From a phage, in the sequence record PZ445431.1: a DNA stretch of 64,000 bases. One strand, 5' to 3'. The notes below the pieces were generated by a model. The model searched no databases and was not told where the DNA came from. It worked only from the letters and a program-made list of their open reading frames with translations. A program made the position numbers and the translations under genes. How positions within the stretch are numbered: position 1 is the first letter of the stretch; the number at the start of each line of letters is the position of its first letter. Shown one piece after another: positions 1-64,000 of this stretch.

Positions 1-1317
1 ATGAAAGTCTCTAGAGATTATATTAACACCACAGATGTTATTGACTTTGGTATTGACAAACGATTTTTTCGTCTGCCAGTCTCTAGCATTCTAGCTCAAG
101 AGGGGATTACACCTAACGCCCCTCAGGTTGCAATTATTAATGCGTTAGAAGATCCTAGACACCGTTTCGTAACTGCGTGTGTATCACGTCGTGTAGGTAA
201 GTCATTCATCGCATATACACTTGGGTTCCTGAAGCTTCTGGAGCCTAATGTGAAGGTACTAGTAGTTGCCCCTAACTACTCACTGGCCAATATCGGATGG
301 TCTCAGATTCGTGGTCTTATTAAGAAGTATGGCCTACAAACAGAACGTGAGAATGCTAAAGATAAAGAGATTGAACTAGCGAATGGTTCTCTCTTTAAGC
401 TGGCTTCTGCAGCACAGGCTGACTCCGCGGTTGGTCGTTCGTATGACTTCATCATCTTTGACGAAGCAGCGATTTCCGATGTTGGTGGTGCAGCTTTCGA
501 TATTCAGTTACGTCCTACCCTAGATAAGCCAAACTCTAAAGCTCTATTTATCTCTACTCCTCGTGGAGGTAACTGGTTCAAAGAGTTCTATGAGAAAGGA
601 TTTAACGAAACGCTACCTAATTGGGTATCTATTCATGGTACATATCGTGATAACCCACGCGCTGACATGAACGATATCGAAGAAGCGCGTCGTACTGTTA
701 GTAAAAACTATTTTCGTCAAGAATATGAGGCTGATTTCTCCGTATTCGAAGGTCAGATCTTTGACACCTTCAATGCTATCGAACATGTTAAAGACCTCAA
801 GGGTATGCGTCACTTCTTTAAAGATGATGAAGCATTTGAAACATTACTTGGTATCGACGTTGGTTATCGTGACCCTACAGCGGTTCTCACTATTAAGTAT
901 CACTACGATGAAGATGTTTATTATGTACTGGAAGAATACCAGCAAGCTGAAAAGACTACCGCTCAACATGCTGCTTATATCCAACACTGCATAGATCGTT
1001 ATAATGTTGATCGTATATTTGTAGACTCCGCTGCTGCTCAGTTCCGTCAGGACTTAGCTTATGAACATGAAATCGCTTCTGCACCTGCTAAGAAATCTGT
1101 CCTAGATGGTTTGGCATGCCTGCAAGCACTGTTCCAGCAAGGTAAGATCATCGTAGATGCTTCATGTACCTCATTGATCCACGCCCTAGCGAACTACAAG
1201 TGGGACTTCCAGGAAGGCGAAGAGAAATTATCACGTGAAAAACCACGTCATGATGCTAACTCTCACCTTTGTGATGCGCTCCGCTATGGAATTTACTCAA
1301 TTTCCCGTGGGAAATAA
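1..1317 (+). CDS. terminase large subunit
   Basis: 438-aa ORF; Walker A-like CVSRRVGKS near N-terminus; sits upstream of portal; size matches T5 TerL as recalled. Confidence 0.85.
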   Translation: MKVSRDYINTTDVIDFGIDKRFFRLPVSSILAQEGITPNAPQVAIINALEDPRHRFVTACVSRRVGKSFIAYTLGFLKLLEPNVKVLVVAPNYSLANIGWSQIRGLIKKYGLQTERENAKDKEIELANGSLFKLASAAQADSAVGRSYDFIIFDEAAISDVGGAAFDIQLRPTLDKPNSKALFISTPRGGNWFKEFYEKGFNETLPNWVSIHGTYRDNPRADMNDIEEARRTVSKNYFRQEYEADFSVFEGQIFDTFNAIEHVKDLKGMRHFFKDDEAFETLLGIDVGYRDPTAVLTIKYHYDEDVYYVLEEYQQAEKTTAQHAAYIQHCIDRYNVDRIFVDSAAAQFRQDLAYEHEIASAPAKKSVLDGLACLQALFQQGKIIVDASCTSLIHALANYKWDFQEGEEKLSREKPRHDANSHLCDALRYGIYSISRGK

Positions 1318-1326
1318 ATAAGTATA

Positions 1327-1359
1327 GGATGGGATACTACTCAGTTGGTATCCCATTCC
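1327..1359 (+). terminator. hairpin after terminase gene (weak terminator candidate)
   Basis: GGGATAC ... GTATCCC 7-bp stem with 10-nt loop right after stop codon; poor U-tract. Confidence 0.3.
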
Positions 1360-1488
1360 TGCATTTTAAAATCCCCTTTACAAATTCGACATGATTATGT
1401 ATACTATATTCATTGATCGGGAGAACTTCTCCCCTAATAGAACGTAAACAAGAAAAATTAGTGCTCTATATGGAGTGTAGGAGATTCT

Positions 1489-2163
1489 ATGGGTCGACAA
1501 AAGCTAACAATAAAAGATATAAATACTAGATTAGCTGATCGTGGAATCCAAATTGTCTGTGAATATGTAAACCAACGTACAAAAACAGTATTTAAATGCC
1601 AGAGAGCACACGTTTGGGAAGCAACGCCACATTCTATACTCCATATTAAGAGGGGTTGCCCACACTGCGCACCTAATACTATATTGCTAGATGAAGTTAA
1701 TAACAGGATATCCAGTATAGGGTATACACTGTTAAATAACTATACTAATGCAAAAACAAAACTACATCTACGCTGTAATAATGGTCATGAATGCTATATT
1801 ACCTTAGATGGGTTGACGCAAGGTAGAAGATGTCCTTATTGCTCCCTTAAATGGGATAATGGTGGATTTCTCTATATCATGTCCTCTTCTATGGGTACTA
1901 AAGTAGGTATAAGTTTATACCCCGAGAAGCGATTGAACGAGGTTAAAAGAGAGTCTGGATTTTCAGATCTATACTTATTTACCACGTATCACTTACCTGA
2001 TAGAGAAACTGCTCTAGATTTAGAAAAAGAAGTCCATAGAGAATATTATAATAAAAACTGTGGGTTTTCAAAATTTACAGGAAGCACAGAATTTTTTAAT
2101 GTTGCTCCAGAGGATATAGTAGTCTTTCTAAGTAACTTTGGATTGGAGGAATATGGCCACTAA
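1489..2163 (+). CDS. free-standing endonuclease-like protein, T5orf172/GIY-YIG-related domain with N-terminal Cys-rich repeats
   Basis: C-terminal GGFLYIMSS...KVGIS...KRL pattern typical of T5orf172 domain; CPHC and CPYC zinc-ribbon-like motifs; inserted between terminase and portal. Confidence 0.55.
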   Translation: MGRQKLTIKDINTRLADRGIQIVCEYVNQRTKTVFKCQRAHVWEATPHSILHIKRGCPHCAPNTILLDEVNNRISSIGYTLLNNYTNAKTKLHLRCNNGHECYITLDGLTQGRRCPYCSLKWDNGGFLYIMSSSMGTKVGISLYPEKRLNEVKRESGFSDLYLFTTYHLPDRETALDLEKEVHREYYNKNCGFSKFTGSTEFFNVAPEDIVVFLSNFGLEEYGH

Positions 2164-2590
2164 TACTAAGTACAAACGTGATGCCATTTCCATAATGAGG
2201 GATGGTATAAAATCTAGGTATAGTAAGGATGGTTGCTGTGCTATATGCGGTAGTGATGAAGCCCTAGAACTTCATCACTATCATACTATATCTCAACTAA
2301 TTAAAAATTTTGCTAAAGAACTCCAGCTGGATTTCACTGATGAGAATATCGTCCTTTCAAATAGGGAAGCATTCTATAAGAAATATGAGCATGAATTAGT
2401 TAGAGACGTAGTAACATTATGCCAGCATCATCACCAACTATTACATAAGGTGTACACTAAAGAACCTCCCCTTTTCTCTGCTAATAAGCAGAAGGCATGG
2501 GTTCTTAAACAAAAGGAAAAGCTACAGAATCCTCAAGAAAAGACACAAGTCAAGACTGAAACTAAATCAGGATTCGCAAGGTTCTTATAA
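2138..2590 (+). CDS. HNH endonuclease
   Basis: CAICGSDEALELHHYH ... N ... CQHHHQLLH His-Asn-His and Cys-pair motif; 150 aa; overlaps previous ORF end. Confidence 0.7.
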   Translation: MDWRNMATNTKYKRDAISIMRDGIKSRYSKDGCCAICGSDEALELHHYHTISQLIKNFAKELQLDFTDENIVLSNREAFYKKYEHELVRDVVTLCQHHHQLLHKVYTKEPPLFSANKQKAWVLKQKEKLQNPQEKTQVKTETKSGFARFL

Positions 2591-3807
2591 TGGGTTTAAA
2601 AAGCTGGATTACTGAAAAGCTAAATCCGGGTCAACGTATTATAAGAGACATGGAACCAGTTAGTCATCGCACTAACCGTAAGCCATTTACCACTGGACAA
2701 GCCTACAGTAAGATTGAGATTCTCAACCGAACTGCTAACATGGTTATCGATAGTGCGGCGGAGTGTTCTTATACTGTCGGAGATAAATATAATATTGTCA
2801 CGTACGCTAACGGCGTGAAGGCAAAGACTCTAGACACTCTCTTAAATGTACGACCTAATCCATTCATGGATATAAGCACATTCCGTAGACTTGTAGTCAC
2901 TGACCTACTTTTTGAGGGTTGTGCATACATCTATTGGGATGGCACAGCACTTTACCATGTCCCTGCTGCACTAATGCAAGTAGAGGCAGATGCCAATAAG
3001 TTTATCAAAAAATTCATATTTAATAACCAGATAGACTATCGCGTAGATGAGATTATCTTTATAAAGGATAACAGTTACGTGTGTGGCACAAACTCCCAAA
3101 TTTCTGGACAATCTCGTGTTGCTACAGTTATTGACTCTCTTGAGAAGCGTTCTAAAATGCTTAACTTTAAAGAGAAGTTCCTCGATAACGGCACTGTGAT
3201 TGGTCTTATTCTTGAGACGGATGAAATCCTGAACAAGAAATTGCGTGAGCGTAAACAAGAAGAATTACAACTCGATTATAATCCTAGTACGGGTCAGTCT
3301 ACTGTCCTGATTCTAGATGGTGGTATGAAAGCAAAACCGTACTCCCAAATATCCTCTTTTAAAGATCTAGACTTCAAGGAAGATATCGAAGGATTTAATA
3401 AATCCATCTGTCTTGCCTTTGGTGTTCCGCAAGTGTTACTTGATGGTGGTAATAATGCTAACATTCGACCAAACATCGAATTGTTCTATTACATGACTAT
3501 CATTCCTATGCTGAACAAGCTGACTAGTTCTCTTACTTTCTTCTTTGGCTACAAGGTTACTCCTAATACTAAGGAAGTAGCTGCACTGACGCCAGATAAA
3601 GAAGCTGAGGCTAAACATTTAACCTCTTTGGTTAATAATGGTATTATGACTGGTAACGAAGCTCGTTTAGAGCTGAACCTTGAACCTTTAGATGATGAGC
3701 AGATGGATAGGATTCGTATTCCTGCTAACGTTGCTGGTTCTGCAACAGGTGTATCTGGTCAAGAAGGTGGTAGACCTCAAGGTTCCACCGAGGGAGATAA
3801 AGAATGA
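2590..3807 (+). CDS. portal protein
   Basis: 405-aa ORF directly between terminase and head genes; size matches T5 portal pb7 as recalled. Confidence 0.8.
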   Translation: MGLKSWITEKLNPGQRIIRDMEPVSHRTNRKPFTTGQAYSKIEILNRTANMVIDSAAECSYTVGDKYNIVTYANGVKAKTLDTLLNVRPNPFMDISTFRRLVVTDLLFEGCAYIYWDGTALYHVPAALMQVEADANKFIKKFIFNNQIDYRVDEIIFIKDNSYVCGTNSQISGQSRVATVIDSLEKRSKMLNFKEKFLDNGTVIGLILETDEILNKKLRERKQEELQLDYNPSTGQSTVLILDGGMKAKPYSQISSFKDLDFKEDIEGFNKSICLAFGVPQVLLDGGNNANIRPNIELFYYMTIIPMLNKLTSSLTFFFGYKVTPNTKEVAALTPDKEAEAKHLTSLVNNGIMTGNEARLELNLEPLDDEQMDRIRIPANVAGSATGVSGQEGGRPQGSTEGDKE

Positions 3808-4295
3808 TTGATTATAATGGTCTAAAGACCATTTTTGGTGAAAAACTGCCAGAATCTCATATCTTCTTTGCTACGGTTGCTGCGCATAAATATGTTCCTA
3901 GCTATGCTTTTCTGCGTAGAGAACTAGGGCTTTCATCTGCGCATACTAACCGTAAAGTATGGAAGAAATTTGTAGAGGCTTATGGTAAAGCAGTTCCTCC
4001 TGCTCCACCGGCTCCACCATTAACTCTTTCTAAAGATTTAACTGCTAGCATGTCAGTTGAAGAGGGAGCAGCATTAACACTTTCTGTTACTGCAACTGGT
4101 GGTACTGGTCCATATACTTATGCATGGACTAAAGATGGTTCTCCTATTCCTGGTGCTTCAGGAGCTACCTATACTAAGCCTGCAGCAGCTACGGAGGATT
4201 CTGGAGCCTATAAAGTAACTGTAACAGATAGTAAGCAAGTAAGCAAGGATTCTACTGCGTGTACTGTGACAGTTAACCCTGGTGTTGGAGGCTAA
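3804..4295 (+). CDS. capsid decoration protein with C-terminal Ig-like domain (pb10-like)
   Basis: 163 aa; PAPPAPP linker followed by Ig-like segment TYAWTKDGSPIPGASGATYTKPAAATEDSGAYKVTVTD; position between portal and protease. Confidence 0.65.
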   Translation: MIDYNGLKTIFGEKLPESHIFFATVAAHKYVPSYAFLRRELGLSSAHTNRKVWKKFVEAYGKAVPPAPPAPPLTLSKDLTASMSVEEGAALTLSVTATGGTGPYTYAWTKDGSPIPGASGATYTKPAAATEDSGAYKVTVTDSKQVSKDSTACTVTVNPGVGG

Positions 4296-4298
4296 TAA

Positions 4299-4931
4299 AT
4301 GACACAAGCTGCTATTGACTATAACAAGTTAAAATCAGCACCCGTTCATTTAGATGCTTATATTAAATCTATTGATAGCGAATCCAAAGAAGGTGTTGTA
4401 AAAATCCGTGGATTCGCTAACACAATTAGTAAAGATCGCGCTGGTGATGTAATTCTTGCTTCTGCGTGGAAAACATCTAATGCACTTACTAACTACATGA
4501 AAAACCCGATTATTCTTTTCGGCCACGACTATCGTCGTCCAATCGGCAAGTGTATTGATCTTAACCCTACTGAAATGGGTCTCGAAATTGAATGCGAGAT
4601 TTATGAAAGTTCTGATCCAGCTATCTTTTCACTAATTAAAAACGGTGTACTGAAAACCTTCAGTATCGGATTCCGCTTCCTAGACGCAGAATGGGATGAA
4701 GCTACTGACATATTTATTATTAAAGATTTAGAACTATACGAAGTTTCGGTAGTTTCTGTACCCTGTAATCAGGACTCAACGTTCAATCTCGCTAAGAGCA
4801 TGAATGGTCATGATTATACTGAATGGCGTAAATCTTTTACTGCAATAAGTTCTAAAGCTGTCCCAGCTCAAGAACGTAATCTTTCTGAACTAGAAAAACT
4901 TGCGATAGCTTTAGGCTACGTTAAAGAATAA
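4299..4931 (+). CDS. prohead maturation protease
   Basis: 210-aa ORF immediately upstream of major capsid protein; size and position as in T5 pb11. Confidence 0.65.
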   Translation: MTQAAIDYNKLKSAPVHLDAYIKSIDSESKEGVVKIRGFANTISKDRAGDVILASAWKTSNALTNYMKNPIILFGHDYRRPIGKCIDLNPTEMGLEIECEIYESSDPAIFSLIKNGVLKTFSIGFRFLDAEWDEATDIFIIKDLELYEVSVVSVPCNQDSTFNLAKSMNGHDYTEWRKSFTAISSKAVPAQERNLSELEKLAIALGYVKE

Positions 4932-4948
4932 CGGAGAATTATTTAAAA

Positions 4949-6325
4949 ATGACTATTGATATTAATAAGCTGAAGGAAGAACTTGGTCTGGGTGATCTGG
5001 CTAAATCTCTGGAAGGTCTTACTGCTGCTCAGAAAGCGGCGGAAGCTAAGCGTCTGCGTGAAGAGCAGGAAGAAAAAGAACTGGCTCGTATGAACGATCT
5101 AGTATCTAAAGCTGTTGGTGAAGACCGTAAGCGTCTGGAAGAAGCTCTGGATCTGGTTAAGAACCTGGATGAGAAGTCTAAGAAGAGCGCAGAACTGTTT
5201 GCACAGACTGTAGAAAAGCAACAGGAAACCATCGTTGGTCTTCAGGACGAAATTAAGTCTCTGTTGGCAGCTCGTGAAGGTCGTTCCTTCGTTGGTGATA
5301 GCGTAGCTAAAGCTCTTTATGGCACTCAGGATGCTTTCGAAGATGAAGTTGAGAAACTGGTTCTTCTGTCTTATATGATGGAGAAGGACGTATTCGAAAC
5401 TGAACATGGTAAGGCTCACGTTAAAGCTGTTAACGGTTCTTCTTCCGTTTCCATGTCTAGCGAAGCATACGAAACTATCTTCTCTACCCGTATTATCCGT
5501 GACCTGCAGAAGGAACTGGTAGTTGGTGCACTGTTCGATGAACTGCCAATGTCCAGCAAAATCCTTACTATGCTCGTTGAACCAGAAGCTGGTCGTGCTA
5601 CTTGGGTAGATGCTTCCAAATTCGGTACTGACGAAACTGTTGGTGACGAAGTTAAAGGTCAACTGACTGAAATCAGCTTCAAAACTTACAAGCTGGCTGC
5701 TAAATCCTTCATCACTGATGAAACTGAGGAAGATGCAATCTTCTCCCTGCTGCCTCTGCTGCGTAAGCGTCTGATCGAAGCACACGCTGTTTCTATCGAA
5801 GAAGCTTTCATGTCCGGTAATGGTACTGGTCAGCCTAAGGGTCTGCTGAAACTGGCTGCTGATGATGGTGCTAAGGTTATTACCGAAGCTAAAGCTGACG
5901 GTTCTGTTCTGGTAACTGCTAAGACTATCTCCAAGCTGCGTCGTAAACTGGGCCGTCACGGTCTGAAACTGAGCAAACTGGTACTGATCGTATCTATGGA
6001 TGCTTACTACGATCTGCTGGAAGATGAAGAATGGCAGGATGTTGCCCAGGTTGGTAACGATGCTGTTAAACTGCAGGGTCAGGTTGGTCGTATTTACGGT
6101 CTGCCGGTTGTAGTTTCTGAGTACTTCCCAGCTAAAGCTGCTTCCGCTGAATTCGCAGTTATTGTTTATAAAGATAACTTCGTAATGCCGCGTCAGCGCG
6201 CCGTTACTGTTGAACGTGAGCGCCAAGCTGGTAAACAGCGTGATGCATACTACGTTACTCAGCGTGTTAACCTGCAACGTTACTTTAATAATGGCGTTGT
6301 GTCTGGTGCTTACGCTGCATCTTAA
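4949..6325 (+). CDS. major capsid protein precursor with N-terminal scaffolding (delta) domain
   Basis: 458 aa; N-terminal charged coiled-coil-like ~150 aa then HK97-like body; strongly biased codon usage (highly expressed). Confidence 0.85.
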   Translation: MTIDINKLKEELGLGDLAKSLEGLTAAQKAAEAKRLREEQEEKELARMNDLVSKAVGEDRKRLEEALDLVKNLDEKSKKSAELFAQTVEKQQETIVGLQDEIKSLLAAREGRSFVGDSVAKALYGTQDAFEDEVEKLVLLSYMMEKDVFETEHGKAHVKAVNGSSSVSMSSEAYETIFSTRIIRDLQKELVVGALFDELPMSSKILTMLVEPEAGRATWVDASKFGTDETVGDEVKGQLTEISFKTYKLAAKSFITDETEEDAIFSLLPLLRKRLIEAHAVSIEEAFMSGNGTGQPKGLLKLAADDGAKVITEAKADGSVLVTAKTISKLRRKLGRHGLKLSKLVLIVSMDAYYDLLEDEEWQDVAQVGNDAVKLQGQVGRIYGLPVVVSEYFPAKAASAEFAVIVYKDNFVMPRQRAVTVERERQAGKQRDAYYVTQRVNLQRYFNNGVVSGAYAAS

Positions 6326-6336
6326 TATTGACTACT

Positions 6337-6360
6337 ATACCCTCTCAAAAGAGAGGGTAT
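6337..6360. terminator. hairpin after capsid gene
   Basis: TACCCTCTC-AAAA-GAGAGGGTA perfect inverted repeat; no clear U-tract. Confidence 0.35.
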
Positions 6361-6408
6361 ACCATATTACAGTTCATTCATATGGTATACTTGTATGGGG
6401 GTTACTAA

Positions 6409-6978
6409 ATGGCAGGAAAAGCGATACCTTATGAAATAAGGGAAAAGCAAATTCTAGAAATTTGCGAAAAAGAAGGGTATGTATATAAAGGGGTGGTTGG
6501 TAACTTTAAGAATTCAGAATCCAAAATACTGATAGAATGCACTAAGGATGGTAATTGTTGGACTCCACGCATACGTAATTTTGTCAATACTGGTTCACGA
6601 TGTCCAAAATGTTGTCAAACACGTTTTTTGAAGGCAAAAGAAAATAAAGTAGTCTCTATAGAAGATACTCCTGCTATTTTTTATATTCAAAGATTGACTA
6701 ACAATTATCACTCAGTTCTAAAATATGGAATAACTTCCCGAAATATTGATGTTCGGATTAGAGAACAATCACGAGTATCAGCCTATACTCACGAACTACT
6801 CCTATCAGTGCAACTACCTTCTAGACAGGAGGCATTTATGTTAGAAGCCTTAGTAAAACAGTCTATTCCTTCTGGGTTTCTTACTCCTGCTCTTCTCCCT
6901 GATGGGTATACAGAAACCTGTCTTGAAAAATACCTGCCAGAGATAAAACATATAGTTTATAATTATATGTTTTCCTAG
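6409..6978 (+). CDS. free-standing endonuclease-like protein (T5orf172/GIY-YIG-related) with Cys-rich N-terminus
   Basis: 189 aa; CPKCC motif; AIFYIQRL...KYGITSRNIDVRIREQ resembles T5orf172-type core; inserted between capsid and head-completion genes. Confidence 0.45.
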   Translation: MAGKAIPYEIREKQILEICEKEGYVYKGVVGNFKNSESKILIECTKDGNCWTPRIRNFVNTGSRCPKCCQTRFLKAKENKVVSIEDTPAIFYIQRLTNNYHSVLKYGITSRNIDVRIREQSRVSAYTHELLLSVQLPSRQEAFMLEALVKQSIPSGFLTPALLPDGYTETCLEKYLPEIKHIVYNYMFS

Positions 6979-6982
6979 TAAC

Positions 6983-7020
6983 GGCTCTTTAGCCGAAAGA
7001 GAGCTTCGGCTCTCTTTTTT
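6983..7020 (+). terminator. rho-independent terminator
   Basis: AGCCGAA ... TTCGGCT stem followed by CTCTTTTTT. Confidence 0.6.
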
Positions 7021-7033
7021 ATTGGAAAAATAA

Positions 7034-7546
7034 ATGCAAATCATCACTATTGAAGACTACAGACTATATGCTAATGCAAAGCGACCTGATATGGAAACTC
7101 AGGTTGAGATGATGATTAAAGCTGCCAATACGCTGATTACAAGCCTTCTAGGTATGGATGATGCAGATGCGGTAGATCAATTAATCACTACAAAACCTAG
7201 CCGTAGGAAATATTTCCTGAGTTCTCCCTCAGCCACATCTATTACAAAGATGACTATTAACGAGAATGAAATAGGCCAGGAACAGTTTAAATTGTACCCT
7301 AATGGTGTTATTCTTCTTAAATTTAATCCTCCTGAGGGATATATGGATGTAGAATATACCCAAGGTGGTTTCAACCCAATGCCTGAAGATCTTAAGCTGG
7401 CAGCATGCCTGTTAGTAGATCACTGGCATAAGCAGGATTATCGTCAAGCCAAGACTATTGGTGGGGAGACAATTACGTTTAATAGTACTAAGTCTGGTAT
7501 TCCAGAGCATATTCGTACAATCGTCGAAGTATATAGGAGAGTATAA
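7034..7546 (+). CDS. head completion / head-tail adaptor protein (p144-like)
   Basis: 170-aa ORF at conserved position after capsid gene in T5-like order. Confidence 0.45.
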   Translation: MQIITIEDYRLYANAKRPDMETQVEMMIKAANTLITSLLGMDDADAVDQLITTKPSRRKYFLSSPSATSITKMTINENEIGQEQFKLYPNGVILLKFNPPEGYMDVEYTQGGFNPMPEDLKLAACLLVDHWHKQDYRQAKTIGGETITFNSTKSGIPEHIRTIVEVYRRV

Positions 7547-8313
7547 TGGCTCTTTCTGATATAGCTACACAAATTATTAAAGAGCAGCTAGATTCTGCTG
7601 GACGTTCTGAGAATAATAAGAATACTGTTGTATATACAGTTGAGACTGGTTTGAAAGATCTTACAAGAGACGGTACAGTTGCACAGGTATCTTTTAAGTT
7701 CTCTAAACCAGTATCTCAAGATTTACTTAATGTTAGGACTGCTTCTATCCTAAAAGCTGTATCTTCTAGCTTAGATCTAACAGGAGACTTAGGTGCTTTA
7801 GAAAGCCTTATTCAATCAACCGCAGGCAAGAAATCTTCTGTAGGTAAAAAACGTTCTACTGGTAGAGTAGAGGTAAACTTTGGGGATCCTAGAGACGTGG
7901 AAGATGGATATTCTGGTGCAGTAACAGGTGTTTCAGGACGTTTTGTATCTAATAGCAATATGAAGGTTATTCTGGAGTTGGTTGCTAAAGAATACTTAAT
8001 AAAAGATATGAAAAAAGCAGGAGCTCCACTTAAATTTAGAACAGGTCGTTTTGCAAATTCTCTAAAAGTTAAAGATGTTATGCTTAGAGATGCTGGAACT
8101 AGCAAAGGTGCTCCTGAATTAAATGTTACATATAATTATATGGTACGTCCATATTCTGTGTTCAATCCGGCAGTATCTACATACAGAAGATTATCTCTAC
8201 GACCTTATCCTGGCGCTAGAAACCCACAAAAACTTATTGGTGAGGCTATAGCAAAAGCTGCAAGAGACCTGATTCACTCCAGGTACAAAATTAAGGTTAA
8301 TCAAGGAACCTAA
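7546..8313 (+). CDS. head-tail joining / tail completion protein (p143-like)
   Basis: 255-aa ORF, start overlaps upstream stop; position only. Confidence 0.4.
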   Translation: MALSDIATQIIKEQLDSAGRSENNKNTVVYTVETGLKDLTRDGTVAQVSFKFSKPVSQDLLNVRTASILKAVSSSLDLTGDLGALESLIQSTAGKKSSVGKKRSTGRVEVNFGDPRDVEDGYSGAVTGVSGRFVSNSNMKVILELVAKEYLIKDMKKAGAPLKFRTGRFANSLKVKDVMLRDAGTSKGAPELNVTYNYMVRPYSVFNPAVSTYRRLSLRPYPGARNPQKLIGEAIAKAARDLIHSRYKIKVNQGT

Positions 8314-8316
8314 TAA

Positions 8317-8805
8317 ATGGATCACAGAACAAGTATAGCACAAGCTCTGGTTGACCGAATAGCCAAACAAATGGATGGCTCTCAACCAGATGAATATTTT
8401 AATAACTTGTATGGAAACGTCTCACGTCAAACTTATAAGTTTGAGGAGATACGAGAGTTTCCTTATGTAGCAGTCCATATTGGAACTGAAACTGGGCAGT
8501 ATCTTCCTTCTGGTCAGCAGTGGATGTTTTTAGAACTTCCGATACTAGTATATGATAAAGAGAAGGATGGAGATATTCAAACTTCCCTGGAAAAACTCGT
8601 AGCGGATATAAAAACCGTTATTGACACAGGTGGAAATTTAGAATATACTGTTAGTAAACCTAATGGATCGACCTTCCCATGTGAGGCAACTGATATGATC
8701 ATTACATCAGTTAGTACAGATGAGGGTCTACTGGCCCCATATGGTTTAGCAGAAATAAATGTAACAGTGAGGTATCAGCCTCCACGCAGGTCACTTCGCA
8801 GATAA
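8317..8805 (+). CDS. tail terminator protein (p142-like)
   Basis: 162-aa ORF immediately upstream of tail tube gene. Confidence 0.45.
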   Translation: MDHRTSIAQALVDRIAKQMDGSQPDEYFNNLYGNVSRQTYKFEEIREFPYVAVHIGTETGQYLPSGQQWMFLELPILVYDKEKDGDIQTSLEKLVADIKTVIDTGGNLEYTVSKPNGSTFPCEATDMIITSVSTDEGLLAPYGLAEINVTVRYQPPRRSLRR

Positions 8806-8831
8806 GTTACAGATTAGGAGAAAATAATTAA

Positions 8832-10229
8832 ATGTCTTTACAACTATTACGTAATACTCGAATCTTCGTGTCTACGGTTAAGACTGGTCACAATAAGACC
8901 AACACGCAAGAGATTCTAGTTCAGGATGATATTTCTTGGGGTCAGGACAGTAACTCAACAGATATTACTGTTAACGAAGCTGGTCCGCGTCCAACTCGTG
9001 GTTCTAAACGTTTTAACGACTCTTTAAACGCTGCTGAGTGGAGTTTTTCTACTTACATCCTACCGTATAAAGATAAAACTACCAACAAACAAATTGTTCC
9101 TGACTATATGTTATGGCACGCACTTTCTAGTGGTAAAGCTATTAACCTTGATGGAGATACTGGAGCACATAATAATGCTACTAACTTCATGGTTAACTTC
9201 AAAGATAACGCATATCACGAACTGGCTATGCTGCATATTTACATTCTAACTGACAATGCGTGGAGTTATATTGACTCTTGCCAGATCAACCAGGCAGAAG
9301 TTAACGTTGATATTGAAGATATTGGTCGTGTAACTTGGTCTGGTAATGGTAATCAGCTCATTCCGTTAGATAGCCAACCATTTGATCCAGATGCATTAGG
9401 TATTGATGATGAAACCTACATGACTATTCAGAGTTCTTACATTAAGAACAAGTTAACTATCCTAAAAATTAAGGATATGGATTCTGATAAGGCATACGAT
9501 ATTCCTATTACTGGTGGTACTTTTACCATTAATAACAACATCACGTACCTAACCCCGAATATTATGTCACGTGTAAATATTCCAATCGGCTCATTTACAG
9601 GTGCGTTTGAGTTAACGGGTTCTCTAACAGCATACCTTAACGATAAAGCTCTAGGATCTATGGAATTGTATAAAGATCTAATTAAAACCCTTAAGGTAGT
9701 TAACCGCTTCGAAATTGCTCTAGTACTTGGTGGTGAATACGATGAAGAACGTCCTGCGGCTATTCTGGTAGCTAAACAAGCACACGTTAATATTCCTACT
9801 ATTGAAACTGATGATGTACTTGGTACTTCAGTAGAGTTTAAAGCTATTCCATCTGATCTGGATGCTGGTGACGAAGGTTACTTAGGCTTCTCTAGTAAAT
9901 ATACCAAAACAACTATTAATAACTTGATTGTTAATGGTGATGGTGCTACTAATGCTGTAACCGCAATTACTGTTAAATCTGCTGGTGATGCTACTACAGT
10001 AAATAACTCGGCTACTCTTCAAATGAGTGTTGAAGTTACTCCTTCTTCCGCAAAGAATAAGGAAGTTACTTGGGCTATCACCGCCGGTGATGCAGCTACA
10101 ATTGATCCAGAATCTGGCCTATTAACTGCGGACACCACTAAAACTGGTGAAGTAACTGTAGAAGCTACTGCTAAAGATGGTTCTGGAGTTAAAGGTACTA
10201 AACAGATTACTGTAACAGCAGGTGGCTAA
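8832..10229 (+). CDS. tail tube protein with C-terminal Ig-like (Big_2-type) domain (pb6-like)
   Basis: 465 aa; C-terminal ITVKSAGDATTV...VTWAITAGDAATIDPESGLLTA...ITVTAGG Ig-like pattern; strong RBS AGGAG. Confidence 0.8.
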   Translation: MSLQLLRNTRIFVSTVKTGHNKTNTQEILVQDDISWGQDSNSTDITVNEAGPRPTRGSKRFNDSLNAAEWSFSTYILPYKDKTTNKQIVPDYMLWHALSSGKAINLDGDTGAHNNATNFMVNFKDNAYHELAMLHIYILTDNAWSYIDSCQINQAEVNVDIEDIGRVTWSGNGNQLIPLDSQPFDPDALGIDDETYMTIQSSYIKNKLTILKIKDMDSDKAYDIPITGGTFTINNNITYLTPNIMSRVNIPIGSFTGAFELTGSLTAYLNDKALGSMELYKDLIKTLKVVNRFEIALVLGGEYDEERPAAILVAKQAHVNIPTIETDDVLGTSVEFKAIPSDLDAGDEGYLGFSSKYTKTTINNLIVNGDGATNAVTAITVKSAGDATTVNNSATLQMSVEVTPSSAKNKEVTWAITAGDAATIDPESGLLTADTTKTGEVTVEATAKDGSGVKGTKQITVTAGG

Positions 10230-10233
10230 TTAA

Positions 10234-11133
10234 ATGTACTACTCTCTAATGAGAGAGTCAAAAGTTATAGTTGAGTATGATGGTAGGGCATTTCATTTTG
10301 ATGCCCTATCAAACTATGATATACAGACTTCCTACGAGGAATTCAAGACTCTTCGTAGGACTGTTCATCGTAGAACTAACTATGCAGACTCTATTATAAA
10401 TGCTCAAACCCCCTCTTCTATCTCTCTAGCAGTAAATTTTAGTAATACTCTTACTGAGGCTAACTTCTTTGAATGGTTAGGTTTTGATAGAAAAGGTAAT
10501 ACTTTCTTACTCCCACTATATAGTAGTAATATTGAACCTATTATGTTCAATATCTATATAGTAAACAAAGATAATAACTGTGTATATTTTGAAAACTGTT
10601 ATGTATCTACGGTAGATTTTTCTTTAGATAAGAACATACCAATTCTTAATGTTGGTATTGAGTCTGGGAAATTCTCAGAAGTATCTACATATAGAGAAGC
10701 AGCTTCTATTATACAGGGTGAAGTAATGTCTTACAGCCCAGTAATAGCTTCTACTAATGGCAGCATCTTACCCGGTCTTATTTCTGCCTCTTTATCTTTC
10801 CAGCAGCAGTGCTCCTGGAGAGAAGATAAGAGTGTTTTTGATATAAATAAAATTTATAATAATAAAAGAGCCTATGTAACTGAAATGAATGCTTCGGCAA
10901 CCCTTTCCCTGTACTACTTAAAACGTTTTGCAGGAGATATGGTTTATAATATAGAACCGGATATAGATGTACCTTTAACAATAAGAAATAATAATATTTC
11001 TATAGATTTTCCTTCAGCACGTATTACAAAACGCCTAGAGTTCTCAGATGTGTATAGAGTTGAGTGGGATATTATACCTACTGCTTCTTCATACCCAGTG
11101 AGAATAGATTTCTTTGGAGAAATTAAAAAATGA
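10234..11133 (+). CDS. tail protein (p140-like collar protein)
   Basis: 299-aa ORF after tail tube gene; position and size. Confidence 0.45.
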   Translation: MYYSLMRESKVIVEYDGRAFHFDALSNYDIQTSYEEFKTLRRTVHRRTNYADSIINAQTPSSISLAVNFSNTLTEANFFEWLGFDRKGNTFLLPLYSSNIEPIMFNIYIVNKDNNCVYFENCYVSTVDFSLDKNIPILNVGIESGKFSEVSTYREAASIIQGEVMSYSPVIASTNGSILPGLISASLSFQQQCSWREDKSVFDINKIYNNKRAYVTEMNASATLSLYYLKRFAGDMVYNIEPDIDVPLTIRNNNISIDFPSARITKRLEFSDVYRVEWDIIPTASSYPVRIDFFGEIKK

Positions 11134-11534
11134 TTAATTTAAAAGATATTACTCTTGATACTCGTACTATTACTCTTTCCTACCCAGGTATGCCGAATTT
11201 TAAACTAGAACTTAACTATATGTCTCGTGCTACCTCTAAACGTGTTATTTCTTCTGCTAAACGTGATGAATGGGTTAATGGTACGCTGATACAAGTACAG
11301 GATGATGATAAGTTTATTGAAGCCTTTGTTGATGCAGCTATTAAAGGCTGGACTGGCTTAACTGTTGGTGACGTTGAAAAACTGATGCTGATTGAAACTG
11401 ATGCTGATCCTGAAACTGAAGTTCCTTTTAGCCGCGACAATGCTGTAATGCTTATGCAGAACTCTGCTGCGTTTGATTCTTGGATCAACCAGACAGTGTT
11501 CCACTTAGACACTTTTCGTAGCCCAAAAGCGTAA
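11130..11534 (+). CDS. hypothetical protein, possible tape-measure chaperone
   Basis: 134-aa acidic ORF upstream of tape measure gene. Confidence 0.35.
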   Translation: MINLKDITLDTRTITLSYPGMPNFKLELNYMSRATSKRVISSAKRDEWVNGTLIQVQDDDKFIEAFVDAAIKGWTGLTVGDVEKLMLIETDADPETEVPFSRDNAVMLMQNSAAFDSWINQTVFHLDTFRSPKA

Positions 11535-11595
11535 AGAACTTCTAGATGCTGTTGCTGATTTTGCAGATAAATGTATTAAGAGCTCAGCATCTAAA

Positions 11596-11964
11596 ATGAC
11601 CAAACAACAATATTTAATACTTTGCGAGTCAATGGGTATAGAGCCTGATCCTAAGGCTATGCCCGTTGAACTTGAGGATTTTCCACCTATTGTATCTATT
11701 AGTATGAATATTTATAACAGTCTGATTGACTGTTTCATACCGGGTGACTTTCCTATTTTTATAGGTAAGGATAAAGCTGCATTAGGTGTTTTATTTGATA
11801 TTTATGGGATTACTGATCCTATAGAAAAAGAATTTGTTCTACACATTATCAATATATTTGATGCTAAAGCTGTAGATGCTGCACGTAAACGTGCTGAGAA
11901 GCATAAACCGCAAAACGGGAGGATTCCTAACGTTAAGCCACATGCTAGATCTCGTGCACGGTAA
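11596..11964 (+). CDS. hypothetical protein, possible tail assembly chaperone
   Basis: 122-aa ORF upstream of tape measure gene. Confidence 0.3.
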   Translation: MTKQQYLILCESMGIEPDPKAMPVELEDFPPIVSISMNIYNSLIDCFIPGDFPIFIGKDKAALGVLFDIYGITDPIEKEFVLHIINIFDAKAVDAARKRAEKHKPQNGRIPNVKPHARSRAR

Positions 11965-11999
11965 AATTTTCCTCCAATGGGCGTTCCACGATGAGGCTT

Positions 12000-12030
12000 G
12001 GCTCTGGGTGATTTGCCCAGAGCCTTTTTT
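12000..12030 (+). terminator. rho-independent terminator
   Basis: GGCTCTGGG-TGATTTG-CCCAGAGCC followed by TTTTTT. Confidence 0.7.
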
Positions 12031-12047
12031 ATTGGGAAAAATAAAAC

Positions 12048-15000
12048 ATGACTGATAAGCTAATACGAGAATTACTAATAGACGTTAAACAGAAGGGGGC
12101 AACTCGTACTGCAAAGTCTATTGAAAACGTATCTGATGCGTTGGAAAATGCTGCTGCTGCTTCCGAACTGACAAATGAGCAGTTAGGTAAAATGCCCAAA
12201 ACCCTTTACTCCATTGAGAGGGCAGCTGATAGGGCAGCGAAAAGTCTTACTAAAATGCAAGTTAGTAGGGGTATGGCTGGTATCACTAAATCCATTGATG
12301 GTATTGGTGTTAAGTTAGATGATCTAGCTATTGCAATGATCGAAGTATCTGAGAAGCTAGAGTCTGGATTTACACATGTGGGTAAATCTGTTAAGGCTAT
12401 GGGTAACGATGTAGCTGCTGCAACCGAAAAAGTTCAAGATAGATTATATGATACTAACCGAGCACTAGGCAATACTGCTAGAGGCTTTAACGATACAACT
12501 ACCTCCGCAGGACGTGCTAGTCGTGCAATTGGTAATACTTCTGGTTCAGCACGTGGTGCTACTCGTGATTTCGCAGCTATGGCTAAAGTGGGCGGTAGTT
12601 TGCCTCTTATGTATGCTGCTATCGCATCTAACGTGTTCGTTCTACAATCTGCCTTCGAACAACTTAAGATGGGGGATCAGTTAAACCGTCTTGAGAAGTT
12701 TGGTACTATTGTTGGTACTCAAACAGGTACTCCTGTACAAACTCTAGCTAGATCTCTACAAGAGGCTGCTGGTTATGCAATCTCCTTCGAAGAAGCAATG
12801 AGACAGGCATCCTCTGCTTCTGCATATGGATTTGATGCTGAACAACTTAATAAATTTGGTCTAGTAGCTCGTCGTGCTGCTGCTGTTCTTGGTGTTGATA
12901 TGACTGATGCACTTAACCGTGTAATCAAGGGTGTATCTAAACAAGAAATCGAACTTCTGGACGAACTTGGTGTTACTATTCGTCTTAACGATGCTTACGC
13001 AGACTACGTTAAACAGTTAAATGCTGCTAACACAGGTATTACATATAACGTTAATAGTCTCTCTACTTTCCAGAAGCAACAAGCATATGCTAACGCAGTT
13101 ATCGCTGAATCTACTAAACGTTTCGGCTATCTTGATGATGTACTTCGTGCAACCCCCTGGGAACAGTTTGCTGCTAATGCTGATGCTGCACTGAGAAAGG
13201 TTCAACAGGCTGCTGCTAAGTATTTAGGGCCAGTAATTGATTCTATCAACGCAGTGTTCTATACTTCTCAAGCATCTATCTCGGCCTCTGCTGCTAGAGC
13301 ACAGGAAGAAACTAACCGTCAGATTGACCCAACTAACGTTGGTGCTGTAGCTTTAAGTCTTTCCGCTTCTGAGGAAGGATATAATAAAGCTCTTGATATG
13401 TACAAAGAATCTCTAGAAAAGCGTAATAAGTTAAAAGCTGATCTAGATAAGCGTATGCAGCAAGCAGATGCATCTACAGCAGGGGCTATTCGTTTAGTTG
13501 CTCAAGGTGCACCGGTAGGGTTAGCTGCAGGAGGTTTTGAAGTAGGAGGAGTTCGCATAGGATCTTCTGAAGAAAACCAGAAATTTATTGCAGATACTGC
13601 TGCATTAGCTCTCCAGGTAGAGCGTCTTGATAAGGAAGTAGAGGATTCAACTGGCAATCTTAATGCATGGAAATCGGCATACCAAGCTGCTGGTGCTGCA
13701 GCTGCTAAGGCTAATCCAGAATTCCAGAAGCAAATTAACCTACAGAAAGATGCAAATGACCCTGATGCGGTTTATGACTTCAACTCTGCAACTCTGAAAG
13801 GACTGACAGAACAGCAGAAAGCATATGATCAGGCTAAGAAAACTGCTAGTGATTTAGCTAACGATATCCAGAACATCGCTCAGAATACTAATACTGCGGC
13901 TAAAACTAGTGCATCCTTATCAGATACGATTAAGACTATTGAGTCTCTATCCGCGGGTACTGGTAAAAATGCTGATGAGTATGTTAAGAGCCTGAACTTA
14001 GGGTATAATACTCTTAGTGAGATGAAGACTGCTTCACAAGCTCTTGCTGGTTATGTAAAATTAACTGGTAATGAGACTAAGAATCAGCTAGAAGTTCAGC
14101 AGAAGATTGCCGAAGTGTATAGCCAGACTAAGGACAAAGAGAAAGCACAGGAAGCTGGTAGACGTCTGGAAATCCAACAGTTAGAAGAACAGGAAGCAGC
14201 TCTTAAGCGTGTCCTAGAAACTAACAAGGGTAACAAAGCAATCGAAGGTGAGATAGCTAAGATTCAGCTAGAACGTATCAAGATCACTAACCAGGGTATG
14301 GAAGCTCAGAAGAAGGTTAAGGACTATACCGATAAGATTCTTGGTGTTGATCGTGAAATTGCTCTCCTGAATAACCGTACTATGACAGATACTCAATATC
14401 GTTTAGCTCAGTTGAACCTTGAACTGACTATCGAGAAAGAGAAGTATGTGTGGTACTCCAAGCAGATTGATAAGCAGAAGGAAGCTGAACAATCAAGACG
14501 AGCTCAGGCACAAATTGAACGTGAAATCTGGAAATTCCGTCAGGATCAGCAAAGGGAAATGGCTTCTGGACGTGAAAGAGCTCTTAATATTTCACAGACT
14601 AGCAGAAACGTTACGGGGGAATCTCAGAGACTAACCGAACAGCAAGCTCTGTACCAAAGTTTACTGGAAATTACAAAAGGAAATGCACAAGCTCAGGAAG
14701 AGTATAAGCGTAAAATCCAAGAAACTTCGGCAGCTCTAGCACAGCTTAAGATGCAACGTGATGCTCAGATGCAGCAGCAAGTCACTTCTTCTGTTGGTGG
14801 TGTTTACACTCCAACAACTGGACTGGAAGGAGATGATAAAGCAAATATGGATATGCAGAATAGAATGGCATCCTATGACCAGGCTATTTCTAAGCTGTCT
14901 GAACTGAACTCCGAAGCAACTGCTGTAGCACAAAGCATGGGTAACCTAACTAATGCTATGATCCAGTTTTCACAAGGATCTCTGGATACCACTTCTCTAG

Positions 15001-15755
15001 TAGCGGCTGGTATGCAAACTGTATCTTCAATGATTCAGTATAGTGTTGGTCAACAGGTAAGTGCTATTGATGCAGCTATTGCAGCAGAACAGAAACGTGA
15101 TGGTAAATCTGAGCAATCTAAAGCTAAGATCAAGAAGTTAGAGGCTGAAAAGCTCAAGATCCAGCAAGATGCGGCTAAGAAGCAAATCATTATCCAGACG
15201 GCAGTAGCGGTGATGCAGGCAGCAACAGCTGTTCCGTATCCATTCTCTATTCCTCTGATGGTTGCGGCTGGTTTAGCAGGTGCTATGGCTCTTGCTCAAG
15301 CATCCTCTGCATCTGGTATGTCTTCTATTGGGGACTCTGGTGCTGAGACAGCTGGTTACTTAACTCTTGGAGAGCGCCAGAAGAACGTAGACGTTTCTAT
15401 GTCGGCTAACGCAGGTGAGCTTTCTTATATTCGAGGAGATCAAGGGATTGGTAATGCTAACTCTTTCGTACCCCGTGCAGAAGGTGGTAATATGTATCCT
15501 GGAGTTAGTTACCAGATGGGTGAACATGGTACCGAAGTAATCACTCCTATGGTTCCGATGAAGGCTACTCCTACTGATGAACTCAAAGGATCTTCAAAGG
15601 GTACATCGGGTAGACCTATTGTGCTGAACATCAGTACGATGGATGCGGCTAGCTTCCGAGACTTTGCTTCGAGCAACAGTGCTGCTTTCAGGGATGCCGT
15701 AGAACAGGCTCTTAATGAGAATGGAACCACCCTGAAATCACTTGGTAATTCTTAA
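12048..15755 (+). CDS. tape measure protein (pb2-like)
   Basis: 1235 aa; long alpha-helical Ala/Gln-rich body, hydrophobic segment near C-terminus (VAAGLAGAMALA). Confidence 0.85.
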   Translation: MTDKLIRELLIDVKQKGATRTAKSIENVSDALENAAAASELTNEQLGKMPKTLYSIERAADRAAKSLTKMQVSRGMAGITKSIDGIGVKLDDLAIAMIEVSEKLESGFTHVGKSVKAMGNDVAAATEKVQDRLYDTNRALGNTARGFNDTTTSAGRASRAIGNTSGSARGATRDFAAMAKVGGSLPLMYAAIASNVFVLQSAFEQLKMGDQLNRLEKFGTIVGTQTGTPVQTLARSLQEAAGYAISFEEAMRQASSASAYGFDAEQLNKFGLVARRAAAVLGVDMTDALNRVIKGVSKQEIELLDELGVTIRLNDAYADYVKQLNAANTGITYNVNSLSTFQKQQAYANAVIAESTKRFGYLDDVLRATPWEQFAANADAALRKVQQAAAKYLGPVIDSINAVFYTSQASISASAARAQEETNRQIDPTNVGAVALSLSASEEGYNKALDMYKESLEKRNKLKADLDKRMQQADASTAGAIRLVAQGAPVGLAAGGFEVGGVRIGSSEENQKFIADTAALALQVERLDKEVEDSTGNLNAWKSAYQAAGAAAAKANPEFQKQINLQKDANDPDAVYDFNSATLKGLTEQQKAYDQAKKTASDLANDIQNIAQNTNTAAKTSASLSDTIKTIESLSAGTGKNADEYVKSLNLGYNTLSEMKTASQALAGYVKLTGNETKNQLEVQQKIAEVYSQTKDKEKAQEAGRRLEIQQLEEQEAALKRVLETNKGNKAIEGEIAKIQLERIKITNQGMEAQKKVKDYTDKILGVDREIALLNNRTMTDTQYRLAQLNLELTIEKEKYVWYSKQIDKQKEAEQSRRAQAQIEREIWKFRQDQQREMASGRERALNISQTSRNVTGESQRLTEQQALYQSLLEITKGNAQAQEEYKRKIQETSAALAQLKMQRDAQMQQQVTSSVGGVYTPTTGLEGDDKANMDMQNRMASYDQAISKLSELNSEATAVAQSMGNLTNAMIQFSQGSLDTTSLVAAGMQTVSSMIQYSVGQQVSAIDAAIAAEQKRDGKSEQSKAKIKKLEAEKLKIQQDAAKKQIIIQTAVAVMQAATAVPYPFSIPLMVAAGLAGAMALAQASSASGMSSIGDSGAETAGYLTLGERQKNVDVSMSANAGELSYIRGDQGIGNANSFVPRAEGGNMYPGVSYQMGEHGTEVITPMVPMKATPTDELKGSSKGTSGRPIVLNISTMDAASFRDFASSNSAAFRDAVEQALNENGTTLKSLGNS

Positions 15756-15759
15756 TACT

Positions 15760-15790
15760 GGAGGAGGACTTTATGTCCTCCTTTTCTTTA
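15760..15790 (+). terminator. rho-independent terminator
   Basis: AGGAGGAC-TTTAT-GTCCTCCT stem followed by TTTCTTT. Confidence 0.7.
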
Positions 15791-15808
15791 TGGAAAAATA
15801 AAAATTTC

Positions 15809-15837
15809 TTGATAAAATTTTCCAATCCTATTATAAT
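15809..15837 (+). promoter_or_regulatory. sigma70-like promoter candidate
   Basis: TTGATA - 17 nt - TATAAT upstream of distal tail protein gene. Confidence 0.35.
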
Positions 15838-15863
15838 ATTGTTATTAAGAGGAGAAATTAACT

Positions 15864-16478
15864 ATGAGACTACCAGACCCATACACGAACCCAGAGCTAT
15901 CAGGGTTAGGTTTTGAAAGCGTTAACTTAGTAGACAATGACCCTATGATTCGTGATGAATTACCTAATGGTAAAGTTAGGGAGGTTAAGGTGTCTGCTCA
16001 ATATTGGGGTATTAATATCTCTTATCCAGAATTATTCCCAGATGAATTTGCTAAATTAGACTCATTCATTCTAGATTATAAAAGAACAGGTAGCTATATT
16101 GATGTGTTATTACCACAATATGAAGCTTTCCGAGTTCGTGGTGATACTAGTGCTGTAAATATTCCTGCCGGACAAAAAGGTTCAATAGTTATTATGGACA
16201 CTAAAGGTACACTTCGTGGACTGCCTAAACCAGGCGATTTATTTAAATTGTCCAACCATCCAAAAGTGTACAAAATCACTTCTATCAACACAGCAGGAAA
16301 TACTTGGAATATAAGTGTTTATCCTGATCTATTCATTACTACTACGGGTAGTGAGAAACCGGTATTTAATGGTATTCTGTTTAGAACTAAATTAATGAAC
16401 GGAGACAGTTTTGGCTCTACGTTAAATAGTAATGGTACATATACTGGTATTTCACTTTCCTTGAGGGAAAGTCTATGA
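15864..16478 (+). CDS. distal tail protein (pb9-like)
   Basis: 204-aa ORF between tape measure and baseplate hub genes. Confidence 0.55.
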   Translation: MRLPDPYTNPELSGLGFESVNLVDNDPMIRDELPNGKVREVKVSAQYWGINISYPELFPDEFAKLDSFILDYKRTGSYIDVLLPQYEAFRVRGDTSAVNIPAGQKGSIVIMDTKGTLRGLPKPGDLFKLSNHPKVYKITSINTAGNTWNISVYPDLFITTTGSEKPVFNGILFRTKLMNGDSFGSTLNSNGTYTGISLSLRESL

Positions 16479-19324
16479 AGAAAATTCTTGACAGTGCAAG
16501 AGAGTATCTAAGAACCAATAATAAAATAAAAACTGCATGCCTTATTACTCTTGAATTGCCAAGCTCTACCGGATCAAGTTCTGCGTACATTTATCTTACA
16601 GACTATTTTAGGGATGTAATTTATAATGGTATTCTTTACACATCCGGTAAAGTTAAGTCTATAACAACACATAAACAAAATAGAAAACTTTCCATTGGTA
16701 GCCTTTCTTTTACTATCACAGGTACTGCTGAGGATGAAGTATTAAAACTAGTCCAAAATGGTGTATCCTTCCTAGATAGATCTATTTCAATCCATCAAGC
16801 GGTTATTGATGAAGAAGGTAACATTCTTCCTGTAGATCCAGATACTAATGGTCCTTTACTTTACTTCCGTGGTAAAATCACTGGTGGTGGTATTAAGGAT
16901 AACATTGGTACTTCTGGAGTTAGTACATCTGTTATTACATGGAACTGTTCAAACCAATTCTATGACTTTGATAGAGTAAACGGACGTTTCACAGATGATG
17001 CTGACCATAGGGGACTTGAGATTGTTGCTGGCCAATTAGTTCCATCTAATGGTGCTAAACGACCTGAATATCAAGAGGACTACGGATTCTTTCATGCTAA
17101 CAAGAGTATTTCTATTCTTGCTAAGTATCAGGTTCAGGAAGAACGTTATAAGTTACAATCTAAGAAAAAGTTATTTGGTCTTTCTAGAAGCTATAGCCTA
17201 AAGAAATACTATGAGACTGTAACTAAGGAAGTAGATCTTGATTTTAACTTAGCTGCTAAATTCCTGCCAGTAGTATATGGAGTTCAGAAAATTCCTGGAA
17301 TCCCAGTATTTGCAGATACTGAACTGCATAATCCTAATATCGTATATGTAGTATACGCTTTCTGTGAGGGTGAGATTGATGGGTTCCTAGATTTTTACTT
17401 TGGTGATGTACCAATGATCTGTATTGATCCTAATGATAGTAAGTCTCGTACTTGCTTTGGTACTAAGAAAGTAGCTGGCGATACCATGCAACGTATTGCT
17501 TCTGGTCAACCAAGCTCTGAACCTTCTGTTCATGGACAGGAATATAAGTATAATGATGGTAATGGCGATATCCGTATCTGGACTTATCATGGTAAGGCTG
17601 ATCAATCTGCTGCTGATGTTCTAGTTAACATTGCAAAAGAGAAAGGTTTCTATCTACAGAACATGAATGAGAATGGACCGGAATACTGGGACACTCGTTA
17701 TAAACTGTTAGATACTGCTTATGCTATTGTTCGCTTTACTATTAATGAAAACAGAACAGAAATTCCAGAAGTTAGCGCTGAAGTTCAAGGTAAGAAGATT
17801 AAGATCTATCATTCAGATGGTAGAGTAACTGCTGATAAGACTAGCTTAAATGGTATCTGGCAAACTCTGGACTACCTAACCTCTGACCGCTACGGTGCTA
17901 ATATCACTATTGATCAGTTCCCTCTCCAGCAACTTATTCAAGAAGCAGCTATCCTGGATATCATTGATGAATCCTATCAGGTTTCTTGGCAGCCCTACTG
18001 GAGATACGTTGGATGGACTGATGCTGTAGGAGAGAATAGACAAATAGTTCAAATGAATACTATTCTCGATACCTCTGAGTCAGTATTTAAAAACGTGCAG
18101 GGATTAATAGAGTCTTATGGCGGTGCTATCAACAACTTATCTGGACAGTATAGAATAACTGTTGAGAAGTTCTCAAACACCCCATTAGAGATTGACTTCT
18201 TAGATACCTATGGTGATCTGGAGCTATCAGATACTACTGGTAGAAATAAGTTTAACTCAGTACAAGCCTCTATACTAGATCCCGCATTAAGCTGGAAAAC
18301 TAACTCCATTACATTCTTTAACTCTATATTTAAAGAGCAGGATAAAGGATTAGATAAAAAGCTGCAATTATCCTTTGCAAACATTACTAACTACTACACT
18401 GCACGTAGTTTTGCTGATAGAGAACTTAAAAAGTCTCGTTACTCTCGAACTCTATCTTTCTCTCTACCTTACCATTTCATTGGTATTGAACCCAACGATC
18501 CAGTAGCGTTTACTTATGACCGTTATGGGTGGAATAAGAAATACTTCCTAGTAGATGAGGTTGAGAACTCAAGAGAAGGCAAGATTAATATTACTCTACA
18601 AGAGTATGGAGAAGATGTATTTATTAACTCTGAACAGGTAGATAATAGTGGTAATGATATTCCTGATGTTAGTAATAACGTACTGCCTCCTAGAGACTTT
18701 ATGTATACACCAACACCTGGTGGACAAGTAGGATCTATTGGTAAGAATGGTGAGCTATCTTGGCTTCCTAGCTTAACTAATAACGTTGTTTATTACTCCA
18801 TCGTTCACTCTGGGCATGCTGATCCTTATATAGTACAGCAACTAGAAACTAATCCAAATCTACGAATGATCCAAGAAATTATTGGAGAACCTGCTGGTTT
18901 AGCAGTCTTTGAGATTAGAGCTGTAGATATTAATGGTAGACGAAGTTCTCCTGTAACACTATCGGTAGAACTTAACTCTGCTAAAAACTTAAGCGTCGTT
19001 AGTAATTTCAGGGTTACTAACACAGCTTCAGGAGATGCATCGGAGTTTGTAGGACCAGACGTTAAGTTGGCCTGGGATAGAATTCCAGAAGAAGATATTA
19101 TTGATGGAATCTTCTACACTCTCGAAATCTACGATAACCTAGATCGTTTATTAAGAAGTGTACGAATTGAAGATCAGTATGTCTACGATTATCTACTGAT
19201 ATACAATAAGGCAGACTATGCTCTTCATAACGAGGATGCTCTAGGTATTAATAGGAAGTTACGCTTCCGTATAAGAGCAGAAGGTGATAATGGCGAGCAA
19301 TCTGTGGATTGGGCATCTATTTAA
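16475..19324 (+). CDS. baseplate hub / tail tip protein (pb3-like)
   Basis: 949-aa ORF following distal tail protein gene. Confidence 0.75.
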   Translation: MKKILDSAREYLRTNNKIKTACLITLELPSSTGSSSAYIYLTDYFRDVIYNGILYTSGKVKSITTHKQNRKLSIGSLSFTITGTAEDEVLKLVQNGVSFLDRSISIHQAVIDEEGNILPVDPDTNGPLLYFRGKITGGGIKDNIGTSGVSTSVITWNCSNQFYDFDRVNGRFTDDADHRGLEIVAGQLVPSNGAKRPEYQEDYGFFHANKSISILAKYQVQEERYKLQSKKKLFGLSRSYSLKKYYETVTKEVDLDFNLAAKFLPVVYGVQKIPGIPVFADTELHNPNIVYVVYAFCEGEIDGFLDFYFGDVPMICIDPNDSKSRTCFGTKKVAGDTMQRIASGQPSSEPSVHGQEYKYNDGNGDIRIWTYHGKADQSAADVLVNIAKEKGFYLQNMNENGPEYWDTRYKLLDTAYAIVRFTINENRTEIPEVSAEVQGKKIKIYHSDGRVTADKTSLNGIWQTLDYLTSDRYGANITIDQFPLQQLIQEAAILDIIDESYQVSWQPYWRYVGWTDAVGENRQIVQMNTILDTSESVFKNVQGLIESYGGAINNLSGQYRITVEKFSNTPLEIDFLDTYGDLELSDTTGRNKFNSVQASILDPALSWKTNSITFFNSIFKEQDKGLDKKLQLSFANITNYYTARSFADRELKKSRYSRTLSFSLPYHFIGIEPNDPVAFTYDRYGWNKKYFLVDEVENSREGKINITLQEYGEDVFINSEQVDNSGNDIPDVSNNVLPPRDFMYTPTPGGQVGSIGKNGELSWLPSLTNNVVYYSIVHSGHADPYIVQQLETNPNLRMIQEIIGEPAGLAVFEIRAVDINGRRSSPVTLSVELNSAKNLSVVSNFRVTNTASGDASEFVGPDVKLAWDRIPEEDIIDGIFYTLEIYDNLDRLLRSVRIEDQYVYDYLLIYNKADYALHNEDALGINRKLRFRIRAEGDNGEQSVDWASI

Positions 19325-21382
19325 ATGATTTCGAATAATGCACCAGCCAAGATGGTCTTAAATAGTATTATGACTGGATATACTATGGCGTATATCCAGC
19401 ATTCTATCTATACCGACTACGATGTTATCGGTAGATCATTTTGGCTTAAACTTGGCGAAGAAGTGGATAGAAGAGATTTCACTGGAATCGACACTTTCTT
19501 TGTTATGATCAATAACTTAACTCCCTCAACTACCTATCAGGTTCAGGGAGCTTTTTATGACTCAATTATTGACTCAGAACTTTTAAATGCAAAAATTGGT
19601 ATTAACCTCTCTAATGAAACTAACTTTAAAACAAAAGAGAAGCCAATAATTGTTGCAGCAAGATCTGAGTCAGAACCCGTGGATGTTGGGGTGGGCTCAC
19701 CGATAGTTGTTGTGGAAACAACTGGTGAAGCAAGCTACTGTACTATTGAGTTAAAAAGTACAGCCACTGAAGACAGTCCATGGACTAAATATTACATTGG
19801 GGCTTTAGGTTCTACTATTAAATTTGGTGGAGTTCCTATCGGAGATTATAAGATCAGAATATCTGGTCAAGTAACTATGCCTGATGGTGTTACAGTTGAT
19901 TCTTCTGGATACTATGAATTCCCTAGTATTCTAACTGTAGCTTATAACTTTGTTCCTCCTACCGCACCTATCGATATTGTTTTTAAAGCTGCACGAATTG
20001 CAGATGGTAAAGAACGATATGATGTTAGAATTGAGTGGGATTGGGAACGTGGTGCTGGTGCTAACGTTCGTGAGTTTTTGGTTACTTACATAAACTCCGA
20101 GGAATATGCTAAAACCGGATGGGCTAAAGCTCAAAAGATAAACGTGGGTGCTGCCAGAGCTGCAACAATTATATCATTCCCATGGAAAGTTGAACATACT
20201 TTTAAGGTATCATCAATTGCCTGGGGACCAAATAAACAAGATATAACAGAGTCAGTTCCTGTAACATTTATTCTGAATGAAGATACTCCTCTAGACAACA
20301 GCTTTGTCAATGAGACGGGTATTGATGTTAACTATGCCTTTATTAAAGGCAGCATGAAAGATGGGGAAATCTGGAGACAAACATTCCTAATTGATGCAGC
20401 TACTGGTGCTATTAACATTGGTCTGCTAGATGAAGAAGGTAAAGCACCTATTTCTTTCGACCCTATAAACCGTGTTGTTAACGTTGATGGTAAAGTAATC
20501 ACTAGAGATATTAATGCTGCGAACTTTATCATGACTAACTTATCTGGTAAAGATAACCCAGCAATTTACACTCAAGGTAAATCCTGGGGAGATAATAACT
20601 CTGGTATTTGGATGGGTATGGATAATACCTCTGCCAAAGCTAAGTTAGACATTGGTAATGCTACACAATGGATACGTTATGATGGTACTACTCTGCGTAT
20701 TTCTAGTGGTGTAGTAATTGGAACACCAAATGGTGACGTAGATATTGGTACTGGATTACAGGGTAAACAAACAGTATTTGTTTATAAGTTAGCAACATCT
20801 CTACCAGCTAAACCGCTAGAACAAGATTATCCACCTCCTGGTTGGTCAAAAACTCCACCTAATCGTACAGATATGACACAAAATATCTATGCTACTACGG
20901 GTACACTTGATCCAGTTACTAACAAACTTCTTGAAGGTACTAGCTGGTCTGATGTGGTTCAGTGGAGTGGTACTGAAGGTACTATAGGGCATGATGGACA
21001 GCGTGGTCCTGGGATGTACTCCATGGGTATTCCTGGATTAGGTGGTTGGGATGATGGACAGGCTAATGCATTCTTCCAAAATAACTTTGGAAAACCTCCA
21101 GTTAAATACGATGTCTTAACACAATTTAACAGTAATGCTCCACAAACAGCATTTACCCGCCAATGGAACGGGGCTGGATGGATTAACCCTGCAATGGTTC
21201 TTCATGGCAACATGATTGTTAATGGAACTGTAACTGCTGATAAGATTGTGGCAGGAAATGCCTTCTTATCACAAATAGGTGTTAATATAATCTACGATAG
21301 AAATGCTGCATTATCAGGGAACCCTGAAGCATACTACAAGATGAAGATAGACCTAAATAGTGGGTATATCCATATAAGGTAA
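19325..21382 (+). CDS. central straight fibre protein (pb4-like)
   Basis: 685-aa ORF following hub gene. Confidence 0.65.
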
Positions 21383-21387
21383 TTATA

Positions 21388-21810
21388 ATGAGTACAGAAA
21401 ACCGAGTTATTGATATTGTTGTTGATGAGAAAGTACCTTATGGTCTTATCATGCAGTTTATGGATGTTGATGACAGTGTATATCCACCAACAGAAGTTCC
21501 TGTTAACTTAACCGGATATTCACTCCGAGGAACTATTAAATCTAGTTTAGATGAGAACGCCGAGGTTCTAGCTAATTTTAAAACTTATGTTATTGATGCT
21601 GCTCAAGGTGCTGCTGCAATTAGTCTTTCCATTGCAGACGTTACTAATATTGGTGAAAAAGCATCTAAAGAACGTGATAAGTATAACCCAAGACAACGTT
21701 TTGCTGGTTATTATGATATCCTAATGACTCGTGATGTAATTGGCTCTGAAGTCAATTCTTTCCGTATTATGGAAGGTAAAGTATACATCAGCGATGGAGT
21801 AACTCAATAA
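21388..21810 (+). CDS. collar protein (p132-like)
   Basis: 140-aa ORF between central fibre and side fibre genes. Confidence 0.45.
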
Positions 21811-24512
21811 TGGCACTTAAAACTAAAATTATTGTACAGCAGATTCTGAACATAGATGACACTACAACTACTGCTAGTAAATATCCTAAGTATACAGTAG
21901 TTTTAGGTACTTCTATTAGTTCTATTACTGCTAGTGAACTAACAGGGGCTGTTGAGGCCTCTGCTGCTTCTGCTGCAGCAGCAAAAGATTCTGAAATTGC
22001 AGCAAAAGAATCTGAAACAAATGCTAAGGACTCGGAGAACCTAGCTGCAATTTACGCTAACTCTTCAGAAACTTCTGCAACTCAATCTGCTGCTTCTGCT
22101 ACTGAAGCGGAGAGACAAGCTAGTTTATCTAAAGATAGTGCTGATGCCTCTGCTACGTCAGCTGAGGAATCCAAAGGATTCCGTGATTCTGCTGAACTTG
22201 CTGCACAAAATGCTGAACAGAGTCGTCTATTAGCTGAACAAGCTAAGAAGGACGCTGAGGCTGCTAAGACTGCTGCTGCTACTTCTGAGCAAAATGCTGC
22301 TACATCTGCTACTGAATCTACTAATCAGGCTACTGCTGCTACTGGTTCTGCTACAAAGGCGGGAGAATACGCTACCGCTGCAAAAGATTCCGAGATAGCG
22401 GCTAAGACTTCAGAACTTAATGCTAAGGATTCTGAGCATGAATCTGCTATTTCTGCTGGAGCTTCTGAAGCTTCTGCTTCTCAATCTGCTATTTCTGCTA
22501 CTCAATCTGCTGCGTCTGCTACTAAATCTGCAGAATCATCAGCTGCGGCAAAAACTAGTGAAACTAATGCTATAGAATCATCAGCTGCAGCAAAAACTAG
22601 TGAAACTAATGCAAAAACTAGTGAGACTAACGCAAAAACTAGTGAAACTAATGCAGCAGCATATGCAGCAGCAGCAAAAACTAGCGAGACTAATGCTGCT
22701 GATTCTGCTGCCTCTGCTTCTGACTCCAAAGGATTCAGGGATGAAGCAGAAGCATTCGCTGCACAAGCCTCCACATCAGCATTAGCAGCAAAAAACTCAG
22801 AAACTAGTACAAAGACTAGCGAAACTAACTCAAAAGCTAGTGAAGCCGCCGCTAAGCTAGCTCAGCAGGATGCATCAGATAGCGCGAACATAGCTACGCA
22901 AGCGATGACCACAACCAAAAGCTATAGGGACGAAGCAGAGGGATTTAAAAATACCGCCACTACTGCTGCAACGACGGCAACAGAAAAGGCCCTAGAGGCC
23001 GCTAGTAGCGCTACAACGGCAGGTGAGAAAGCTGTTGCAGCAAGTAGTTCAGCTGACAGAGCTGAGACAGCGGCTGCATCCGCAGAGCAGGTTACGCAAG
23101 CGTCATTGAAGAAGGATCAGAACTTAGCAGACCTAACAAACAAAGAGTTAGCGCGAGAAGCGTTGCAAGTCGAGACAGTAAAACGCGCAAACGCAGGGCA
23201 GCCAGGAGGGTATTCTGCCTTTCAGTCACCCACTACGGCCTATGAGATGCGCATTGCTAACGATGGGGGCTGGCGAGTAGTTAGCAATATTGATAATGGT
23301 AAAACTATGCCGTTGTTGGTGGATTACGGAGGCACAGGAGCATTGAATGCAGCGGATGCGCGCACTAATCTGGCACTTAATCGTTTTTCACAAGCTGACA
23401 GCTCGCAGACCTATGTTTTTTCTGGCGATGGTACTAAAAAGCTATTCATTGATGACGCAGGAACGTGGGGCGTGTGGAATAACAGTATCGATGTGCCTAT
23501 CGCTCTTCCAATTTATAGTGGTGGCACAGGAGCTGTGAACATAAATGATGCGCGGGCTAACTTAGGGATAGGCTTATTCGGCAACGACACCCAATTCACT
23601 ACGATGACAGACCCATCAAATAAGTATCAGGTATTTGTTAGGGATACAGGCGATTGGGGATGTGTTAGCCCTGGATCATCTCGCGCAGCCCTCCCCATTA
23701 TTTCTGGCGGTACTGGTGCAACTGATGCAGCTGGGGCCGCGCGCTCTCTTAAAGTTATGGGTGACGGGCTACCAGACAATCGACTAGATGCACCTTATCT
23801 TTCAAGCGGAGTATACTACGCGGGCGATGATTCTTATGTGGGGGGATCTGGTAAACCTTTCAATTACACTCAAATTCTGAATTTAGCCGAACAAAATGGT
23901 AATGTTGGTAACTGGACTCAACTGGGATTTTCTATTCTTTCAAACACCGCACCTGTGATACGTAGGCGTAATGCTTACCCCGCATTGCTTTCTGACTGGT
24001 CTACCTTTGTTGTGAAAGGCTTAAATGCTACAATCGACACTAATGGGTTTTATAAATCCGCGTCTCCTATCGTTAAATTAAAAGGAGATGGTTCCATAGA
24101 AACTAATAGTGAATCGGAAGGAGCTACCTCCAGTCGTCTGGAAAAAGGAGTCTATATAATTTCCGGGGTTCTTGGGTTTAACTCTAATCCTGAATGGGGT
24201 GGTGTAGATGGTGGATTTGTTATTCCCACAAATAATAACGGTTTACCTTTACTGTGGGTAGATTATGAAATCAGTGCGCAAGGTGACATTCTTATAAAGA
24301 CATATCACAGGGTGCATGAAAACGTTCCACCTTTTGCAAAAAATACAATACAGGGAGTTAATAACGGAGATCCCATTGATATTCCTTCTGGACGTTGGAT
24401 AGATTTAAGGGTTGAAATGCCAGCCGATAGTATTTATAACAAAGCCATGGAAGAAGCTCGTACCCCCTATGAGAAAGCAGAAAAGGAAAGGTTAGATCTT
24501 GAAGAAAAATAA
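21810..24512 (+). CDS. side (L-shaped) tail fibre protein
   Basis: 900 aa; Ala/Ser/Thr-rich N-terminal half with AKTSETN heptad repeats; three GGTGA-N-DAR-NLG repeats in C-terminal half. Confidence 0.7.
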   Translation: MALKTKIIVQQILNIDDTTTTASKYPKYTVVLGTSISSITASELTGAVEASAASAAAAKDSEIAAKESETNAKDSENLAAIYANSSETSATQSAASATEAERQASLSKDSADASATSAEESKGFRDSAELAAQNAEQSRLLAEQAKKDAEAAKTAAATSEQNAATSATESTNQATAATGSATKAGEYATAAKDSEIAAKTSELNAKDSEHESAISAGASEASASQSAISATQSAASATKSAESSAAAKTSETNAIESSAAAKTSETNAKTSETNAKTSETNAAAYAAAAKTSETNAADSAASASDSKGFRDEAEAFAAQASTSALAAKNSETSTKTSETNSKASEAAAKLAQQDASDSANIATQAMTTTKSYRDEAEGFKNTATTAATTATEKALEAASSATTAGEKAVAASSSADRAETAAASAEQVTQASLKKDQNLADLTNKELAREALQVETVKRANAGQPGGYSAFQSPTTAYEMRIANDGGWRVVSNIDNGKTMPLLVDYGGTGALNAADARTNLALNRFSQADSSQTYVFSGDGTKKLFIDDAGTWGVWNNSIDVPIALPIYSGGTGAVNINDARANLGIGLFGNDTQFTTMTDPSNKYQVFVRDTGDWGCVSPGSSRAALPIISGGTGATDAAGAARSLKVMGDGLPDNRLDAPYLSSGVYYAGDDSYVGGSGKPFNYTQILNLAEQNGNVGNWTQLGFSILSNTAPVIRRRNAYPALLSDWSTFVVKGLNATIDTNGFYKSASPIVKLKGDGSIETNSESEGATSSRLEKGVYIISGVLGFNSNPEWGGVDGGFVIPTNNNGLPLLWVDYEISAQGDILIKTYHRVHENVPPFAKNTIQGVNNGDPIDIPSGRWIDLRVEMPADSIYNKAMEEARTPYEKAEKERLDLEEK
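22548..22694 (+). repeat. in-frame 21-bp tandem repeat (GCAAAAACTAGTGAAACTAAT, AKTSETN) inside tail fibre gene
   Basis: five near-identical 21-bp units visible in sequence, three directly adjacent. Confidence 0.8.
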
Positions 24513-24607
24513 CGTCAGGACGCAGAAAAAGAAAAGAACTAGACGAACTGAAAAACTTGTGAGTGAGCTCATTAAGCCAGATAACTCATAATGTATACAT
24601 AGTACAA

Positions 24608-24645
24608 AGAAACCCCAGTGGACAAAATCCACTGGGGTTTTCTAT
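24608..24645. terminator. bidirectional terminator between convergent late and early operons
   Basis: AACCCCAGTGGA-CAAAA-TCCACTGGGGTT; A-rich upstream and TTTTCTATT downstream. Confidence 0.75.
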
Positions 24646-24757
24646 TACTTACTCCTGCAACCTTCTATAATACCAAGATTATACCTAGTTAGTAATATTT
24701 TAAATCGGGTAAGTTGACATATTAGTATCAATACCTACCATATTAGGATCAGCAAAA

Positions 24758-25204
24758 TTATTTACTTCCTGAGCTTCCAAAGCCGCCTTCTCCACGATCA
24801 GTCTCCTCTAGTTCGTCAACGATTTCAAAATGATGAGTTGAGTAGTGTGGTAGTACTACTAGCTGACAAAGTCTCTCGAAATTCTCCAGAGTTTGCATTT
24901 CAGAACCATAGTTATAAAGGTTCATCTTAATAGTACTACGGTAGTCTGAGTCGATCACTCCTGCGGTATTTGCGATCATTAGTTTACGCTTACCTAAAGA
25001 GCTGCGAGGAACTACCAAACCGAACCAACCTCGCGGAATTTCCACCGCGACACCGGTGTCAATCATAAGGGATTTGCCTGGTGCAATAGCACGTAAATCT
25101 GCTGCAAGGTTAGTACCGAAGAATGCACGCAGATCCATACCTGCGGCATCATCAGAACCAATCTTTGGCATGCAATCTGGATGAGTTAGTTTAATTTTAA
25201 TCAT
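24758..25204 (-). CDS. dut: dUTP pyrophosphatase
   Basis: 148 aa; GMDLRA and GVIDSDYR dUTPase motifs. Confidence 0.8.
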   Translation of the reverse strand: MIKIKLTHPDCMPKIGSDDAAGMDLRAFFGTNLAADLRAIAPGKSLMIDTGVAVEIPRGWFGLVVPRSSLGKRKLMIANTAGVIDSDYRSTIKMNLYNYGSEMQTLENFERLCQLVVLPHYSTHHFEIVDELEETDRGEGGFGSSGSK

Positions 25205-26076
25205 TGTCCTGCGATCTCCAAAATATCTTTCGTAAACTTATCTAATACGTCTTGACCCACAGCAGCAATAGCATCTACACAATAGGTCGGTAAATCAACC
25301 AGAATCAAGTTTCGGAAAAGCAACTCCTCCGATGCATTCAGATTCTGTATATATTTCTGTTTCCCAGGCAACGGGAGTTGATCAATAATATCCAGAACAT
25401 TACCAAATTCACGGATAATATTATAACCACGTTTCGCACCAATTCCTTCAACACCACGGATGTTATCGCCTAGATCTCCCATAATTGCTTTCAGAGAGAT
25501 AAACTGGTCAACATCATCAACGTTGTGATGCTCATACATATCACGGAGGTGGTATTCACGACGTGTGGTAAAGGAGAACCGAGAAACTCGATCAGTTAAT
25601 AGAGTATCCCAGTCACCATCAGTAGAGATTAGCCAAACGTGATCATATAAGTGACCAATGAGCTTAACAATATAAGCTGCCATATCATCTGCTTCTACAC
25701 CACGAATAGTGAAGGTTGGGAACGTGGTTTCACACAACTCGAAAGCATCACGAAGATACTCAAAGAACTGTTCGTCTAGTGCTTTCTCTTCTTCTGTGCG
25801 TTGAGCATATTTTTCGTCACGGTTGCCCTTATAGTCAGGAAGATGCTCCAAACGGAATGCAGACTTCCCTTTATCTCCTAAAACTATTGTAGTTCTAGCA
25901 GAATAAGATTTTGCGAGAGATTGAATTGTAGAAACATAACTTGAAGCGAAGGGTTTCTTACTATTATTATGTTTGAAGCGGAAGCCTAAGTTAGTTCCAT
26001 CAACAATCATTAGGTTGCGACGAGAAGCCAGCTCAGCTTCTTCCTCTTCAATAAATTTTCCCCAGGATTTACTCAT
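25201..26076 (-). CDS. D15: flap endonuclease / 5'-3' exonuclease (T5 D15-type)
   Basis: 291 aa; N-terminus MSKSWGKFIEEEEAE...MIVDGTNLGFRF matches recalled T5 D15 exonuclease sequence. Confidence 0.9.
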   Translation of the reverse strand: MSKSWGKFIEEEEAELASRRNLMIVDGTNLGFRFKHNNSKKPFASSYVSTIQSLAKSYSARTTIVLGDKGKSAFRLEHLPDYKGNRDEKYAQRTEEEKALDEQFFEYLRDAFELCETTFPTFTIRGVEADDMAAYIVKLIGHLYDHVWLISTDGDWDTLLTDRVSRFSFTTRREYHLRDMYEHHNVDDVDQFISLKAIMGDLGDNIRGVEGIGAKRGYNIIREFGNVLDIIDQLPLPGKQKYIQNLNASEELLFRNLILVDLPTYCVDAIAAVGQDVLDKFTKDILEIAGQ

Positions 26077-26558
26077 TATTTAATTAAGTCCTCAACAGAT
26101 GCGTGATGTAACCACGGCTCAAATAACCCGATTACGATTTCCATGCCTTTCTTATTTAACACCATATGGGTACGACTCATTAAGTTGTCCACCATCGGGT
26201 CTGAGCTATCCAAAGCAATTAACCACTGTCCTCTGTCTTTCTTGAATATTAAGGCTGGTTTGGAGTTCATCTGTTCACCTTCACGGGAACACTGCTGCCA
26301 CCACTTCTCTAGAGTGGATTCACCAACGTTAAATAAATTACTTGATATGTTATCATCTTTATACCACTTAACTTCGAAGCAGTATTTACTAATGTGTCCG
26401 CTTTGTGGTGGAAGGTAGATGTCACCCTTCAGTCCATGGCTCTGGCCAAAAGCACCAGAACCTGGAACACGTTCCCACTCAAGACCTGTACGTTCACGTA
26501 GTATATCTCTTACCTGATATTCACCACGTTTACCTTTCTCTCTACTATCTACGGCCAT
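26076..26558 (-). CDS. PD-(D/E)xK nuclease-like protein (D14 position)
   Basis: 160 aa; GDIYL ... CFEVKWYK resembles D...ExK nuclease core. Confidence 0.45.
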   Translation of the reverse strand: MAVDSREKGKRGEYQVRDILRERTGLEWERVPGSGAFGQSHGLKGDIYLPPQSGHISKYCFEVKWYKDDNISSNLFNVGESTLEKWWQQCSREGEQMNSKPALIFKKDRGQWLIALDSSDPMVDNLMSRTHMVLNKKGMEIVIGLFEPWLHHASVEDLIK

Positions 26559-26561
26559 GTT

Positions 26562-28400
26562 TTATTCTAAGTAGGAAAATCCTTCTGCATCTTTTTTAAC
26601 AGTAATCTTATGGGCTAATGGATGCGTATGCCCATGAGAAACAATGATAGAATTCAGACTATCTTCCTCATTTAATAATTCAACGAGAGTATCAAGTCCT
26701 TTCGTATCAATAAAGCTAATAACTTCGTCAAGGAACAGAAGATTAATATTAACTTTACTAATAGATGTTAACAGCATTCGAATAGCTAACAGAGTTGCTA
26801 GGTTAATTCTACTCTGCTGACCAGTAGAGCAGTTCTCCATACTGGTGCGGTTTCCATCATTGAAGATTACTACTTGTAATTTAGTTTCATCAAGTTCAAA
26901 TCCAAGTGCGAACTTACCACCAGTCATAATAGAAAGATATTTATTAATCAATTCCTCAAATACTTTCACACTATGCTCTAGTTTATATCCTACCAGATTT
27001 TTCAATGCAGCGATCAGAATATCAAGATCAGCAACAGCTTCTGATACTCCACCCAGTTTGGACGTTATCTCAGACATTTCTGCCTCAGCTTTTTCAATCT
27101 GTTCTAGTTTCGCTTTATATTTTGCATTGGCTAATTCGACATTTGCATTATGCTCTTTGGCAATTGCAACTTTAGAACGGCCATCAGCGATTTCCTGTTC
27201 TAATTGTCGGATTTGCACCTGTAGGATCTGCACATTGAGTTCTTCAAAAGAAGCATCACTCATTGAATTTTTGAACTCGTCTCTAGCTGCTACTGCCTTA
27301 TCTAAATCATCTTTAGCTCTAGTATACGCAGTGTACTCGACTTGTTCTTTCTTCAACTGCTCTAGTATAGCTTCAAGAGATTGTTTCTCTTTAAACAGAG
27401 GATCATACTCTGCTCTAGCCATATCCATTGCTTTTTGAGCAGCAGTTGTATCAAGGTGAGTACCACAAGTAGGACATTCAGTATTTGAAGCCTCTTGCTT
27501 GAACTTCTGATAACGTTTCTTGACTTCTCCCGCACGTGAGGTAACAATCGTTAGGTCACGCGTAACACTTGAGATCTCTTCAGATTGGTCAGTGGGCGCA
27601 GGGAAATTTTTGAAAGGCTCGAAAGATTGCTCGGCAACTTGTACAGCTTTGTCCAAATTACGGAGTTTAGTAATATTAGCCTCTTGTGACTTGGCTAATG
27701 CCGCCTTAATTTTCGATTCAGTAAGTTCTTGTGATAACGGTTCTTCATCAAACTCTGGAACTTCGACGGGCTCTTGTAAACTTCCGAGATTACCTTTTCC
27801 ATTGAGGATCTTCGTAATTACGGCCATCTGGCCTTGCAAGTTACTTAACGTACTTGCCACTTCTTTACGATCAGCCTTAATAGTTTCTGACATCTCTTTA
27901 TACTGTTCCTGATTGAACAGATTAACAAGAAAAGCTTTACGTGTCGCATCAGTTGCTTTGAGGAAGTCTAGATTGGAACCTACAGATTGATAGATCAGTT
28001 TAGTGAATGTTTGGAAGTCACCCCCCATAATCTCTTCAATCATCTTATATGTTTGGGTTGCTGTGTGTCCACTGATATCTTCTCCATTCTTAATCAGTGT
28101 AACCTTAGCAGTTGATTTAACTACTTTATGCAACTCATACTCATCTTCATCTTTCGAGAAGTAAGCGTGCATATCGTACTCTTTCTTCGGAGAACCCCAA
28201 GAGAATAAGGCGTCCTTCTTGATACCACGTGAGTTCTTGTTATAAAACAATTCCTCAATAACAGTAGCAATAGTGGACTTCCCTAGACCGTTTCCTCCGA
28301 TTAACTGAGTAACTGGATTCTTATCGAAATGAATTACGATATCCTTACCGTAAGACATAACGTTGCTGAATTTTAGTGTCTTAATTATAATCTTTGACAT
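26562..28400 (-). CDS. SbcC-like recombination ATPase (D13-type)
   Basis: Walker A GGNGLGKST; long coiled-coil centre; C-terminal ABC signature region; ORF track starts at GTG 28481, ATG at 28400 preferred. Confidence 0.75.
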   Translation of the reverse strand: MSKIIIKTLKFSNVMSYGKDIVIHFDKNPVTQLIGGNGLGKSTIATVIEELFYNKNSRGIKKDALFSWGSPKKEYDMHAYFSKDEDEYELHKVVKSTAKVTLIKNGEDISGHTATQTYKMIEEIMGGDFQTFTKLIYQSVGSNLDFLKATDATRKAFLVNLFNQEQYKEMSETIKADRKEVASTLSNLQGQMAVITKILNGKGNLGSLQEPVEVPEFDEEPLSQELTESKIKAALAKSQEANITKLRNLDKAVQVAEQSFEPFKNFPAPTDQSEEISSVTRDLTIVTSRAGEVKKRYQKFKQEASNTECPTCGTHLDTTAAQKAMDMARAEYDPLFKEKQSLEAILEQLKKEQVEYTAYTRAKDDLDKAVAARDEFKNSMSDASFEELNVQILQVQIRQLEQEIADGRSKVAIAKEHNANVELANAKYKAKLEQIEKAEAEMSEITSKLGGVSEAVADLDILIAALKNLVGYKLEHSVKVFEELINKYLSIMTGGKFALGFELDETKLQVVIFNDGNRTSMENCSTGQQSRINLATLLAIRMLLTSISKVNINLLFLDEVISFIDTKGLDTLVELLNEEDSLNSIIVSHGHTHPLAHKITVKKDAEGFSYLE

Positions 28401-29358
28401 ATTTAGCAGCTCTAGCCAAGATTCTATCAATGTCGCCTTGAGACAGCTTTTCAACTTCACGGAAGTAAAGCTCAAGCTCACCTAACATATCAAGATCAAC
28501 AAGATTTAACTTAGCATCTTTAGTAACTCGATGGTTAATCTTTTTATCTAAGAGATCGGAATCTTTAATAGACTTTAACTGAACAACGTCACCAGTGACT
28601 TCATAAATTACACGGTCATAGTCACTAGGCTCCATTTCCTCACCAACTCCGATTGTTTTACGAATCAGTTGAGGTAAGTCACCAAGTTCAATCCATTCTA
28701 CTTTTAATGTGTTGGTATCAATGATAAAACAACCATTTGTACCTTTTGTGCGTTTTCTATGGAACGATGTAGTTAATGGAGATCCTGGATATAGAAGTCT
28801 AGTAGAGCCAACAGTTTGACTATTAGTATAAGAATGTAAATCGCCAGCAATTACAGTGTCATAACAGTTATACCTCGTTAGATCAACCTCTGGTTTTACA
28901 TGTGGAGGGATTTCACCACGAACATGCGTGAAACATAATTTTGATTCAGATGGTTTCCACTTTGGTTTGTGGATTTCATCATAGGGGATAATATCAAATT
29001 CAGGAGAACGATATGGTTTAGTAATGACTTCCCAATTTCCGTTTGTTACTTTATTAATAACTCCTGCATAATGATATAGACATGAAATAGTTTTAGTTAA
29101 CATTTCATGGTTCCCTGTGAAGATCTTGCCTGGATGGTCAAGTCTTGACATGAACTGTTCAAGAAGTTCTATTTCTTCCGACGATGGGTCGGCAACATCA
29201 AGAATATCACCCCCAGCAATATGCAGATCACAGTTATGATTATGGAATATGTCATTTAACCGTTCTCCTAGCATCAGGAAGCGACGCTTCTGCCACTCCT
29301 TTGGAACTTTATCTTGTCCTAGTTTGATATGATGATCAGCACTAAATAGTATTCTCAT
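28381..29358 (-). CDS. SbcD/Mre11-like nuclease (D12-type)
   Basis: 325 aa; calcineurin-like phosphoesterase motifs ADHH, GGDILD, GNHE. Confidence 0.75.
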   Translation of the reverse strand: MRILFSADHHIKLGQDKVPKEWQKRRFLMLGERLNDIFHNHNCDLHIAGGDILDVADPSSEEIELLEQFMSRLDHPGKIFTGNHEMLTKTISCLYHYAGVINKVTNGNWEVITKPYRSPEFDIIPYDEIHKPKWKPSESKLCFTHVRGEIPPHVKPEVDLTRYNCYDTVIAGDLHSYTNSQTVGSTRLLYPGSPLTTSFHRKRTKGTNGCFIIDTNTLKVEWIELGDLPQLIRKTIGVGEEMEPSDYDRVIYEVTGDVVQLKSIKDSDLLDKKINHRVTKDAKLNLVDLDMLGELELYFREVEKLSQGDIDRILARAAKYVKDYN

Positions 29359-29397
29359 AAGTTAAAAAGAAAGGGAGCCGTAGCTCCCCTTGGTTTA

Positions 29398-30171
29398 TTA
29401 GTCGTCCAGATCGCTAGCAGCTTCAGCGTCGATGCCTTTCTGAGAACCAGCATCCCCACCAGACTTAGCGTCACCACCGTCTTGCTTCTCACGACCTTCC
29501 ATGAAGGCGAGAATATCTTCTTTCTGCTCTTCATAGGACGGAACCGGGTAGGTTTCTTCCAGAGAAGGAACTTTTTCGAACTTGATGAACTCACCAGTAT
29601 CATCACACATAGCTTCACCGAGGATATCAACATCAGCGGCGTGCAGTTTAGACTCAGCACTGGTAGGATCTTTCAGTTTCATCTGGAACTGCATTGCTGC
29701 GATCTGCTGTACATCGTACTCAGTATCGAAGCCTTTACCTTTCTTCTCGATAGAAATATCGATATCGAATGGATCTGCCAGTTCAAGCTGCTTCATGATA
29801 GACTGGATGCCTTTCAGGATAGTAGCTTTAACTTCCATAACTTTCAGTTTGTTATCGGAACGGTCGATAACGAAGGCGATGTAGTTTTTCTTCGGTTTCA
29901 GCGGAACACGATTACCATCTTTGTCCAGCTCTTTTTCGAAGAAGCCCATTTCGTGAATCGGGTCAGCTTTACCGCGAACGAAGCTCTCTTTAGTACGGTT
30001 GAAACGCAGGCACTCAAACGGAGCTGCATTACCATCTTTGTTAGTCAGCCAGTAGACATAACGTGGAAGAACACCAGAAACGATACGAACACGAGTTACA
30101 CCGTTGTTGAATTTCAGGAAGTCGATTTTATCGTTAGAACCGCCAGTAGTTTCGCCCCAAGACTTAGCCAT
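29398..30171 (-). CDS. putative ssDNA-binding protein (D11 position)
   Basis: 257 aa; strongly biased codon usage; Gly-rich segment and acidic C-terminal tail DAEAASDLDD. Confidence 0.4.
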   Translation of the reverse strand: MAKSWGETTGGSNDKIDFLKFNNGVTRVRIVSGVLPRYVYWLTNKDGNAAPFECLRFNRTKESFVRGKADPIHEMGFFEKELDKDGNRVPLKPKKNYIAFVIDRSDNKLKVMEVKATILKGIQSIMKQLELADPFDIDISIEKKGKGFDTEYDVQQIAAMQFQMKLKDPTSAESKLHAADVDILGEAMCDDTGEFIKFEKVPSLEETYPVPSYEEQKEDILAFMEGREKQDGGDAKSGGDAGSQKGIDAEAASDLDD

Positions 30172-30526
30172 ATTTTATTTCCTCTTTAAAGATTATCTTC
30201 GATTTATTGATTGCAATTAGTGGGTTAGTGTCGATTACAGAACGTGGTATCCATATGGGAACATATTGCATGTCCAAACTCGGATCGTTTGTAAACTTAT
30301 ATTCGGCATAATTTCGTAGACTTAGAATTCCTAGATATTCTGCCAGTTGTCTATTAGACAATTTGTAAGGGTTATCAACAATAGTTGATTCATTCAAGAT
30401 GAATGAAGAACCGACCAGTAACTGGTGAGCGTCAGGCTCTGCAAGCATTCTATTAAATAGCTTGACAATCAGGTCAGAGTTTCCTCTAGCTAAGAGGTAA
30501 ATTCTCTCGTAATCAAAGAATTTCAT
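30164..30526 (-). CDS. hypothetical protein
   Basis: 120-aa ORF with ATG and upstream GAGAGAC; downstream of tandem promoters. Confidence 0.4.
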   Translation of the reverse strand: MKFFDYERIYLLARGNSDLIVKLFNRMLAEPDAHQLLVGSSFILNESTIVDNPYKLSNRQLAEYLGILSLRNYAEYKFTNDPSLDMQYVPIWIPRSVIDTNPLIAINKSKIIFKEEIKYG

Positions 30527-30553
30527 TTTTGTCTCTCATCAATTTATGTATAT

Positions 30554-30583
30554 ATTATACATTAAATCGGGAGGATTTGACAA
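30554..30583 (-). promoter_or_regulatory. T5-type early promoter
   Basis: minus strand TTGTCA - 18 nt - TATAAT. Confidence 0.5.
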
Positions 30584-30660
30584 GTACAATTTTTATTTTT
30601 ATTTTTCTGCTTCGGACTTTCTTATCAATCCGAAACTTTCTCTCTCAAATTTATGTATAT

Positions 30661-30689
30661 ATTATACAATAATTATGAGCAGTTGCCAA
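30661..30689 (-). promoter_or_regulatory. T5-type early promoter (tandem copy)
   Basis: minus strand TTGGCA - 17 nt - TATAAT; ~22-bp core duplicated from promoter at 30554. Confidence 0.45.
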
Positions 30690-30697
30690 ATGCAATT

Positions 30698-31228
30698 TTA
30701 CTTATCTAAGTCCTCACGTCGGCAAATATATCCTTTGAATAGTTCTTGCCTGGAATCCATACCTAGATGCTGTGCTCTAAGTTCGTTAGCTTTATTTATA
30801 GCTAACTCTAATTCTTCATAAGGGAATAACCCACCATATATTTTAACACCTATACAGTTAGTTATTTCTACTTTCCATTTAGAAGAGTTAGTATCCCAGT
30901 GTATACCTAAGTATCCCGAAGTACTTCTAGTGTTTCTATTTCTGCAGTTTTGCTGATGTGTGGTCTCTCGCAAGTTATTCCACCTATTATCCCATCTTAT
31001 ACGATTAATATGGTCTATCTCTTCAGGAAACCTGCCTTCCATGTATAGGAAGGCTAGCCTATGCGCAGGATAAGATATTTTATCTATTTTTATATAGACA
31101 TAACCATTAGAATTACGAGACCCAGCAATACTTCCTTTTGCAGCTCTACCTTTAGCTACTCTACGAGTAAAATCACCTGTATCTGGATTATACTCGAAAA
31201 GTTCTTTGAGCTTATCTTGTGTTATCAT
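30698..31228 (-). CDS. HNH homing endonuclease
   Basis: 176 aa; HRLAFLYMEG...IDHINRIRWDNRWNNLRETTHQQN HNH core; paralog of ORF 56466-56981. Confidence 0.7.
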   Translation of the reverse strand: MITQDKLKELFEYNPDTGDFTRRVAKGRAAKGSIAGSRNSNGYVYIKIDKISYPAHRLAFLYMEGRFPEEIDHINRIRWDNRWNNLRETTHQQNCRNRNTRSTSGYLGIHWDTNSSKWKVEITNCIGVKIYGGLFPYEELELAINKANELRAQHLGMDSRQELFKGYICRREDLDK

Positions 31229-31229
31229 T

Positions 31230-32576
31230 TTATGCCTTAAATACTTCCTGGGCTAATCTAACTGCTTTCTTCGGAGTCATAGTAATAGTTTTCCATGCGT
31301 TATTGCGATACACGGCCATACGTCCAGAAGCCTGTCTTAAACCAGTACCTCCTTTCATAATTAAATCTACAACAATCGGATCTAGTTTTCCGTCAACAAT
31401 ACGTTGAACGCGACCTGCTAGCTGTTCTATGAGAGATTCATTATTAATGAGACTTCCCATTATTAAACAAGATAGCTCGTTAAGAGAAATACCTTCTGAG
31501 AAGATACTCTGAGCTGCTGCAAGTACACAAGGTCCGCCCTCCGCTACATCTTTCTGGATTCTCAATCGATCATCCAAAGGAGTTGCACCTATAATCTCAT
31601 AGGTTGTAACACCACGTTGTGCGAGAGCTTCTAGTATTGTTTGAATTAGTTCTGTTCTATCACTTACAAAGAGAACCTTATGCCCCATAGACACATATAA
31701 ATGAGCTAGATTTATAATAGTCTCTCGATATTCAGGATGGTTATACACATCGTTAGCACGTAATGCCCACGGTACGTTCTGGTTTCCTGATAACTCAACA
31801 GGCACGGAGTACCTATGGATTGTGGGTGGAACAGTGTTATTAACAGGCGGACTAAAGATCTTATATCCAAAGAAATCTTTGAACATAACTTGTAGGCCGT
31901 CTTTACGCTTTAACGTACCTGATAAACCAATCTTGTAGCGAGCACACGAGATCTCTAGAAAATTAGTGAAAGTTGTAGCCACACAGTGGTGAACTTCATC
32001 AACTATAACAGTACCGAACACCTTAGAAAGATTATTCGCATGTTTATTCACGGTTTGTATATTACTGACCACGATTGGTGGATCAATATTATACTTTCCA
32101 GAACCTATAATACCAGGCTCGAATCCAAACCATTTACGAACTTCTGCAGCCCACATTTCACGAATGGATGTGTTGGTACAGATTACCAGAGTTTTCTGGC
32201 CAAACTTATATGCAAGAGCTAGCGCTAAGATAGTTTTACCAAATCCAGGCTTACCATTAATAATACAAGTATCATCACACTCTTCATATATAGGAAGCTG
32301 ATCTTCTTCACGTAGCTTGAACTGAGGTTCTGGTATTTCTACTGGAGCTAACGTGCGTTTATCAACTAATTCGTATTTCACTCCCTTAGCATCTAGTAAA
32401 TCCAGACGCGTAATGGGGATCCACTTAATCTCTTTAGCCACAACACCACTATTCTTATACATAATAGGGTATTTACTAGTCATTGTCTCAATGTGATAAG
32501 TGGTTTGCTTACTACAATAATCCCAGAGTTCATCATCGGGCTTGAAATAGGCTTTATTAGATATAACAACCTTCAT
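31230..32576 (-). CDS. SF2 DNA helicase (T5 D10-type)
   Basis: 448 aa; Walker A GKPGFGKT, Walker B VIVDEVHH. Confidence 0.8.
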   Translation of the reverse strand: MKVVISNKAYFKPDDELWDYCSKQTTYHIETMTSKYPIMYKNSGVVAKEIKWIPITRLDLLDAKGVKYELVDKRTLAPVEIPEPQFKLREEDQLPIYEECDDTCIINGKPGFGKTILALALAYKFGQKTLVICTNTSIREMWAAEVRKWFGFEPGIIGSGKYNIDPPIVVSNIQTVNKHANNLSKVFGTVIVDEVHHCVATTFTNFLEISCARYKIGLSGTLKRKDGLQVMFKDFFGYKIFSPPVNNTVPPTIHRYSVPVELSGNQNVPWALRANDVYNHPEYRETIINLAHLYVSMGHKVLFVSDRTELIQTILEALAQRGVTTYEIIGATPLDDRLRIQKDVAEGGPCVLAAAQSIFSEGISLNELSCLIMGSLINNESLIEQLAGRVQRIVDGKLDPIVVDLIMKGGTGLRQASGRMAVYRNNAWKTITMTPKKAVRLAQEVFKA

Positions 32577-33070
32577 AATTTTATTCTAAGTCTAGGAATT
32601 TCAGGCTCCTCTTGATGGACTTGATAAATAACAGGGCTATTATTTACCAGAATATAGCTTATATAAGCTGGAACATAGGATAGCACGAATGGATACGGGA
32701 CTTTAGCCACATAGCATTGATACTTTCCATTATAAATTCTTGCAGAATGCAGAACTTTAGACGTGATAACATCATAGAACGTAGTTTTCTTCCAGTTAAT
32801 GAGATTTCCATCAGAATCTATGAACTGGCTACGCTTTGACCCAACTAATTGGGACAACATTGATATTCTACCACGAATAGGATAGAGCTTATAAGGTAAT
32901 TCTTTCCGCTTCTCAAATAAGGCTAACCTACGTTGAGAGAATGTGCCAGGCAACTCCCTGTTATCCAGCACATATTTATTATATCTTGTTGTAATTACGG
33001 AATAATCACCTTCCTGCTCAATTGATACAAACGCCCGTAAAGCATATACGGGCAATTTGAAATCAAGCAC
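32573..33070 (-). CDS. hypothetical protein
   Basis: 165-aa ORF; GTG start overlapping polymerase stop. Confidence 0.35.
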   Translation of the reverse strand: MLDFKLPVYALRAFVSIEQEGDYSVITTRYNKYVLDNRELPGTFSQRRLALFEKRKELPYKLYPIRGRISMLSQLVGSKRSQFIDSDGNLINWKKTTFYDVITSKVLHSARIYNGKYQCYVAKVPYPFVLSYVPAYISYILVNNSPVIYQVHQEEPEIPRLRIKL

Positions 33071-35630
33071 CTAAAATCCTTTTCACATTATCCAGATCTT
33101 TACATACAGCAATAAACTTATCATCCTTGTACTTGCTGTGGTCTGGATGCTCTTTATCCATTGCAGCTAACTTCTTATACTCGAAATCTGCATCGAGTAA
33201 TACACCCTTAACATAACGAGTATACTCATCATCATCAATACAAGCGATTGATGGGTGCTGTTTCTTCATCTTACCACAAGAGTAGTCACGAGAACCACCT
33301 TTCTCGGAATCAGAATCAATACCGATTGGGCAGCCAGGGATACTAATACCACGATCCTTCTGGATGCTACGAATCAGAATCTCGTTATACTGATCGATCA
33401 GATCTTCACGTACAATGGCAACCACGGAGTCGTGAACCAACATGACGATCTTCATCTCTTTTCCTAGACCCAGTGACAGGATTTCTTCATCAGCATCAAT
33501 AGCACCTAACAACAGGCTATCAGAAGATGCAGACTGAATGATTGCGTTAAATCCAGAACGGATTTCTTCACCCTGAACACCACGATCTTCGGAATGGATG
33601 TTGTGCAGACGACGCTTACGACCAAAGTGACTATAGATGAATCCAAAGTTCTTGATCTGATCGTGGCACTTATCAATCCAACGCTTAAGCTGAGGGAACT
33701 GACCGAAGTAAGTTTCGATATAGTCCTTAGCATCTGCAACGGTACATTCAACAAACGGTTCGCCTGTCTTAGCAGCCTGTTCCAGAAGAGCTTCGTTAAC
33801 AGAATGAGCTACTTTCGCTGGGCCAGAACCATACAGAATACCGAAGGTAATTGCCTTAGCAGCTTGACGCAGAGCTGGGAACAATTTCTTAACATCACGC
33901 GGTTCACAGGTCAGTTTAAATACCATGTGTGCGATGTTAGAGTGGAAGTCAGGGTATTTATCCGGCTCATTCTTCATGTTGATAAATACTTGTTGCATGT
34001 TTCTGTCACCAGACAGTACAGCAGCGTAATAAACTTCCGCAGTTGTTAAGTCCCATGCGATTACACGGTATCCCGGAGGAGCTACTACACAACCCTTGAT
34101 AATAGATTCATCACGTGGTAACTGTTGCAGGTTCAGCTTACCAGAAGAACTCAGACGACCAGAAGTAGTCATATGTTCATGGAAACCAGTACGAATGCAA
34201 CCATCTGCATCGATGCTCAGAAGAATCTTCTCAACATAAGTAGAGATCAGCTTAGTCAGCTTACGAATCTCTAGCAGAGTTTTCGCAATCGGGTGCTGAG
34301 TAGCCAATTCATTCAGAGCTTCTGCGTTTGTAGAATCTGCACCTGTATCCGTCAATTTACCCGTTGGAGTCAAACCAACATAATCAAACAGAAGAACACG
34401 GAGTTGCTTAACAGAGTTCGGGTTAAACGCTTCGTTCTGATTCTTCTCCAGCTGAACGACTTCTGGATAAGTATACAGCTTCTCACGAGCCATATTTAAT
34501 CGATGTGTCAACTGATACTGAGCTTCTTTCAAGCGATCAACGGAAATCGGTACACCACGATCTTCAACACGTTGCAGGAATACACAACCAGGCATCAGAA
34601 CTTCGTAGTATAGACTGCAAAGCTTTTCGTTCTTCTCAATTTTTGGTAAGAAGAAGTTATGCAGACGCAGAGTAGCATCGGTATCTTTTGCAGCATATGG
34701 CCACATAATATCAAAAGGAATCAGATCATAGCTGAAATCCTCTTTTTTGATCTTATGTGCCTTGCAATAATCATCCTTGAACTTATCCAGTTCAAAGTCA
34801 TAGTCACCCATGTCAGTGTACTTCATAGCCAGAGATTTCAAGCCGTGAGTACCACGACGTTCATCGAGAACATAGTGTTGTAACATGGTATCGTGAAGTC
34901 TACGCTCTTTATGTGCTTTCTCGAAGGAAAGTCCTAGATGATAGGAGTAAAAGTGCATATCGAACTTCAAGTTATGAAAAACGATCTGATGATTCTTGCT
35001 ATCCAGAATTTTCTGGAGATAATGTACAGCTACTTCGGTGATGCTGTCAGAGTCAATATAGACACCCTGATACTCTTGGTGAGACATAGAAACACCAAGA
35101 AGATAACCATCACGAGCATACAGAGCTGAGGTTTCGGAGTCGAATGCGATAGGTCCGATAACCATATTATACACCATCTTGATGTATTCTTCAGCTTCAT
35201 CTGGATCAGTAATAGGACGATAATCACCAGCTTTTGCAATCTTCTCACGACCATTAATAATGTCATGAATACTTTCAACAGTAGCATCGAAAACTGGTTT
35301 CATTTCAGGTTTAAAGTGTAGCTGAGCTGGACTAATACTTGCAATCCAGTTGGCATAGCCACCATGCTCTACACGTTTACCAGTATAATCACCTATACCT
35401 TTCTTACCTGCGAAATACAGGAAAGGTTCAGCACCGACTAGCACAACAAAATCGTAATCGTTCGGATCGAACGGGTTATCTGGAGTTCCGATTGTAATAT
35501 GCTTTTTCAGCAAACGACCAGATAACTTCTCGTTACACATATGGAATACATCAACTTCCTCACCATAAAGCTGGAAGTGTTTATCATAACGAGTGTTATT
35601 TAGAGCTTTATCAACTACTGCAATTTTCAA
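33063..35630 (-). CDS. DNA polymerase (family A, T5 D9-type) with 3'-5' exonuclease domain
   Basis: 855 aa; N-terminus MKIAVVDKALNN as recalled for T5 polymerase; Pol A motifs (RRLHDTMLQHY, KAITFGILYG); apparent TTG start. Confidence 0.9.
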   Translation of the reverse strand: MKIAVVDKALNNTRYDKHFQLYGEEVDVFHMCNEKLSGRLLKKHITIGTPDNPFDPNDYDFVVLVGAEPFLYFAGKKGIGDYTGKRVEHGGYANWIASISPAQLHFKPEMKPVFDATVESIHDIINGREKIAKAGDYRPITDPDEAEEYIKMVYNMVIGPIAFDSETSALYARDGYLLGVSMSHQEYQGVYIDSDSITEVAVHYLQKILDSKNHQIVFHNLKFDMHFYSYHLGLSFEKAHKERRLHDTMLQHYVLDERRGTHGLKSLAMKYTDMGDYDFELDKFKDDYCKAHKIKKEDFSYDLIPFDIMWPYAAKDTDATLRLHNFFLPKIEKNEKLCSLYYEVLMPGCVFLQRVEDRGVPISVDRLKEAQYQLTHRLNMAREKLYTYPEVVQLEKNQNEAFNPNSVKQLRVLLFDYVGLTPTGKLTDTGADSTNAEALNELATQHPIAKTLLEIRKLTKLISTYVEKILLSIDADGCIRTGFHEHMTTSGRLSSSGKLNLQQLPRDESIIKGCVVAPPGYRVIAWDLTTAEVYYAAVLSGDRNMQQVFINMKNEPDKYPDFHSNIAHMVFKLTCEPRDVKKLFPALRQAAKAITFGILYGSGPAKVAHSVNEALLEQAAKTGEPFVECTVADAKDYIETYFGQFPQLKRWIDKCHDQIKNFGFIYSHFGRKRRLHNIHSEDRGVQGEEIRSGFNAIIQSASSDSLLLGAIDADEEILSLGLGKEMKIVMLVHDSVVAIVREDLIDQYNEILIRSIQKDRGISIPGCPIGIDSDSEKGGSRDYSCGKMKKQHPSIACIDDDEYTRYVKGVLLDADFEYKKLAAMDKEHPDHSKYKDDKFIAVCKDLDNVKRILGA

Positions 35631-35692
35631 ATTTAGTCTCCTTTTGGTAAGTAAGTATAACTTCAGTGTTTCTTCTCTAACTTACCAATATA

Positions 35693-36583
35693 TTATACCA
35701 AATCTTTGAGCGATTCGGCAACTAAAATTTCAATACGTTGAGCCAACATATCGATCTCTTCTTTATTTAAATCACCTGGGTCTTTACCTTCTGGAAGAAG
35801 GAAGTTACCAACTACAGGTGTTAAACGTGTTTTTGTACGAATTAGCTTCGCTAGTGCTTGAGCAGCTTTATTACCAGAGGCATCATTATCTAGCAAGATA
35901 ACAACTACTCTTACTCCAGCAATAATGTAAGGACTGAACTTATCAGCAATGTTATCAGATGTAAACTGATGTGTACCAAAGCAGCAAGAAGCATAATCCA
36001 CACCGTTGTCTTCTAGATTTAACATATCAAAGATACCTTCAACTAGAACAAGAACTGGTGTATTATATCGTACGGGGAAAATCGGTGGTGAAACTTGTTT
36101 TGGTTTTACTAAGTATTTAGGAGGGGCAGAACTGTTTATAGAACGTCCCAGGAATAGGATATTGCGTCCAACAGCATCTGTTATTGGGAATACAATTCTG
36201 CCTTCCCAGTCTGCTTGATGTTGGAAAGCAAAATATTTCTTCAAGGTCTTAGAACTGATACCTCGGAAATCACCTTCGAAAAGGTAAGCAGATTCAGGAA
36301 TTGCAAGATTCGTAGATCCATTCCTAATCTCTGAAATCTTTTTACGTACTTGTGACAATCTTGGTGACTGTCTGTACTGAGTCTCATTAAAATAATGGTA
36401 AATGCTCGGTATTCCTCTACCGAAGCCACAGCTCAAGCAATGCATAATACCTGATTCAGGATCAATACGCAAGCTTGGGTGTTTATCATCATGATCTGGA
36501 TTGAGACAACAGATGAGGATGTCCCCACCTGTGTCTTTGTATTCAATGCCTTTCAGATCAAGTAGTTCTGTTATTCTACTCAT
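35693..36583 (-). CDS. DNA primase (zinc finger + TOPRIM)
   Basis: 296 aa; zinc ribbon CCLNPDHDDKHPS...MHCLSCG; TOPRIM-like VVVILLDNDASG. Confidence 0.7.
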   Translation of the reverse strand: MSRITELLDLKGIEYKDTGGDILICCLNPDHDDKHPSLRIDPESGIMHCLSCGFGRGIPSIYHYFNETQYRQSPRLSQVRKKISEIRNGSTNLAIPESAYLFEGDFRGISSKTLKKYFAFQHQADWEGRIVFPITDAVGRNILFLGRSINSSAPPKYLVKPKQVSPPIFPVRYNTPVLVLVEGIFDMLNLEDNGVDYASCCFGTHQFTSDNIADKFSPYIIAGVRVVVILLDNDASGNKAAQALAKLIRTKTRLTPVVGNFLLPEGKDPGDLNKEEIDMLAQRIEILVAESLKDLV

Positions 36584-38103
36584 ATATCACTGGCCTGTTC
36601 ACCTGTTGAATTTTCAGCTTTGTCTTTCTTAGCACGTTTAGGTTGAGCTGGTTTATCCTTTTCAATAGGAATAACGAACTCAGCTTCCATTTGCGCAATA
36701 TCTTCCATTGCTAGGTTGGTAGTGTTATCCATTCGCAGAGTTTCCCAGTTCATCTTAGGCATAAACTTCACGCTATCAGAGGAACGAGTCTTAACGAAGT
36801 CAAACATAATAGCACCTTGACCATTATCAGCTTTTGCAGCATTAAGGTTGGCAGCCATGTCCGCGGAATCTAGGATACCTTTAGACATACGCGTTCTACC
36901 ATCTTGGTCAATCTGGTAAGGAGCAACACCAGCCACGTTATATTTCTGGCAGATAGATTTGAAAGACGAACTAACAACCATCTGTTCCTTCCAGTCATAC
37001 ATATCAATGGTCTTTGAATCTGGAAGTCTTGTTTGGTTAATATAGTCTAGAAGGGCTACAGTAACCTTATCACCATACTTAGCAACTAGTTTATTTAATT
37101 CTACGTCAACCGTCGTAATAGACAGTTCAGGATCGTAAACGATGATCATAGGAGTGTGAAGTTCATAGCTTTCAAGTAGTTTACTTTCCATATCATAGAA
37201 GTCACTCATTTTAGCCATAGTGTATTGCTTAACGAAGTTATCGAAAAGCTCTTCACCACCATTAAACATCCTAGCCCTAGTTCTGGCTAATCTCAACAGA
37301 GCAGCACCTTCAAGAGTGTTATTACGCATTGCTAATGCAGATACTCCAGCCAACATAGCCAGATTACGTCTAAACACTTCGTGCTCTTTCATCTCAATTG
37401 AAAAATATGGAGCAATGTCTCCATTCAAATATTGCTGAACCTGTATGTTTGAACAGATAATGGATTTACCAGTACCACGCCAACCACCAAGCAGTAACGT
37501 TTCTGTGCGAGCTAAACCAATTTGAGCGTCGAACTCATTACAAATACCAAGAGCGATCAAGTTCAGTTTGGTATCTTCTTCTCTCTGGAAAATACGCATT
37601 GTGTCTGCGTTGAATACCTTTCCAGTATTCGTTACTTTCTCTTCTAATTTTAAGTGAAGGGAGGCAACTCGGTTGAGAATTTCTCCCTGATCCAGCATTG
37701 TTAAATCTTGAAGCACGTCTGTTTCTAGAAGTTTCAGGAATAGATCCTGTGTATATTCGGCTTCTAGGACTTCAAGCGCCTGTTCCATGCTCACTTCTGG
37801 AATTTGAGTGTTAGCTAAGACGATAAGAGCTTGAGAAAGGCGGGCGTTCCTATTGGCCTCAAGCATCAGTGCGTCAATGGACGGCATTGCGTTATATTTC
37901 TTATAATAATTCTGGACGGCTTGGTAAATTGAGGAGAAAGCGTCATTAAAATGATCTTTATGCAGTTTTGAGAATGTTTCCAATGCTATTTGCTTCTGTT
38001 CAGAAGCGAGAAGCATCTTCAACACTACAGCTTGCACGTTAAACAAGGTCATTCTCCTTTGCACGCTTTCGTGCCTTCTAAATGCAAAAAGGGGAAGGAG
38101 CAT
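36580..38103 (-). CDS. replicative helicase-like P-loop ATPase (DnaB/RecA fold)
   Basis: 507 aa; Walker A GGWRGTGKS; position between primase and DNA-binding protein. Confidence 0.55.
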   Translation of the reverse strand: MLLPLFAFRRHESVQRRMTLFNVQAVVLKMLLASEQKQIALETFSKLHKDHFNDAFSSIYQAVQNYYKKYNAMPSIDALMLEANRNARLSQALIVLANTQIPEVSMEQALEVLEAEYTQDLFLKLLETDVLQDLTMLDQGEILNRVASLHLKLEEKVTNTGKVFNADTMRIFQREEDTKLNLIALGICNEFDAQIGLARTETLLLGGWRGTGKSIICSNIQVQQYLNGDIAPYFSIEMKEHEVFRRNLAMLAGVSALAMRNNTLEGAALLRLARTRARMFNGGEELFDNFVKQYTMAKMSDFYDMESKLLESYELHTPMIIVYDPELSITTVDVELNKLVAKYGDKVTVALLDYINQTRLPDSKTIDMYDWKEQMVVSSSFKSICQKYNVAGVAPYQIDQDGRTRMSKGILDSADMAANLNAAKADNGQGAIMFDFVKTRSSDSVKFMPKMNWETLRMDNTTNLAMEDIAQMEAEFVIPIEKDKPAQPKRAKKDKAENSTGEQASDI

Positions 38104-38134
38104 AGCCCCCTCCCCTTAGGTTTAATTTACCAGA

Positions 38135-38902
38135 TTATTCAGCAGCCGCAGCTTTTGCATCCAGTTTAGCACGCTTAGCAGCACCATCATAGTCCTTAGC
38201 AACCAGACCACGACGAGACAGCATAGATTTAACACCGCGCTCAGACTTACCAGTTTTCTCAGCGATCTCAGCAACAGTCATGTTAGCCAGATCCAGACCT
38301 TCTAACAGATCTTCACGAGTCTTAGCACTTGATGTTTCCTGTACCGGCATAGCAGCGATACGACCTTCACGAAGCAGGCTCAGAGCTTTACCACGGATCT
38401 GCTTAATATTACGACCGAAGTGAGCAGCGATAGCTTCAATAGTAGCACCAGCAACAACCTGATTAACGAAATCAGTTTCTTCGTCAGGAGTGAAGGAACG
38501 AACAGCAGCAGCTTTTTCAGTTGGCTTAACAGAAGCAGTCATTTCCAGACTCAGGATCTTACCCTGTACCTGCTTAGCACCGAACTGACCACCAGCTACA
38601 GCAGCAGCGATTTCAGCGTAAGTATACTGACCAGCATGAGCGTTCAGGAAATCAACCAGTTCAGCTTCCTGCTCAGGAGTCCACGGGGATTTCTGTACTT
38701 CGTTAGCTTTCTGTACTTCGAAACCTTCTTTACGCAGCTTAGAGCCAACAGAGCGAGCGGTAACGTCTTTACCAGTCTCGGTAGCCAGTTCAGCAGCGAT
38801 AGCAGCTACTTGTTCTTGAGAGATTACAGCAACACCCAGAGCAGTGGCTTTTGCTTTCAGAGACTCGGTTACACCTTCTACGTTCCAGTTCAGTTTAGAC
38901 AT
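38135..38902 (-). CDS. abundant DNA-binding protein with repeated HTH-like modules
   Basis: 255 aa; Ala-rich, strongly optimised codons; three similar modules (KQVQGKILSLE / KQIRGKALSLLREG / KSERGVKSMLSRRG). Confidence 0.4.
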   Translation of the reverse strand: MSKLNWNVEGVTESLKAKATALGVAVISQEQVAAIAAELATETGKDVTARSVGSKLRKEGFEVQKANEVQKSPWTPEQEAELVDFLNAHAGQYTYAEIAAAVAGGQFGAKQVQGKILSLEMTASVKPTEKAAAVRSFTPDEETDFVNQVVAGATIEAIAAHFGRNIKQIRGKALSLLREGRIAAMPVQETSSAKTREDLLEGLDLANMTVAEIAEKTGKSERGVKSMLSRRGLVAKDYDGAAKRAKLDAKAAAAE

Positions 38903-39677
38903 TATTATTTTTCTCCAATAGTTCTTTAATCGACAGGATTTCTATCCCATTCGTTTCGGCTTTCTTATAAGATGAGGAAGAACGTTTTGATTCATCCTCA
39001 CAGATTAGGTATTTGACGTCTTTGGTAACGGACTTCTTAACCGTATATCCTAGACTTTCTAAATAGTTTGTTGCATCCGTTCGATTTGCAAAATCTTGCA
39101 AAGATCCGGTAATACAGACCGTGATTTCATTTGGTTGGGCAACTAAATCATCTGTAATGATGATATCAGCTTTAGTACCTCGAATACCAGTTGAGAATTT
39201 CCACGGTAATTCAATAACATCCTTGCCTTGTGGGGAATTTAGCCAGGTTTTGTAATTTTCTCCAGCCTTGCCGTCAGCCTTCACATCGTAGAAGCTAGTG
39301 CAATTTTGGGACAGTTTCTTTGCTGCAACCTCTCCAATAAGAGGAATTCCTAAAGAACCTAGAACTGAACCAAAGTCAATGTCTCCGCGAACCTTAGTAT
39401 TTAACTCGCTAATCAACTTAGTGGCAACCTTGCTACCCACAGCTCCGACCAAATCTTCTTCGGTCAGGTAAAACAGTTCTGAGATCTTAGTCAGTTCCAG
39501 CTTCTCAATAGTTTTCGGGCCAAAGCCCTTTAACTTCATTTTTGTGCAGAAGTTCTCGATTAACTTACTTGATTGCGCTGGACAGTTGGACTTATTCCTA
39601 CAGAATAATTGCCCGTTGACAAGATCTAGCTTAGAACCACAAGAGGGACATTGTGTTGGAATTTCGATTTTCATCAA
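38895..39677 (-). CDS. NAD-dependent DNA ligase, C-terminal part (Zn finger-HhH-BRCT)
   Basis: 260 aa beginning with Cys4 zinc ribbon CPSCGSKLDL...CRNKSNC; HhH-like segments. Confidence 0.75.
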   Translation of the reverse strand: MMKIEIPTQCPSCGSKLDLVNGQLFCRNKSNCPAQSSKLIENFCTKMKLKGFGPKTIEKLELTKISELFYLTEEDLVGAVGSKVATKLISELNTKVRGDIDFGSVLGSLGIPLIGEVAAKKLSQNCTSFYDVKADGKAGENYKTWLNSPQGKDVIELPWKFSTGIRGTKADIIITDDLVAQPNEITVCITGSLQDFANRTDATNYLESLGYTVKKSVTKDVKYLICEDESKRSSSSYKKAETNGIEILSIKELLEKNNNV

Positions 39678-39703
39678 ATTTCTTCCTTATCAATTTATAT
39701 AAA

Positions 39704-39732
39704 TATTATAGCAAGTATTTAAGCATTTAGCA
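39704..39732 (-). promoter_or_regulatory. T5-type early promoter inside the ligase split
   Basis: minus strand TTGCTA - 17 nt - TATAAT followed by AAGGAAG RBS and the C-terminal ligase ATG. Confidence 0.55.
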
Positions 39733-40032
39733 ACTACAATTTTAACTAACTTTGCTTACCATCGCCATAACTTTCTATCCCTCAACTGAATGATAATAGT
39801 ATATACCTAAGCGGCGAAAATGTCAATAGCTACTTTATAATTTTACTATGGAGAACGGGCAAATTTACTATACGCACATTCATATCCTAGGGGTGTTAAC
39901 ATAATGTACACATTTCCTAGCTGCTTTTCCTTTGCTAGGCCAAGCTCTATAAGAGAAGTATAGTCACCAAGCATATCCCATACTTTAGTGGGACCATTCC
40001 AAAATAATTTCTCTAGTGCCTCGAGCATACTG

Positions 40033-41004
40033 CTATTCATAAACTCGCTCCACGATACAAGGTATTACACCACCAGCACGAATCACTCGAATCTGGCAAC
40101 CGATCTCTAAATCGAGAGCGTTAATATAATCAACGTTATTAAGAGTTGCTTTAACAATTGTGGCATCATCAATAATCACCGGCTCGAAATAACCAACTGG
40201 AGTTACTTTACCAGAAGCCCCTACTTGCCATTCAACTTTAACAAGTGTGGTAATTTCGCCTTCTTCATCCTCTTTAATAGCAAATGCACCACGAGGAAAT
40301 TTATTAGTCCAACCTTCACGGAAGAATTTATTGTTGTCGTTAATGCGAACAACTTTACCATCTGTCGGAATCCATTTAAAGAAGGAACGAACATTAATAA
40401 CTGTCAAGAAGTTCTCATTCTCTAGCCAAAGCATATCTTTTAAATAGGCTTCTGTAATACCGACTGTTTCCGCTGAACACTGGATACCATATGCAACGAA
40501 GATTAAACCACCTTCACCAATACGTTGGATGAAATCATCGCTGTCTTTCAGGTTAATAGCACCTGAAGCGTAGTTACGCTTGTTCTCTACTTCTTTAGTA
40601 ATGAGAACTTCACCAGTGATTTGAGTTGGTACTTTTTGGGAAATAGTTTTGGGGATGTTCAGCATTTTAACATTATGCGTTACATCATTCCCTAGAATAC
40701 CGTTACCACGAGTTAATGCTTGAACAAATTCACCATTAATATATAATAGAGAAATCGCACAACCATCTAACTTATCAGTTTCAACCTGACCTAATGGATT
40801 GAATGGAGCTTTATCACCACGACCGTAATAGACTTTCTGCAAAGAATACATACGATACAAATGAGGAATATCACCTTTCGGTCCGATTTCTTCCTCTAGA
40901 GGGAATCTTTTAATCAGACGATCATATTCTTCATCGGAAATAAGACTCATTCCCTGGTAGTACGCTTCTTGACAACGTTTGATAAAGTCTTTTACATTAT
41001 TCAT
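40033..41004 (-). CDS. NAD-dependent DNA ligase, N-terminal part (adenylation + OB)
   Basis: 323 aa; KxDG adenylation motif ETDKLDGCA. Confidence 0.8.
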   Translation of the reverse strand: MNNVKDFIKRCQEAYYQGMSLISDEEYDRLIKRFPLEEEIGPKGDIPHLYRMYSLQKVYYGRGDKAPFNPLGQVETDKLDGCAISLLYINGEFVQALTRGNGILGNDVTHNVKMLNIPKTISQKVPTQITGEVLITKEVENKRNYASGAINLKDSDDFIQRIGEGGLIFVAYGIQCSAETVGITEAYLKDMLWLENENFLTVINVRSFFKWIPTDGKVVRINDNNKFFREGWTNKFPRGAFAIKEDEEGEITTLVKVEWQVGASGKVTPVGYFEPVIIDDATIVKATLNNVDYINALDLEIGCQIRVIRAGGVIPCIVERVYE

Positions 41005-41200
41005 CGTCTGTGATTTCCATTTTGAGTTCTTTATTATACTGAGCAGCCATACCAGCCATACCAGCTAAATCAGCAGCTTCTTTCAACCACGCATCTTTGC
41101 ACGCTTTCTGGTTTGGAATGCCGATACTATCCTGATAGTTGATTCTTGCTATGGAGGGCAAATTAAATTTTGCTTGAATCTTTGGAAGTGTTATTGCCAT
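40997..41200 (-). CDS. hypothetical protein
   Basis: 67-aa ORF in operon. Confidence 0.3.
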   Translation of the reverse strand: MAITLPKIQAKFNLPSIARINYQDSIGIPNQKACKDAWLKEAADLAGMAGMAAQYNKELKMEITDDE

Positions 41201-41473
41201 TTACTGTACCTCATATGCTTTAGGCTGAATAGTATCCCCCTGCCATGTAAAGTTCTTACATAAGCAAAGATAGGTAGTCCTTCCCACTCTTTGAGTTATT
41301 GGAGAGTAAATATCAGCAACTAATGTGTTTGCTTCGTAAGCGAGAGATATAAGTTTATATCCCTGTCGAACCATACGTACCTTCTCTCCATTGAGCTTTT
41401 CTTCCCAGGAAAGAACTAAAGACTGTCCTATGTACGGTAAAGGTTTGAGTGGACTTATTTTTATCTTTTTCAT
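41201..41473 (-). CDS. hypothetical protein
   Basis: ORF track 95 aa from 41488; ATG at 41473 has GAGAGGGG SD and lies downstream of promoter. Confidence 0.35.
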   Translation of the reverse strand: MKKIKISPLKPLPYIGQSLVLSWEEKLNGEKVRMVRQGYKLISLAYEANTLVADIYSPITQRVGRTTYLCLCKNFTWQGDTIQPKAYEVQ

Positions 41474-41502
41474 ATTCACCCCTCTCATTAATTTATATAA
41501 CT

Positions 41503-41531
41503 ATTATATAAGAAAATAGGGATGAAAGCAA
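41503..41531 (-). promoter_or_regulatory. T5-type early promoter
   Basis: minus strand TTGCTT - 17 nt - TATAAT. Confidence 0.5.
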
Positions 41532-41550
41532 GTACATTTATAAAGAAAAA

Positions 41551-41574
41551 GCCAAGAACTAGGCATTCTTGGCT
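41551..41574 (-). terminator. rho-independent terminator
   Basis: GCCAAGAA ... TTCTTGGC stem; on minus strand followed by TTTTTCTTT. Confidence 0.6.
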
Positions 41575-41867
41575 TTGAGTTCTTCAGCTCGTTTCTGTAC
41601 TTCATGCAAGACCTCTGATTCACTGAGGATTTGCGTAAAAGCGTAGAATAGCTGTGATGTAGTTTCTAGGGTATAAGGAAAAGAGAAGCCTGATTTCGTT
41701 GGAAACCACTCTCCAGTAATATCTTGGAGCCAGTAACGAATTCCCATGTATAGATTCCCACGAAATTCAGATACGGTTAGTCTTACTTGTTCCCCCTCCT
41801 TCTCCCAAAGCATGATGGACTGGTCGTCAACGTGTCCTTCATAGTTTTGATTTACCTGATCGCTCAT
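41559..41867 (-). CDS. PC4-like ssDNA-binding / transcription coactivator homolog
   Basis: 102 aa; RLTVSEFRGNLYMGIRYW...GEWFPTKSGFSF fits PC4/YdbC-type fold; a T5 PC4 homolog is described. Confidence 0.55.
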   Translation of the reverse strand: MSDQVNQNYEGHVDDQSIMLWEKEGEQVRLTVSEFRGNLYMGIRYWLQDITGEWFPTKSGFSFPYTLETTSQLFYAFTQILSESEVLHEVQKRAEELKAKNA

Positions 41868-41917
41868 TTACATATCCCAAATACACAAAAAGCCCCATAT
41901 AGGGGCTAATTGGTTTC

Positions 41918-42214
41918 TTATCGGCCTACTGGAGAAGCACGATCTAACTCTGACTGGAGGCTCGTCACACGGCGAACTTTCGCAACAGGAATAAAACGGA
42001 AGCTATCATTAGTACGAGAGAAAACGAGGATTTCATCTTCTTTCGGCTTACGGATGCGCTCACGTTTAATACGCTCAGCCAGGTATTTATCCTGAGCTGG
42101 ATCAAATTCCATCGTACCCTGAAGGTACGTGGTTCCTTTCTGACGAAGTTTTTCGTAATGAAGATAAAACTCACCAAATTTTTCGCATTGAGCAATAATT
42201 TCAGCTTTATTCAT
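41918..42214 (-). CDS. hypothetical protein
   Basis: 98-aa ORF. Confidence 0.3.
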   Translation of the reverse strand: MNKAEIIAQCEKFGEFYLHYEKLRQKGTTYLQGTMEFDPAQDKYLAERIKRERIRKPKEDEILVFSRTNDSFRFIPVAKVRRVTSLQSELDRASPVGR

Positions 42215-42250
42215 AACTGTATTCCTTGTGTTGGTGGATTTATCTAAGAA

Positions 42251-42661
42251 TTACTTAGTGATAGCTCGGATAGCTTCCGCCAGATGAGCAGCTGCTTTAC
42301 CGGTCAGCTTGTCGATGATTGCGTCGTCCAGGAAGTCCGGTGCTAAGCCAGCATCAGAGAATGCAGAGCGAAGATCGGAGTGAGCCTGAGCTTTGGAAGT
42401 ACGAGAACCACCAGAAGCTTTTTCTCCAGTAGATGCGTTTGATTTAGAAGTAGAGCCAGCAGCTTTCTTGATATACAGACCTGCTTTGGTCAGCTTCATA
42501 CGGAAACCGTTCGGAGTTACACCATTTTCCTGAGCAATTTCGCTAACAATTTCCATGCTAACGCCCGGACGCTCATCTTCTGGGAATTGCTCCATACGAG
42601 CAACGTAGTCGGAAGACATTTTTTCGAACAGTTCATCAGTCCACTGAGTTGGAGTAGTCAT
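42251..42661 (-). CDS. hypothetical protein (codon-optimised, likely abundant)
   Basis: 136-aa ORF with strongly biased codon usage. Confidence 0.4.
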   Translation of the reverse strand: MTTPTQWTDELFEKMSSDYVARMEQFPEDERPGVSMEIVSEIAQENGVTPNGFRMKLTKAGLYIKKAAGSTSKSNASTGEKASGGSRTSKAQAHSDLRSAFSDAGLAPDFLDDAIIDKLTGKAAAHLAEAIRAITK

Positions 42662-42768
42662 ATTTTTCGATTTCCTTAATTAAGAATTAAACAGAATAGT
42701 TCTTTCAAACTATGAGAATATTATATCAAGAATTACAGGATTAAGCAACTGAAATTTTTCAGTAACTG

Positions 42769-43032
42769 CTACACATCTAGTTCAACGATCTCCCAATCGT
42801 CGGCCAGAGCTTCGTCTAGGGTTAGGGAGGTGGTTTTCCATGTTGCGTCTTTTATATCGAACTTGGTATACCCATCTACATCAGGCCACCAAGTAAATTC
42901 GATAATATCATTATTATCAACATCTACCTTTATAATGGTAGAGTAGCAGCTACGAACATCCCAGTTAACCCAACTATCTCGCTGGAGATATTTTACGTCT
43001 CCAGCTTTTAACAGATCAGTTAGTTTACTCAC
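42769..43032 (-). CDS. hypothetical protein
   Basis: 87-aa acidic ORF. Confidence 0.3.
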   Translation of the reverse strand: MSKLTDLLKAGDVKYLQRDSWVNWDVRSCYSTIIKVDVDNNDIIEFTWWPDVDGYTKFDIKDATWKTTSLTLDEALADDWEIVELDV

Positions 43033-43729
43033 GGCGTTTTCCTTTCTCTTTATCGAGTTTCAAGGCAGCTTTAACAGCTTCATTAACCAACGTGATAACT
43101 TCTTCACGACTCCACTTAAATCCTAGAGCTTTAACATCAACTCCCAGCTTTTCCAGATGTTTAACAGAAGCTAATTCGTAGTGCATATAGTGAACGTTCT
43201 GTTGTTTACCTTCTGATAACAACCAAACACGGTAGCAGCCAACTGGGTTAGTCATTGCTTTCTTGATTTCACCAATACACTGATAGCCAGGAACCCAAAC
43301 AAGTTCACCAACTTCAAATTCTTCTGCCATTGCATCATCAGGAATCAGCGGTGGATTCAATGGATCAACAATATCGTTTAAACGAAGCAAAGCACCATAA
43401 CGTTCCAGAACAGATTTAATCATCGCTACAGAACGATAATTACGATCTGCGATTTCTTCAAAAGAATCACCAGAAAGATACTGTTCAATTACGTTTGCAA
43501 GCTCAACACCCTCAATCAGTGTTCCGCGCTTCTTCTTTTTCATTTCCGCAACTTGAACCTGACGATCTCTCCATTCTTCGATCATTCGTTCCATAGTTGG
43601 GTTAGAAGAAACACCGAGCATTTCACATGCTGCTTTCTTAGTACCACCATTCTCCAGATGTTCAATAACCTTTTTAAAGGTTTCATCAGGGATTTCATGG
43701 ATAAGTTTCTTTCTACGAGAACCAGCCAT
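43025..43729 (-). CDS. putative HTH DNA-binding regulatory protein
   Basis: 234 aa; HTH-like GGTKKAACEMLGVSSNPTMERMIEEW; first gene after PN25-like promoter. Confidence 0.4.
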   Translation of the reverse strand: MAGSRRKKLIHEIPDETFKKVIEHLENGGTKKAACEMLGVSSNPTMERMIEEWRDRQVQVAEMKKKKRGTLIEGVELANVIEQYLSGDSFEEIADRNYRSVAMIKSVLERYGALLRLNDIVDPLNPPLIPDDAMAEEFEVGELVWVPGYQCIGEIKKAMTNPVGCYRVWLLSEGKQQNVHYMHYELASVKHLEKLGVDVKALGFKWSREEVITLVNEAVKAALKLDKEKGKRRE

Positions 43730-43760
43730 ATTTAAACTCCTCTCTCAAATTTATGAATCT

Positions 43761-43789
43761 ATTATACAGAAAAATTTTCCTAAAAGCAA
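43761..43789 (-). promoter_or_regulatory. T5 PN25-like strong early promoter
   Basis: minus strand reads TAAAAAATTTATTTGCTTTTAGGAAAATTTTTCTGTATAATAGATTCATAAATTTGAGAGAG, near-identical to recalled T5 PN25. Confidence 0.75.
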
Positions 43790-43798
43790 ATAAATTTT

Positions 43799-44083
43799 TT
43801 ATGATTCTTTGAGCAAAGAAGCAAGTTCAGCATAGACTTTATCTAACTCAAAGCCAATGCGAAGAGACACACGAGTCTTCCGTTGTTTAAGTAACCACTC
43901 GGATATGTTAGGGATGCCAGCTAATCTATGCGGTACCACCCTACATAGCTTTTCCGCAGTATCGTAAACAGAAGTTTTACGTTCTTTTACTGGGAACTTC
44001 CTTGTTTCCCACTTTTTATTCTTCGCTGTCATTTCTAGCCCCCAATTCAGCAAGAGCTTCCTCATGCATCTGACGTTCTTCAT
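43799..44083 (-). CDS. hypothetical protein
   Basis: 94-aa basic ORF overlapping 3' end of upstream gene; start uncertain. Confidence 0.25.
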   Translation of the reverse strand: MKNVRCMRKLLLNWGLEMTAKNKKWETRKFPVKERKTSVYDTAEKLCRVVPHRLAGIPNISEWLLKQRKTRVSLRIGFELDKVYAELASLLKES

Positions 44084-46928
44084 CTGTCATAAACTTAACT
44101 GGAATCGGCATACATTCGATCTTACAGTAAGTTCTGTACCAGTCCACAATCTTTTCCGTATCCAGATCTTTACCGATACCCATCATGCCAAGATACATAC
44201 GAGCATATTTTGGGTTAGCGCTCTGACCTGTCTTAAGGAAGAAATCCTTCTTCTTATTCTTAAGAGCTTCGATAAACGGTTTGATTGTTACGTTTGAACA
44301 CTTTTTAATATCTTCCCAGAACATGTCGTGCATCTTATGGAAGAATGCAGCTCTATCGTTTGGTTTATCCTTAATATACTGTTCAACGTGTTCCACTATT
44401 ACATCTTTAATAGAATCCAGATGATAATAGCGAACCAGAAGTAACTTGGCTTCATAGGCATCTGCATGACGTGGTGCGCAATATTCAGGAGTTGAGTGCA
44501 AAATAGCTTTGATTCGCTCTTCTATATACTCGTTGCCTGCACCTTCGATAGTTCCCCAGCTTTCGCTGAAAATATCGATAGTTGCACCCTGATCAAGCAG
44601 ATAATAACGCAAAGTACTAGTATAGTTTCTAGATTCCAGCTCACGACGACGTGCGTACAGTTGTTGGGCTAACTCAATCCAACCTTCGTCAATATTATAT
44701 TGCTCGGAACCCGCAGAAAATCCACTCGTAGATTTATCAATAAAATAATAAATGTTCTGAGCACCACGGTCGCGCCTGATTGCTTGGAAACGCATGTTTG
44801 GCGCTTGGTTTGAGGTTCTAGTGATTACGAATACGTTATCAAAATAGTTAAAGTCAACACCACTCGTTACAGATGGACTACATAATAAACAATCAATCTG
44901 TTGATCAATTAGCTCATTAGTTGTATAATCCAGAATACGTCGGATATCTACATCAGACGTAGAGTTTGAGTGAATTTCTTTAACTAACGCACCAGTATTA
45001 CGACGTAATGCCATTCCCTTCTCATTCAGTTCATCAGGGCCACAATCAGATACTAGGATTGATTTCTCCCCCATCTCTAAAGATGTTTGAAGTGCAACCC
45101 AAATACTGGATTCATCAGGGAATTCATAAGCATGAGCTTTTGCCAGCATTTTACGGTGATGATTATAGAACGCAACCGGTTTATCAAAATCAATCAAAGA
45201 ACCATAGGCTTCAATCGTTTCTGCACTGATATCCCCATCAGATAAGATCACCGTTTTTGCAGTAATAAGAATATCACGAAGAACCTGAATACATTCACGA
45301 CGGTTTTTAACAACCGGAGCGAATAACAGATCATTCATTACTGCGTCACATTCATCAATAAAGATCGTATCAATCTGACCCACAAAGCTCTTGAACTTAT
45401 GTATAGAGTGAATAGTTGAAGACATACGATCAATAGCACCACGTTTGAAGTTCAGCATATCAACTGACTTATCATACTGGCCAGCACCGAATTTCTTCGC
45501 GTTAGAAGATACAAGTGCCCTAGTATTTGTGATTGCAATAAAGTTTCCTGGAAGAACACCTGCATCTAGCCACTTAGTTACTGCGGTAGTTTTACCCGTA
45601 CCAAGACTTGCCTTAACAAATGTTAAATGTCCTTTTGGTGGTACAATATTAATTTTCAGGTATGGAACTTCTGGTGGAGAATCTGTGTCTAGACGTTTTA
45701 ATGGTACACCTTTTAAGTTTGGTGGAATCTCACGTTTGGAGTTATTTACAAAGGCTTTGAGAGCCTGCTTACGACCGTTATTAAAGTAATCTTGAATATT
45801 ACGACTATTATCCTTAGTTGCAATATATTCAGATAAGGCTGGTTTAATCTCACGTTCCAACCACGTAAAATCAACACCATCTTCTAACGCTCTGTGATAA
45901 AGTTTTGGGATAATACGCAGGTACACTCCATCCTCAGCTTCTTCTAGTTCGCTGATGGTTTCTTCCACTTTATCAGATGCAGCCTTCTTACCTTTAATTT
46001 GGTCAAGTAAGGAGTAGAATTCTTCTTTGAACTCGCCTCTAGTTGTCTCAAAGTCAACTAGGTTATTAGGTAGATTCACCTTCGAACCCTTAACGTACAC
46101 AAGACGTGGTTTATTCTCCGCTTTAAACGGATCGACTATACCATCATCAAATAAGGGATCTGCGAAATAGTGAAGCTGAACAGAAGAATAATAAGCTAAG
46201 TCAGCAATATCAAAGCCATACTTTTGCTTACTACTGTCATTGATAGATGTAAATAAGAACTTTAACTGTCCCTGCGTTACCTTGACATTAGATTCTAGCA
46301 TTAAGTGCATTCGGATACCTAGTTTTAGGCCAGCCGAAGACGATGCATGAGCAATAAACCCTGCATCAAGAGGGAACATATCCTCACTAATACTATTCAA
46401 CATCTTAATAATATGACGTGCCATGCCAACAAGATTAAACTTGTCATAGCCACCAGTATCTACAATACCATCCACGTCCATAGCAATAATATGACTAGGA
46501 TTGGATACGTTAAAGTTTCCTCTGGTACGACGCACATTATCTTTTGGAGCTAGACATTTACCACGAATAGCTACAATATGCGGGTCTTTGGTAAGACGAC
46601 GCATGATAGGTAACATTTCAGCAAGGTTTTGCGGGTCAAGTTCTTCAAGTACGTCAAATTTGAAGGGCATGGAAGCTGGTTTACCTTCTGGATGCTCTTT
46701 AGAGAATCGCTTTGCAAAGGTGTAATCTTCCACTTTGATCTCTTTCCAGATGCCAGTGGCTTTATCTCTGGAAAATCCTGCGTGACCTTGTAGGATTGAG
46801 AACACAACAATACTCCTATGTTGGTTATTCGAATATCTTTCTTTAGGACTATTCAAAAGAATAGAACAACTATTACTACCATTTACACAAACATTAATCA
46901 TCATCAAGCAGTATGAATAAGTTATCAT
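44016..46928 (-). CDS. large P-loop NTPase, putative replication origin-binding / helicase-like protein
   Basis: Walker A ASLGTGKTT and Walker B IFIDECDAV; up to 970 aa; N-terminal ~60 codons look non-coding and no SD at first ATG, so true start probably downstream. Confidence 0.5.
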   Translation of the reverse strand: MITYSYCLMMINVCVNGSNSCSILLNSPKERYSNNQHRSIVVFSILQGHAGFSRDKATGIWKEIKVEDYTFAKRFSKEHPEGKPASMPFKFDVLEELDPQNLAEMLPIMRRLTKDPHIVAIRGKCLAPKDNVRRTRGNFNVSNPSHIIAMDVDGIVDTGGYDKFNLVGMARHIIKMLNSISEDMFPLDAGFIAHASSSAGLKLGIRMHLMLESNVKVTQGQLKFLFTSINDSSKQKYGFDIADLAYYSSVQLHYFADPLFDDGIVDPFKAENKPRLVYVKGSKVNLPNNLVDFETTRGEFKEEFYSLLDQIKGKKAASDKVEETISELEEAEDGVYLRIIPKLYHRALEDGVDFTWLEREIKPALSEYIATKDNSRNIQDYFNNGRKQALKAFVNNSKREIPPNLKGVPLKRLDTDSPPEVPYLKINIVPPKGHLTFVKASLGTGKTTAVTKWLDAGVLPGNFIAITNTRALVSSNAKKFGAGQYDKSVDMLNFKRGAIDRMSSTIHSIHKFKSFVGQIDTIFIDECDAVMNDLLFAPVVKNRRECIQVLRDILITAKTVILSDGDISAETIEAYGSLIDFDKPVAFYNHHRKMLAKAHAYEFPDESSIWVALQTSLEMGEKSILVSDCGPDELNEKGMALRRNTGALVKEIHSNSTSDVDIRRILDYTTNELIDQQIDCLLCSPSVTSGVDFNYFDNVFVITRTSNQAPNMRFQAIRRDRGAQNIYYFIDKSTSGFSAGSEQYNIDEGWIELAQQLYARRRELESRNYTSTLRYYLLDQGATIDIFSESWGTIEGAGNEYIEERIKAILHSTPEYCAPRHADAYEAKLLLVRYYHLDSIKDVIVEHVEQYIKDKPNDRAAFFHKMHDMFWEDIKKCSNVTIKPFIEALKNKKKDFFLKTGQSANPKYARMYLGMMGIGKDLDTEKIVDWYRTYCKIECMPIPVKFMTDEERQMHEEALAELGARNDSEE

Positions 46929-47301
46929 ACCTCAGTGCTGCGCTCTCTTAACTCTTATCCAGATCAGAACCTAGGTCATTGGCCGCTAAGCCGATTCTGA
47001 TTGCCCTCACTATCCTATTGGTAGGTGGCTACTGGACGTGTCACCATTCGCTGCTCTTTTCGTTCGCACCCCCATATAAAGCTCTGCCTATATAACGAGC
47101 TAAATATGCACGGTTTGGATTTACCTTTCCGAATTCAGGGTACGCAGATCACTTAATTGATAATTAACTAATGCAGTATAAACACTAGTAATAGTTAAAA
47201 CAACCCTTAATGGGGCAGCCTAACTGTTCCGTATTGCGGATTGTAAACAAGAAAAATTAGCAAAATCAATTTTTACTAATGTCTCTCAATTCAATATAAA
47301 T

Positions 47302-47331
47302 ATTATATCAAGATTTTGAGCATCCTGCAAG
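47302..47331 (-). promoter_or_regulatory. T5-type early promoter
   Basis: minus strand CTTGCA - 18 nt - TATAAT. Confidence 0.45.
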
Positions 47332-47421
47332 TAAAATTTTTCCGAAGGTGCTATCAGTGTCCTTGAGCACAGAGAAAACCGAGTCATTTTGACTCGGTAA
47401 TCAGGATTGAGCTAATGAAAA

Positions 47422-47817
47422 TCAATCATCATTTAGGCCTGGGACATAGATTCCAATGCGATTTAATTGACCTTTAGCTTCTTCGAGAATATCTTCGGTG
47501 TACTCCCAAATATCATCTTCTACTTGCAAAAGATAAGGGGATTCACCAGTTTCGGGGTCACGTGTAATGGCTAAGCCACGTGGATGGAATATAGAGAAGT
47601 TGAGGGCAACAATCAAGCCCATACTGGACAATTCATTCCAGTCAGCTTCCCAACCATCATCTTCATCTTCGTCCACAAAGACACCTACACTAGGGTCTGT
47701 TACAGAAGTAAACGGAAATGTTACACTAACCTTGTCAACCCCCAACCAACGTGCAAGGAGCCCTTCAGCACGCTCTACCAAACTAGGATCTATCTGACGC
47801 CAAAATACTTGTTCCAT
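47422..47817 (-). CDS. hypothetical protein, tandem paralog B
   Basis: 131 aa; shares W-E-W-EL-MGL-ALN...TGE-P...QV...W-Y-E...L-R-G...PGL pattern with adjacent ORF. Confidence 0.4.
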   Translation of the reverse strand: MEQVFWRQIDPSLVERAEGLLARWLGVDKVSVTFPFTSVTDPSVGVFVDEDEDDGWEADWNELSSMGLIVALNFSIFHPRGLAITRDPETGESPYLLQVEDDIWEYTEDILEEAKGQLNRIGIYVPGLNDD

Positions 47818-47826
47818 TCTGCCTCC

Positions 47827-48255
47827 TTAAGCAGTTAAACCTGGGATCATATACCCGAAACGACGAAGTTTCTGAATCCCCTCATTTACTTCCTCGGGCG
47901 AATATGACCAGCCCTCACTTTCATTTACCTGGAAAGCAGGAGCTTCACCAGTGCGATAATTTACAATAAGACGGTGATTTGCAGGCATAAACAGCTTATG
48001 GTTCAAGGCAAAAACCAGACCCATTTCATCGAGTTCTTTCCAGTCTACAATCTCTTCTACTCCCTCCCCTAAATCCACGCTAACTCCAATACACGGAGCT
48101 TCCTCTAGTGGGCCTTTAAAAGACAGGAAGATATCGTTATTCTCACACCAAATCTTAAGCAGATTGATGGTTTCATTGTACATACCATTAGGGAGAGAAC
48201 GCCAGAAGTTGAGGAGCATAGGATTTACCTCTTTCATGAAAATATTATTGAACAT
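47827..48255 (-). CDS. hypothetical protein, tandem paralog A
   Basis: 142 aa; paralogous to 47422-47817. Confidence 0.4.
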   Translation of the reverse strand: MFNNIFMKEVNPMLLNFWRSLPNGMYNETINLLKIWCENNDIFLSFKGPLEEAPCIGVSVDLGEGVEEIVDWKELDEMGLVFALNHKLFMPANHRLIVNYRTGEAPAFQVNESEGWSYSPEEVNEGIQKLRRFGYMIPGLTA

Positions 48256-48257
48256 GC

Positions 48258-48797
48258 TTATACCTTAAGTTTCTGAAGAGCCTTACACATTTCAAGATCT
48301 GGACTAAATTCCAGCATATAGCTTATAGCATTTAAATCTTGAAGGTTTATTCCAGTCCTGCCATTTACAATAACAGTAGGAAATTGGTACATCATAGCAC
48401 CAGCATCATCTAGGACGCACCAATGCTTGAGCTTATGTTTTTCTACGAAACGTAAGACAGAATTACCTCGAGATAAACCACCTCCAGTAAAATCTGTTGT
48501 ACCAAGAAAACGATCGATCAAACCGAGTCCGGTCATAATCTGAACGTTCTCCATTTCATTTCGTACAGAAAACCATGAAGAGACCCCAACAATCATTATT
48601 GGGGAGGGTTTAAGAAAGTTCTGAAAAGCCTGGAGTAATGGCTTATAAACCCAATCACTGCCAAAGAACAGCTTTTCACTGTCTGGAGCATAATGGTGAG
48701 AGATGCTCGAATTGAGCACCCCATCAATATCCAGGAAAATCACAGGAGTATTACTTATTTCCACCAGTAGCATCCCACGTCCAGACTTTAACTTCAT
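48258..48797 (-). CDS. HAD-superfamily phosphatase
   Basis: HAD motif I VIFLDIDGVLN and motif IV VLDDAG. Confidence 0.5.
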   Translation of the reverse strand: MKLKSGRGMLLVEISNTPVIFLDIDGVLNSSISHHYAPDSEKLFFGSDWVYKPLLQAFQNFLKPSPIMIVGVSSWFSVRNEMENVQIMTGLGLIDRFLGTTDFTGGGLSRGNSVLRFVEKHKLKHWCVLDDAGAMMYQFPTVIVNGRTGINLQDLNAISYMLEFSPDLEMCKALQKLKV

Positions 48798-48936
48798 CAG
48801 TAAAAGGAACTGGAACCTTCAATTCACCTTTACCCCACATAACAGATAGGAACAGAGAATAAATGGTAATCATACCGATTAGGTTGACAAACCATACTAG
48901 ACCTTTCCAGATACCCTTAAAAATCTTCTTCACCAT
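48751..48936 (-). CDS. small single-pass membrane protein
   Basis: ATG at 48936 preceded by AAGGAGGG; hydrophobic helix LVWFVNLIGMITIYSLFLSVMW. Confidence 0.35.
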   Translation of the reverse strand: MVKKIFKGIWKGLVWFVNLIGMITIYSLFLSVMWGKGELKVPVPFTDEVKVWTWDATGGNK

Positions 48937-49076
48937 ATTCTCCCTCCTTAATAAGGAACTCTTTCCATTCTGCTGTATCCTCATAGATAACGCAGAAATC
49001 ATCACTCTTCCATGAGAAGTCATCGGTAGCAAATTCGAAACGGTAGCACCAACTACCGTCCGGCCATACTAAAAGA

Positions 49077-49928
49077 TCACACATGCTCTTGCGGTGCATA
49101 AATAGTTCCTTCCATAAAGGCTTCTACTTGACCAATGAAATGCTTGTTACCAAAAACTTCGGCAGCTCCAGCCCGCCATACAGTAACACCACGTTTCTCA
49201 TACTCAAGCTGTTCATCATAACGAACTTGAGGGTTAACAACCATCATCTTAGTTCCACGACATACAGCAGGAAATAGCTCCCAGTTGAAGTCGATTACTT
49301 GGTTGCTACAACCTACTACAATAACCATATCATTGCTAGTAAGTGTATCAAACAGGTTAATCTGACCCATATACCACGGAGCCGTCTCACCAAAGAATGT
49401 TACGTTTGGTTTTACCCATTCGTAATCCTCAGGGGCAATCGCAGTATACCCAACATCTTCGATGATTTGGTTGCGACCCTGACGATAGATCACCTCTTTC
49501 AAGTACCCGTGAGCGTGAATGATTTCATCACGAGGGATACCAGCACGTTCCAGAAGGTCATCAACGTTAGTAGTGAAGTTCTTCACGCTATCCGCACCAT
49601 AACGCTGGAACCATTCTGCAATTCGCAGATGGGCAATGTTAGGCTCAACAGTCTGTAATTCCTGACGACGCATGTTGTAGAACTCATGAGTCTTGAGATA
49701 CAGATCGTTACCATCTTTATCAATGCCAGGGAAACGAGCACTGAAGTAGTTAGGATCATCTTCACCACAGAAGCGACGGAAGCCAGCTTCAAAGTTAGGC
49801 AAGCTACATACTTCCTCTAGATCGTACTCATCCCACAAGGATTTCCCACTAGCAGTATCAGTACGGAAAGCACGAACACCACTATCTACACTCAAACCTG
49901 CACCACTAACAACGATTAGTCTACGCAT
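49077..49928 (-). CDS. Sir2 (sirtuin)-fold protein lacking the zinc-ribbon module
   Basis: 283 aa; GAGLSVDSGVRAFR, TTNVDDL, IHAHG, VTFFGE and VIVVGCS match sirtuin Rossmann motifs; no Cys4 zinc site. Confidence 0.6.
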   Translation of the reverse strand: MRRLIVVSGAGLSVDSGVRAFRTDTASGKSLWDEYDLEEVCSLPNFEAGFRRFCGEDDPNYFSARFPGIDKDGNDLYLKTHEFYNMRRQELQTVEPNIAHLRIAEWFQRYGADSVKNFTTNVDDLLERAGIPRDEIIHAHGYLKEVIYRQGRNQIIEDVGYTAIAPEDYEWVKPNVTFFGETAPWYMGQINLFDTLTSNDMVIVVGCSNQVIDFNWELFPAVCRGTKMMVVNPQVRYDEQLEYEKRGVTVWRAGAAEVFGNKHFIGQVEAFMEGTIYAPQEHV

Positions 49929-50122
49929 TATACGATTCCTTGCTTGAATCCTTCGATGATATTTTGGAGCAGAATTGCTTCTTCTGGGCGAACCTTCTCT
50001 TGCTTAATAAGCATATCCAAACCAGCAATACAGGTAGCTACTCCAGCATTATACCCAGCATTCCACTGCTCCATGAGCATATTTTCTAAATTACTTTTTA
50101 GATTCTGATTCAAGAAGTCCAT
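49928..50122 (-). CDS. hypothetical protein
   Basis: ATG at 50122 with GGAGG SD; stop overlaps Sir2 start. Confidence 0.3.
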   Translation of the reverse strand: MDFLNQNLKSNLENMLMEQWNAGYNAGVATCIAGLDMLIKQEKVRPEEAILLQNIIEGFKQGIV

Positions 50123-50294
50123 AAAGTTTTTCCTCCAATTCCATAATACGATTTTCGTAAGAAGCACGCAGCTTCTCGATGGACAAAGCACGAACTGTAA
50201 CTTCATCTGAATTGATCGCTAGCTGAGCTAGATCTTCTGTTTCCATACGTCCGTTGTAAATTAAGCGATATTTAAGATGTTTTACGTTTTTCAT
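50091..50294 (-). CDS. hypothetical protein
   Basis: 67-aa ORF in operon. Confidence 0.3.
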   Translation of the reverse strand: MKNVKHLKYRLIYNGRMETEDLAQLAINSDEVTVRALSIEKLRASYENRIMELEEKLYGLLESESKK

Positions 50295-50303
50295 TCTTGT
50301 TCC

Positions 50304-50585
50304 TTAGTTCTGTACTGTAAATTCATTCTTATCACAGTGAGCATAATAATACCCATACATACGATAAATTTTCACAGCCTTAGTAGACCCCTTCGATTCT
50401 TCATAATCAATCCAGAGCCACTTGTCTTTACCTACATAATGTACCCGAAACTTCTTAACTTTCTTATCATTCCATGTTGCAACAACACGACGATAATCAA
50501 ATCCGCCCAACCAATCTAGAGCCTTACGTTCTTCACTAGGCTCTCCAAGATGGGAAACATCTACTTTTGGAAGCAATTCGCTCAT
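50304..50585 (-). CDS. hypothetical protein
   Basis: 93-aa ORF; first gene after promoter, SD GAGGAGAAAG. Confidence 0.4.
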   Translation of the reverse strand: MSELLPKVDVSHLGEPSEERKALDWLGGFDYRRVVATWNDKKVKKFRVHYVGKDKWLWIDYEESKGSTKAVKIYRMYGYYYAHCDKNEFTVQN

Positions 50586-50613
50586 AGCTTTCTCCTCTCA
50601 AATTTATAAATCA

Positions 50614-50642
50614 ATTATACATAAGTTTTAGTTCGAAAGCAA
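50614..50642 (-). promoter_or_regulatory. T5-type early promoter
   Basis: minus strand TTGCTT - 17 nt - TATAAT followed by TTTATAAATTTGAGAGGAG. Confidence 0.6.
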
Positions 50643-50652
50643 ATAAAATAAA

Positions 50653-50677
50653 AGCCAGGTCGACTAGCAACCTGGCT
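50653..50677 (-). terminator. rho-independent terminator after nrdD
   Basis: AGCCAGG ... CCTGGCT stem; on minus strand followed by TTTATTTTATTT. Confidence 0.6.
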
Positions 50678-50683
50678 GATTCA

Positions 50684-52558
50684 TTATTTAGCGCGAATGT
50701 CTTGATGTTTCACTCGACCCATAACCTCATGTTGTTTACCTGGGTTAAACGGACGAGCACCTGGATTTCCAAGATATCCACAAACTCGACGAGTTACCTC
50801 AAGAGTCTCAGGATCATGGTTGCCACAAATAGGGCATTTGAAACCATCCTCAGAAGCTATAGTTTCACCCAAGAACCCACATTCCCCACAAGAGTCTACT
50901 GGAGTATTAATACCGAAGTAATGAACTTTACTTGCAGCATAGTTAATAACCCATTCCAGTGCATCAGGGAATCGTTTCATATCCGGTAATTCCACATAGG
51001 AAATGCACCCACCAGAAGCAATAGGAGTAAAGTTAGACTCATAATCAAACTTCACATTTGGAGCAACCTTACGTTCTACATCAAGGTGATGGGAATTAGT
51101 GTAATATCCTTTAGCCAGAATATCTTCATGCTCTGGGAAATACTCACGGTCTAGGCGACAGAAGCGATCACATAGAGATTCAGATGGTGTAGCATACAGA
51201 CTATACCCTAATTGAGTCTCTTCCTTCTTCTGATCAGCACGATCACGCATGTATTGTAGCACACGTTGAACGAACTTGATACAAGACTCAGACATTGTAT
51301 CTACATCTTTACCAAACATGAGTTGCAACATTTCGTGGCAGCCAATATATCCTAGGGATACAGAAGCACGCTTGTAGAAATGATCAAACACATATTCATC
51401 TGGCCCCAGACGTAATCCAAAGGCTCCTGACGTATAGAGGATGGGCGCAGCTTTAGCTTGAATGTATTTTAAGCGATCAACCCTCCACTCCAATGCTTTT
51501 AACGCGGTATCCACACGCAGCTCAAGCAGATCGAAGAATAGATCAATATTTCCTTCCGCTTCGATAGCGATTCGAGGAAGGTTTACGGAAACAACGCCTA
51601 AGTTGTTACGACCAGAAGTTTCACCATCTTCCGCAGCAGCCAGGAATGAACGACAGCCCATAGAGACTTTGTAGTCCCCCGTAACTTCTACAACCTTATC
51701 ATAACTGATGTAGTCAGGATACATACGTTCAGCAGTACATTTCATAGCTAACTTCTTGATATCATAGTTAACATCACCAGGTTTCATGTTTACGCCCTCA
51801 CGCAAAACAAATACCAGTTTAGGGAAGATAGCTGTACGTTTATTGATACCCAAACCATCCATACGTACTTCTAGTATTGCTTTCTGTACAAGACGTGCTT
51901 CCCAAGAAGTTCCTAGACCAAAACCAAAGGTAATAAACGGACTTTGACCATTAGAGTTGAACATCGTATTGATTTCATACTCCAGGCCCTGACAGGCATC
52001 GTAAACTTCTTTCTCAGTCATTTCCGTAGCCATTACAGATGCTTTAGCTTCATCCTTAGTCCAACGCTTTGCAAACGCATGATTCTTATCATAAGACTTA
52101 CGAACATAAGGAGCCAATACTTCATCTAATCGGTCTACAGAAGTACCCCCATATTGATGTGAACTAACCTGAGTGATAATCTGAGCTGTGATAGCAGCCG
52201 CAGTAGTAATAGAGTTTGGTGTACTGATTTCAGCATTACCAACCTTCATACCATTCTTCAACATATCTTCCAAAGCAACCAGGCAACAGTTAGTCATACC
52301 TAACGCAGCGTAATCAGCATCATGGAAGTGAATATCACCAATCATGTGAGCATTTCGAATCTGGATTGGCATTTCTTCCAGAATCAGATATTTACTCAAT
52401 TCCCCTGCAAGCATATCCCTTTGTGTAGGGAAACGTTCTGAGGGCTTATTGGCATTATTAAACAGCAGCTCTTCATCTGCTGAACCTTCGATAATTTCTT
52501 TGCAGTTTCGAATCAAGGACTGCATTCCTTTATACTTTAGTTCTTCATTGCGATTCAT
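50684..52558 (-). CDS. nrdD: anaerobic ribonucleoside-triphosphate reductase
   Basis: 624 aa; C-terminal zinc ribbon CGECGF...CPICG and glycyl-radical motif RRVCGYLG. Confidence 0.85.
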   Translation of the reverse strand: MNRNEELKYKGMQSLIRNCKEIIEGSADEELLFNNANKPSERFPTQRDMLAGELSKYLILEEMPIQIRNAHMIGDIHFHDADYAALGMTNCCLVALEDMLKNGMKVGNAEISTPNSITTAAAITAQIITQVSSHQYGGTSVDRLDEVLAPYVRKSYDKNHAFAKRWTKDEAKASVMATEMTEKEVYDACQGLEYEINTMFNSNGQSPFITFGFGLGTSWEARLVQKAILEVRMDGLGINKRTAIFPKLVFVLREGVNMKPGDVNYDIKKLAMKCTAERMYPDYISYDKVVEVTGDYKVSMGCRSFLAAAEDGETSGRNNLGVVSVNLPRIAIEAEGNIDLFFDLLELRVDTALKALEWRVDRLKYIQAKAAPILYTSGAFGLRLGPDEYVFDHFYKRASVSLGYIGCHEMLQLMFGKDVDTMSESCIKFVQRVLQYMRDRADQKKEETQLGYSLYATPSESLCDRFCRLDREYFPEHEDILAKGYYTNSHHLDVERKVAPNVKFDYESNFTPIASGGCISYVELPDMKRFPDALEWVINYAASKVHYFGINTPVDSCGECGFLGETIASEDGFKCPICGNHDPETLEVTRRVCGYLGNPGARPFNPGKQHEVMGRVKHQDIRAK

Positions 52559-52667
52559 TATACCCTCCTTCTCTAACTAAGACTACTATTATAACTCATT
52601 CGAAGGCGGATGTCAACAATATTTTACTATAAAGTTCTGTAACATGATCTGAGTCAAAAAATTTTAT

Positions 52668-52696
52668 TTGCCAACCTCTACTAAAAATAGTATAAT
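52668..52696 (+). promoter_or_regulatory. T5-type early promoter
   Basis: TTGCCA - 17 nt - TATAAT. Confidence 0.5.
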
Positions 52697-52808
52697 CACG
52701 CATCCGTGTACGCGATATAAAATGATTATCTAGTACCATACATCTCCCAATAAAAGCAAGCAAATTTTTTATTTAAATGCAATATCATAGGCTTATTTAA
52801 AATTGTAG

Positions 52809-52837
52809 TTGCTTTCTCCCGTATATATTGGTATAAT
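52809..52837 (+). promoter_or_regulatory. T5-type early promoter
   Basis: TTGCTT - 17 nt - TATAAT upstream of phoH. Confidence 0.55.
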
Positions 52838-52910
52838 ATATTTGTAAGTTGATAAACAAGATCTTTTTGTTGATCCTCTGTTAGCGAAGTACACTATAGG
52901 AGTGTTATTT

Positions 52911-53663
52911 ATGGGAAAAGCACGTCAAAAAAGAGAGAACCGCAATGGTTCAAGAAAGCGTGGCAACAAGTATGAGAGTAACGTAATTCAAGCAGATTTC
53001 TCTGGTGATTACGCCAATCCAGTTGCTAAATCCCTAGTTGGTAAAAACCGTGAGCAAAAATCATATATCAATATGATCAAGAACAACACAGTGACTGTGG
53101 GTATTGGTGAACCAGGTACTGGTAAAACCTTTATTCCGTCCGTTCTTGCAGCTCAGGAACTCGTAGACATTCACTCAGATATTGAGCAAGTGATCCTCGT
53201 GCGTCCGAACGAACCTCTAGGTAAATCTCTTGGTATGCTCCCAGGTGATCTGGCAGAAAAGCTAGAGCCTTGGTTGGAACCAATAACCGATGGTATGAAA
53301 TGGGCAATCGGTGATCACGCCTACAAAGGATATGTCGAACGTCAGAAAATTAAATTCCTGGCTATCGAACATGCCCGTGGCCGAACTTTCAACAACTCCT
53401 ATGTAATTGTCGATGAAGCTCAGAATATCTCCGTTGAAGCAATGATCTGTCTCCTGACTCGTGTAGGACAAGATTGTCGTTTAATTATCTGTGGGGATAT
53501 AGCTCAGAAAGACATCAAGGGTGATTCAGGTCTAGCACTTCTTATGGAAGTCTATGAGAAGTACGAAAACTCTCCTTTCTCTATGATCGAACTGATCGAC
53601 AACGTTCGCTCACCAGAGTCTAAAGCATTCTACGATATCTTTAAGGATATGGGGAAGGTGTAA
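52911..53663 (+). CDS. phoH: PhoH-like ATPase
   Basis: Walker A GEPGTGKT, Walker B VIVDEAQN; ATG at 52911 with AGGAG SD (ORF track begins at GTG 52902). Confidence 0.8.
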   Translation: MGKARQKRENRNGSRKRGNKYESNVIQADFSGDYANPVAKSLVGKNREQKSYINMIKNNTVTVGIGEPGTGKTFIPSVLAAQELVDIHSDIEQVILVRPNEPLGKSLGMLPGDLAEKLEPWLEPITDGMKWAIGDHAYKGYVERQKIKFLAIEHARGRTFNNSYVIVDEAQNISVEAMICLLTRVGQDCRLIICGDIAQKDIKGDSGLALLMEVYEKYENSPFSMIELIDNVRSPESKAFYDIFKDMGKV

Positions 53664-53664
53664 T

Positions 53665-53907
53665 ATGGGAAACGTCGTACATCTGCACCGCAAAACTAAG
53701 ATCCACCGTACTTCACTGAGCGCTGCTAATATGATTACACGTAAGGAAGGGGAAGAAAGTCCTAAGACTACCCTAGCGTGGAAAATTGTAGCCTCTAATC
53801 CAAATCGGCCTTTCAACTATAATGAACTGAGTACTTCTATAGACATTCTTATGGCTAAGGAAATACAACAGAAACTAACTGATATGACCGATAAACTTAA
53901 ATGGTAA
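53665..53907 (+). CDS. hypothetical protein
   Basis: 80-aa ORF. Confidence 0.3.
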   Translation: MGNVVHLHRKTKIHRTSLSAANMITRKEGEESPKTTLAWKIVASNPNRPFNYNELSTSIDILMAKEIQQKLTDMTDKLKW

Positions 53908-53914
53908 GACAGAC

Positions 53915-53947
53915 GAGCCTGGGTATGAAAATATCCGGGCTCTTTTT
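53915..53947 (+). terminator. rho-independent terminator
   Basis: GAGCCTGG ... CCGGGCTC stem with one G-U pair, then TCTTTTT. Confidence 0.6.
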
Positions 53948-53963
53948 ATCTGTAAAATTGTAC

Positions 53964-53992
53964 TTGCAAAATGACCCAAAACAAAGTAGAAT
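53964..53992 (+). promoter_or_regulatory. sigma70-like promoter upstream of nrdA
   Basis: TTGCAA - 17 nt - TAGAAT. Confidence 0.4.
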
Positions 53993-54030
53993 ATTTCCTA
54001 AATCCTGATAACTACAAAAAGGAAAGCCAA

Positions 54031-56364
54031 ATGAGCCATCGTATCGAAAAAGTAATTAAACGTGACGGTACTGTTCAGGACTTTGCTCCTGAAAAACTCA
54101 ATGATTGGGCTGCATGGGCATGTAAAGATACTGACGTAAGTTGGTCTGCCGTAGTTATGGCTGCCCTGAAAAATCTACCCAAAGGTGTTGTAGACTCCGA
54201 TACACTCCAAGATGTGTTAATTAAAGCCGCTGAAGGTCTTATCAAAGACAACCCAGCATATGATACTGTAGCAAAGGAATTACGTCTTGCGCAGATGCGT
54301 AAACGCCTATATGATTCTTTTGAACCTCCTTCTCTGCGTTTCTTCCACGATCATATGGTTCGTGTCGGCGCTTGGGAAGACATGAGTGCATGGATTAGCG
54401 ATGATCAGTTTGAAGCTCTGAACCAAGTTATTGATCATGATCGTGATCGTTTATTCACCAGTGGTGGACTGAAACAGTTCTTCGACAAGTATTCCCGTCG
54501 TAATATTGCAACTGGTGAAATTTATGAAACCCCGCAGTTTGCCTACATGGGTATGGCAATGGCGATGTTATCTCAACCTAACTGGACAATTCTCGATGCA
54601 ATCGACCTCTACAACGCAATGTCACTCCATAAAATCAACGTGCCGACTCCACCTCTCGTGGGTCTTAGGAGCAGCGACCGCGGTTTTGCTTCTTGTTGTC
54701 TTGTTGATAGTACTGATACCCTCGATTCAATCGACACAGCCGAGCACATCGTCTTCAAAATGGTCGCAGCCAGAGCGGGAATCGGGTATCATCTTGAAAG
54801 CCGATCAATTGCTGATCCGGTGCGAAATGGGGCATTCCCGCATTCCGGAAAACTGCCATATTATCGACACATTGACCGATCAGTAAAAGCTAACACTCAG
54901 CAAACCCGTGGTGGTTCTGCTACTGTGTCTTACCCATACTTCGATCCTGAAATCATTCAGTTGATGCAGGTTAAGCAGCAACGTGCTACAGACGAGAATA
55001 AAATCGATAAGATGGATTACTCTCTGAGCTTTAACAACCTTCTGTTAAAACGTTACCTGAAAAATGAAGATATTACGCTAATGTCCTACTTCTACGCACC
55101 AGAAGTTCATGAAGCGTTTTATGGCGAAGATGAGGCTAAGTTTGAAGAAATCTACGTGGCAGCGGAGAAACGTGTGGCATCTCTTACAAAGATCGACCAC
55201 GAAGGAAAAACAATTCCAGCAGCTCCTAGAATCTCTGCAAAAGAAATCCTAGATACTTGGTTACGTATCCGTATGGAAACAGGGCGTATGTATGCTCATC
55301 ACATTGGTGAATCTAACCGTCATGGTAACTTCCTTGACCCGATTCGTATGACCAACCTTTGTGTTGAAATTACTCAGCCAACCCGTCCATTCCATCACAT
55401 TACGGAGCTGTATAAGACCCAAGATCAGTTAGACGATATGCGTCCAGAGGACATTGGTGAAGTATCTCTGTGTAACTTAGGTGGTGTTGTACTAGGTCGC
55501 ATGGAATCTCTGGCTGAATGGGAGAAAACTTGCTACATCCTTCTGAAATTCGTTGATACAATCATCGAGATTCAGGATTATCCATTCCCAACCATGGAAT
55601 ACACGGCTAAGAAACGTCGTAACGTTGGTATTGGTCTGATGAACGCAGCAGGTGCAATGGCAGCAGAAGGTTTGGCTTACGAAGGTGTTGAAGCACGTAA
55701 CTGGATTCACCGTGAAGCTGAAAAGCTGTCCTACTTCCTGCACAAAGCCTCTGTACGTCTGGCCAAAGAACAGGGTGCATGTGACTGGTTTAATCGTACT
55801 AAGCCTTCACAAGGAACTCTGGTAATCGACACGTATAAGAAAACTGTTGATGAACTGGTAACTGTAGGTCTAGAAATGGATTGGGAATCTCTACGTGCAG
55901 ATATCCTGAAATATGGTATGCGTAACTCCGTTCTGACTGCTCAGATGCCGGGTGAAAGTTCCTCTGTACTGCTAGGTGTTACTAACTCTATTGAACCGCC
56001 TCGTAAGATTGTATCTATCAAGGGTAGTGCAGTGAATAAAGTAATTGCAATTGCTCCAGGTGCAACTGATTGGGATACATTAATGAGCTATAAACTGGCT
56101 TATGATGTAGATCGTATCGAGTGGATCAAATGGGTAGCAACCATGCAGAAATTCTTCAGTCAGTCTATAAGTACGAATATGTACTATGACTACACCAAGT
56201 TTGAGAATGAAATTATTCCTGGCCCAGTAGTAGTTCGTGACTTCATGACTGCTGTTAAGTACGGTTGGAAAACTTTCTACTATGCAAACTTTAACACCGA
56301 GAATGGTGGTGGTGCAGGGGAAGAAACTGCTGCTGGATGCGCATCAGGTGGTTGTAACCTGTAA
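54031..56364 (+). CDS. nrdA: ribonucleoside-diphosphate reductase large subunit
   Basis: ATG at 54031 with AAAGGAAAG SD; N-terminal ATP-cone (RDGTVQDF), class I RNR body, C-terminal Cys pair CASGGC. Confidence 0.9.
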   Translation: MSHRIEKVIKRDGTVQDFAPEKLNDWAAWACKDTDVSWSAVVMAALKNLPKGVVDSDTLQDVLIKAAEGLIKDNPAYDTVAKELRLAQMRKRLYDSFEPPSLRFFHDHMVRVGAWEDMSAWISDDQFEALNQVIDHDRDRLFTSGGLKQFFDKYSRRNIATGEIYETPQFAYMGMAMAMLSQPNWTILDAIDLYNAMSLHKINVPTPPLVGLRSSDRGFASCCLVDSTDTLDSIDTAEHIVFKMVAARAGIGYHLESRSIADPVRNGAFPHSGKLPYYRHIDRSVKANTQQTRGGSATVSYPYFDPEIIQLMQVKQQRATDENKIDKMDYSLSFNNLLLKRYLKNEDITLMSYFYAPEVHEAFYGEDEAKFEEIYVAAEKRVASLTKIDHEGKTIPAAPRISAKEILDTWLRIRMETGRMYAHHIGESNRHGNFLDPIRMTNLCVEITQPTRPFHHITELYKTQDQLDDMRPEDIGEVSLCNLGGVVLGRMESLAEWEKTCYILLKFVDTIIEIQDYPFPTMEYTAKKRRNVGIGLMNAAGAMAAEGLAYEGVEARNWIHREAEKLSYFLHKASVRLAKEQGACDWFNRTKPSQGTLVIDTYKKTVDELVTVGLEMDWESLRADILKYGMRNSVLTAQMPGESSSVLLGVTNSIEPPRKIVSIKGSAVNKVIAIAPGATDWDTLMSYKLAYDVDRIEWIKWVATMQKFFSQSISTNMYYDYTKFENEIIPGPVVVRDFMTAVKYGWKTFYYANFNTENGGGAGEETAAGCASGGCNL

Positions 56365-56372
56365 TAAAAACA

Positions 56373-56400
56373 AGGAGATCTTCGGGTCTCCTTTTTCTTT
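56373..56400 (+). terminator. rho-independent terminator (UUCG tetraloop)
   Basis: GGAGATC-TTCG-GGTCTCC followed by TTTTTCTTT. Confidence 0.75.
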
Positions 56401-56410
56401 GAAATTTTAC

Positions 56411-56439
56411 TTGCTAATCGCTACCAGATTTGCTATAAT
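56411..56439 (+). promoter_or_regulatory. T5-type promoter upstream of HNH gene
   Basis: TTGCTA - 17 nt - TATAAT. Confidence 0.5.
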
Positions 56440-56465
56440 ATCTCCATTAGTTAAGGAGATTAGTT

Positions 56466-56981
56466 TTGATAACACAAGATGAATTAAAAAGGATTCTGGA
56501 GTATAATCCAGATGAAGGAACATTTACTTGGTTAAATAACCAAGAAGTACACAATAAAGTAAGAGGACTACCTGCTGGTTGTTTAAAACCCCACTCAGTA
56601 GATCCTAACCGAAAAGACTTAGTAATACAAATCAATGGTAAGAAATATCCTGCACAAAATATTGCTTTCCTGTACATGACAGGAAACTTACCTAAAGTTA
56701 TGGTTGATCATATAGATGGAGATTCACTAAACTATAAGTGGACTAATCTAAGAGAAGCAGACTGGCAGTTAAATAGTCAAAATAGAAAAACCAGTAAAAA
56801 CAATATATTGGGTACTAAGAATATTCGGAAGAAAGGGTCTGGATTTCAAGTTAGAAAATCCATTAACGGAAAAGAATACGTGAAAACTCTTCCAACTCTC
56901 GAAGAGGCGATAGAGTATCGAGATTCTTTAATCCTCTCTATAACCAAAGACCCAACACTACTTAGAAACACAGATAAATAG
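56466..56981 (+). CDS. HNH homing endonuclease inserted between nrdA and nrdB
   Basis: 171 aa; TTG start; N-terminus ITQDELKRILEYNPDEGTF paralogous to 30698-31228; HNH core VDHIDGDSLNYKWTNLR. Confidence 0.7.
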   Translation: MITQDELKRILEYNPDEGTFTWLNNQEVHNKVRGLPAGCLKPHSVDPNRKDLVIQINGKKYPAQNIAFLYMTGNLPKVMVDHIDGDSLNYKWTNLREADWQLNSQNRKTSKNNILGTKNIRKKGSGFQVRKSINGKEYVKTLPTLEEAIEYRDSLILSITKDPTLLRNTDK

Positions 56982-56989
56982 GAGAACTA

Positions 56990-58135
56990 ATGACAACTTT
57001 ACTTAACTTAAACTGGGATCATACCAATAAAGATCTATTTCTCGGTGATTCTCTTGGTATTGCAGATTATGTACGAGTAGCTCATCCAGAGCTAGAAAGG
57101 CTGGCGTTATTAGCTCGCTCTCAATTCTGGACTGAAACTGAAATCAGTCTGGAAGCTGATAAGAAACAATGGCCAAACCTTCCGCGTGATATTCAGGAAA
57201 TTACTCTCCTGAACTTAGCATGGCAGACCCAAACAGATTCTTTCATTAGCCGTGCTCCTGAAGCAGCTATTATGCCGCTTGTAAGCCGTCCTGAATTGGA
57301 GGGTATGCTCAAGCAGTGGAGCTACTTCGAAGATCTGCATAGCCGTGCATATAGTAACATTATTCGTAACGTTCTGACTGATCCAGCAGAATTTATTGAT
57401 TCTGTAACTAAAAACCAAGAAGCATTTGCACGTATCGCAGATTCTGTTGAACTGTTTGATGAATTGTATCTGTTAGGTCAGTATTTCCTTGCAGTACGTG
57501 ATCATCGTGGTGATAATACTTATCCAGAAACTGAGTTCCCTGAAGTTAAACGTGAAACTCAGGCTAAGCTGTTAGATGCTTACTTTGCAATCTACGGTCT
57601 GGAAGCAATGCAGTTCTACGCATCCTTTGCATGTACCTTTGCTCTAGCAGAGAACGATATTCTGCAAGGTATTGCCAAGAACCTGCAACTAATCGCTAAA
57701 GATGAAGCTCTACATACTCAAATGTCTAAAGCTATCATCCAGATTATGTTCCAGCAGTTTGATAAAGATCTGGTAGACGAAGCATTAGCTAAAGCACCAG
57801 CACAACTCCTAAAAACTCTGAAAACTGAGATTGAATGGGGCCACTTTATCTTTAAAGGCCGCAGTCTGATTGGTTTGAACGCAGAATTGCTTGAAGAATA
57901 CCTTTACTTTGTAGGACGTAACGCATTTATGCACATTGGTGTAGAATGGCCAAGCCACTTACCTGTAATTACTAAGAACCCTATTCCGTGGATTATGAAC
58001 TGGCTGGATACTACTTCCTTACAGCCTGCCCCACAAGAAATCCAGATTGGTGCAGCATATCGTGTGGGTCAGGTAACTGAAACTTCTGCTGATACCCTGA
58101 AAGATCTGGGTAACGAATTTGAGGGCATGTTCTAA
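56990..58135 (+). CDS. nrdB: ribonucleoside-diphosphate reductase small subunit
   Basis: 381 aa; di-iron ligand-like E/H pattern; directly downstream of nrdA. Confidence 0.85.
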   Translation: MTTLLNLNWDHTNKDLFLGDSLGIADYVRVAHPELERLALLARSQFWTETEISLEADKKQWPNLPRDIQEITLLNLAWQTQTDSFISRAPEAAIMPLVSRPELEGMLKQWSYFEDLHSRAYSNIIRNVLTDPAEFIDSVTKNQEAFARIADSVELFDELYLLGQYFLAVRDHRGDNTYPETEFPEVKRETQAKLLDAYFAIYGLEAMQFYASFACTFALAENDILQGIAKNLQLIAKDEALHTQMSKAIIQIMFQQFDKDLVDEALAKAPAQLLKTLKTEIEWGHFIFKGRSLIGLNAELLEEYLYFVGRNAFMHIGVEWPSHLPVITKNPIPWIMNWLDTTSLQPAPQEIQIGAAYRVGQVTETSADTLKDLGNEFEGMF

Positions 58136-58665
58136 TGATAGCAGCAATCTATGCAACTGGGCCGAATGGGGAGTTCGGCCTCAATGGTAAGCTCCCCTGG
58201 GGTTCTTTCAAAGAAGAACTAGATATCTTCTATACTACTTTGGATTCTCTAGCACCTGATAATATTATTGTAGGTGCAGGAACTTGGTTAGCCTTCCCTG
58301 AGACTCTGCAAAAAAGAATACTAGGAGATTCTGACCTATTTATTTATGCAAATAGATCACTACCTAACTCTGTAGGATCAGCTACACGCATAAGCAACAT
58401 TGGATACCGTCTGCCTGATTTTCTCAAGGAAGAGGTAACTGTAGTATTAGGGGGAGCAACTCTGCTTCTTGAAATGTATGTCAAAAATCATCTAGATATG
58501 GCGTATATCTCTACTATTACTTCAGCCACACCATTATCTGCTGATGTACATCTGCATCATCATATTACTTTAACTAATTCAATGGCAACTAGAATGGACT
58601 ATGTGGCAGGACAGAATGCAGATAAAACGCTTTCATTCTTACAAGAATTGGTGATATTTAAATGA
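58135..58665 (+). CDS. frd: dihydrofolate reductase
   Basis: 176 aa; N-terminal [21 protein letters not shown] resembles DHFR; adjacent to thyA. Confidence 0.65.
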
Positions 58666-59516
58666 AGCAATATATTGAAACTGGAAAACGTATTCTTGAA
58701 GAGGGTGTATGGGTAACGAATCCTAGAACAGGGGTTCGTTGCCTAACCATTATTGATGCAGACTTTACCTTTAACGTAGGAGCAGGAGAACTGCCGCTAG
58801 TAACTACTCGTAAAGCATTTGCTAAACAAGCAATAATGGAAATGATCGGATATCTCCGTGGGTACGACTCAGCAGCACAATTCCGCGCTATTGGTGTTAA
58901 TACATGGAATGCTAATGCAAATGAAAATATTGCCTGGCTAGGTAATCCATTCCGTAAAGGCGAGGATGATATGGGACGAGTCTATGGTGTTCAAGGACGT
59001 CATTGGACTAATTCTGATGGTATGGTATTTGATCAGTTAGCCAAAGTCTATCATAATTTGAAAAGAGGGATTGACGATCGTGGAGAAATTTTAACTTTTT
59101 GGAACCCTGGGGAATTTCGTAAAGGATGCCTACGTCCGTGTATGCATACCCATCAATTCTCTATTTTAGGTGATACACTATACCTAAACTCTTTCCAGAG
59201 GTCTAATGATTTCTTGCTGGGCCAAGTATTTAATATGGTGCAATGCTATGCACTTCTAGCTATTATGGCACAGATTACAGGTCTTAAGCCAGGTATTGCT
59301 CGTCAAAAGATTATTAATCTTCATATCTATGAAGATCAGTATAATGTTCTGATGGAGCACAAGCAATTCGATCGTGAACCTTTTGCACCTCCTACTTTAG
59401 AAATCAATCCAAATATTAGAACTTTGGATGATGTATTAACGTGGGTAAGTAAGGATGATTTTACTGTTCGTGGCTATGAACACCATCCTGCTATTGCATA
59501 TCCATTTACGGTGTAA
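58662..59516 (+). CDS. thyA: thymidylate synthase
   Basis: 284 aa; catalytic Cys context [10 protein letters not shown] and ThyA-like GLNTWNA... body. Confidence 0.85.
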
Positions 59517-59564
59517 CATATATTAATTATACTATTATTTGTCATATTCTTTCTAAAACATTTT

Positions 59565-59873
59565 ATGGCCGATTATCCACTCCAAACACCATATATGCTA
59601 AAAAAGACGCATAAAATAGGGTGGAAACTTCCATTATTAACCCATTCGCTAGTACATGCTGGATTAACATTTGCAATTCTAATCCTATTCACATCACCAG
59701 GAATGTCTATAGCTTTAGCTATTATGGAATTAATTCTACACTTTATTATAGATTATTGGAAAGCACAACGCTGTAAATACGCTATAAGCGATGCTAAGTT
59801 TTGGATAGCTTTAGGATTTGATCAGTTACTGCATTATCTGACATACGCCCTAATAATCTTGATTATAATCTAA
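59565..59873 (+). CDS. small integral membrane protein (3 predicted TM helices)
   Basis: 102 aa; three hydrophobic stretches (LTFAILILF, IALAIMELILHFII, YALIILIII). Confidence 0.35.
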   Translation: MADYPLQTPYMLKKTHKIGWKLPLLTHSLVHAGLTFAILILFTSPGMSIALAIMELILHFIIDYWKAQRCKYAISDAKFWIALGFDQLLHYLTYALIILIII

Positions 59874-59877
59874 TTCA

Positions 59878-59897
59878 AATAGCCCTTCGGGGCTATT
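59878..59897 (+). terminator. UUCG-tetraloop hairpin, terminator candidate
   Basis: AATAGCCC-TTCG-GGGCTATT; weak U-tract. Confidence 0.5.
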
Positions 59898-59912
59898 ATA
59901 TTTAAATTTCAT

Positions 59913-59941
59913 TTGCTTACTGAGTGAAATTCAAATATAAT
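59913..59941 (+). promoter_or_regulatory. T5-type early promoter
   Basis: TTGCTT - 17 nt - TATAAT. Confidence 0.6.
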
Positions 59942-59971
59942 ATACTTCTAATTTGACAGAAGGATTTAATA

Positions 59972-60550
59972 ATGACAGCCATAGTAGCATTTAAATATAA
60001 AGATAAAGTATACTTAGCCGGTGATCGTATGGGTTCTAATGGCTATACGAAACTGCTGGTTAAAAATCCGAAAGTATTCAAAATCTCTGATGATTTGTGC
60101 TTCGGATACACTAGTTCCTTCTACATGGGACAATTACTAGAGCATAGCTTTACTGTACCACCACGTTTAGCAGATATTTCTGATGATAAATATTTATATA
60201 CGGAAATAGTACCTAAATTACGTGATATGTTTAACCAGAAAGATTTTGGCGAAAAGAAAAATGAAAAATATGCTGAACCTAATCTGGGACAATTTATTAT
60301 GCTCTACAAAGGAAGAATCTTTATTTTCCAATCTAATGCTTCTATTCTAGAAGTTGAATATGCCGGTGTAGGCTGTGGAGGAGAAGATGTACTTTCCAGT
60401 ATTCGTACAGGTTTAGCTATTGCGGATTGTCGAGCCACAGATTTAGATGTAGATGATATATTTGAAATCATTGATCTGGCTTTTACGCATTGTGCAGATT
60501 ATATGTGTGGTGTATCTTCTCAACATGATATTTTAGTAATTGGAGAATAA
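59972..60550 (+). CDS. HslV/proteasome beta-subunit-like Ntn-hydrolase peptidase
   Basis: 192 aa; after Met removal Thr1, Asp17 (AGD) and Lys33 spacing of Ntn threonine proteases; GVGCGG resembles HslV GSGG segment. Confidence 0.55.
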   Translation: MTAIVAFKYKDKVYLAGDRMGSNGYTKLLVKNPKVFKISDDLCFGYTSSFYMGQLLEHSFTVPPRLADISDDKYLYTEIVPKLRDMFNQKDFGEKKNEKYAEPNLGQFIMLYKGRIFIFQSNASILEVEYAGVGCGGEDVLSSIRTGLAIADCRATDLDVDDIFEIIDLAFTHCADYMCGVSSQHDILVIGE

Positions 60551-60552
60551 AT

Positions 60553-60822
60553 ATGTCTATTCTTTTATCTGCTTTAGAAGCAAAACAAAATACTATTGCT
60601 AGCATTAAAAAGGAAGTAATTGACCTAGAATCACTTATTGCCGTAGAGATTGACAAAGCTATTAAAGATAAAGAATTTAATTGTCACATCCAGGGATTAA
60701 CTGAATACTCAGAAAACGCTAGAAATAGCGTCATGCAAAAACTTAGCAAACTAGGTTATGTTGTAGAAGCTAAGTATGAACAGCGTGAAGGTTTTTGGCT
60801 TGAAATTGATTGGAGCAAATAA
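60553..60822 (+). CDS. hypothetical protein
   Basis: 89-aa ORF; stop overlaps RNase H start. Confidence 0.3.
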   Translation: MSILLSALEAKQNTIASIKKEVIDLESLIAVEIDKAIKDKEFNCHIQGLTEYSENARNSVMQKLSKLGYVVEAKYEQREGFWLEIDWSK

Positions 60823-61298
60823 TGTCGGTTTTCCACATATATACAGATGGTGCATGTAAAGGCAATCCTGGTTTAGGTGCGTGGGGATTCGTTGTCTATA
60901 ATGATAATGATGATCGTATTGGCTCTAAATCTGGCTTCAGCCCTAAAACTACTAATAACGAAATGGAACTTACTGCAATTGTAGAAGTTCTTCGTTGGTC
61001 TACTAAGAAAGATAATCGTCCAGTAATTATCTACACTGATTCTGCTTACTGCAAAAATGGTATGGAAAGCTGGATGTGGTCTTGGCAGAAGAAAGGCTGG
61101 AAGAAGGGAGATGGTGAAACCCCTCTTAATCTAGAACTCTGGCAAGAAGCATTTAAACTAACCCAACAGTACATTAACTTCCATGATACCAATCCAACCT
61201 TTGTTAAGGTTAAAGGTCACTCAGGTATTCGTGGTAATGAAGAAGTTGATGCTCTATGCAATACTGTAATTACTGAGCAAGAACTTGCTGAGATGTAA
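60822..61298 (+). CDS. rnh: ribonuclease H
   Basis: FHIYTDGACKGNPGLGAWGFVV, TNNEMELTA and C-terminal GHSGIRGNEEVD RNase HI motifs; ATG at 60822 with GGAG SD (ORF track begins at TTG 60810). Confidence 0.85.
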   Translation: MSVFHIYTDGACKGNPGLGAWGFVVYNDNDDRIGSKSGFSPKTTNNEMELTAIVEVLRWSTKKDNRPVIIYTDSAYCKNGMESWMWSWQKKGWKKGDGETPLNLELWQEAFKLTQQYINFHDTNPTFVKVKGHSGIRGNEEVDALCNTVITEQELAEM

Positions 61299-61318
61299 TA
61301 AATAAATTAAAAATTCAC

Positions 61319-61347
61319 TTGCTTAAAGCCCTCGAATTTAGTATAAT
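61319..61347 (+). promoter_or_regulatory. T5-type early promoter
   Basis: TTGCTT - 17 nt - TATAAT, downstream GAGGAGG RBS. Confidence 0.6.
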
Positions 61348-61374
61348 ATTCGTATTGAAAGTGAGGAGGGCTTT

Positions 61375-61653
61375 ATGCGAATTTACAACTCAAATTCATT
61401 AGGATTTAAACCTTTGAGAAAACGCGCACAATCTCCGCGTCAGATCAGAAAGGCAAATATTGGTGAGCCAGAAACTAGGCTTCCACCACCTCCGGAGCAA
61501 CGTCTAGTTTACCTAGATGAAGAGTTAGCCGAAAGGGAACGCAAAGCTCAAGAAGAAATTGAGCGTAAGAAACTGTGTACTGCTCCTGCGTATAACAAGG
61601 GTGGTTATCAATACGTTTCCAGTGAGGAACAAGCTAAGATGATCGGCAGATAA
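61375..61653 (+). CDS. hypothetical protein
   Basis: 92-aa basic ORF. Confidence 0.35.
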   Translation: MRIYNSNSLGFKPLRKRAQSPRQIRKANIGEPETRLPPPPEQRLVYLDEELAERERKAQEEIERKKLCTAPAYNKGGYQYVSSEEQAKMIGR

Positions 61654-61669
61654 TTTTTAAAAAATTCAT

Positions 61670-61698
61670 TTGCTAAACGCTTCAAAATTTAGTATAAT
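61670..61698 (+). promoter_or_regulatory. T5-type early promoter
   Basis: TTGCTA - 17 nt - TATAAT. Confidence 0.6.
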
Positions 61699-61736
61699 AT
61701 ATCTCATAAATTGATCAACAAAAAGGAAAACAAATA

Positions 61737-62252
61737 ATGGCTAAGCAGAAAAACGCAAAAACTCAGGCAGCTCCGGCAGTTAAAACTTTCGCTCAGACCG
61801 AAGCCAATCGTAAGGCTCGTCTGGAACGTCATCTGCGTAAGCATCCTAGCGATGCTCAGGCTCAGACTGCTCTGAAGTCTCCGGTTCCGATTCGTCAGAA
61901 GCCGAAGGCTAAGAACTCCACTCGCGCAACTGCTAAGCAGGTTGTGTTCATCAAGGGTGAAGGTCATAAGTCTGTACCGGTAACTCTGAGCTTTAACGGA
62001 GGTGCTGAGATGTTCGCCCGCAACGGTATGGCTCTGAAAGATTACGAAAAAGCAGTCAATCAGAAGCGTAAGCCAATGGCTGACGTAATGCGTGAATCCC
62101 GTGGACAGTTTGGCTCCGTTAAACCGAATATCTTCGGGGTAGAGTATAGCCGTGACAACGTTCGCGCTCTGTGCTATGGTATCGGTATTAAGTTTACTGG
62201 TGCTTCTGATCGTAAATCCACTAAACCTGCTCGTAAGCGTAAAGCGAAGTAA
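61737..62252 (+). CDS. highly basic, codon-optimised hypothetical protein (possible nucleic-acid-binding)
   Basis: 171 aa; Lys/Arg-rich N- and C-termini; strongly E. coli-optimal codons. Confidence 0.4.
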   Translation: MAKQKNAKTQAAPAVKTFAQTEANRKARLERHLRKHPSDAQAQTALKSPVPIRQKPKAKNSTRATAKQVVFIKGEGHKSVPVTLSFNGGAEMFARNGMALKDYEKAVNQKRKPMADVMRESRGQFGSVKPNIFGVEYSRDNVRALCYGIGIKFTGASDRKSTKPARKRKAK

Positions 62253-62268
62253 TGATTGATGGGGCGAA

Positions 62269-62286
62269 AGCCCCATATACTAACTC
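62269..62286 (+). terminator. GAAA-tetraloop hairpin, terminator candidate
   Basis: ATGGGGC-GAAA-GCCCCAT directly after stop codon. Confidence 0.45.
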
Positions 62287-62313
62287 TTTCTCTGACTAAT
62301 TAAGGATATTTTT

Positions 62314-62529
62314 ATGTTCTCTAAGAAACCACGTTCCGTTACTGAAATCGTTGCTTCCTTTACCACTATTACTGATGAACTTCAAGCTCGTATTGAAGCT
62401 GACCAGAAAACTGCTGCTGATATTCAGAAACAGCAGGAAGAACTCGCTCTGAAACTGGCTGAAACCAATAAGAGTGAAAAATCTGCTCAAACTATTAAGG
62501 AAAATATCCTTAAACTGCTGGGCAAGTAA
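62314..62529 (+). CDS. hypothetical coiled-coil protein
   Basis: 71-aa ORF; optimised codons. Confidence 0.35.
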   Translation: MFSKKPRSVTEIVASFTTITDELQARIEADQKTAADIQKQQEELALKLAETNKSEKSAQTIKENILKLLGK

Positions 62530-62537
62530 TTTAAATC

Positions 62538-62554
62538 AGGGGGCGAAAGCCCCT
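62538..62554 (+). terminator. GAAA-tetraloop hairpin, terminator candidate
   Basis: AGGGGGC-GAAA-GCCCCT; same GGGGCGAAAGCCCC core as hairpin at 62271. Confidence 0.45.
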
Positions 62555-62570
62555 CTTATTTGGAGAAACT

Positions 62571-62783
62571 ATGCGTAACTTCGTTGCAAAGAATGATTTT
62601 AACCGTGCTAGCACTCACAAGTCTGCTAGAGACTACACTCGTCTTTCTAAACATGAGCTTCTAGAAGAAATCATGGAAGAAAACTGGGATGTTAGTGAAA
62701 ATGGAACAGACCTGTTTGAAGAAGGGGAACTTCCTCTGAAAGACCCCAAACAGTGGGAGTCTATTAAAGAGACAGCTCTTTAA
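62571..62783 (+). CDS. hypothetical protein
   Basis: 70-aa ORF. Confidence 0.3.
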   Translation: MRNFVAKNDFNRASTHKSARDYTRLSKHELLEEIMEENWDVSENGTDLFEEGELPLKDPKQWESIKETAL

Positions 62784-62813
62784 TAGTTTTCTACAACAAT
62801 AAAGGACATAATT

Positions 62814-63515
62814 ATGAAATTCAAGCCCTTTGGTATGCTGGACATTGAATCTCTAGGTACTCCAGGAAATTGCGGTACTACTCATATTGCAATGCCTTCT
62901 TTCGCTTTTGTAGCGATGCACGGAATTGATAAAGATCCTGATCTGGTATTCGTTACTCTAGACGTTCAAGATCAGCTTAATGCGGGTGCTAAGGTAACTG
63001 CCTCTACTATTGCATTCTGGATGGATCAAGCTAAAAACAGTCCATCTGCGCTCCATATTATGGAGGCTCTAAATGGTCGTAATCCTAAACTGATTGCCTT
63101 CCGTGATGGTAAGCATCACTGCACTAATGACGTAGGCTCTAATTATGCTGCCTTCTCTATGGCTCAGAACATTATGGAATTGTCTCTAGGAGATAATGCT
63201 CTGTATTACGGCAATGGCCCAGAGTTTGATATGACTATCTACTCTGCAAATACGTTCCATGCCGGAACCCATGAAGAAGTAGTTCCGTGGAAATTCTGGA
63301 ACTTAGGTAATGTTCGATCTTTCCGTAATCAATGGATGCAAGCTGGTTATAGTTATAAAGATCTAGAAGCCGAAGGTGCTAGCTGGGCAAAAGCTAAAAT
63401 GGAAAAGATGGATACCATTCGTTATGGAATCTATCCAGTTAAACATGATCCAGCATTCGATGCTTTAGTTGAAAGTTATTGTGTAGCCATCATGATCGAA
63501 AAAATCAAAATTTGA
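62814..63515 (+). CDS. putative DEDDh-type 3'-5' exonuclease (DnaQ-like fold)
   Basis: 233 aa; Exo I-like MLDIESLG (D-x-E) near N-terminus and Exo III-like HDPAFDAL (H-x4-D) near C-terminus. Confidence 0.4.
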   Translation: MKFKPFGMLDIESLGTPGNCGTTHIAMPSFAFVAMHGIDKDPDLVFVTLDVQDQLNAGAKVTASTIAFWMDQAKNSPSALHIMEALNGRNPKLIAFRDGKHHCTNDVGSNYAAFSMAQNIMELSLGDNALYYGNGPEFDMTIYSANTFHAGTHEEVVPWKFWNLGNVRSFRNQWMQAGYSYKDLEAEGASWAKAKMEKMDTIRYGIYPVKHDPAFDALVESYCVAIMIEKIKI

Positions 63516-63544
63516 TTTGCTTTCAGCTCCAAAATTCTGTATAA
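63516..63544 (+). promoter_or_regulatory. T5 PN25-like early promoter
   Basis: TTGCTT - 17 nt - TATAAT followed by ATTCATAAATTTGAGAG. Confidence 0.65.
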
Positions 63545-63585
63545 TATATTCATAAATTTGAGAGAACAACAAAAGGAAAATAATT

Positions 63586-63768
63586 ATGCCAGTATCTAAA
63601 AACGTCCGTAAAAATGGTAAAGTAGCAAAACGTAACCTGGGTCTGCGTCGTATGGCTGAGCGTCAGTCCGGCATCCAGAAAATCTTTAATGTACTGAATC
63701 GCACCAACCCGAATATTGATAACAGTTCTGATACTGTTCTGCGCACTCTGCTCGCAATCGGTCTGTAA
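63586..63768 (+). CDS. hypothetical small basic protein
   Basis: 60-aa ORF, optimised codons. Confidence 0.3.
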   Translation: MPVSKNVRKNGKVAKRNLGLRRMAERQSGIQKIFNVLNRTNPNIDNSSDTVLRTLLAIGL

Positions 63769-63822
63769 TAGACCGTTTTTAAAACAAGTTCAAATCTCAA
63801 ACTTCATATAAGGAAGCAAATA

Positions 63823-64000
63823 ATGACTACTCGTATCTCTAAAACTCGTGCTCTGGCAACTATCAAGTCTCTGGAAGCTAAAATCCGTAAAGCTACTGAA
63901 CAACAGCTTTTGATTGCTGTTGGTGAAGGTAAAGACAAGAATCAAGTTGTCGTTGGTGCTGCAATCGAAGTAGATGCTCTGTCTACTCGTATTAAAACTG
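63823..64000 (+). CDS. hypothetical protein, 5' part only (runs off window)
   Basis: ATG at 63823 after AAGGAAG SD; open to window end. Confidence 0.3.
   Translation, partial: MTTRISKTRALATIKSLEAKIRKATEQQLLIAVGEGKDKNQVVVGAAIEVDALSTRIKT

What the first reader, a model, noticed from the sequence alone, without database searches (positions are those of the whole stretch)
46929..47420. ~490 bp non-coding leader fed by an early promoter, upstream of the large origin-binding-like ATPase gene
A promoter at 47302-47331 (minus strand) fires into ~330 nt containing no ORF of 60 aa or more on either strand before the large P-loop ATPase gene. The stretch is unusually long for this compact genome, has an AT-rich part (47150-47220) and GC-richer parts with short inverted repeats. 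It could be a structured 5' UTR, a small RNA, or, given the neighbouring gene, a replication origin.
Basis: partly seen in the sequence, partly recalled or inferred. Interest (0 to 1): 0.5.

Follow-up and report, generated by a model that had tools for sequence, protein, structure and literature searches.

The report
Ornate structured RNA before T5 helicase
The long "empty" stretch in front of the replication helicase gene of this T5-like phage encodes a previously undescribed, intricately folded RNA of about 330 nucleotides, kept in shape by evolution across T5 relatives, whose job is still unknown.

Summary
The helicase gene (T5 D2 homologue) starts at GTG 46805, not ATG 46928, so 46806-47421 (616 bp, minus strand) is non-coding.

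Anatomy:
- terminator of the upstream operon
- conserved T5-type early promoter, 47330-47302
- 5' hairpin
- invariant small hairpin motif
- 329-nt module, 47196-46868, closed by a ~45-bp AU-rich stem around a GC-richer multi-helix core

This is a structured RNA. Across T5-like phages the module is swapped as a cassette: 60% identity in the core against 99% in the leader. Its length stays at 319-337 nt and every helix keeps pairing. On 22 sequences, 99.5% of cells pair and 24 of 35 pairs show compensatory changes (0/500 shuffles; slid controls 36-47%). Only the transcribed strand folds well.

One hairpin loop, UUAGCG, is invariant in all lineages, including the Providencia and Proteus phages.

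There is no Rfam match, no tRNA, no conserved ORF, no iterons and no GC-skew switch.

The best reading is a new RNA family embedded in the leader of the replication-helicase operon. It is probably released or bracketed by RNase III and read by a partner at the invariant loop. An origin role is neither supported nor excluded. No description was found in the literature searched.

The parts
47378..47398 (-). Intrinsic terminator of the upstream operon (ACCGAGTCA-AAA-TGACTCGGT followed by TTTTCT).
   Evidence: Conserved with loop changes in relatives. Annotated as a terminator in HdH2 and Lindwurm.
47302..47342 (-). T5-type early promoter. A/T-rich upstream tract at 47331-47342; -35 TTGCAG at 47325-47330; 17-nt spacer; extended -10 TGaTATAAT at 47302-47310. 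Predicted start site about 47295-47297.
   Evidence: Sequence. Conserved in 30+ relatives. Equivalent promoters are annotated in AKFV33. T5 promoter consensus from PMC3326045. The start site is inferred, not measured.
47249..47287 (-). 5'-proximal hairpin, AUUAGUAAAA / UUUUGCUAAU inside GAGAGA / UUUUUC, about -12 kcal/mol, followed by a U-run. Possible attenuator or 5' stabiliser.
   Evidence: fold. Annotated as a terminator in Stitch. A different hairpin occupies the same place in My1-like, L048, Sugarland and PR1. A G-to-A change turns U-G into U-A in L037 and phiR201.
47212..47237 (-). Invariant motif GCAAUACGGAACAGUUAGGCUGCCCC, containing a mini-hairpin CAGU-NNG-GCUG at 47216-47226.
   Evidence: Identical in types A and B. 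Only the triloop varies in phiR201, My1-like, L048 and Sugarland.
46868..47196 (-). The 329-nt structured RNA module. Long AU-rich basal stem: 5' strand 47196-~47150, 3' strand ~46908-46868. It encloses P1, the P2 three-way junction, P3, P4, P5, the HL domain and P6.
   Evidence: Inverted repeat I1. Length is 319-337 nt in all types.
47142..47147 (-). P1 5' strand CUGCGU. It pairs with 46938-46943 (GCGCAG) and closes the core.
   Evidence: Six variants, all 6/6 paired; 5 of 6 positions change on both sides. Columns 58-63 with 277-282.
47068..47141 (-). P2 domain. P2 is ACCCU (47141-47137) with GGGGU (47072-47068). It closes a three-way junction with a GGUAA-loop hairpin and the 12-bp hairpin P2b (47108-47073).
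   Evidence: P2 has seven variants, all 5/5 paired; 4 of 5 positions are compensatory. P2b differs between the window and phiR201 but still pairs. Columns 64-68 with 133-137.
46958..47037 (-). P4 domain. P4 is UCCAG (47036-47032) with CUGGA (46962-46958). It encloses a P5 hairpin and the HL domain.
   Evidence: P4 is present at equivalent positions in all six types. Within type A, UCCAG/CUGGA changes to UACAG/CUGUA.
46963..47001 (-). HL domain. Helix AUCAGAAUC (47001-46993) with GGUUCUGAU (46971-46963). Inner hairpin GGC-UUAGCG-GCC (46992-46981) with an invariant hexaloop. 3' bulge AAUGACCUA (46980-46972).
   Evidence: The outer helix differs in every type and always pairs; 7 of 7 positions are compensatory. 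Columns 219-256. A descriptor scan finds it upstream of D2 in every lineage, including PR1 and Stubb.
46911..46930 (-). P6 hairpin GUAUGA-UAACUUAU-UCAUAC, between P1 and the 3' strand of the basal stem.
   Evidence: Eight variants; 5 of 6 positions are compensatory. The loop is GUUGCCA in types B, My1-like and L048.
46849..46864 (-). Small hairpin CUAUUC-UUUU-GAAUAG downstream of the module. No U-run follows, so no terminator is predicted before the gene.
   Evidence: Equivalent hairpins occur in Sugarland, L048 and My1-like.
46803..46817 (-). Translation start of the helicase gene: AGGAG (46817-46813), a 7-nt spacer, and GUG (46805-46803).
   Evidence: Annotated start in TrudiRoth, Stitch, HdH2, Lindwurm, DT57C and others. 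Conserved in the alignment.
44016..46805 (-). Downstream gene: a 929-aa homologue of the T5 D2 bipolar SF2 helicase, annotated as 'replication origin binding protein'. It is the first gene of an operon that runs to terminators near 41.9 kb.
   Evidence: Pfam Herpes_ori_bp hit at residues 391-533. PHROG 3712. Weak match to herpes origin-binding-protein structures. PMC3632103. Terminators.

Best explanation
The stretch encodes an independently folding structured RNA of about 330 nt, a new family. It sits inside the ~490-nt 5' leader of the operon that begins with the D2 replication helicase.

Shown:
- Selection acts on the fold of the transcribed strand.
- The fold is a long AU-rich basal duplex closing a core of at least eight helices: P1, a P2 three-way junction, P3, P4, P5, the HL domain and P6.
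- One hexaloop, UUAGCG, is invariant, and an invariant small hairpin lies just upstream.
- The module is exchanged between phages as a cassette whose ends coincide with the basal stem.

Inferred:
- Host RNA polymerase makes it early, from the strong T5-type promoter.
- With no terminator before the gene, it is made as one transcript with D2.
- The ~45-bp basal duplex is the kind of substrate RNase III cuts, as in the stems that bracket rRNAs or the T7 early sites. Cleavage would release a compact ~300-nt RNA and give the D2 message a new 5' end.
- The invariant loop and hairpin are read by a partner, a protein or another RNA.

My commitment: it is an RNA-level element that sets or accompanies expression of the replication-helicase operon through processing, stability or access to the start site. 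It is not a protein gene and not a DNA repeat-type origin.
For: Covariation.
- RNAalifold on an ordinary MAFFT alignment of 22 distinct sequences recovers the basal stem, P1, P2 and both HL helices. 29 of 41 predicted pairs show a change on both sides.
- For the 35 pairs of those helices, 99.5% of cells pair and 24 pairs are compensatory. The covariation score is 0.466 against 0.226 in shuffles (0/500 reach it). Sliding the 3' partner by 1-3 columns drops pairing to 36-47% and leaves 3-6 compensatory pairs.
- Hand-located helices P1, P2, P2b, P4, HL and P6 pair fully in six sequence types at equivalent positions. Swapping partners between types drops pairing to 40-74%.

Strand. Mean minimum free energy is -94.5 for the sense strand against -68.0 for the antisense strand in type A, and -97.9 against -76.6 in type B. 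About 15% of paired cells are G-U.

Thermodynamics. z = -4.9.

Architecture kept while sequence is lost.
- Module length is 319-337 nt.
- The position of the CUUAGCGG motif (zero-based offset) is 241-251 in all types.
- The core is 54-66% identical where the leader is 99% and the D2 DNA is 82-86%.

The HL motif is found in Markadamsvirinae, Sugarland-like, My1-like, Priunavirus-like and Novosibvirus phages.

Not coding. No ORF of 60 aa or more; the candidate ORFs are not conserved; indels occur among close relatives.

Transcription context. The terminator and promoter are conserved. No terminator lies before D2. The operon ends near 41.9 kb.
Against: - No transcript, processing site or partner has been observed. 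RNase III cleavage, release of a stable RNA and any regulatory effect are inferences.
- The pairing between the 5' motif (GCAAUAC) and the spacer between the ribosome-binding site and GUG (GUAUUGU), seen in types A and B, is broken in phiR201 and L027 and absent in L048 and Sugarland. A simple start-site-masking model is therefore not supported across the family.
- In Proteus phage Stubb a near-consensus promoter lies between the element and D2, and about 250 nt separate them. In PR1 about 170 nt separate them. The element therefore does not need to be part of the D2 message.
- About 330 nt and more than eight helices is more than known leaders of this type usually need.
Confidence: 0.55

Rival explanations
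1. It is a stand-alone trans-acting non-coding RNA, or the RNA part of a ribonucleoprotein. It is merely co-transcribed with D2 in T5-like phages. After excision it acts elsewhere, for example as a cofactor or scaffold of the replication machinery, a decoy for a host nuclease or defence sensor, or a sponge.
For: - Its size and ornateness, its constant length and its invariant loop resemble ribozyme- or RNP-type RNAs.
- The basal stem brackets the module the way processing stalks bracket rRNAs.
- The module is swapped as a self-contained cassette without co-change of D2.
- Stubb has its own promoter for D2 downstream of the element.
- Aeromonas phage TS3 has two CUUAGCGG hairpins in a 1.6-kb non-coding stretch that ends with a strong terminator ~90 nt before D2.
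Against: - It shows strict synteny and the same orientation directly upstream of D2 in every lineage examined.
- No terminator lies between it and D2 in T5-like phages.
- No 8-nt complement of the invariant loop exists elsewhere in the 64-kb window.
- No partner is known.
Confidence: 0.25
2. It marks an internal replication origin that works through its transcript, in the manner of ColE1 RNA II or the T7 and T4 promoter-plus-AT-rich origins. The early promoter fires into AT-rich DNA, the folded RNA helps form or process a primer or R-loop, and the neighbouring D2 helicase is loaded there.
For: - It lies next to the presumed initiator gene, as origins often do. D2 is the UL9-like helicase proposed to act in initiation, and T5 uses multiple internal origins that have never been mapped in sequence (PMC3632103).
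- A strong promoter is followed by a ~60-nt stretch that is very AT-rich by eye in the sequence (not computed).
- RNA folding matters for primer formation in ColE1 (established knowledge).
- The 140-nt leader is 99% identical between phages whose coding DNA differs by 15%.
Against: - There are no iterons or direct repeats.
- There is no GC-skew inflection at 47 kb; the skew follows transcription direction.
- T7- and T4-type origins need no conserved RNA fold.
- There is no experimental origin mapping.
Confidence: 0.12
3. It is a DNA-level element: a cruciform, or protein-binding inverted repeats of a double-stranded origin or regulatory site.
For: A 21-nt inverted repeat with 287 nt between the arms, next to an 'origin binding protein' gene.
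Against: - The antisense strand folds 21-26 kcal/mol worse. A cruciform needs both strands to fold.
- About 15% of pairs are G-U, which become A-C mismatches on the other strand.
- Internal helices P1, P2, P4, HL and P6 covary, which DNA binding sites would not require.
Confidence: 0.03
4. It is protein-coding: either an N-terminal extension of the helicase from ATG 46928, or small ORFs such as those annotated in some database records.
For: - An in-frame ORF runs from 46928.
- Small ORFs are annotated here in PMBT26, mar004NP2, Stubb and D153.
Against: - 1-nt indels among close relatives between 46806 and 46928.
- ATG 46928 lies in the P6 stem, whose changes are compensatory rather than synonymous.
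- The 60-65-aa ORFs start with TTG, lack a ribosome-binding site and are unrelated between types.
- The 33-aa ORF loses its ATG in HdH2 and others.
Confidence: 0.02

Closest known systems
P4 CI RNA and P1/P7 C4 RNA: small RNAs processed out of the leader of a replication or antirepressor operon
   Same: - A stable structured RNA is made from the 5' leader of an operon. In P4 that operon's key gene is a helicase-primase-origin-binding protein, and the RNA acts back on the same leader.
- Here the invariant loop (UUAGCGG) is complementary to UUGCUAA in the 3' strand of the 5' hairpin in types A, B, My1-like and L048. This was read by eye in the sequences.
   Different: - No sequence or structure match: the Rfam scan, which includes the C4 family, gives nothing.
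- This RNA is about four times larger.
- The loop-leader complementarity is broken in phiR201 and L037 and absent in Sugarland, so the analogy is only a lead.
RNase III processing stalks: rRNA precursor stems, T7 early-mRNA sites and the lambda N leader
   Same: A long, near-perfect RNA duplex (~45 bp with G-U pairs and small bulges) brackets a folded RNA in a phage early transcript made by host polymerase.
   Different: Cleavage has not been shown. T7 sites are short hairpins between genes and do not enclose a 240-nt conserved core.
Large ornate RNAs of unknown function found in phages and prophages (GOLLD, ROOL)
   Same: A large, multi-helix, strongly covarying RNA carried by phages, with no known function.
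   Different: - No Rfam match to these or any other family, even at E up to 10.
- It is smaller (330 nt against ~580-800).
- It sits in an mRNA leader next to a replication gene rather than near tRNA genes.
ColE1 RNA II and the T7 and T4 transcript-primed origins
   Same: A promoter fires into AT-rich DNA next to replication genes. In ColE1 the fold of the transcript decides primer formation.
   Different: No evidence of initiation here. No antisense regulator or RNase H-type site was identified. T7 and T4 origins lack a conserved RNA fold.
Riboswitches and protein-binding mRNA leaders (T-box, ribosomal-protein leaders, T4 gene 32 and gene 43 operators)
   Same: A conserved structured 5' leader immediately upstream of the regulated gene.
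   Different: - No match to any riboswitch or leader family.
- No conserved expression platform: neither a terminator nor a conserved start-site-masking helix.
- It is larger than known classes.

Membership tests
Any Rfam 15 family, including C4/CI RNA, GOLLD, ROOL, riboswitches, RNase P, tmRNA, 6S, group I/II introns and small ribozymes | A covariance-model match at or near the family's gathering score | tested here: not met
   - Whole window at gathering thresholds: 0 matches.
- 46700-47500 at E up to 10: 0 matches.
- Eight related loci at E up to 1: only two terminator-like spurious hits far below threshold.
tRNA, tmRNA or tRNA-like gene | A cloverleaf detected by ARAGORN | tested here: not met
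   0 genes in the window.
Structured functional RNA (generic) | Base pairs maintained by compensatory substitutions beyond controls | tested here: met
   99.5% of cells paired; 24 of 35 pairs compensatory; 0/500 shuffles reach the observed values; slid controls 36-47%. 29 of 41 pairs compensatory in an unsupervised RNAalifold run.
Structured functional RNA (generic) | The fold is specific to the transcribed strand | tested here: met
   Sense strand against antisense strand: -94.5 vs -68.0 and -97.9 vs -76.6 kcal/mol. About 15% G-U pairs.
Structured functional RNA (generic) | The region is transcribed | not testable with these tools
   Only a conserved promoter upstream and the absence of a terminator are seen. 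No expression data were found in the literature searches.
Iteron-type replication origin (lambda, P4, plasmid rep-ori modules) | Several direct repeats (initiator binding sites) next to an AT-rich unwinding element | tested here: not met
   The only direct repeats are two-copy chance matches of 9-20 nt, 156-656 nt apart.
Replication origin (any type) | Initiation of DNA synthesis at this site, or a compositional-skew switch | tested here: inconclusive
   There is no skew switch at 47 kb. The switches at ~25 and ~54 kb follow gene orientation. Skew is a poor origin marker in phages, and initiation cannot be tested here.
RNase III processing site | About 20 bp or more of uninterrupted or near-perfect RNA duplex | tested here: met
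   The basal stem is ~45 bp with G-U pairs and small bulges in types A and B. A long basal stem is also predicted in phiR201, My1-like, L048 and PR1.
RNase III processing site | Cleavage in vivo or in vitro that depends on rnc | not testable with these tools
   No data.
Riboswitch or attenuator leader | A conserved expression platform, meaning a terminator/antiterminator or a helix masking the ribosome-binding site, coupled to the sensor fold | tested here: not met
   - No terminator between the module and the gene.
- The 5'-motif to start-region pairing seen in types A and B is not kept in phiR201, L027, L048 or Sugarland (sequences).
Protein-coding gene | A conserved open frame with start signals; substitutions and indels that respect the frame | tested here: not met

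The most novel reading that the evidence does not exclude
The RNA is a dedicated partner of replication initiation in Demerecviridae. Either it is the transcript that defines T5's long-sought internal origin, as a folded primer or R-loop RNA onto which the D2 helicase is loaded, or it is an RNA subunit or cofactor of the D2 initiator that recognises the invariant UUAGCG loop. This would be an RNA-guided or RNA-scaffolded start of phage DNA replication with no described counterpart among tailed phages that use the host polymerase.
Probability: 0.15. Interest if true: 0.85.

Novelty: new variant of a known kind. Interest (0 to 1): 0.66.

Why it matters
T5 has been a model phage for seventy years, yet this element is unannotated or mis-annotated in hundreds of deposited genomes. 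Some records carry spurious small ORFs here, and some extend the helicase gene upstream.

It is one of the larger and better-supported structured RNAs in a virulent coliphage. It sits at the head of the replication operon, next to the presumed initiator helicase of a phage whose origins have never been located in sequence.

It offers several things:
- a tractable system (E. coli K-12 host, existing T5 and BASEL-collection phages, CRISPR-assisted editing) for finding what a new ornate RNA does
- natural 'allele swaps' of the whole module between phages, which are ready-made specificity experiments
- a concrete candidate to test when mapping T5 replication initiation

If it turns out to be only a processing or stability element, it still corrects gene-start and ORF annotation across the family.

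Tried and rejected
- Rfam and ARAGORN: nothing found.
- Iterons and GC skew as origin marks: nothing found.
- Start-site masking by the 5' motif: predicted in types A and B but not conserved, so rejected as a family-wide mechanism.
- Resemblances read by eye and dropped because they are not conserved across types:
  - P3 of type B (GGAGU-GAAAA-ACUCC) resembles lambda boxB.
  - UGCUAAU resembles boxA.
  - AGAAGUGA...GUAGC resembles part of 5S rRNA. There is also no 5S Rfam hit.
- Loop-loop contacts of the P6 loop with the P2a or P2b loops: several alternatives fit by eye. With only six or seven independent types they cannot be told apart, so none is claimed.
- Structure-aware alignment: mafft-qinsi is not installed. 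My own profile aligner gave a poor merged consensus. Helices were therefore located per type and counted and cross-checked with the tool on a plain MAFFT alignment.
- Covariance model: not built. The full module exceeds the size the tool's documentation says it will calibrate, and the MAFFT sub-alignment put homologous helices in shifted columns.
- Metagenome scan for the two motifs: only type B and Sugarland-type copies plus chance hits, with no new types. The IMG/VR scans gave 35 + 6 loci.
- Vibrio T5-like phages: a 0.65-1.1-kb non-coding stretch lies at the same place, but there is no UUAGCG loop and no folding signal. My shuffle z-scores were -0.5 and +1.7, and a coding control gave -2.2, so that test has little power. 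Homology is not claimed. An earlier z-score script timed out.
- Second CTTAGCGG in the window (22849-22856): antisense inside a 900-aa ORF, and expected by chance.
- Literature: six searches found no description of this element. Rad, the T5 anti-retron factor, is a protein in the tRNA region and is unrelated.

Full report
**Source and setting.** The window matches Escherichia phage TrudiRoth (Epseptimavirus, Demerecviridae) at 100% over the region, and 500+ T5-like genomes at 80-100%. Genes here lie on the minus strand.

The large gene downstream is the homologue of T5 D2. D2 is an SF2 helicase with both unwinding polarities. It is annotated 'replication origin binding protein' because of a weak similarity to herpesvirus UL9 (PMC3632103). 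T5's origins have not been located in sequence; that paper cites only electron-microscopic evidence for multiple internal origins.

**Checking the observation.**
- A 9-bp terminator of the upstream operon precedes it at 47398-47378.
- No ORF of 60 aa or more exists in the stretch.
- The gene start is GTG 46805, with AGGAG 7 nt upstream, as annotated in TrudiRoth, Stitch, HdH2, Lindwurm, DT57C and others.
Close relatives differ by single-base indels between 46806 and 46928.
- The non-coding gap is therefore 616 bp, and the leader from the predicted start site is ~490 nt.
- The leader folds far better than shuffles: -141.5 against -114.2 +/- 5.6 kcal/mol, z = -4.9.

**What the comparison shows.** I aligned the intergenic region of 12 and then 32 distinct T5-like phages.
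- The flanks are nearly invariant.
- The central ~330 nt come in sharply different versions. I call them type A (window, T5), type B (DT57C, Lindwurm and others) and type E (Yersinia phiR201).
- Further versions occur in Pectobacterium My1-like, L048, Klebsiella Sugarland-like, Providencia PR1-like and Proteus Stubb phages.
- Against a type B phage, the window is 99% identical in the 140-nt leader, 60% in the core, 85% in the 62-nt tail and 82% in the first 600 nt of D2.
- The break-points coincide with the two arms of a long inverted repeat, 47196-47176 and 46888-46868.
- Despite this turnover, the module length is 329 nt in all 18 type A sequences, 330-332 in type B, 337 in E, 325 in L048 and 319 in My1-like.
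- The 8-mer CUUAGCGG sits at zero-based offset 241-251 from the upstream motif in every type.

**Structure.**
- RNAalifold within types A and B gives the same plan: a ~45-bp AU-rich basal stem, a closing helix P1, and a multi-helix core.
- Across types I located the helices at equivalent positions:
  - P1
  - P2, closing a three-way junction with a GGUAA-loop hairpin and a long hairpin P2b
  - P3
  - a conserved junction GAGAAGUG
  - P4, enclosing a P5 hairpin and the HL domain
  - P6
- Every variant pairs fully, or with a single mismatch.
- Most positions change on both sides: P1 5/6, P2 4/5, HL outer helix 7/7, P6 5/6, outer basal stem 5/9.
- Pairing a 5' strand with the 3' strand of another type drops pairing to 40-74%.

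As a check free of my own choices, the tool's RNAalifold run on a plain MAFFT alignment of 22 sequences recovered the basal stem, P1, P2 and both HL helices, with 29 of 41 pairs compensatory. Counting those 35 pairs gave:
- 99.5% of cells paired
- 24 compensatory pairs
- covariation score 0.466
- none of these reached in 500 column shuffles
- pairing of 36-47% when the partner is slid by 1-3 columns

**RNA, not DNA.** The sense strand folds 21-26 kcal/mol better than its complement, and about 15% of paired cells are G-U. These would be A-C mismatches on the other strand. That excludes a symmetrical cruciform and points to the transcript. The displaced non-template DNA strand has the same sequence and cannot be formally excluded.

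**Invariant features.**
- The HL domain is a helix that differs in every lineage. It holds a short hairpin with the loop UUAGCG and a 7-10-nt bulge on the 3' side. It is present upstream of D2 in all Markadamsvirinae types, and in Sugarland-like, My1-like, PR1-like and Stubb phages.
- Only 7.8% of random contexts around the 8-mer satisfy the helix rule.
- Aeromonas phage TS3 has two CUUAGCGG hairpins in its 1.6-kb non-coding stretch before D2.
- A second invariant element, GAACAGU-NN-GGCUGC, forms a 4-bp hairpin just upstream of the basal stem.
- A 5'-proximal hairpin of varying sequence follows the start site in every lineage.

**What it is not.**
- No Rfam family matches, even at E = 10.
- There is no tRNA.
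- There are no iterons.
- There is no GC-skew switch.
- There is no conserved ORF.
- No paper in six searches describes it.

**How it probably works.**

Shown: selection preserves an elaborate fold of the transcribed strand, one loop and one small hairpin, directly upstream of D2 in the same orientation.

Inferred:
- Host polymerase transcribes it early from the strong promoter.
- No terminator precedes D2, and the operon runs to terminators near 41.9 kb, so in T5-like phages it is the 5' leader of the replication-helicase message.
- The long basal duplex is a textbook RNase III substrate. Cleavage would free the ~300-nt core and re-define the 5' end of the D2 message.
- The invariant loop and hairpin are recognition sites for a partner.

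I therefore favour an RNA-level element that sets or accompanies expression of the replication operon (confidence about 0.55). That it is a selected RNA structure at all I put at about 0.95.

The main rival (0.25) is that the excised RNA acts in trans. This is suggested by its ornateness, by cassette exchange without co-change of D2, and by Stubb, PR1 and TS3, where promoters, spacers or a terminator separate it from D2.

A transcript-dependent origin (0.12) remains possible because of the neighbour gene and the unexplained 99% identity of the leader, but no test here supports it.

**Limits.**
- Helices in types E, My1-like, L048 and Sugarland were placed by hand at homologous positions, which gives some freedom. 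The unsupervised run covers only five helices.
- The region between P3 and P4 and any tertiary contacts are unresolved.
- Homology of the Vibrio regions is not shown, and my z-score control had little power.
- All statements about transcription, processing and function are inferences.

Noticed in passing
L007 740-1192 (S132), L005 316-768 (AKFV33), L011 316-768 (8sent1748). Insertion point corresponds to window ~47335-47375.: A free-standing HNH homing-endonuclease gene is inserted between the upstream terminator and the RNA in some phages of types A and B. It brings its own T5-type promoter, which replaces the one at 47330-47302. Co-conversion around this site may explain why the adjacent leader is so uniform.
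   Followed up: partly
L008 766-861 (atrejo); also L009, L027, L029, L044, L067. Insertion point corresponds to window ~47255.: A 96-nt optional module sits between the 5' hairpin and the invariant motif. It is flanked by the direct repeat TTTTTCTT and folds at -22 kcal/mol. It is single-copy, found in 51 phage records in the search (all examined cases are at this locus), and occurs in types A, B and E. It could be an extra RNA domain or the footprint of a small mobile element.
   Followed up: partly
window 47197-47336 compared with L006 and L025: The 140 nt from the promoter to the basal stem are 99% identical between phages whose D2 coding DNA is 82-86% identical. This is tighter than coding sequence and is unexplained.
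   Followed up: no
L003, L010, L014, L065, L068 (database annotations): Deposited genomes annotate spurious small ORFs inside the RNA (PMBT26, mar004NP2, D153, Stubb, whose annotators noted 'low gene density' and 'inverted repeat'). Some also start the helicase gene upstream of the true GTG (HMD-P3, PMBT26).
   Followed up: yes
L064 431-1531 (Vibrio JSF10), L066 19-1608 (Aeromonas TS3), L063 and L065: Distant Demerecviridae carry even longer unannotated stretches (0.65-1.6 kb) directly upstream of the D2 homologue. In JSF10 the stretch is more GC-rich than the gene (0.47 against 0.41). In TS3 and D153 it ends in terminators ~90-100 nt before the gene. Whether these are related RNAs is open.
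   Followed up: partly
window 47240-47269 (minus strand): A second promoter-like site (TTGATT, 18 nt, TACAAT) overlaps the 5' hairpin and is invariant. The 96-nt insertion separates its two hexamers in some phages, so it is probably not needed as a promoter.
   Followed up: partly
window 22849-22856 (minus strand): A second CTTAGCGG with a 6-bp flanking helix. It is antisense inside a 900-aa ORF (21810-24512) and is consistent with chance.
   Followed up: yes
window 47422-47817 (minus strand): The gene just upstream of the terminator encodes a 131-aa protein with two DUF7415 repeats. Its function is unknown.
   Followed up: no

What the first reader, a model, noticed from the sequence alone, without database searches (positions are those of the whole stretch)
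47422..50650. Candidate accessory operon: Sir2-like + small membrane protein + HAD phosphatase + tandem paralog pair
One T5-type promoter (50614-50642, minus strand) precedes nine tightly packed or overlapping ORFs with no intervening terminator: three small unknowns, the Sir2-like gene, a 60-aa acidic ORF, a 61-aa single-pass membrane protein, a HAD-family phosphatase (DIDGVLN, VLDDAG) and two paralogous ~135-aa proteins. The pairing of an NAD-utilising fold with a phosphatase suggests a coupled nucleotide/NAD-derivative processing pathway, but that link is inferred from adjacency only.
Basis: inference. Interest (0 to 1): 0.55.

Follow-up and report, generated by a model that had tools for sequence, protein, structure and literature searches.

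The report
T5-type early operon: sirtuin, phosphatase, orphans
This is a real, tightly packed early operon of a T5-like phage (TrudiRoth) that is already annotated in phage T5 as T5.100-T5.107; its sirtuin-plus-phosphatase pairing was already predicted in print to repair cut RNA ends, and nobody has tested what any of its genes does.

Summary
The window is Escherichia phage TrudiRoth (Bas30). At 47422-50585 on the minus strand, nine ORFs lie between a PN25-class promoter (TTGCTT-17-TATAAT, 50642-50614) and an intrinsic terminator (47398-47378). Junctions are overlaps or gaps of 10 nt or less. The unit equals T5.100-T5.107, which the T5 record annotates with the same promoter and terminators.

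The Sir2 belongs to a phage-specific, CobB-like (class III) sirtuin clade. It keeps every NAD+/catalytic motif but has no zinc-binding cysteines. The phosphatase is HAD_SAK_2 with all four HAD motifs. The paralog pair is DUF7415, a small phage-only family with no structural relative.

The Sir2-HAD link is not new. Iyer et al. 2022 described it in T5-like phage SP15 and proposed KptA-like RNA-end repair. My tests partly support that. The same Sir2 clade sits beside RNA ligase, cREC and a kinase in PVP-SE1, and HAD relatives often sit near RNA ligases or kinases. But the two genes occur apart in most other lineages, TrudiRoth has no RNA ligase or kinase, and the block is a recombination mosaic.

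Verdict: real, already known, function untested.

The parts
50653..50677 (-). Intrinsic terminator of nrdD, directly upstream of the block's promoter
   Evidence: 10-bp stem with 6 GC pairs, followed by a T-run. My1 and DU_PP_V keep the hairpin through compensatory substitutions. T5 annotates the same element at 55694-55729.
50614..50642 (-). Sigma-70 promoter of the T5 early class (TTGCTT, 17 nt, TATAAT)
   Evidence: Read directly from the sequence. Same hexamers, spacing and leader as T5 PN25, PN26 and the T5.100 promoter. The -35 TTGC and -10 TAnnAT are invariant in seven phages.
50304..50585 (-). u1, 93 aa, unknown function (phrog_7953)
   Evidence: Present in only some of the T5-like loci, at 81-100% identity. 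SHSML-45 has it at 98% although its nrdD is only 60% identical.
50091..50294 (-). u2, 67 aa, unknown function (phrog_5236; equals T5.101)
   Evidence: Found in Tequintavirus and Epseptimavirus. Only a weak match in My1 (E = 5.5e-4).
49928..50080 (-). u3, 50 aa (64 aa if started at 50122 as in GenBank), unknown function (phrog_5827)
   Evidence: Identity varies from 34% to 100% and the gene is absent from some T5-like loci.
49077..49928 (-). Sir2-like protein, 283 aa: phage-clade, class III-derived sirtuin without zinc-binding cysteines (equals T5.102)
   Evidence: - PF02146, E = 1.4e-21; phrog_2162.
- Closest solved structure is E. coli CobB, by sequence and by fold (model pLDDT 88.4).
- Invariant in 34 clade members: GAGxSxxSGxxxFR, F83-Y84-x-x-R87-R88, TTNVD, H140-G141, FFGE, GxS, N232.
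- No cysteines where CobB binds zinc.
- Below the CobB equivalog cut-offs. No PADLOC match.
48917..49099 (-). u5, 60 aa, acidic (pI 4.2), motif VWPDGSWCYR (phrog_5116; equals T5.104, with T5.103 a weak paralog)
   Evidence: Follows Sir2 in 29 of 35 T5-like loci, and in the related non-T5 contigs L059 and L060.
48751..48936 (-). TM61, 61 aa, basic, one predicted transmembrane helix (phrog_11166)
   Evidence: Present only in Epseptimavirus and a few Tequintavirus loci. My1 and DU_PP_V have unrelated small membrane ORFs in the same position.
48258..48764 (-). HAD-superfamily phosphatase of the HAD_SAK_2 family, 168 aa from the GTG start (alternative ATG starts at 48773 and 48797); equals T5.105
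   Evidence: - PF18143, E = 2.5e-18, 67.2 bits against a cut-off of 27.5.
- Invariant catalytic motifs: LD12xD14GVLN, S62, R99, D119-D120.
- No sequence match to any solved structure.
- Not related to the phage's Dmp dNMP phosphatase.
47827..48255 (-). DUF7415 paralog A, 142 aa (equals T5.106)
   Evidence: PF24187, E = 9e-37. 31% identical to paralog B. Kept as an A/B pair in Tequintavirus, Epseptimavirus and Klebsiella T5-likes.
47422..47817 (-). DUF7415 paralog B, 131 aa (equals T5.107)
   Evidence: - PF24187, E = 3.1e-28.
- The family has only 120 clusters among 1.84 billion representatives.
47378..47398 (-). Intrinsic terminator that closes the unit
   Evidence: 9-bp stem with 5 GC pairs, followed by a T-run, 24 nt after the last stop codon. 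T5 annotates the equivalent terminator at 58952-58976.

Best explanation
The block is the TrudiRoth version of the T5.100-T5.107 early transcription unit. It is an accessory cassette in the slot between nrdD and the primase/helicase gene. A strong host sigma-70 promoter of the PN25 class drives it, an intrinsic terminator ends it, and the tight or overlapping junctions suggest translational coupling. This part is shown by anatomy and conservation.

The rest is inferred. The two enzymes most likely heal damaged RNA ends, such as tRNAs cut by host anticodon nucleases:
- The SAK-type HAD phosphatase would remove terminal 3' or 2',3'-cyclic phosphate, or dephosphorylate the ADP-ribose-phosphate by-product.
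- The zinc-less phage-clade sirtuin would use NAD+ to remove a 2'-phosphate, as KptA/Tpt1 does.
- The phage encodes no RNA ligase or polynucleotide kinase, so sealing would fall to host enzymes such as RtcB.

The pairing is facultative, not obligate. The DUF7415 A/B pair and the small ORFs (u1-u3, TM61) are co-transcribed passengers with separate, unknown roles. DUF7415 looks like a non-catalytic binding module. u5 may be a sirtuin partner.
For: **The unit.**
- Promoter, terminators and packing.
- Identical annotation in T5.

**The enzymes look active.**
- All sirtuin NAD+/catalytic residues are invariant in 34 clade members.
- All four HAD motifs are invariant.

**RNA-repair context.**
- In PVP-SE1 the same Sir2 clade (55% identity) lies in the order RNA_lig_T4_1, cREC_REC (cyclic-phosphate processing), AAA_33 kinase, Sir2, ATP-dependent ligase, MazG-like. 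That is a healing-and-sealing set lacking only a Pnkp-type HAD phosphatase, and the HAD is what T5-likes carry next to Sir2.
- About 12 of 58 viral HAD_SAK_2 loci outside T5-likes have an Rnl1/Rnl2 RNA ligase and/or a PseT/AAA_33 kinase within 8 kb.
- In Aeh1-type phages the order is HAD, RnlA, DUF7415.
- Iyer et al. 2022 reached the same model independently.

**The two genes tend to travel and be lost together.**
- Sir2-HAD adjacency recurs in My1 (HAD 43% identical), in the divergent contig L070 and in bacterial locus L149.
- Two independent deletions (DT57C, SHSML-45) disable both enzymes together and spare DUF7415.

**Biological setting.** TrudiRoth carries about 25 tRNA genes. The idea that T5-like phages are under pressure from tRNA-targeting defences comes from my own background knowledge and was not tested here.
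Against: - No transcript data exist and no biochemistry exists for any gene in the block. No paper names T5.100-T5.107.
- TrudiRoth has no detectable RNA ligase, cREC or polynucleotide kinase, so the pathway is incomplete in the phage.
- Host RtcB can join 2',3'-cyclic-phosphate and 5'-OH ends directly, without prior healing (background knowledge).
- Sir2 and HAD are apart in most lineages: 25 of 26 non-T5 Sir2 loci lack HAD, and 58 of 58 non-T5 viral HAD loci lack Sir2.
- Sir2 has been swapped independently of HAD (52% versus 91% identity to T5).
- The Sir2 neighbours in phapecoctaviruses show no recognisable RNA-repair domain.
- The sirtuin keeps the class III Y-x-x-R motif and the catalytic His. 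That fits an ordinary protein deacylase equally well.
- No sirtuin has been shown to act on an RNA phosphate (background knowledge).
Confidence: 0.4

Rival explanations
1. The sirtuin is an ordinary NAD+-dependent protein lysine deacylase, a CobB-like deacetylase/desuccinylase. It would reset acylation of host or phage proteins early in infection. The HAD phosphatase next to it would do something unrelated.
For: - Closest sequence and fold relative is E. coli CobB.
- The catalytic His and the acyl-lysine channel motifs (FFGE, TTNVD) are invariant.
- Y84 and R87 align with CobB Y92 and R95, the class III residues that bind acidic acyl groups (alignment; their role is from background knowledge of Sirt5 and CobB).
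- Sir2 occurs without HAD in most lineages.
Against: - The zinc-binding cysteines that all characterised deacylase sirtuins rely on for structure are absent.
- Scores are far below the CobB equivalog cut-offs (87.7 bits against 243).
- In PVP-SE1-type phages the conserved neighbours are RNA ligase, cREC and a kinase, not protein-modifying genes.
- The host already has CobB (background knowledge).
Confidence: 0.22
2. Sir2 and HAD form a small-molecule NAD+/ADP-ribose pathway. The sirtuin consumes NAD+ or transfers ADP-ribose, and the HAD dephosphorylates an ADP-ribose-phosphate or nucleotide product. The purpose would be NAD+ economy or removal of immune signals. This is closest to the first reader's wording.
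For: - Bacterial locus L149 places HAD_SAK_2, a calcineurin-like phosphoesterase, a SIR2 and an ADP-ribosylglycohydrolase in one operon.
- A distant Sir2 clade member sits next to a Nampt gene (L071).
- The same phage encodes the NARP3 NAD+-rebuilding pair Bas30_86/87 (PMC13464706).
- Iyer et al. also allow that the HAD could process ADPr>P.
Against: - L149 carries a canonical SIR2, not the phage clade.
- No Macro, Nudix or ARG gene accompanies the T5-type block.
- HAD relatives associate with RNA ligases and kinases far more often than with NAD+ enzymes.
- A phage that spends genes rebuilding NAD+ has little obvious reason to hydrolyse it. This last point is inference.
Confidence: 0.15
3. There is no functional module. 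The nrdD-primase slot is a recombination hot spot that collects unrelated accessory genes. They are co-transcribed only because they share the slot's promoter and terminator.
For: - Strong mosaicism. For example, L017 against TrudiRoth: nrdD 59%, u1 81%, Sir2 98%, u5 63%, HAD 98%.
- u1, u3, u5 and TM61 are patchy in distribution.
- Sir2, HAD and DUF7415 have clearly different distributions across phages: 981, 499 and 883 records.
- Phages with natural deletions are viable.
Against: - Sir2-HAD adjacency recurs in lineages where the surrounding genes differ (My1, L070, L149).
- Both enzymes link independently to RNA-end-processing genes elsewhere.
- All 35 T5-like loci sampled, which span five genera, carry both Sir2 and DUF7415.
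Confidence: 0.2

Closest known systems
Phage T5 early unit T5.100-T5.107 (NC_005859, 55708-58976)
   Same: Same slot between nrdD and the primase. Same terminator-promoter module and closing terminator. Same order: Sir2 (T5.102), u5-like (T5.103/T5.104), HAD (T5.105), DUF7415 A and B (T5.106/T5.107).
   Different: TrudiRoth has u1 and u3 where T5 has T5.100, and TM61 in place of one u5 copy. Its Sir2 allele is only 52% identical to T5's, while the HAD is 91% identical.
Iyer et al. 2022 'type 3' phage sirtuin neighbourhood: sirtuin plus Swiss-army-knife HAD, typified by Escherichia phage SP15 (PMC9503650)
   Same: The same two families side by side in a T5-like phage, and the same inference of a functional link. 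SP15's DUF7415 protein appears among my hits (P0149).
   Different: That paper does not discuss the DUF7415 pair, u5, the promoter and terminator, the natural deletions, or the absence of an RNA ligase or kinase in these genomes.
rV5/PVP-SE1 'type 2' neighbourhood: RNA ligase, cREC, kinase, sirtuin, ligase, MazG
   Same: Same phage sirtuin clade, 46-55% identical.
   Different: It has the sealing and kinase enzymes that T5-likes lack. It has no HAD and no DUF7415.
T4 Pnkp + Rnl1 tRNA healing and sealing
   Same: The phosphatase half of Pnkp is also a DxDxT-type HAD enzyme acting on RNA 3' ends (background knowledge). The proposed logic of countering anticodon nucleases is the same.
   Different: T5-likes have no kinase domain and no RNA ligase. 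The HAD here is a stand-alone protein of a different family, with no sequence match to any solved structure.
KptA/Tpt1 RNA 2'-phosphotransferase
   Same: The proposed chemistry is the same: NAD+-dependent removal of an RNA 2'-phosphate as ADP-ribose 1''-2'' cyclic phosphate.
   Different: A different fold: KptA/Tpt1 has the ART fold and this protein a Rossmann-type sirtuin fold. The protein is not a family member, and the activity is untested for any sirtuin.
E. coli CobB (class III sirtuin, PDB 1s5p and 6rxj)
   Same: Best sequence and fold match. It shares the GAGxS motif, the Y-x-x-R motif, the TQNID-like motif, the catalytic His and FGE.
   Different: About 25-27% identity. The phage protein has no zinc-binding cysteines and an insertion of about 30 residues at positions 47-80. 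It falls below the NCBIfam equivalog cut-offs.

Membership tests
Sirtuin / Sir2 family (PF02146) | Pfam model score above the gathering threshold | tested here: met
   77.7 bits against a cut-off of 24; E = 1.4e-21.
Sirtuin / Sir2 family (PF02146) | NAD+-binding Rossmann motifs (GAGxSxxSGIPxFR, TQN[IV]D, GxS, N) and the catalytic His of the HG motif | tested here: met
   G9-A10-G11-x-S13, S16-G17, F21-R22, T120-N121-V122-D123, H140-G141, G206-x-S208 and N232 are invariant in 34 clade members and align with CobB. The Q of TQNID is replaced by T.
Sirtuin / Sir2 family (PF02146) | Zinc-binding module with four Cys in the small domain | tested here: not met
   No Cys between H140 and F178, where CobB has C...CxCC. 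The only invariant Cys in the clade is C41. The model shows a beta-hairpin at 141-158 in that position.
CobB-type protein deacylase (NCBIfam equivalogs NF040867, NF001755) | Score above the curated equivalog cut-off | tested here: not met
   71-88 bits against cut-offs of 243-320.
Class III sirtuins (Sirt5/CobB) | The Y-x-x-R pair that binds acidic acyl groups | tested here: met
   F83-Y84-N-M-R87-R88 aligns with CobB FYNARR and is invariant in the clade. The role of these residues comes from background knowledge.
Defence-type Sir2 effectors (ThsA, DSR, Sir2-HerA, pAgo-associated) | Match to PADLOC defence-system models | tested here: not met
   No PADLOC family at E <= 0.01 for any of the nine proteins.
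HAD superfamily / HAD_SAK_2 (PF18143) | Pfam model score above the gathering threshold | tested here: met
   67.2 bits against 27.5, covering model positions 1-138 of 139.
HAD superfamily / HAD_SAK_2 (PF18143) | Catalytic motifs: I (DxDx[TV]), II (S/T), III (K/R), IV (DD or DxxxD) | tested here: met
   D12-I-D14-G-V, S62, R99 and D119-D120 are invariant across T5, My1, Aeh1 and L070 homologs.
HAD superfamily / HAD_SAK_2 (PF18143) | Phosphatase activity on RNA terminal phosphates | not testable with these tools
   Only contextual support: RNA ligase or kinase lies near about 12 of 58 viral homologs outside T5-likes.
DUF7415 (PF24187) | Pfam model score above the gathering threshold | tested here: met
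   125.5 and 98.2 bits against 27, with two matched stretches in each protein.
Phage RNA healing-and-sealing system (Pnkp/Rnl type) | An RNA ligase and a 5'-kinase encoded with the end-healing enzymes | tested here: not met
   phmmer with PVP-SE1 and Aeh1 Rnl1, Rnl2, PseT, kinase and cREC probes against all six-frame ORFs of TrudiRoth found nothing significant (best hit E = 0.029, cREC probe; best kinase-probe hit was the dNMP kinase at E = 0.049). None is annotated either.
KptA/Tpt1 RNA 2'-phosphotransferase | ART-fold catalytic domain | tested here: not met
   The protein has a sirtuin fold. Any similarity would lie in the reaction chemistry only.
Single operon | One promoter, no internal terminator, closely packed genes on one strand | tested here: met
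Single operon | One continuous transcript | not testable with these tools
   I found no T5-like transcript-mapping paper covering this region.

The most novel reading that the evidence does not exclude
The phage-clade, zinc-less sirtuin would be the first sirtuin shown to act on a nucleic-acid phosphate, working as an NAD+-dependent RNA 2'-phosphotransferase. Together with the SAK HAD it would form a ligase-less healing-only module that hands cleaned tRNA ends to a host ligase and so blunts anticodon-nuclease defences. The orphan-fold DUF7415 A/B pair and the small u5 protein would be new specificity or regulatory partners.
Probability: 0.2. Interest if true: 0.65.

Novelty: already known. Interest (0 to 1): 0.3.

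Why it matters
**If the RNA-repair model is right**
- It would give a new chemistry for sirtuins.
- It would show a second way, besides carrying spare tRNAs, for T5-like phages to survive tRNA-cutting defences. That matters for how robust these common therapeutic phages are across hosts.

**As it stands**
- The block is an ordinary, already-annotated accessory operon. Its main hypothesis is already in print.
- What this analysis adds is practical:
  - The association is facultative.
  - The phage lacks the sealing enzymes.
  - Natural Sir2/HAD-deleted phages (DT57C, SHSML-45) are available as ready-made controls.
  - DUF7415 is an orphan fold that behaves independently of the enzymes.
  - A widespread database label (phrog_18062 'Sir2') is wrong.

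Tried and rejected
- **Generic promoter scan.** It missed the real promoter because TTGCTT scores only 3 of 6 against TTGACA. Comparison with the annotated T5 promoters settled it.
- **Solved-structure relative for the HAD.** None by sequence, even at E <= 10.
- **Function for DUF7415 by fusions.** Among 120 clusters, only one informative fusion (to thymidylate kinase) and one weak ClpX zinc-finger match. Too thin to use.
- **DUF7415 linked to RNA ligase.** True in Aeh1-type phages. Not true in RB43 or in the 18-37 kb contigs L210-L223. Not adopted.
- **HAD as a paralog of the T5 Dmp dNMP phosphatase.** Rejected.
- **Sir2 as a defence-type NADase.** No PADLOC match.
- **RNA-repair genes next to Sir2 in phapecoctaviruses.** None recognisable; the neighbours are DUF7275/DUF7277 and unknowns.
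- **Structured RNAs.** No Rfam family anywhere in the window at gathering thresholds.
- **Literature.** No paper names T5.100-T5.107. A search for T5 transcript maps gave nothing usable. Burroughs & Aravind 2016 is not in the library.
- **Word-indexed protein searches for DUF7415.** They reached only T5-like relatives.
- **The first HAD alignment.** It was too divergent for the locus search, so I redid it with a tighter alignment.

Full report
**Identity of the window.** The 3.5-kb region is 100% identical to Escherichia phage TrudiRoth (Bas30, MZ501109; Epseptimavirus, Demerecviridae). Window coordinate equals record coordinate minus 482. The nine ORFs are bas30_0057 to bas30_0049. GenBank names only the Sir2-like gene.

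**Checking the observation.**
- Junctions are gaps of 9, 10, 2 and 9 nt and overlaps of 1, 23, 20 and 14 nt.
- The promoter is -35 TTGCTT (50642-50637), a 17-nt spacer, and -10 TATAAT (50619-50614). The generic scanner missed it because TTGCTT scores only 3 of 6 against TTGACA.
- The annotated T5 promoters PN25, PN26, ligA, phoH and T5's own promoter for this unit all have TTGCTT-17-TATAAT. The TrudiRoth promoter even shares the PN25 leader ATTTATAAATTTGAGAG.
- Across seven phages of five genera, the -35 TTGC and -10 TAnnAT are invariant while the spacer varies. My1 and DU_PP_V keep the nrdD terminator hairpin just upstream through compensatory substitutions.
- A 9-bp hairpin with a T-run follows the last stop codon (47398-47378).
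- Inside the block there are only two weak terminator-like matches. Promoter-like matches are at or below the shuffled expectation.
- The T5 RefSeq record annotates the same layout: nrdD terminator, promoter, T5.100-T5.107, terminator.

So the unit is real and already annotated. That it gives one transcript is inferred from anatomy, and I found no transcript map.

**The proteins.**
- *Sir2 (283 aa).*
  - It matches PF02146.
  - Its nearest solved relative is E. coli CobB, by sequence and by fold (model pLDDT 88.4).
  - In 34 clade members every NAD+/catalytic element is invariant: GAGxSxxSGxxxFR, TTNVD, H140-G141, FFGE, GxS and N232. So is F83-Y84-x-x-R87-R88, which aligns with the class III Y-x-x-R of CobB.
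  - The zinc-binding cysteines are missing; a beta-hairpin takes their place.
  - It scores far below the CobB equivalog cut-offs and matches no defence-system Sir2 model.
- *HAD (168-179 aa).*
  - It is HAD_SAK_2, the 'HAD domain in Swiss Army Knife RNA repair proteins'.
  - All four HAD motifs are invariant.
  - It has no sequence match to any solved structure.
  - It is unrelated to the phage's Dmp dNMP phosphatase.
- *The tandem paralogs.*
  - They are 31% identical to each other and belong to DUF7415.
  - The conserved core is the C-terminal ~70 residues, which is all that T4-like phages carry.
  - An exhaustive profile search finds only 120 clusters among 1.84 billion. The one informative fusion is to a thymidylate kinase.
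  - The conserved residues (G, L, P, W, Y) look structural, and the His of the 'HP' motif is lost in paralog A. I therefore read it as a binding module rather than an enzyme. This is inference.
- *u5 (60 aa, pI 4.2).* It defines a small family with the motif VWPDG[ST]WCY. T5 has two tandem copies.
- *TM61.* It has one hydrophobic helix.
- *u1, u2 and u3.* They match only PHROGs of unknown function.

**Do the genes travel together?** I fetched the nrdD-primase slot from representative genomes and from IMG/VR.
- Starting from Sir2 (61 loci):
  - The 35 T5-like loci all carry DUF7415.
  - HAD is present in the E. coli/Salmonella T5-likes and in My1. It is absent from the Klebsiella type and DU_PP_V.
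  - u1, u3, u5 and TM61 are patchy.
  - Of the 26 loci from other phages (phapecoctaviruses, rV5/PVP-SE1 types, jumbo phages), 25 have neither HAD nor DUF7415 within 8 kb. The exception is L070, a divergent contig with nrdD, Sir2 and a HAD_SAK_2.
- Starting from HAD (71 viral and 36 bacterial loci):
  - 13 viral loci are T5-like and all carry Sir2.
  - None of the other 58 viral loci has a Sir2.
  - One bacterial locus (L149) does.
- Adjacent genes have very different histories. TrudiRoth against T5 gives nrdD 89%, Sir2 52%, HAD 91% and DUF7415 69-73% identity. The TrudiRoth Sir2 is closer to phapecoctavirus Sir2 (60%) than to T5's.
- Two independent natural deletions exist. DT57C fuses a Sir2 fragment to the last 41 residues of HAD. 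SHSML-45 keeps only HAD residues 64-171. Both keep the DUF7415 pair.

So the block is a mosaic. Sir2 and HAD form a facultative pair, and DUF7415 behaves independently of them.

**What is already published.** Iyer, Burroughs, Anantharaman and Aravind 2022 (PMC9503650, sec. 3.7.3) define a distinct phage sirtuin clade with three neighbourhood types.
- Type 3, 'typified by Escherichia phage SP15', is sirtuin plus SAK HAD.
- They propose that the sirtuin acts like KptA/Tpt1 on RNA 2'-phosphates.
- They propose that the HAD either resolves terminal phosphates or processes ADPr>P.
- No paper names T5.100-T5.107.
- The same phage is the source of the NARP3 NAD+-rebuilding pair Bas30_86/87 (PMC13464706). 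That pair lies outside this window.

**Testing that model.**
- *Support.*
  - In PVP-SE1 the gene order is RNA_lig_T4_1, cREC_REC, AAA_33 kinase, Sir2, ATP-dependent ligase, MazG-like. This confirms their type 2 and shows a healing-and-sealing kit that lacks only a Pnkp-type HAD phosphatase.
  - About 12 of 58 viral HAD loci outside T5-likes have an RNA ligase and/or a PseT/AAA_33 kinase nearby.
  - Aeh1-type phages have the order HAD, RnlA, DUF7415.
- *Against.*
  - TrudiRoth encodes no detectable RNA ligase, cREC or polynucleotide kinase.
  - Phapecoctavirus Sir2 neighbours show no RNA-repair domain.
  - The retained class III motif fits a protein deacylase just as well.
  - L149 (MoxR-vWA, HAD, calcineurin-like phosphoesterase, SIR2, ADP-ribosylglycohydrolase) and L071 (Nampt next to Sir2) point instead to ADP-ribose/NAD+ metabolite handling.

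**Verdict.**
- The operon is real (high confidence) and already known.
- The most likely function of its enzymatic core is RNA-end healing that relies on host sealing (about 0.4).
- The rivals are a plain deacylase (about 0.2), an NAD+/ADPr metabolite pathway (about 0.15) and no coupling at all (about 0.2).
- Interest is modest because the hypothesis is in print and nothing here is surprising.
- The untested sirtuin chemistry and the orphan DUF7415 fold are the parts worth an experiment.

Noticed in passing
window 48258-48530 (C-terminal half of the HAD); L002 5288-5560; L012 6022-6318: phrog_18062, labelled 'Sir2 (NAD-dependent deacetylase)', matches the C-terminal half of the HAD phosphatase and not a sirtuin. 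The label probably comes from deletion variants such as DT57C, where the remnant is annotated 'sir2 (defective)'. It makes RefSeq list two 'Sir2' genes in many T5-like phages.
   Followed up: yes
L002 (DT57C) 5288-5560; L012 (SHSML-45) 5960-6318: Two independent natural deletions remove Sir2 and the catalytic N-terminus of the HAD but leave the DUF7415 pair intact. These viable phages are ready-made controls for testing function.
   Followed up: yes
window 48917-49099; L005 7244-7602; L059 8728-8955; L060 816-998: The small acidic protein u5 (motif VWPDG[ST]WCY) sits directly after Sir2 in 29 of 35 T5-like loci and in two related contigs from outside the T5-like group. T5 has two tandem copies (T5.103 and T5.104). 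It may be a sirtuin partner.
   Followed up: partly
window 46805-47330, minus strand: The next promoter (TTGCAG-17-TATAAT, 47330-47302) lies about 370-490 nt upstream of the primase/helicase start (46928, or 46805 as annotated). T5 has the same long gap: promoter at 58999-59073, coding sequence from 59545. Nothing in Rfam matches it. Its purpose is unexplained.
   Followed up: no
window 49077-49928 compared with L005 and L006: The TrudiRoth Sir2 is 60% identical to the Sir2 of unrelated phapecoctavirus myoviruses but only 51-52% identical to T5's, while the adjacent HAD is 91% identical to T5's. The sirtuin allele has apparently been swapped on its own.
   Followed up: partly
L076 5315-7049 (TrudiRoth record 69803-71537, outside the window): The same phage carries the recently described NARP3 pair: NadR-like Bas30_86 and PnuC-like Bas30_87, which rebuild NAD+. 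T5 itself carries an NAD+-dependent DNA ligase. So T5-like phages both make NAD+ and spend it, and the sirtuin is one of the spenders.
   Followed up: no
L149 1693-9611 (Prevotellaceae metagenome-assembled genome): A bacterial operon encodes, in order, MoxR ATPase, a vWA protein, HAD_SAK_2, a calcineurin-like phosphoesterase, a zinc-ribbon protein, a canonical SIR2 and an ADP-ribosylglycohydrolase. This is an independent Sir2-HAD pairing in an ADP-ribose-processing setting.
   Followed up: partly
L014 15958-18519 (Aeh1); L090 8001-10526; protein P0206: In Aeh1-type T4-like phages a single-core DUF7415 gene directly follows RNA ligase 1, with a HAD_SAK_2 gene about 2 kb away. One metagenomic protein fuses DUF7415 to a thymidylate kinase. 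These are weak hints of a nucleotide or RNA link for DUF7415. Other contexts (RB43, L210-L223) do not share them.
   Followed up: partly
GenBank records hit: DUF7415 proteins are labelled 'tail tube protein' or 'exonuclease', and the Sir2 is labelled 'tail assembly protein', in several deposited T5-like genomes. None of the evidence here supports those names.
   Followed up: no
L004 6785-7266; L010 5868-6815: In the Pectobacterium T5-likes My1 and DU_PP_V, two small predicted membrane proteins (55-62 aa and 83-90 aa) occupy the positions after Sir2. They are unrelated in sequence to TM61. A small membrane ORF therefore recurs in this slot without homology.
   Followed up: no

What the first reader, a model, noticed from the sequence alone, without database searches (positions are those of the whole stretch)
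49077..49928. Zinc-ribbon-less Sir2-like (NAD-binding) protein in an early operon
The protein carries sirtuin signature blocks in order: GAGLSVDSGVRAFR (cf. GAGIS..SGIP.FR), TTNVDDL (cf. TQNID.L), IHAHG (catalytic His context), VTFFGE and VIVVGCS. The Cys4 zinc-binding insert between the HG and FGE blocks is absent. Zn-less Sir2 domains are characteristic of NAD-cleaving or ADP-ribosylating enzymes rather than classical deacetylases, so this could deplete or redirect host NAD+, modify a host protein, or interfere with NAD-based defence signalling.
Basis: partly seen in the sequence, partly recalled or inferred. Interest (0 to 1): 0.7.

Follow-up and report, generated by a model that had tools for sequence, protein, structure and literature searches.

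The report
Phage T5-like sirtuin without zinc cysteines
This is a real, apparently active CobB/SIRT5-type sirtuin gene of a T5-like coliphage that has lost its zinc-binding cysteines but kept the fold; it is already annotated in hundreds of phage genomes, and what it acts on has never been tested.

Summary
The ORF is real: 283 aa on the minus strand, 49077-49928. The window is Escherichia phage TrudiRoth/Bas30 (MZ501109.1, bases 483-64482), and the gene is bas30_0054, already annotated "Sir2-like protein".

It is a canonical sirtuin by sequence and fold:
- Pfam SIR2, E 1.4e-21.
- Best solved relative is E. coli CobB.
- There is no PADLOC hit.

The 36-residue beta module between HG and FFGE is present and confidently folded; only its four cysteines are gone. 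The catalytic His, Asn and Asp, the class III Tyr-x-x-Arg and the acyl-pocket positions are conserved. The Gln of TQN is Thr.

This Cys-less, TTN clade occurs in about 970 phage records. The gene sits next to a HAD "Swiss-army-knife" RNA-end phosphatase. In other phage families its orthologues lie among RNA ligase, polynucleotide kinase, cREC and phosphoesterase genes, as Iyer et al. (2022) reported when they predicted a Tpt1-like RNA-repair role.

The phage also has an NAD-dependent DNA ligase and the NARP3 NAD+-rebuilding pathway, which argues against NAD+ depletion.

My ranking: acyl-lysine deacylase chemistry 0.45, RNA 2'-phosphate removal about 0.27, NADase about 0.07. The gene is known and untested. 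Interest is modest.

The parts
49077..49928 (-). Sir2-like CDS, 283 aa plus stop; this is bas30_0054 / QXV85294.1 of phage TrudiRoth
   Evidence: ORF; Pfam SIR2; 100% identity to annotated 'Sir2-like protein' genes; window identical to MZ501109.1 483-64482
49863..49904 (-). NAD-binding block GAGLSVDSGVRAFR (aa 9-22)
   Evidence: G9, A10, G11, S13, S16, G17, F21 and R22 are invariant in 36 homologues. They are shared with the Cys4 relatives
49701..49778 (-). Variable 26-aa insertion (aa 51-76) in the helical small domain; it is absent from T5-type alleles and from many other alleles
   Evidence: Alignments; the 10-residue block pLDDT means over this stretch are 83-88
49668..49679 (-). Tyr84-x-x-Arg87, which aligns with Y92/R95 of CobB (the class III anion-binding pair)
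   Evidence: Alignment to CobB; Y84, R87 and R88 invariant; R87 present in 29/34 Zn-less and 58/77 Cys4 representatives
49554..49574 (-). TTNVDDL (aa 119-125): the Asn and Asp of the nicotinamide pocket are kept, and the Gln of TQN is replaced by Thr
   Evidence: T120 is Thr in 34/34 of the Cys-less clade and Gln in 77/77 of the Cys4 clade
49506..49517 (-). H138-A-H140-G141, with the catalytic His in its HG context
   Evidence: H140 and G141 are invariant in all 111 classified representatives
49398..49505 (-). Cys-less three-stranded beta module (aa 142-177), the counterpart of the zinc ribbon
   Evidence: Length and motifs; strands 141-150, 153-158 and 172-176 with block pLDDT means of 90-95
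49386..49397 (-). FFGE loop (aa 178-181), the substrate-staple and NAD loop of sirtuins
   Evidence: F178, F179 and E181 invariant; F179 and E181 shared with the Cys4 relatives
48258..48797 (-). HAD 'Swiss-army-knife' RNA-repair-type phosphatase. Longest ORF is 179 aa; the annotated start is at 48764, giving 168 aa. DIDGV and LDD motifs are present
   Evidence: Pfam HAD_SAK_2 PF18143, E 2.5e-18; the linkage to Sir2 is also seen in T5, EC100 and Erwinia phage KEY
48917..49099 (-). 60-aa ORF that overlaps the 3' end of the Sir2 gene by 23 nt (phrog_5116); function unknown
48751..48936 (-). 61-aa ORF (phrog_11166) between Sir2 and the HAD gene; function unknown
49928..50122 (-). 64-aa ORF directly upstream; its stop overlaps the Sir2 start codon (TAATG), which suggests translational coupling
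50091..50585 (-). Two further small upstream ORFs of the cluster, 67 aa and 93 aa; function unknown
47422..48255 (-). Two tandem DUF7415 paralogues (142 and 131 aa) that close the cluster
   Evidence: Pfam PF24187, E 9e-37 and 3.1e-28; about 31% identity between the two paralogue types, measured as cross-matches to the EC100 copies
50614..50642 (-). Promoter-like TTGCTT-17 nt-TATAAT, followed by a GAGAGGAG ribosome-binding site, in front of the first ORF of the cluster
   Evidence: Read directly from the sequence; the automatic scan missed it because the -35 hexamer matches only 3 of 6 positions
50653..50677 (-). Terminator-like hairpin (10 pairs, T-run) just after nrdD; it marks the upstream boundary of the cluster
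47378..47398 (-). Terminator-like hairpin (9 pairs) that marks the downstream boundary of the cluster

Best explanation
bas30_0054 encodes a catalytically competent canonical sirtuin of the CobB/SIRT5 (class III-like) type. In its phage lineage the four zinc-ligand cysteines have been replaced, while the small beta module they normally staple has been kept.

I expect ordinary sirtuin chemistry. The enzyme binds NAD+. A substrate oxygen attacks C1' and nicotinamide leaves. His140 then helps the ribose 2'-OH resolve the adduct. One NAD+ is therefore consumed for each group removed from a macromolecule; this is not bulk NAD+ hydrolysis.

The most likely substrate is an acyl-lysine, possibly one with an acidic acyl group. 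The reason is that the acyl-pocket positions and the Tyr-x-x-Arg pair of CobB/SIRT5 are preserved.

Biologically it is a non-core accessory gene, inferred to be early. It is co-transcribed with a HAD RNA-end phosphatase, so the target probably belongs to, or serves, the RNA-repair and translation sphere.

What is shown: family, fold, retention of the module, residue conservation and gene linkage. What is inferred: activity, substrate, timing and role.
For: - Catalytic set: GAG, S13, F21, R22, N121, D123, H140 and G141 are invariant in 36 homologues and shared with the Cys4 relatives.
- Acyl pocket: the positions engineered in CobB acyl-selectivity variants (A76, Y92, I131, V162, V187; PDB titles) map through the alignment to C41, Y84, V122, I154/I155 and V176. 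All are conservative changes. R95 maps to R87.
- Module retained.
- Not a defence NADase or SirTM.
- NAD+ economy: the phage has an NAD-dependent ligase and NARP3 in the same genome.
- Accessory status: the T5 orthologue T5.102 and the HAD gene T5.105 scored 'Not Fit' in a CRISPRi-ART screen.
Against: - No member of this phage clade has been assayed.
- The zinc module is reported as required for deacetylation by canonical sirtuins (PMC12700824). Loss of the ligands, together with the clade-wide Gln->Thr change in TQN (34/34), shows altered constraints.
- Scores against the curated CobB models are far below cut-off: 71-88 bits against cut-offs of 243-320.
- The repeated neighbourhood of RNA ligase, polynucleotide kinase, cREC, phosphoesterase, 2H and HAD genes in unrelated phages is not what a generic protein deacylase predicts. 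It is the basis of the published RNA-repair prediction (PMC9503650).
- The CRISPRi-ART screen also called the T5 primase 'Not Fit', so it is insensitive.
Confidence: 0.45

Rival explanations
1. RNA-repair sirtuin, as predicted by Iyer, Burroughs, Anantharaman and Aravind (2022). The enzyme uses NAD+ the way Tpt1/KptA does. An RNA 2'-phosphate, left after a 2',3'-cyclic end is opened, attacks C1' of NAD+. The ADP-ribose 2''-OH then displaces the RNA and gives ADP-ribose 1''-2'' cyclic phosphate. The neighbouring HAD-SAK phosphatase either prepares the RNA end or clears the product. The role would be to restore tRNAs or other RNAs cut or blocked by host anticodon nucleases and toxins.
For: - The HAD_SAK_2 gene lies two small ORFs downstream. 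The linkage holds in T5 and EC100. In Erwinia phage KEY it holds with the gene order inverted.
- In Vequintavirus and Mydovirus phages the orthologues (46-58% identity) lie beside Rnl1-type RNA ligase, an AAA_33 polynucleotide kinase, cREC_REC and Metallophos genes.
- In jumbo phage PHA46 the gene sits between a 2H-superfamily gene and a Nudt16-like Nudix gene.
- Several loci abut tRNA gene arrays.
- No macrodomain is linked.
- Sirtuin and Tpt1 chemistries are formally parallel (established mechanisms; inference). Retention of His140 and of an anion-binding Tyr/Arg pair is compatible with this reading.
- The published prediction is PMC9503650, section 3.7.3.
Against: - No sirtuin has been shown to act on RNA.
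- The tunnel-lining residues that admit a thin lysine chain are conserved. It is not obvious how a nucleotide-borne phosphate would reach C1'.
- The protein and its close homologues are acidic: pI 4.85, net charge -15, homologue range 4.6-6.05.
- No RNA ligase or polynucleotide kinase is annotated in the roughly 85 kb of the TrudiRoth genome that I examined. Healing would therefore have no phage-encoded sealing step.
- The 2H neighbour in PHA46 scores best as Acb1 (anti-CBASS), not as an RNA-repair enzyme.
- The Phapecoctavirus locus showed no RNA-repair neighbours.
Confidence: 0.27
2. Macromolecular mono-ADP-ribosyltransferase. The sirtuin transfers ADP-ribose from NAD+ onto a host or phage protein, or onto a nucleic-acid end, in order to take over or protect a process. 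This would be comparable to SirTM or the T4 Alt/Mod enzymes.
For: - The NAD+ site is intact.
- The clade-specific Gln->Thr change and the loss of the Zn ligands suggest a shift in function.
- The variable insertion next to the substrate cleft and the allele turnover (51% identity to the T5 allele, against 89-97% for the flanking genes) are typical of host-interaction genes.
- Reviews note ADP-ribosyltransferase activity for some sirtuins (PMC9503650).
Against: - The defining SirTM features are absent: HG is retained rather than QG, and there is no linked macrodomain.
- In SirTM, restoring His abolished activity.
- No ADP-ribose-reversing enzyme is annotated in the cluster.
Confidence: 0.1
3. 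NADase or NAD-signal interference. The enzyme hydrolyses NAD+ to shut down the host, or it destroys or diverts NAD-derived immune signals.
For: - The zinc cysteines are missing, as they are in the SIR2_2 NADases.
- In some phages the orthologue lies near anti-signalling genes: an Acb1-like gene directly upstream in PHA46 and an Acb2/Tad1-hairpin gene 4 kb away in a Phapecoctavirus.
Against: - The beta module is retained, not absent.
- Only PF02146 is matched, and there is no PADLOC hit at E<=1.
- The same phage depends on NAD+ for its DNA ligase and carries NARP3, which has been shown to rebuild NAD+.
- Sirtuin chemistry needs nicotinamide as the leaving group, so cyclic ADPR-type signals are not plausible substrates (inference).
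Confidence: 0.07
4. A catalytically dead binding protein or decoy, for example an NAD+/ADPR binder or a mimic that titrates a host factor.
For: Loss of the structural zinc site could be read as decay. The gene is dispensable in a laboratory screen of T5.
Against: Every catalytic and NAD-binding residue is invariant across homologues down to about 55% identity and in about 970 phage records. The model is confidently folded.
Confidence: 0.03

Closest known systems
E. coli CobB (PDB 1s5p, 6rxj) and other class III sirtuins (SIRT5, Sir2-Af1, PfSir2A)
   Same: These are the best sequence and structure matches. The Rossmann domain plus small-domain architecture is the same. GAGxS, FR, N/D, HG and FGE are conserved. 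Tyr-x-x-Arg and the acyl-pocket positions are conserved. The length of the beta module is similar.
   Different: No zinc-ligand cysteines. TQN is TTN. GTS is GCS. A 26-aa insertion lies in the helical module. Identity is only about 27%, and scores are far below the NCBIfam CobB cut-offs. The gene is phage-encoded. Activity is untested.
The 'distinct clade of viral sirtuins' of Iyer et al. 2022 (PMC9503650), neighbourhood type 3, typified by Escherichia phage SP15 (sirtuin plus HAD Swiss-army-knife phosphatase)
   Same: The domain pair matches that paper's type-3 description: a sirtuin with a HAD-SAK neighbour and no macrodomain. I did not examine SP15 itself. I reproduced the paper's type-2 neighbourhood (Rnl1, kinase, cREC, phosphoesterase) and something like its type 1 (2H, Nudix).
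   Different: Nothing in kind; this gene appears to be a member. The paper's functional claim (Tpt1-like 2'-phosphate removal) is a prediction only. I did not find the cysteine loss or the Gln->Thr change mentioned in the passages I read.
SirTM (class M, macrodomain-linked ADP-ribosylating sirtuins)
   Different: SirTM has QG in place of HG, keeps a zinc-coordinating domain, and is operon-linked or fused to a macrodomain. None of these holds here.
SIR2_2 defence NADases (ThsA, DSR1/2, SIR2-HerA, short-pAgo SIR2, KomC, Avs5, FAM118)
   Same: No zinc cysteines; a role in phage-host conflict.
Tpt1/KptA RNA 2'-phosphotransferase
   Same: Possible functional analogy. Both would run a two-step NAD+-dependent removal through a 1'',2''-cyclic ADP-ribose species, and both occur in RNA-repair gene contexts.
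   Different: The fold is unrelated (ART-like against Rossmann sirtuin). The analogy is inferred and has not been demonstrated.

Membership tests
Canonical sirtuins (Pfam SIR2, PF02146) | Significant match to the family model | tested here: met
   E 1.4e-21, 77.7 bits against a gathering cut-off of 24
Canonical sirtuins (Pfam SIR2, PF02146) | Rossmann large domain plus a small domain made of a helical module and a beta-sheet module | tested here: met
Canonical sirtuins (Pfam SIR2, PF02146) | Catalytic His in the HG motif, plus the Asn and Asp of TQNxD and the GAGxS / FR NAD-binding motifs | tested here: met
   H140, G141, N121, D123, G9-A10-G11, S13, F21 and R22 are invariant. The Gln of TQN is Thr
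Canonical sirtuins (Pfam SIR2, PF02146) | Cys4 structural zinc site in the beta module | tested here: not met
   No Cys in aa 142-177. The first Cys pair of the Cys4 relatives aligns to query Y148 and G151. Actual metal content cannot be tested here
Canonical sirtuins (Pfam SIR2, PF02146) | NAD+-dependent lysine deacylase activity | not testable with these tools
   Needs an enzyme assay. No experimental report was found
Class III sirtuins (CobB / SIRT5) | Tyr-x-x-Arg pair that binds the acidic acyl group | tested here: met
   Y84 and R87 align with CobB Y92 and R95 and are invariant in 36 homologues
Class III sirtuins (CobB / SIRT5) | Equivalog-level match to the curated CobB models | tested here: not met
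   NF040867 71.3 bits against 320; NF001753 87.7 bits against 243
SirTM (class M) | HG replaced by QG | tested here: not met
   H140-G141 are invariant. The definition is from PMC4518038
SirTM (class M) | Adjacent or fused macrodomain | tested here: not met
   No macro domain among the eight other ORFs of the cluster or in the orthologous loci examined
SIR2_2 defence NADases (ThsA / DSR / SIR2-HerA type) | Match to SIR2_2 or to defence-system models | tested here: not met
   Only PF02146 at E<=1; no PADLOC family at E<=1
SIR2_2 defence NADases (ThsA / DSR / SIR2-HerA type) | Small domain purely helical, with the zinc/beta module missing altogether | tested here: not met
Viral RNA-repair-associated sirtuin clade (Iyer et al. 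2022) | Phage sirtuin in a conserved neighbourhood with RNA-end-processing genes (here HAD-SAK) and no macrodomain | tested here: met
   HAD_SAK_2 two ORFs downstream. The linkage is kept in T5, EC100 and KEY. Rnl1, PNK, cREC and Metallophos contexts are seen in the Vequintavirinae
Viral RNA-repair-associated sirtuin clade (Iyer et al. 2022) | NAD+-dependent removal of RNA 2'-phosphate (the predicted activity) | not testable with these tools
   Prediction only (PMC9503650); no assay exists

The most novel reading that the evidence does not exclude
A canonical-fold sirtuin whose real acceptor is not acyl-lysine but a phosphorylated or otherwise blocked RNA end. It would be a sirtuin analogue of Tpt1/KptA. 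Together with the HAD-SAK phosphatase it would form a ligase-independent, 'healing-only' module. That module would clean tRNA or other RNA ends damaged by host anticodon nucleases or tRNA-end-modifying toxins, and the NAD+ cost would be covered by the phage's own NARP3 pathway. This was predicted in silico in 2022 and has never been demonstrated.
Probability: 0.27. Interest if true: 0.75.

Novelty: already known. Interest (0 to 1): 0.33.

Why it matters
About 970 sequenced phages carry a homologue of this gene (tblastn; the T5-like, Vequintavirinae and jumbo-phage copies I inspected are Cys-less and TTN). These include T5-likes, rV5-likes, Phapecoctavirus-type phages and jumbo phages, some of them therapy candidates. 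No member of the clade has been assayed.

If it is a deacylase, it would show that the sirtuin zinc site is dispensable when the beta module is stabilised in another way. It would also point to acyl-lysine remodelling as a phage strategy.

If it acts on RNA ends, it would add a new acceptor class to sirtuin chemistry and a new RNA-repair route that counters tRNA-directed immunity.

Either way, it places a stoichiometric NAD+ consumer in a phage that also rebuilds NAD+. That matters for interpreting NAD+-centred phage-host conflicts.

For this scan the finding is ordinary. The gene is correctly recognisable, already annotated, and already covered by a published comparative-genomic hypothesis.

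Tried and rejected
1. A second homologue search with the alignment as query returned the same close set. It told me nothing about whether the nearest Cys4 relatives are phage or cellular.
2. The proteins from the representative library cannot be used for context look-ups, so the origin of the 77 Cys4 'IGY/KPNV' relatives stays open.
3. A Pfam scan of the Phapecoctavirus neighbours and of the small ORFs in the window gave nothing informative.
4. Literature searches for an experimental study of a T5-like or any phage CobB-like sirtuin found none. The HIDEN-SEQ preprint does not mention it.
5. The T5 CRISPRi-ART fitness data call both Sir2 and HAD 'Not Fit'. The same screen misses the primase, so I give this little weight.
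6. A search for work on the role of the TQN glutamine (SIRT5 Q140L) found nothing. The effect of Gln->Thr is left open.
7. There are no tRNA genes and no Rfam families in the window.
8. I considered an alternative zinc site built from the four remaining Cys (41, 54, 207, 223) and rejected it. Only C41 is invariant and C207 varies (C/S/A); C54 and C223 are not conserved, and the four lie in different parts of the sequence.
9. My first queries used 49077-49925 on the minus strand, which drops Met1 and keeps the stop. This was corrected to 49080-49928 from then on and has no effect on the conclusions.
10. Atomic coordinates of the model are not available to scripts, so pocket geometry and electrostatics could not be examined.
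Full report
**Observation.** Window 49077-49928 holds an ATG-to-TAA ORF of 283 codons on the minus strand. The similarity to sirtuins is far beyond chance:
- Pfam SIR2 (PF02146), E 1.4e-21, 77.7 bits against a cut-off of 24.
- PHROG 2162 'Sir2 (NAD-dependent deacetylase)', E 7.6e-107.
- E. coli CobB as the best solved relative, E 1.6e-16.

**Identity of the sequence.** The window is identical to Escherichia phage TrudiRoth (Bas30, Demerecviridae, Epseptimavirus; MZ501109.1) positions 483-64482, with 0 mismatches over the 46 kb compared. The ORF is bas30_0054, deposited as 'Sir2-like protein'. The same or near-identical gene is annotated as Sir2-like or NAD-dependent deacetylase in 224 phage records at the DNA level. 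Homologues occur in 974 phage records at the protein level: T5-likes, Vequintavirinae, Phapecoctavirus/Justusliebigvirus-type myophages, and Vibrio, Salmonella and Escherichia jumbo phages. As an observation, the gene is not new.

**Fold and family.** An AlphaFold2 model built from 36 homologues is confident (pLDDT 87.9, pTM 0.87).
- Foldseek against the PDB puts CobB first (E 2.4e-15, TM 0.82 on the target), followed by Sir2-Af1, SIRT5 and Sir2Tm.
- No PADLOC defence model matches at E<=1.
- NCBIfam CobB models match, but far below their curated cut-offs.

The answer is a divergent canonical sirtuin, closest to class III.

**The zinc module.**
- Thirty-six residues lie between HG and FFGE. 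Cys4-bearing relatives mostly have 36-47, and the aligned CobB segment is of similar length.
- The segment keeps the central (D)[IV]GY and terminal KPNV motifs of those relatives.
- It is modelled as three strands, with 10-residue block pLDDT means of 90-95.
- Only the ligands are gone. Query Y148 and G151 occupy columns that are Cys in 77/77 and 75/77 of the Cys4 relatives.
- The protein's four cysteines (41, 54, 207, 223) lie elsewhere and do not form a conserved alternative site.

According to PMC12700824, the sirtuins that are NADases (SIR2_2) lack this module altogether. According to PMC4518038, the ADP-ribosylating SirTM class keeps a zinc domain and is defined by HG->QG plus a linked macrodomain. 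So 'no cysteines' does not place this protein in either group.

**Clade signature.** I aligned 144 representatives from a search of 1.84 billion proteins (1554 hits at E<=1e-3).
- 34 combine TTN with at most one Cys in the module.
- 77 combine TQN with at least three Cys.
- 33 are mixed.

Both main groups share GAG, S13, S16, G17, F21, R22, W32, F83, Y84, R88, P96, N97, H100, T119, N121, D123, H138, H140, G141, P174, F179, E181, G206 and V211. R87 is Arg in 29/34 and 58/77. The clade-specific changes are Gln->Thr at position 120 (34/34 against 0/77), loss of the cysteines, and GTS->G(C/S/A)S.

The positions mutated in acyl-selectivity variants of CobB are A76, Y92, I131, V162 and V187 (PDB titles). 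Through the alignment they map to C41, Y84, V122, I154/I155 and V176. All are conservative changes. The class III Tyr-x-x-Arg is intact. The active site therefore looks like that of a working deacylase with an anion-binding pocket. This is inference from alignment; I could not inspect coordinates.

**Local context.** The gene sits in a tight nine-ORF minus-strand cluster (50585 to 47422).
- The upstream ORF's stop overlaps the Sir2 start codon (TAATG), and the next ORF overlaps the Sir2 3' end.
- The cluster follows a terminator-like hairpin after nrdD (50677-50653) and ends at another (47398-47378).
- A TTGCTT-17-TATAAT promoter-like element with a strong ribosome-binding site precedes it at 50642-50614. 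I read it directly from the sequence; the automatic scan missed it.
- Two small ORFs downstream lies a HAD_SAK_2 protein (PF18143, 'HAD domain in Swiss Army Knife RNA repair proteins', E 2.5e-18), followed by two DUF7415 paralogues.
- The surrounding genes are nrdD, PhoH, nrdAB, DHFR, thymidylate synthase, primase, helicase and a split NAD-dependent DNA ligase. This is the T5-type early replication and nucleotide arm. Expression timing is inferred, not shown.

**Context elsewhere.**
- The Sir2 and HAD-SAK pair is kept in T5 itself: T5.102 is Sir2 and T5.105 belongs to phrog_1818, the PHROG family that the window's HAD protein matches best.
- It is kept in Tequintavirus EC100.
- In Erwinia phage KEY it is kept with the order inverted.
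- In Vequintavirus and Mydovirus phages the orthologues (46-58% identity, also Cys-less and TTN) lie among an Rnl1-type RNA ligase, an AAA_33 polynucleotide kinase, a cREC_REC protein, Metallophos phosphoesterases and a DNA ligase. In the Vequintavirus EmilHeitz the cluster also lies beside a tRNA gene array.
- In jumbo phage PHA46 the Cys-less TTN orthologue lies between a 2H-superfamily gene and a Nudt16-like Nudix, 3 kb from NAMPT and an NMNAT-like gene.
- A Phapecoctavirus locus and a 133-kb metagenomic phage were uninformative.

These results reproduce the neighbourhoods described by Iyer, Burroughs, Anantharaman and Aravind (Viruses 2022; PMC9503650, section 3.7.3). [quoted passage not shown] It includes a type in which the sirtuin is joined by the Swiss-army-knife HAD phosphatase (prototype Escherichia phage SP15), and it proposes a KptA/Tpt1-like removal of RNA 2'-phosphates.

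**NAD+ economy.** TrudiRoth needs NAD+ for its DNA ligase. It also carries Bas30_86/87 (NadR-like plus PnuC-like), about 20 kb away and outside the window. These two proteins have been shown experimentally to rebuild NAD+ after depletion by Sir2-HerA, the NARP3 pathway (PMC13464706). A phage-encoded bulk NADase would work against this. A stoichiometric NAD+ consumer fits.

**Function.** No experimental study of this clade turned up. In a T5 CRISPRi-ART screen the Sir2 and HAD orthologues scored 'Not Fit'. That is consistent with an accessory role, but the screen also missed the primase.

I rank the readings as follows.
1. Retained sirtuin deacylase chemistry on an acyl-lysine, possibly an acidic acyl group, with a target linked to the RNA-repair and translation sphere: 0.45. 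The support is the conserved catalytic set, the tunnel positions, Tyr-x-x-Arg and the closest-fold evidence.
2. Tpt1-like removal of RNA 2'-phosphate or another RNA-end transaction: 0.27.
   - For: the recurrent neighbourhoods and the formal parallel between the two chemistries.
   - Against: the narrow lysine-type tunnel, an acidic protein (pI 4.85, net charge -15), no phage RNA ligase or kinase annotated in the roughly 85 kb of the genome I examined, and a best hit to Acb1 for the '2H' neighbour in PHA46.
3. Macromolecular ADP-ribosyltransferase: 0.10.
4. NADase or signal interference: 0.07.
5. Inactive binder: 0.03.

**Novelty and score.** The gene is already annotated. Its clade and gene neighbourhoods are published, and so is a mechanistic hypothesis.
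- The clade-wide coupling of cysteine loss with Gln->Thr.
- The conserved acyl-pocket and Tyr/Arg positions.
- The structural ranking against SirTM and the defence sirtuins.
- The mosaic divergence of the Sir2 allele.

The open question of what phage sirtuins act on is real but not new. Interest is 0.33 and novelty is 'already known'.

**Dead ends and caveats.**
- The profile search returned only the close set.
- The origin of the Cys4 'IGY/KPNV' relatives could not be determined.
- The role of the TQN glutamine could not be documented.
- My first queries dropped Met1 because I trimmed the wrong end of a minus-strand range. This was corrected and has no effect on the results.

Noticed in passing
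window 48258-48797 (-): PHROG phrog_18062 is labelled 'Sir2 (NAD-dependent deacetylase)' but matches the C-terminal half (aa 88-179) of the HAD_SAK_2 protein. Several GenBank records (Stitch, AKFV33 orf108, SaI_NFG_5581, SHSML-45, DT57C) annotate the HAD gene as Sir2. This looks like an annotation-transfer error from the neighbouring gene. Other records call it 'RNA repair protein'.
   Followed up: partly
window 47422-52558 (-) compared with L015 (Tequintavirus EC100): Divergence is mosaic. NrdD is 97% identical at the protein level, the 67-aa ORF 95.5% and HAD 89%, but Sir2 is only 51%, the 60-aa ORF 59.5% and the DUF7415 pair 73%. The Epseptimavirus Sir2 allele is closer (56-62%) to the alleles of ~150-kb myophages than to T5's. 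The T5-type allele lacks aa 51-76 and has a 12-aa insertion after aa 232. This suggests allele replacement or fast evolution at this locus.
   Followed up: partly
window 47422-47817 and 47827-48255 (-): Two tandem paralogues carry DUF7415 (PF24187; E 3.1e-28 and 9e-37). They are about 31% identical between paralogue types (cross-matches to the EC100 copies), and both are conserved in T5 (T5.106/T5.107). T5.107 was the only gene of this cluster scored 'Fit' in the CRISPRi-ART screen. Function unknown.
   Followed up: no
L012 4510-4956 (Salmonella jumbo phage PHA46): The gene directly upstream of the sirtuin is annotated 'RNA ligase', but its best Pfam match is Acb1 (anti-CBASS 2H phosphodiesterase, PF23474, E 1.7e-16). 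A Nudt16-like Nudix lies downstream, and NAMPT plus an NMNAT-like gene lie 3 kb upstream. This leaves open a nucleotide-signal theme, rather than RNA repair, for that neighbourhood type.
   Followed up: no
window 50614-50642 (-): A TTGCTT-17 nt-TATAAT promoter-like element followed by a GAGAGGAG ribosome-binding site lies just after the nrdD terminator hairpin. The automatic scan missed it because the -35 hexamer matches only 3 of 6 positions.
   Followed up: partly
window 52588-52696, both strands: Divergent near-consensus sigma-70 promoters lie between nrdD and PhoH: TTGACA-17-TATAAT (12/12) on the minus strand and TTGCCA-17-TATAAT (11/12) on the plus strand. They are typical of the strong T5 early promoters.
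   Followed up: no
MZ501109.1 69803-71537, outside the window: The same phage carries the experimentally characterised NARP3 pair, Bas30_86 (NadR-like) and Bas30_87 (PnuC-like), and more than 25 tRNA genes. Vequintavirus-type phages place NadR-like and PnuC-like genes only about 4-6 kb upstream of their sirtuin.
   Followed up: partly
window 1489-2163, 6409-6978, 30698-31228 and 56466-56981 (annotated in MZ501109.1): Several putative homing endonuclease genes interrupt conserved modules, for example between the terminase and the portal and between nrdA and nrdB. In an rV5-like locus an HNH gene is inserted directly upstream of the sirtuin.
   Followed up: no
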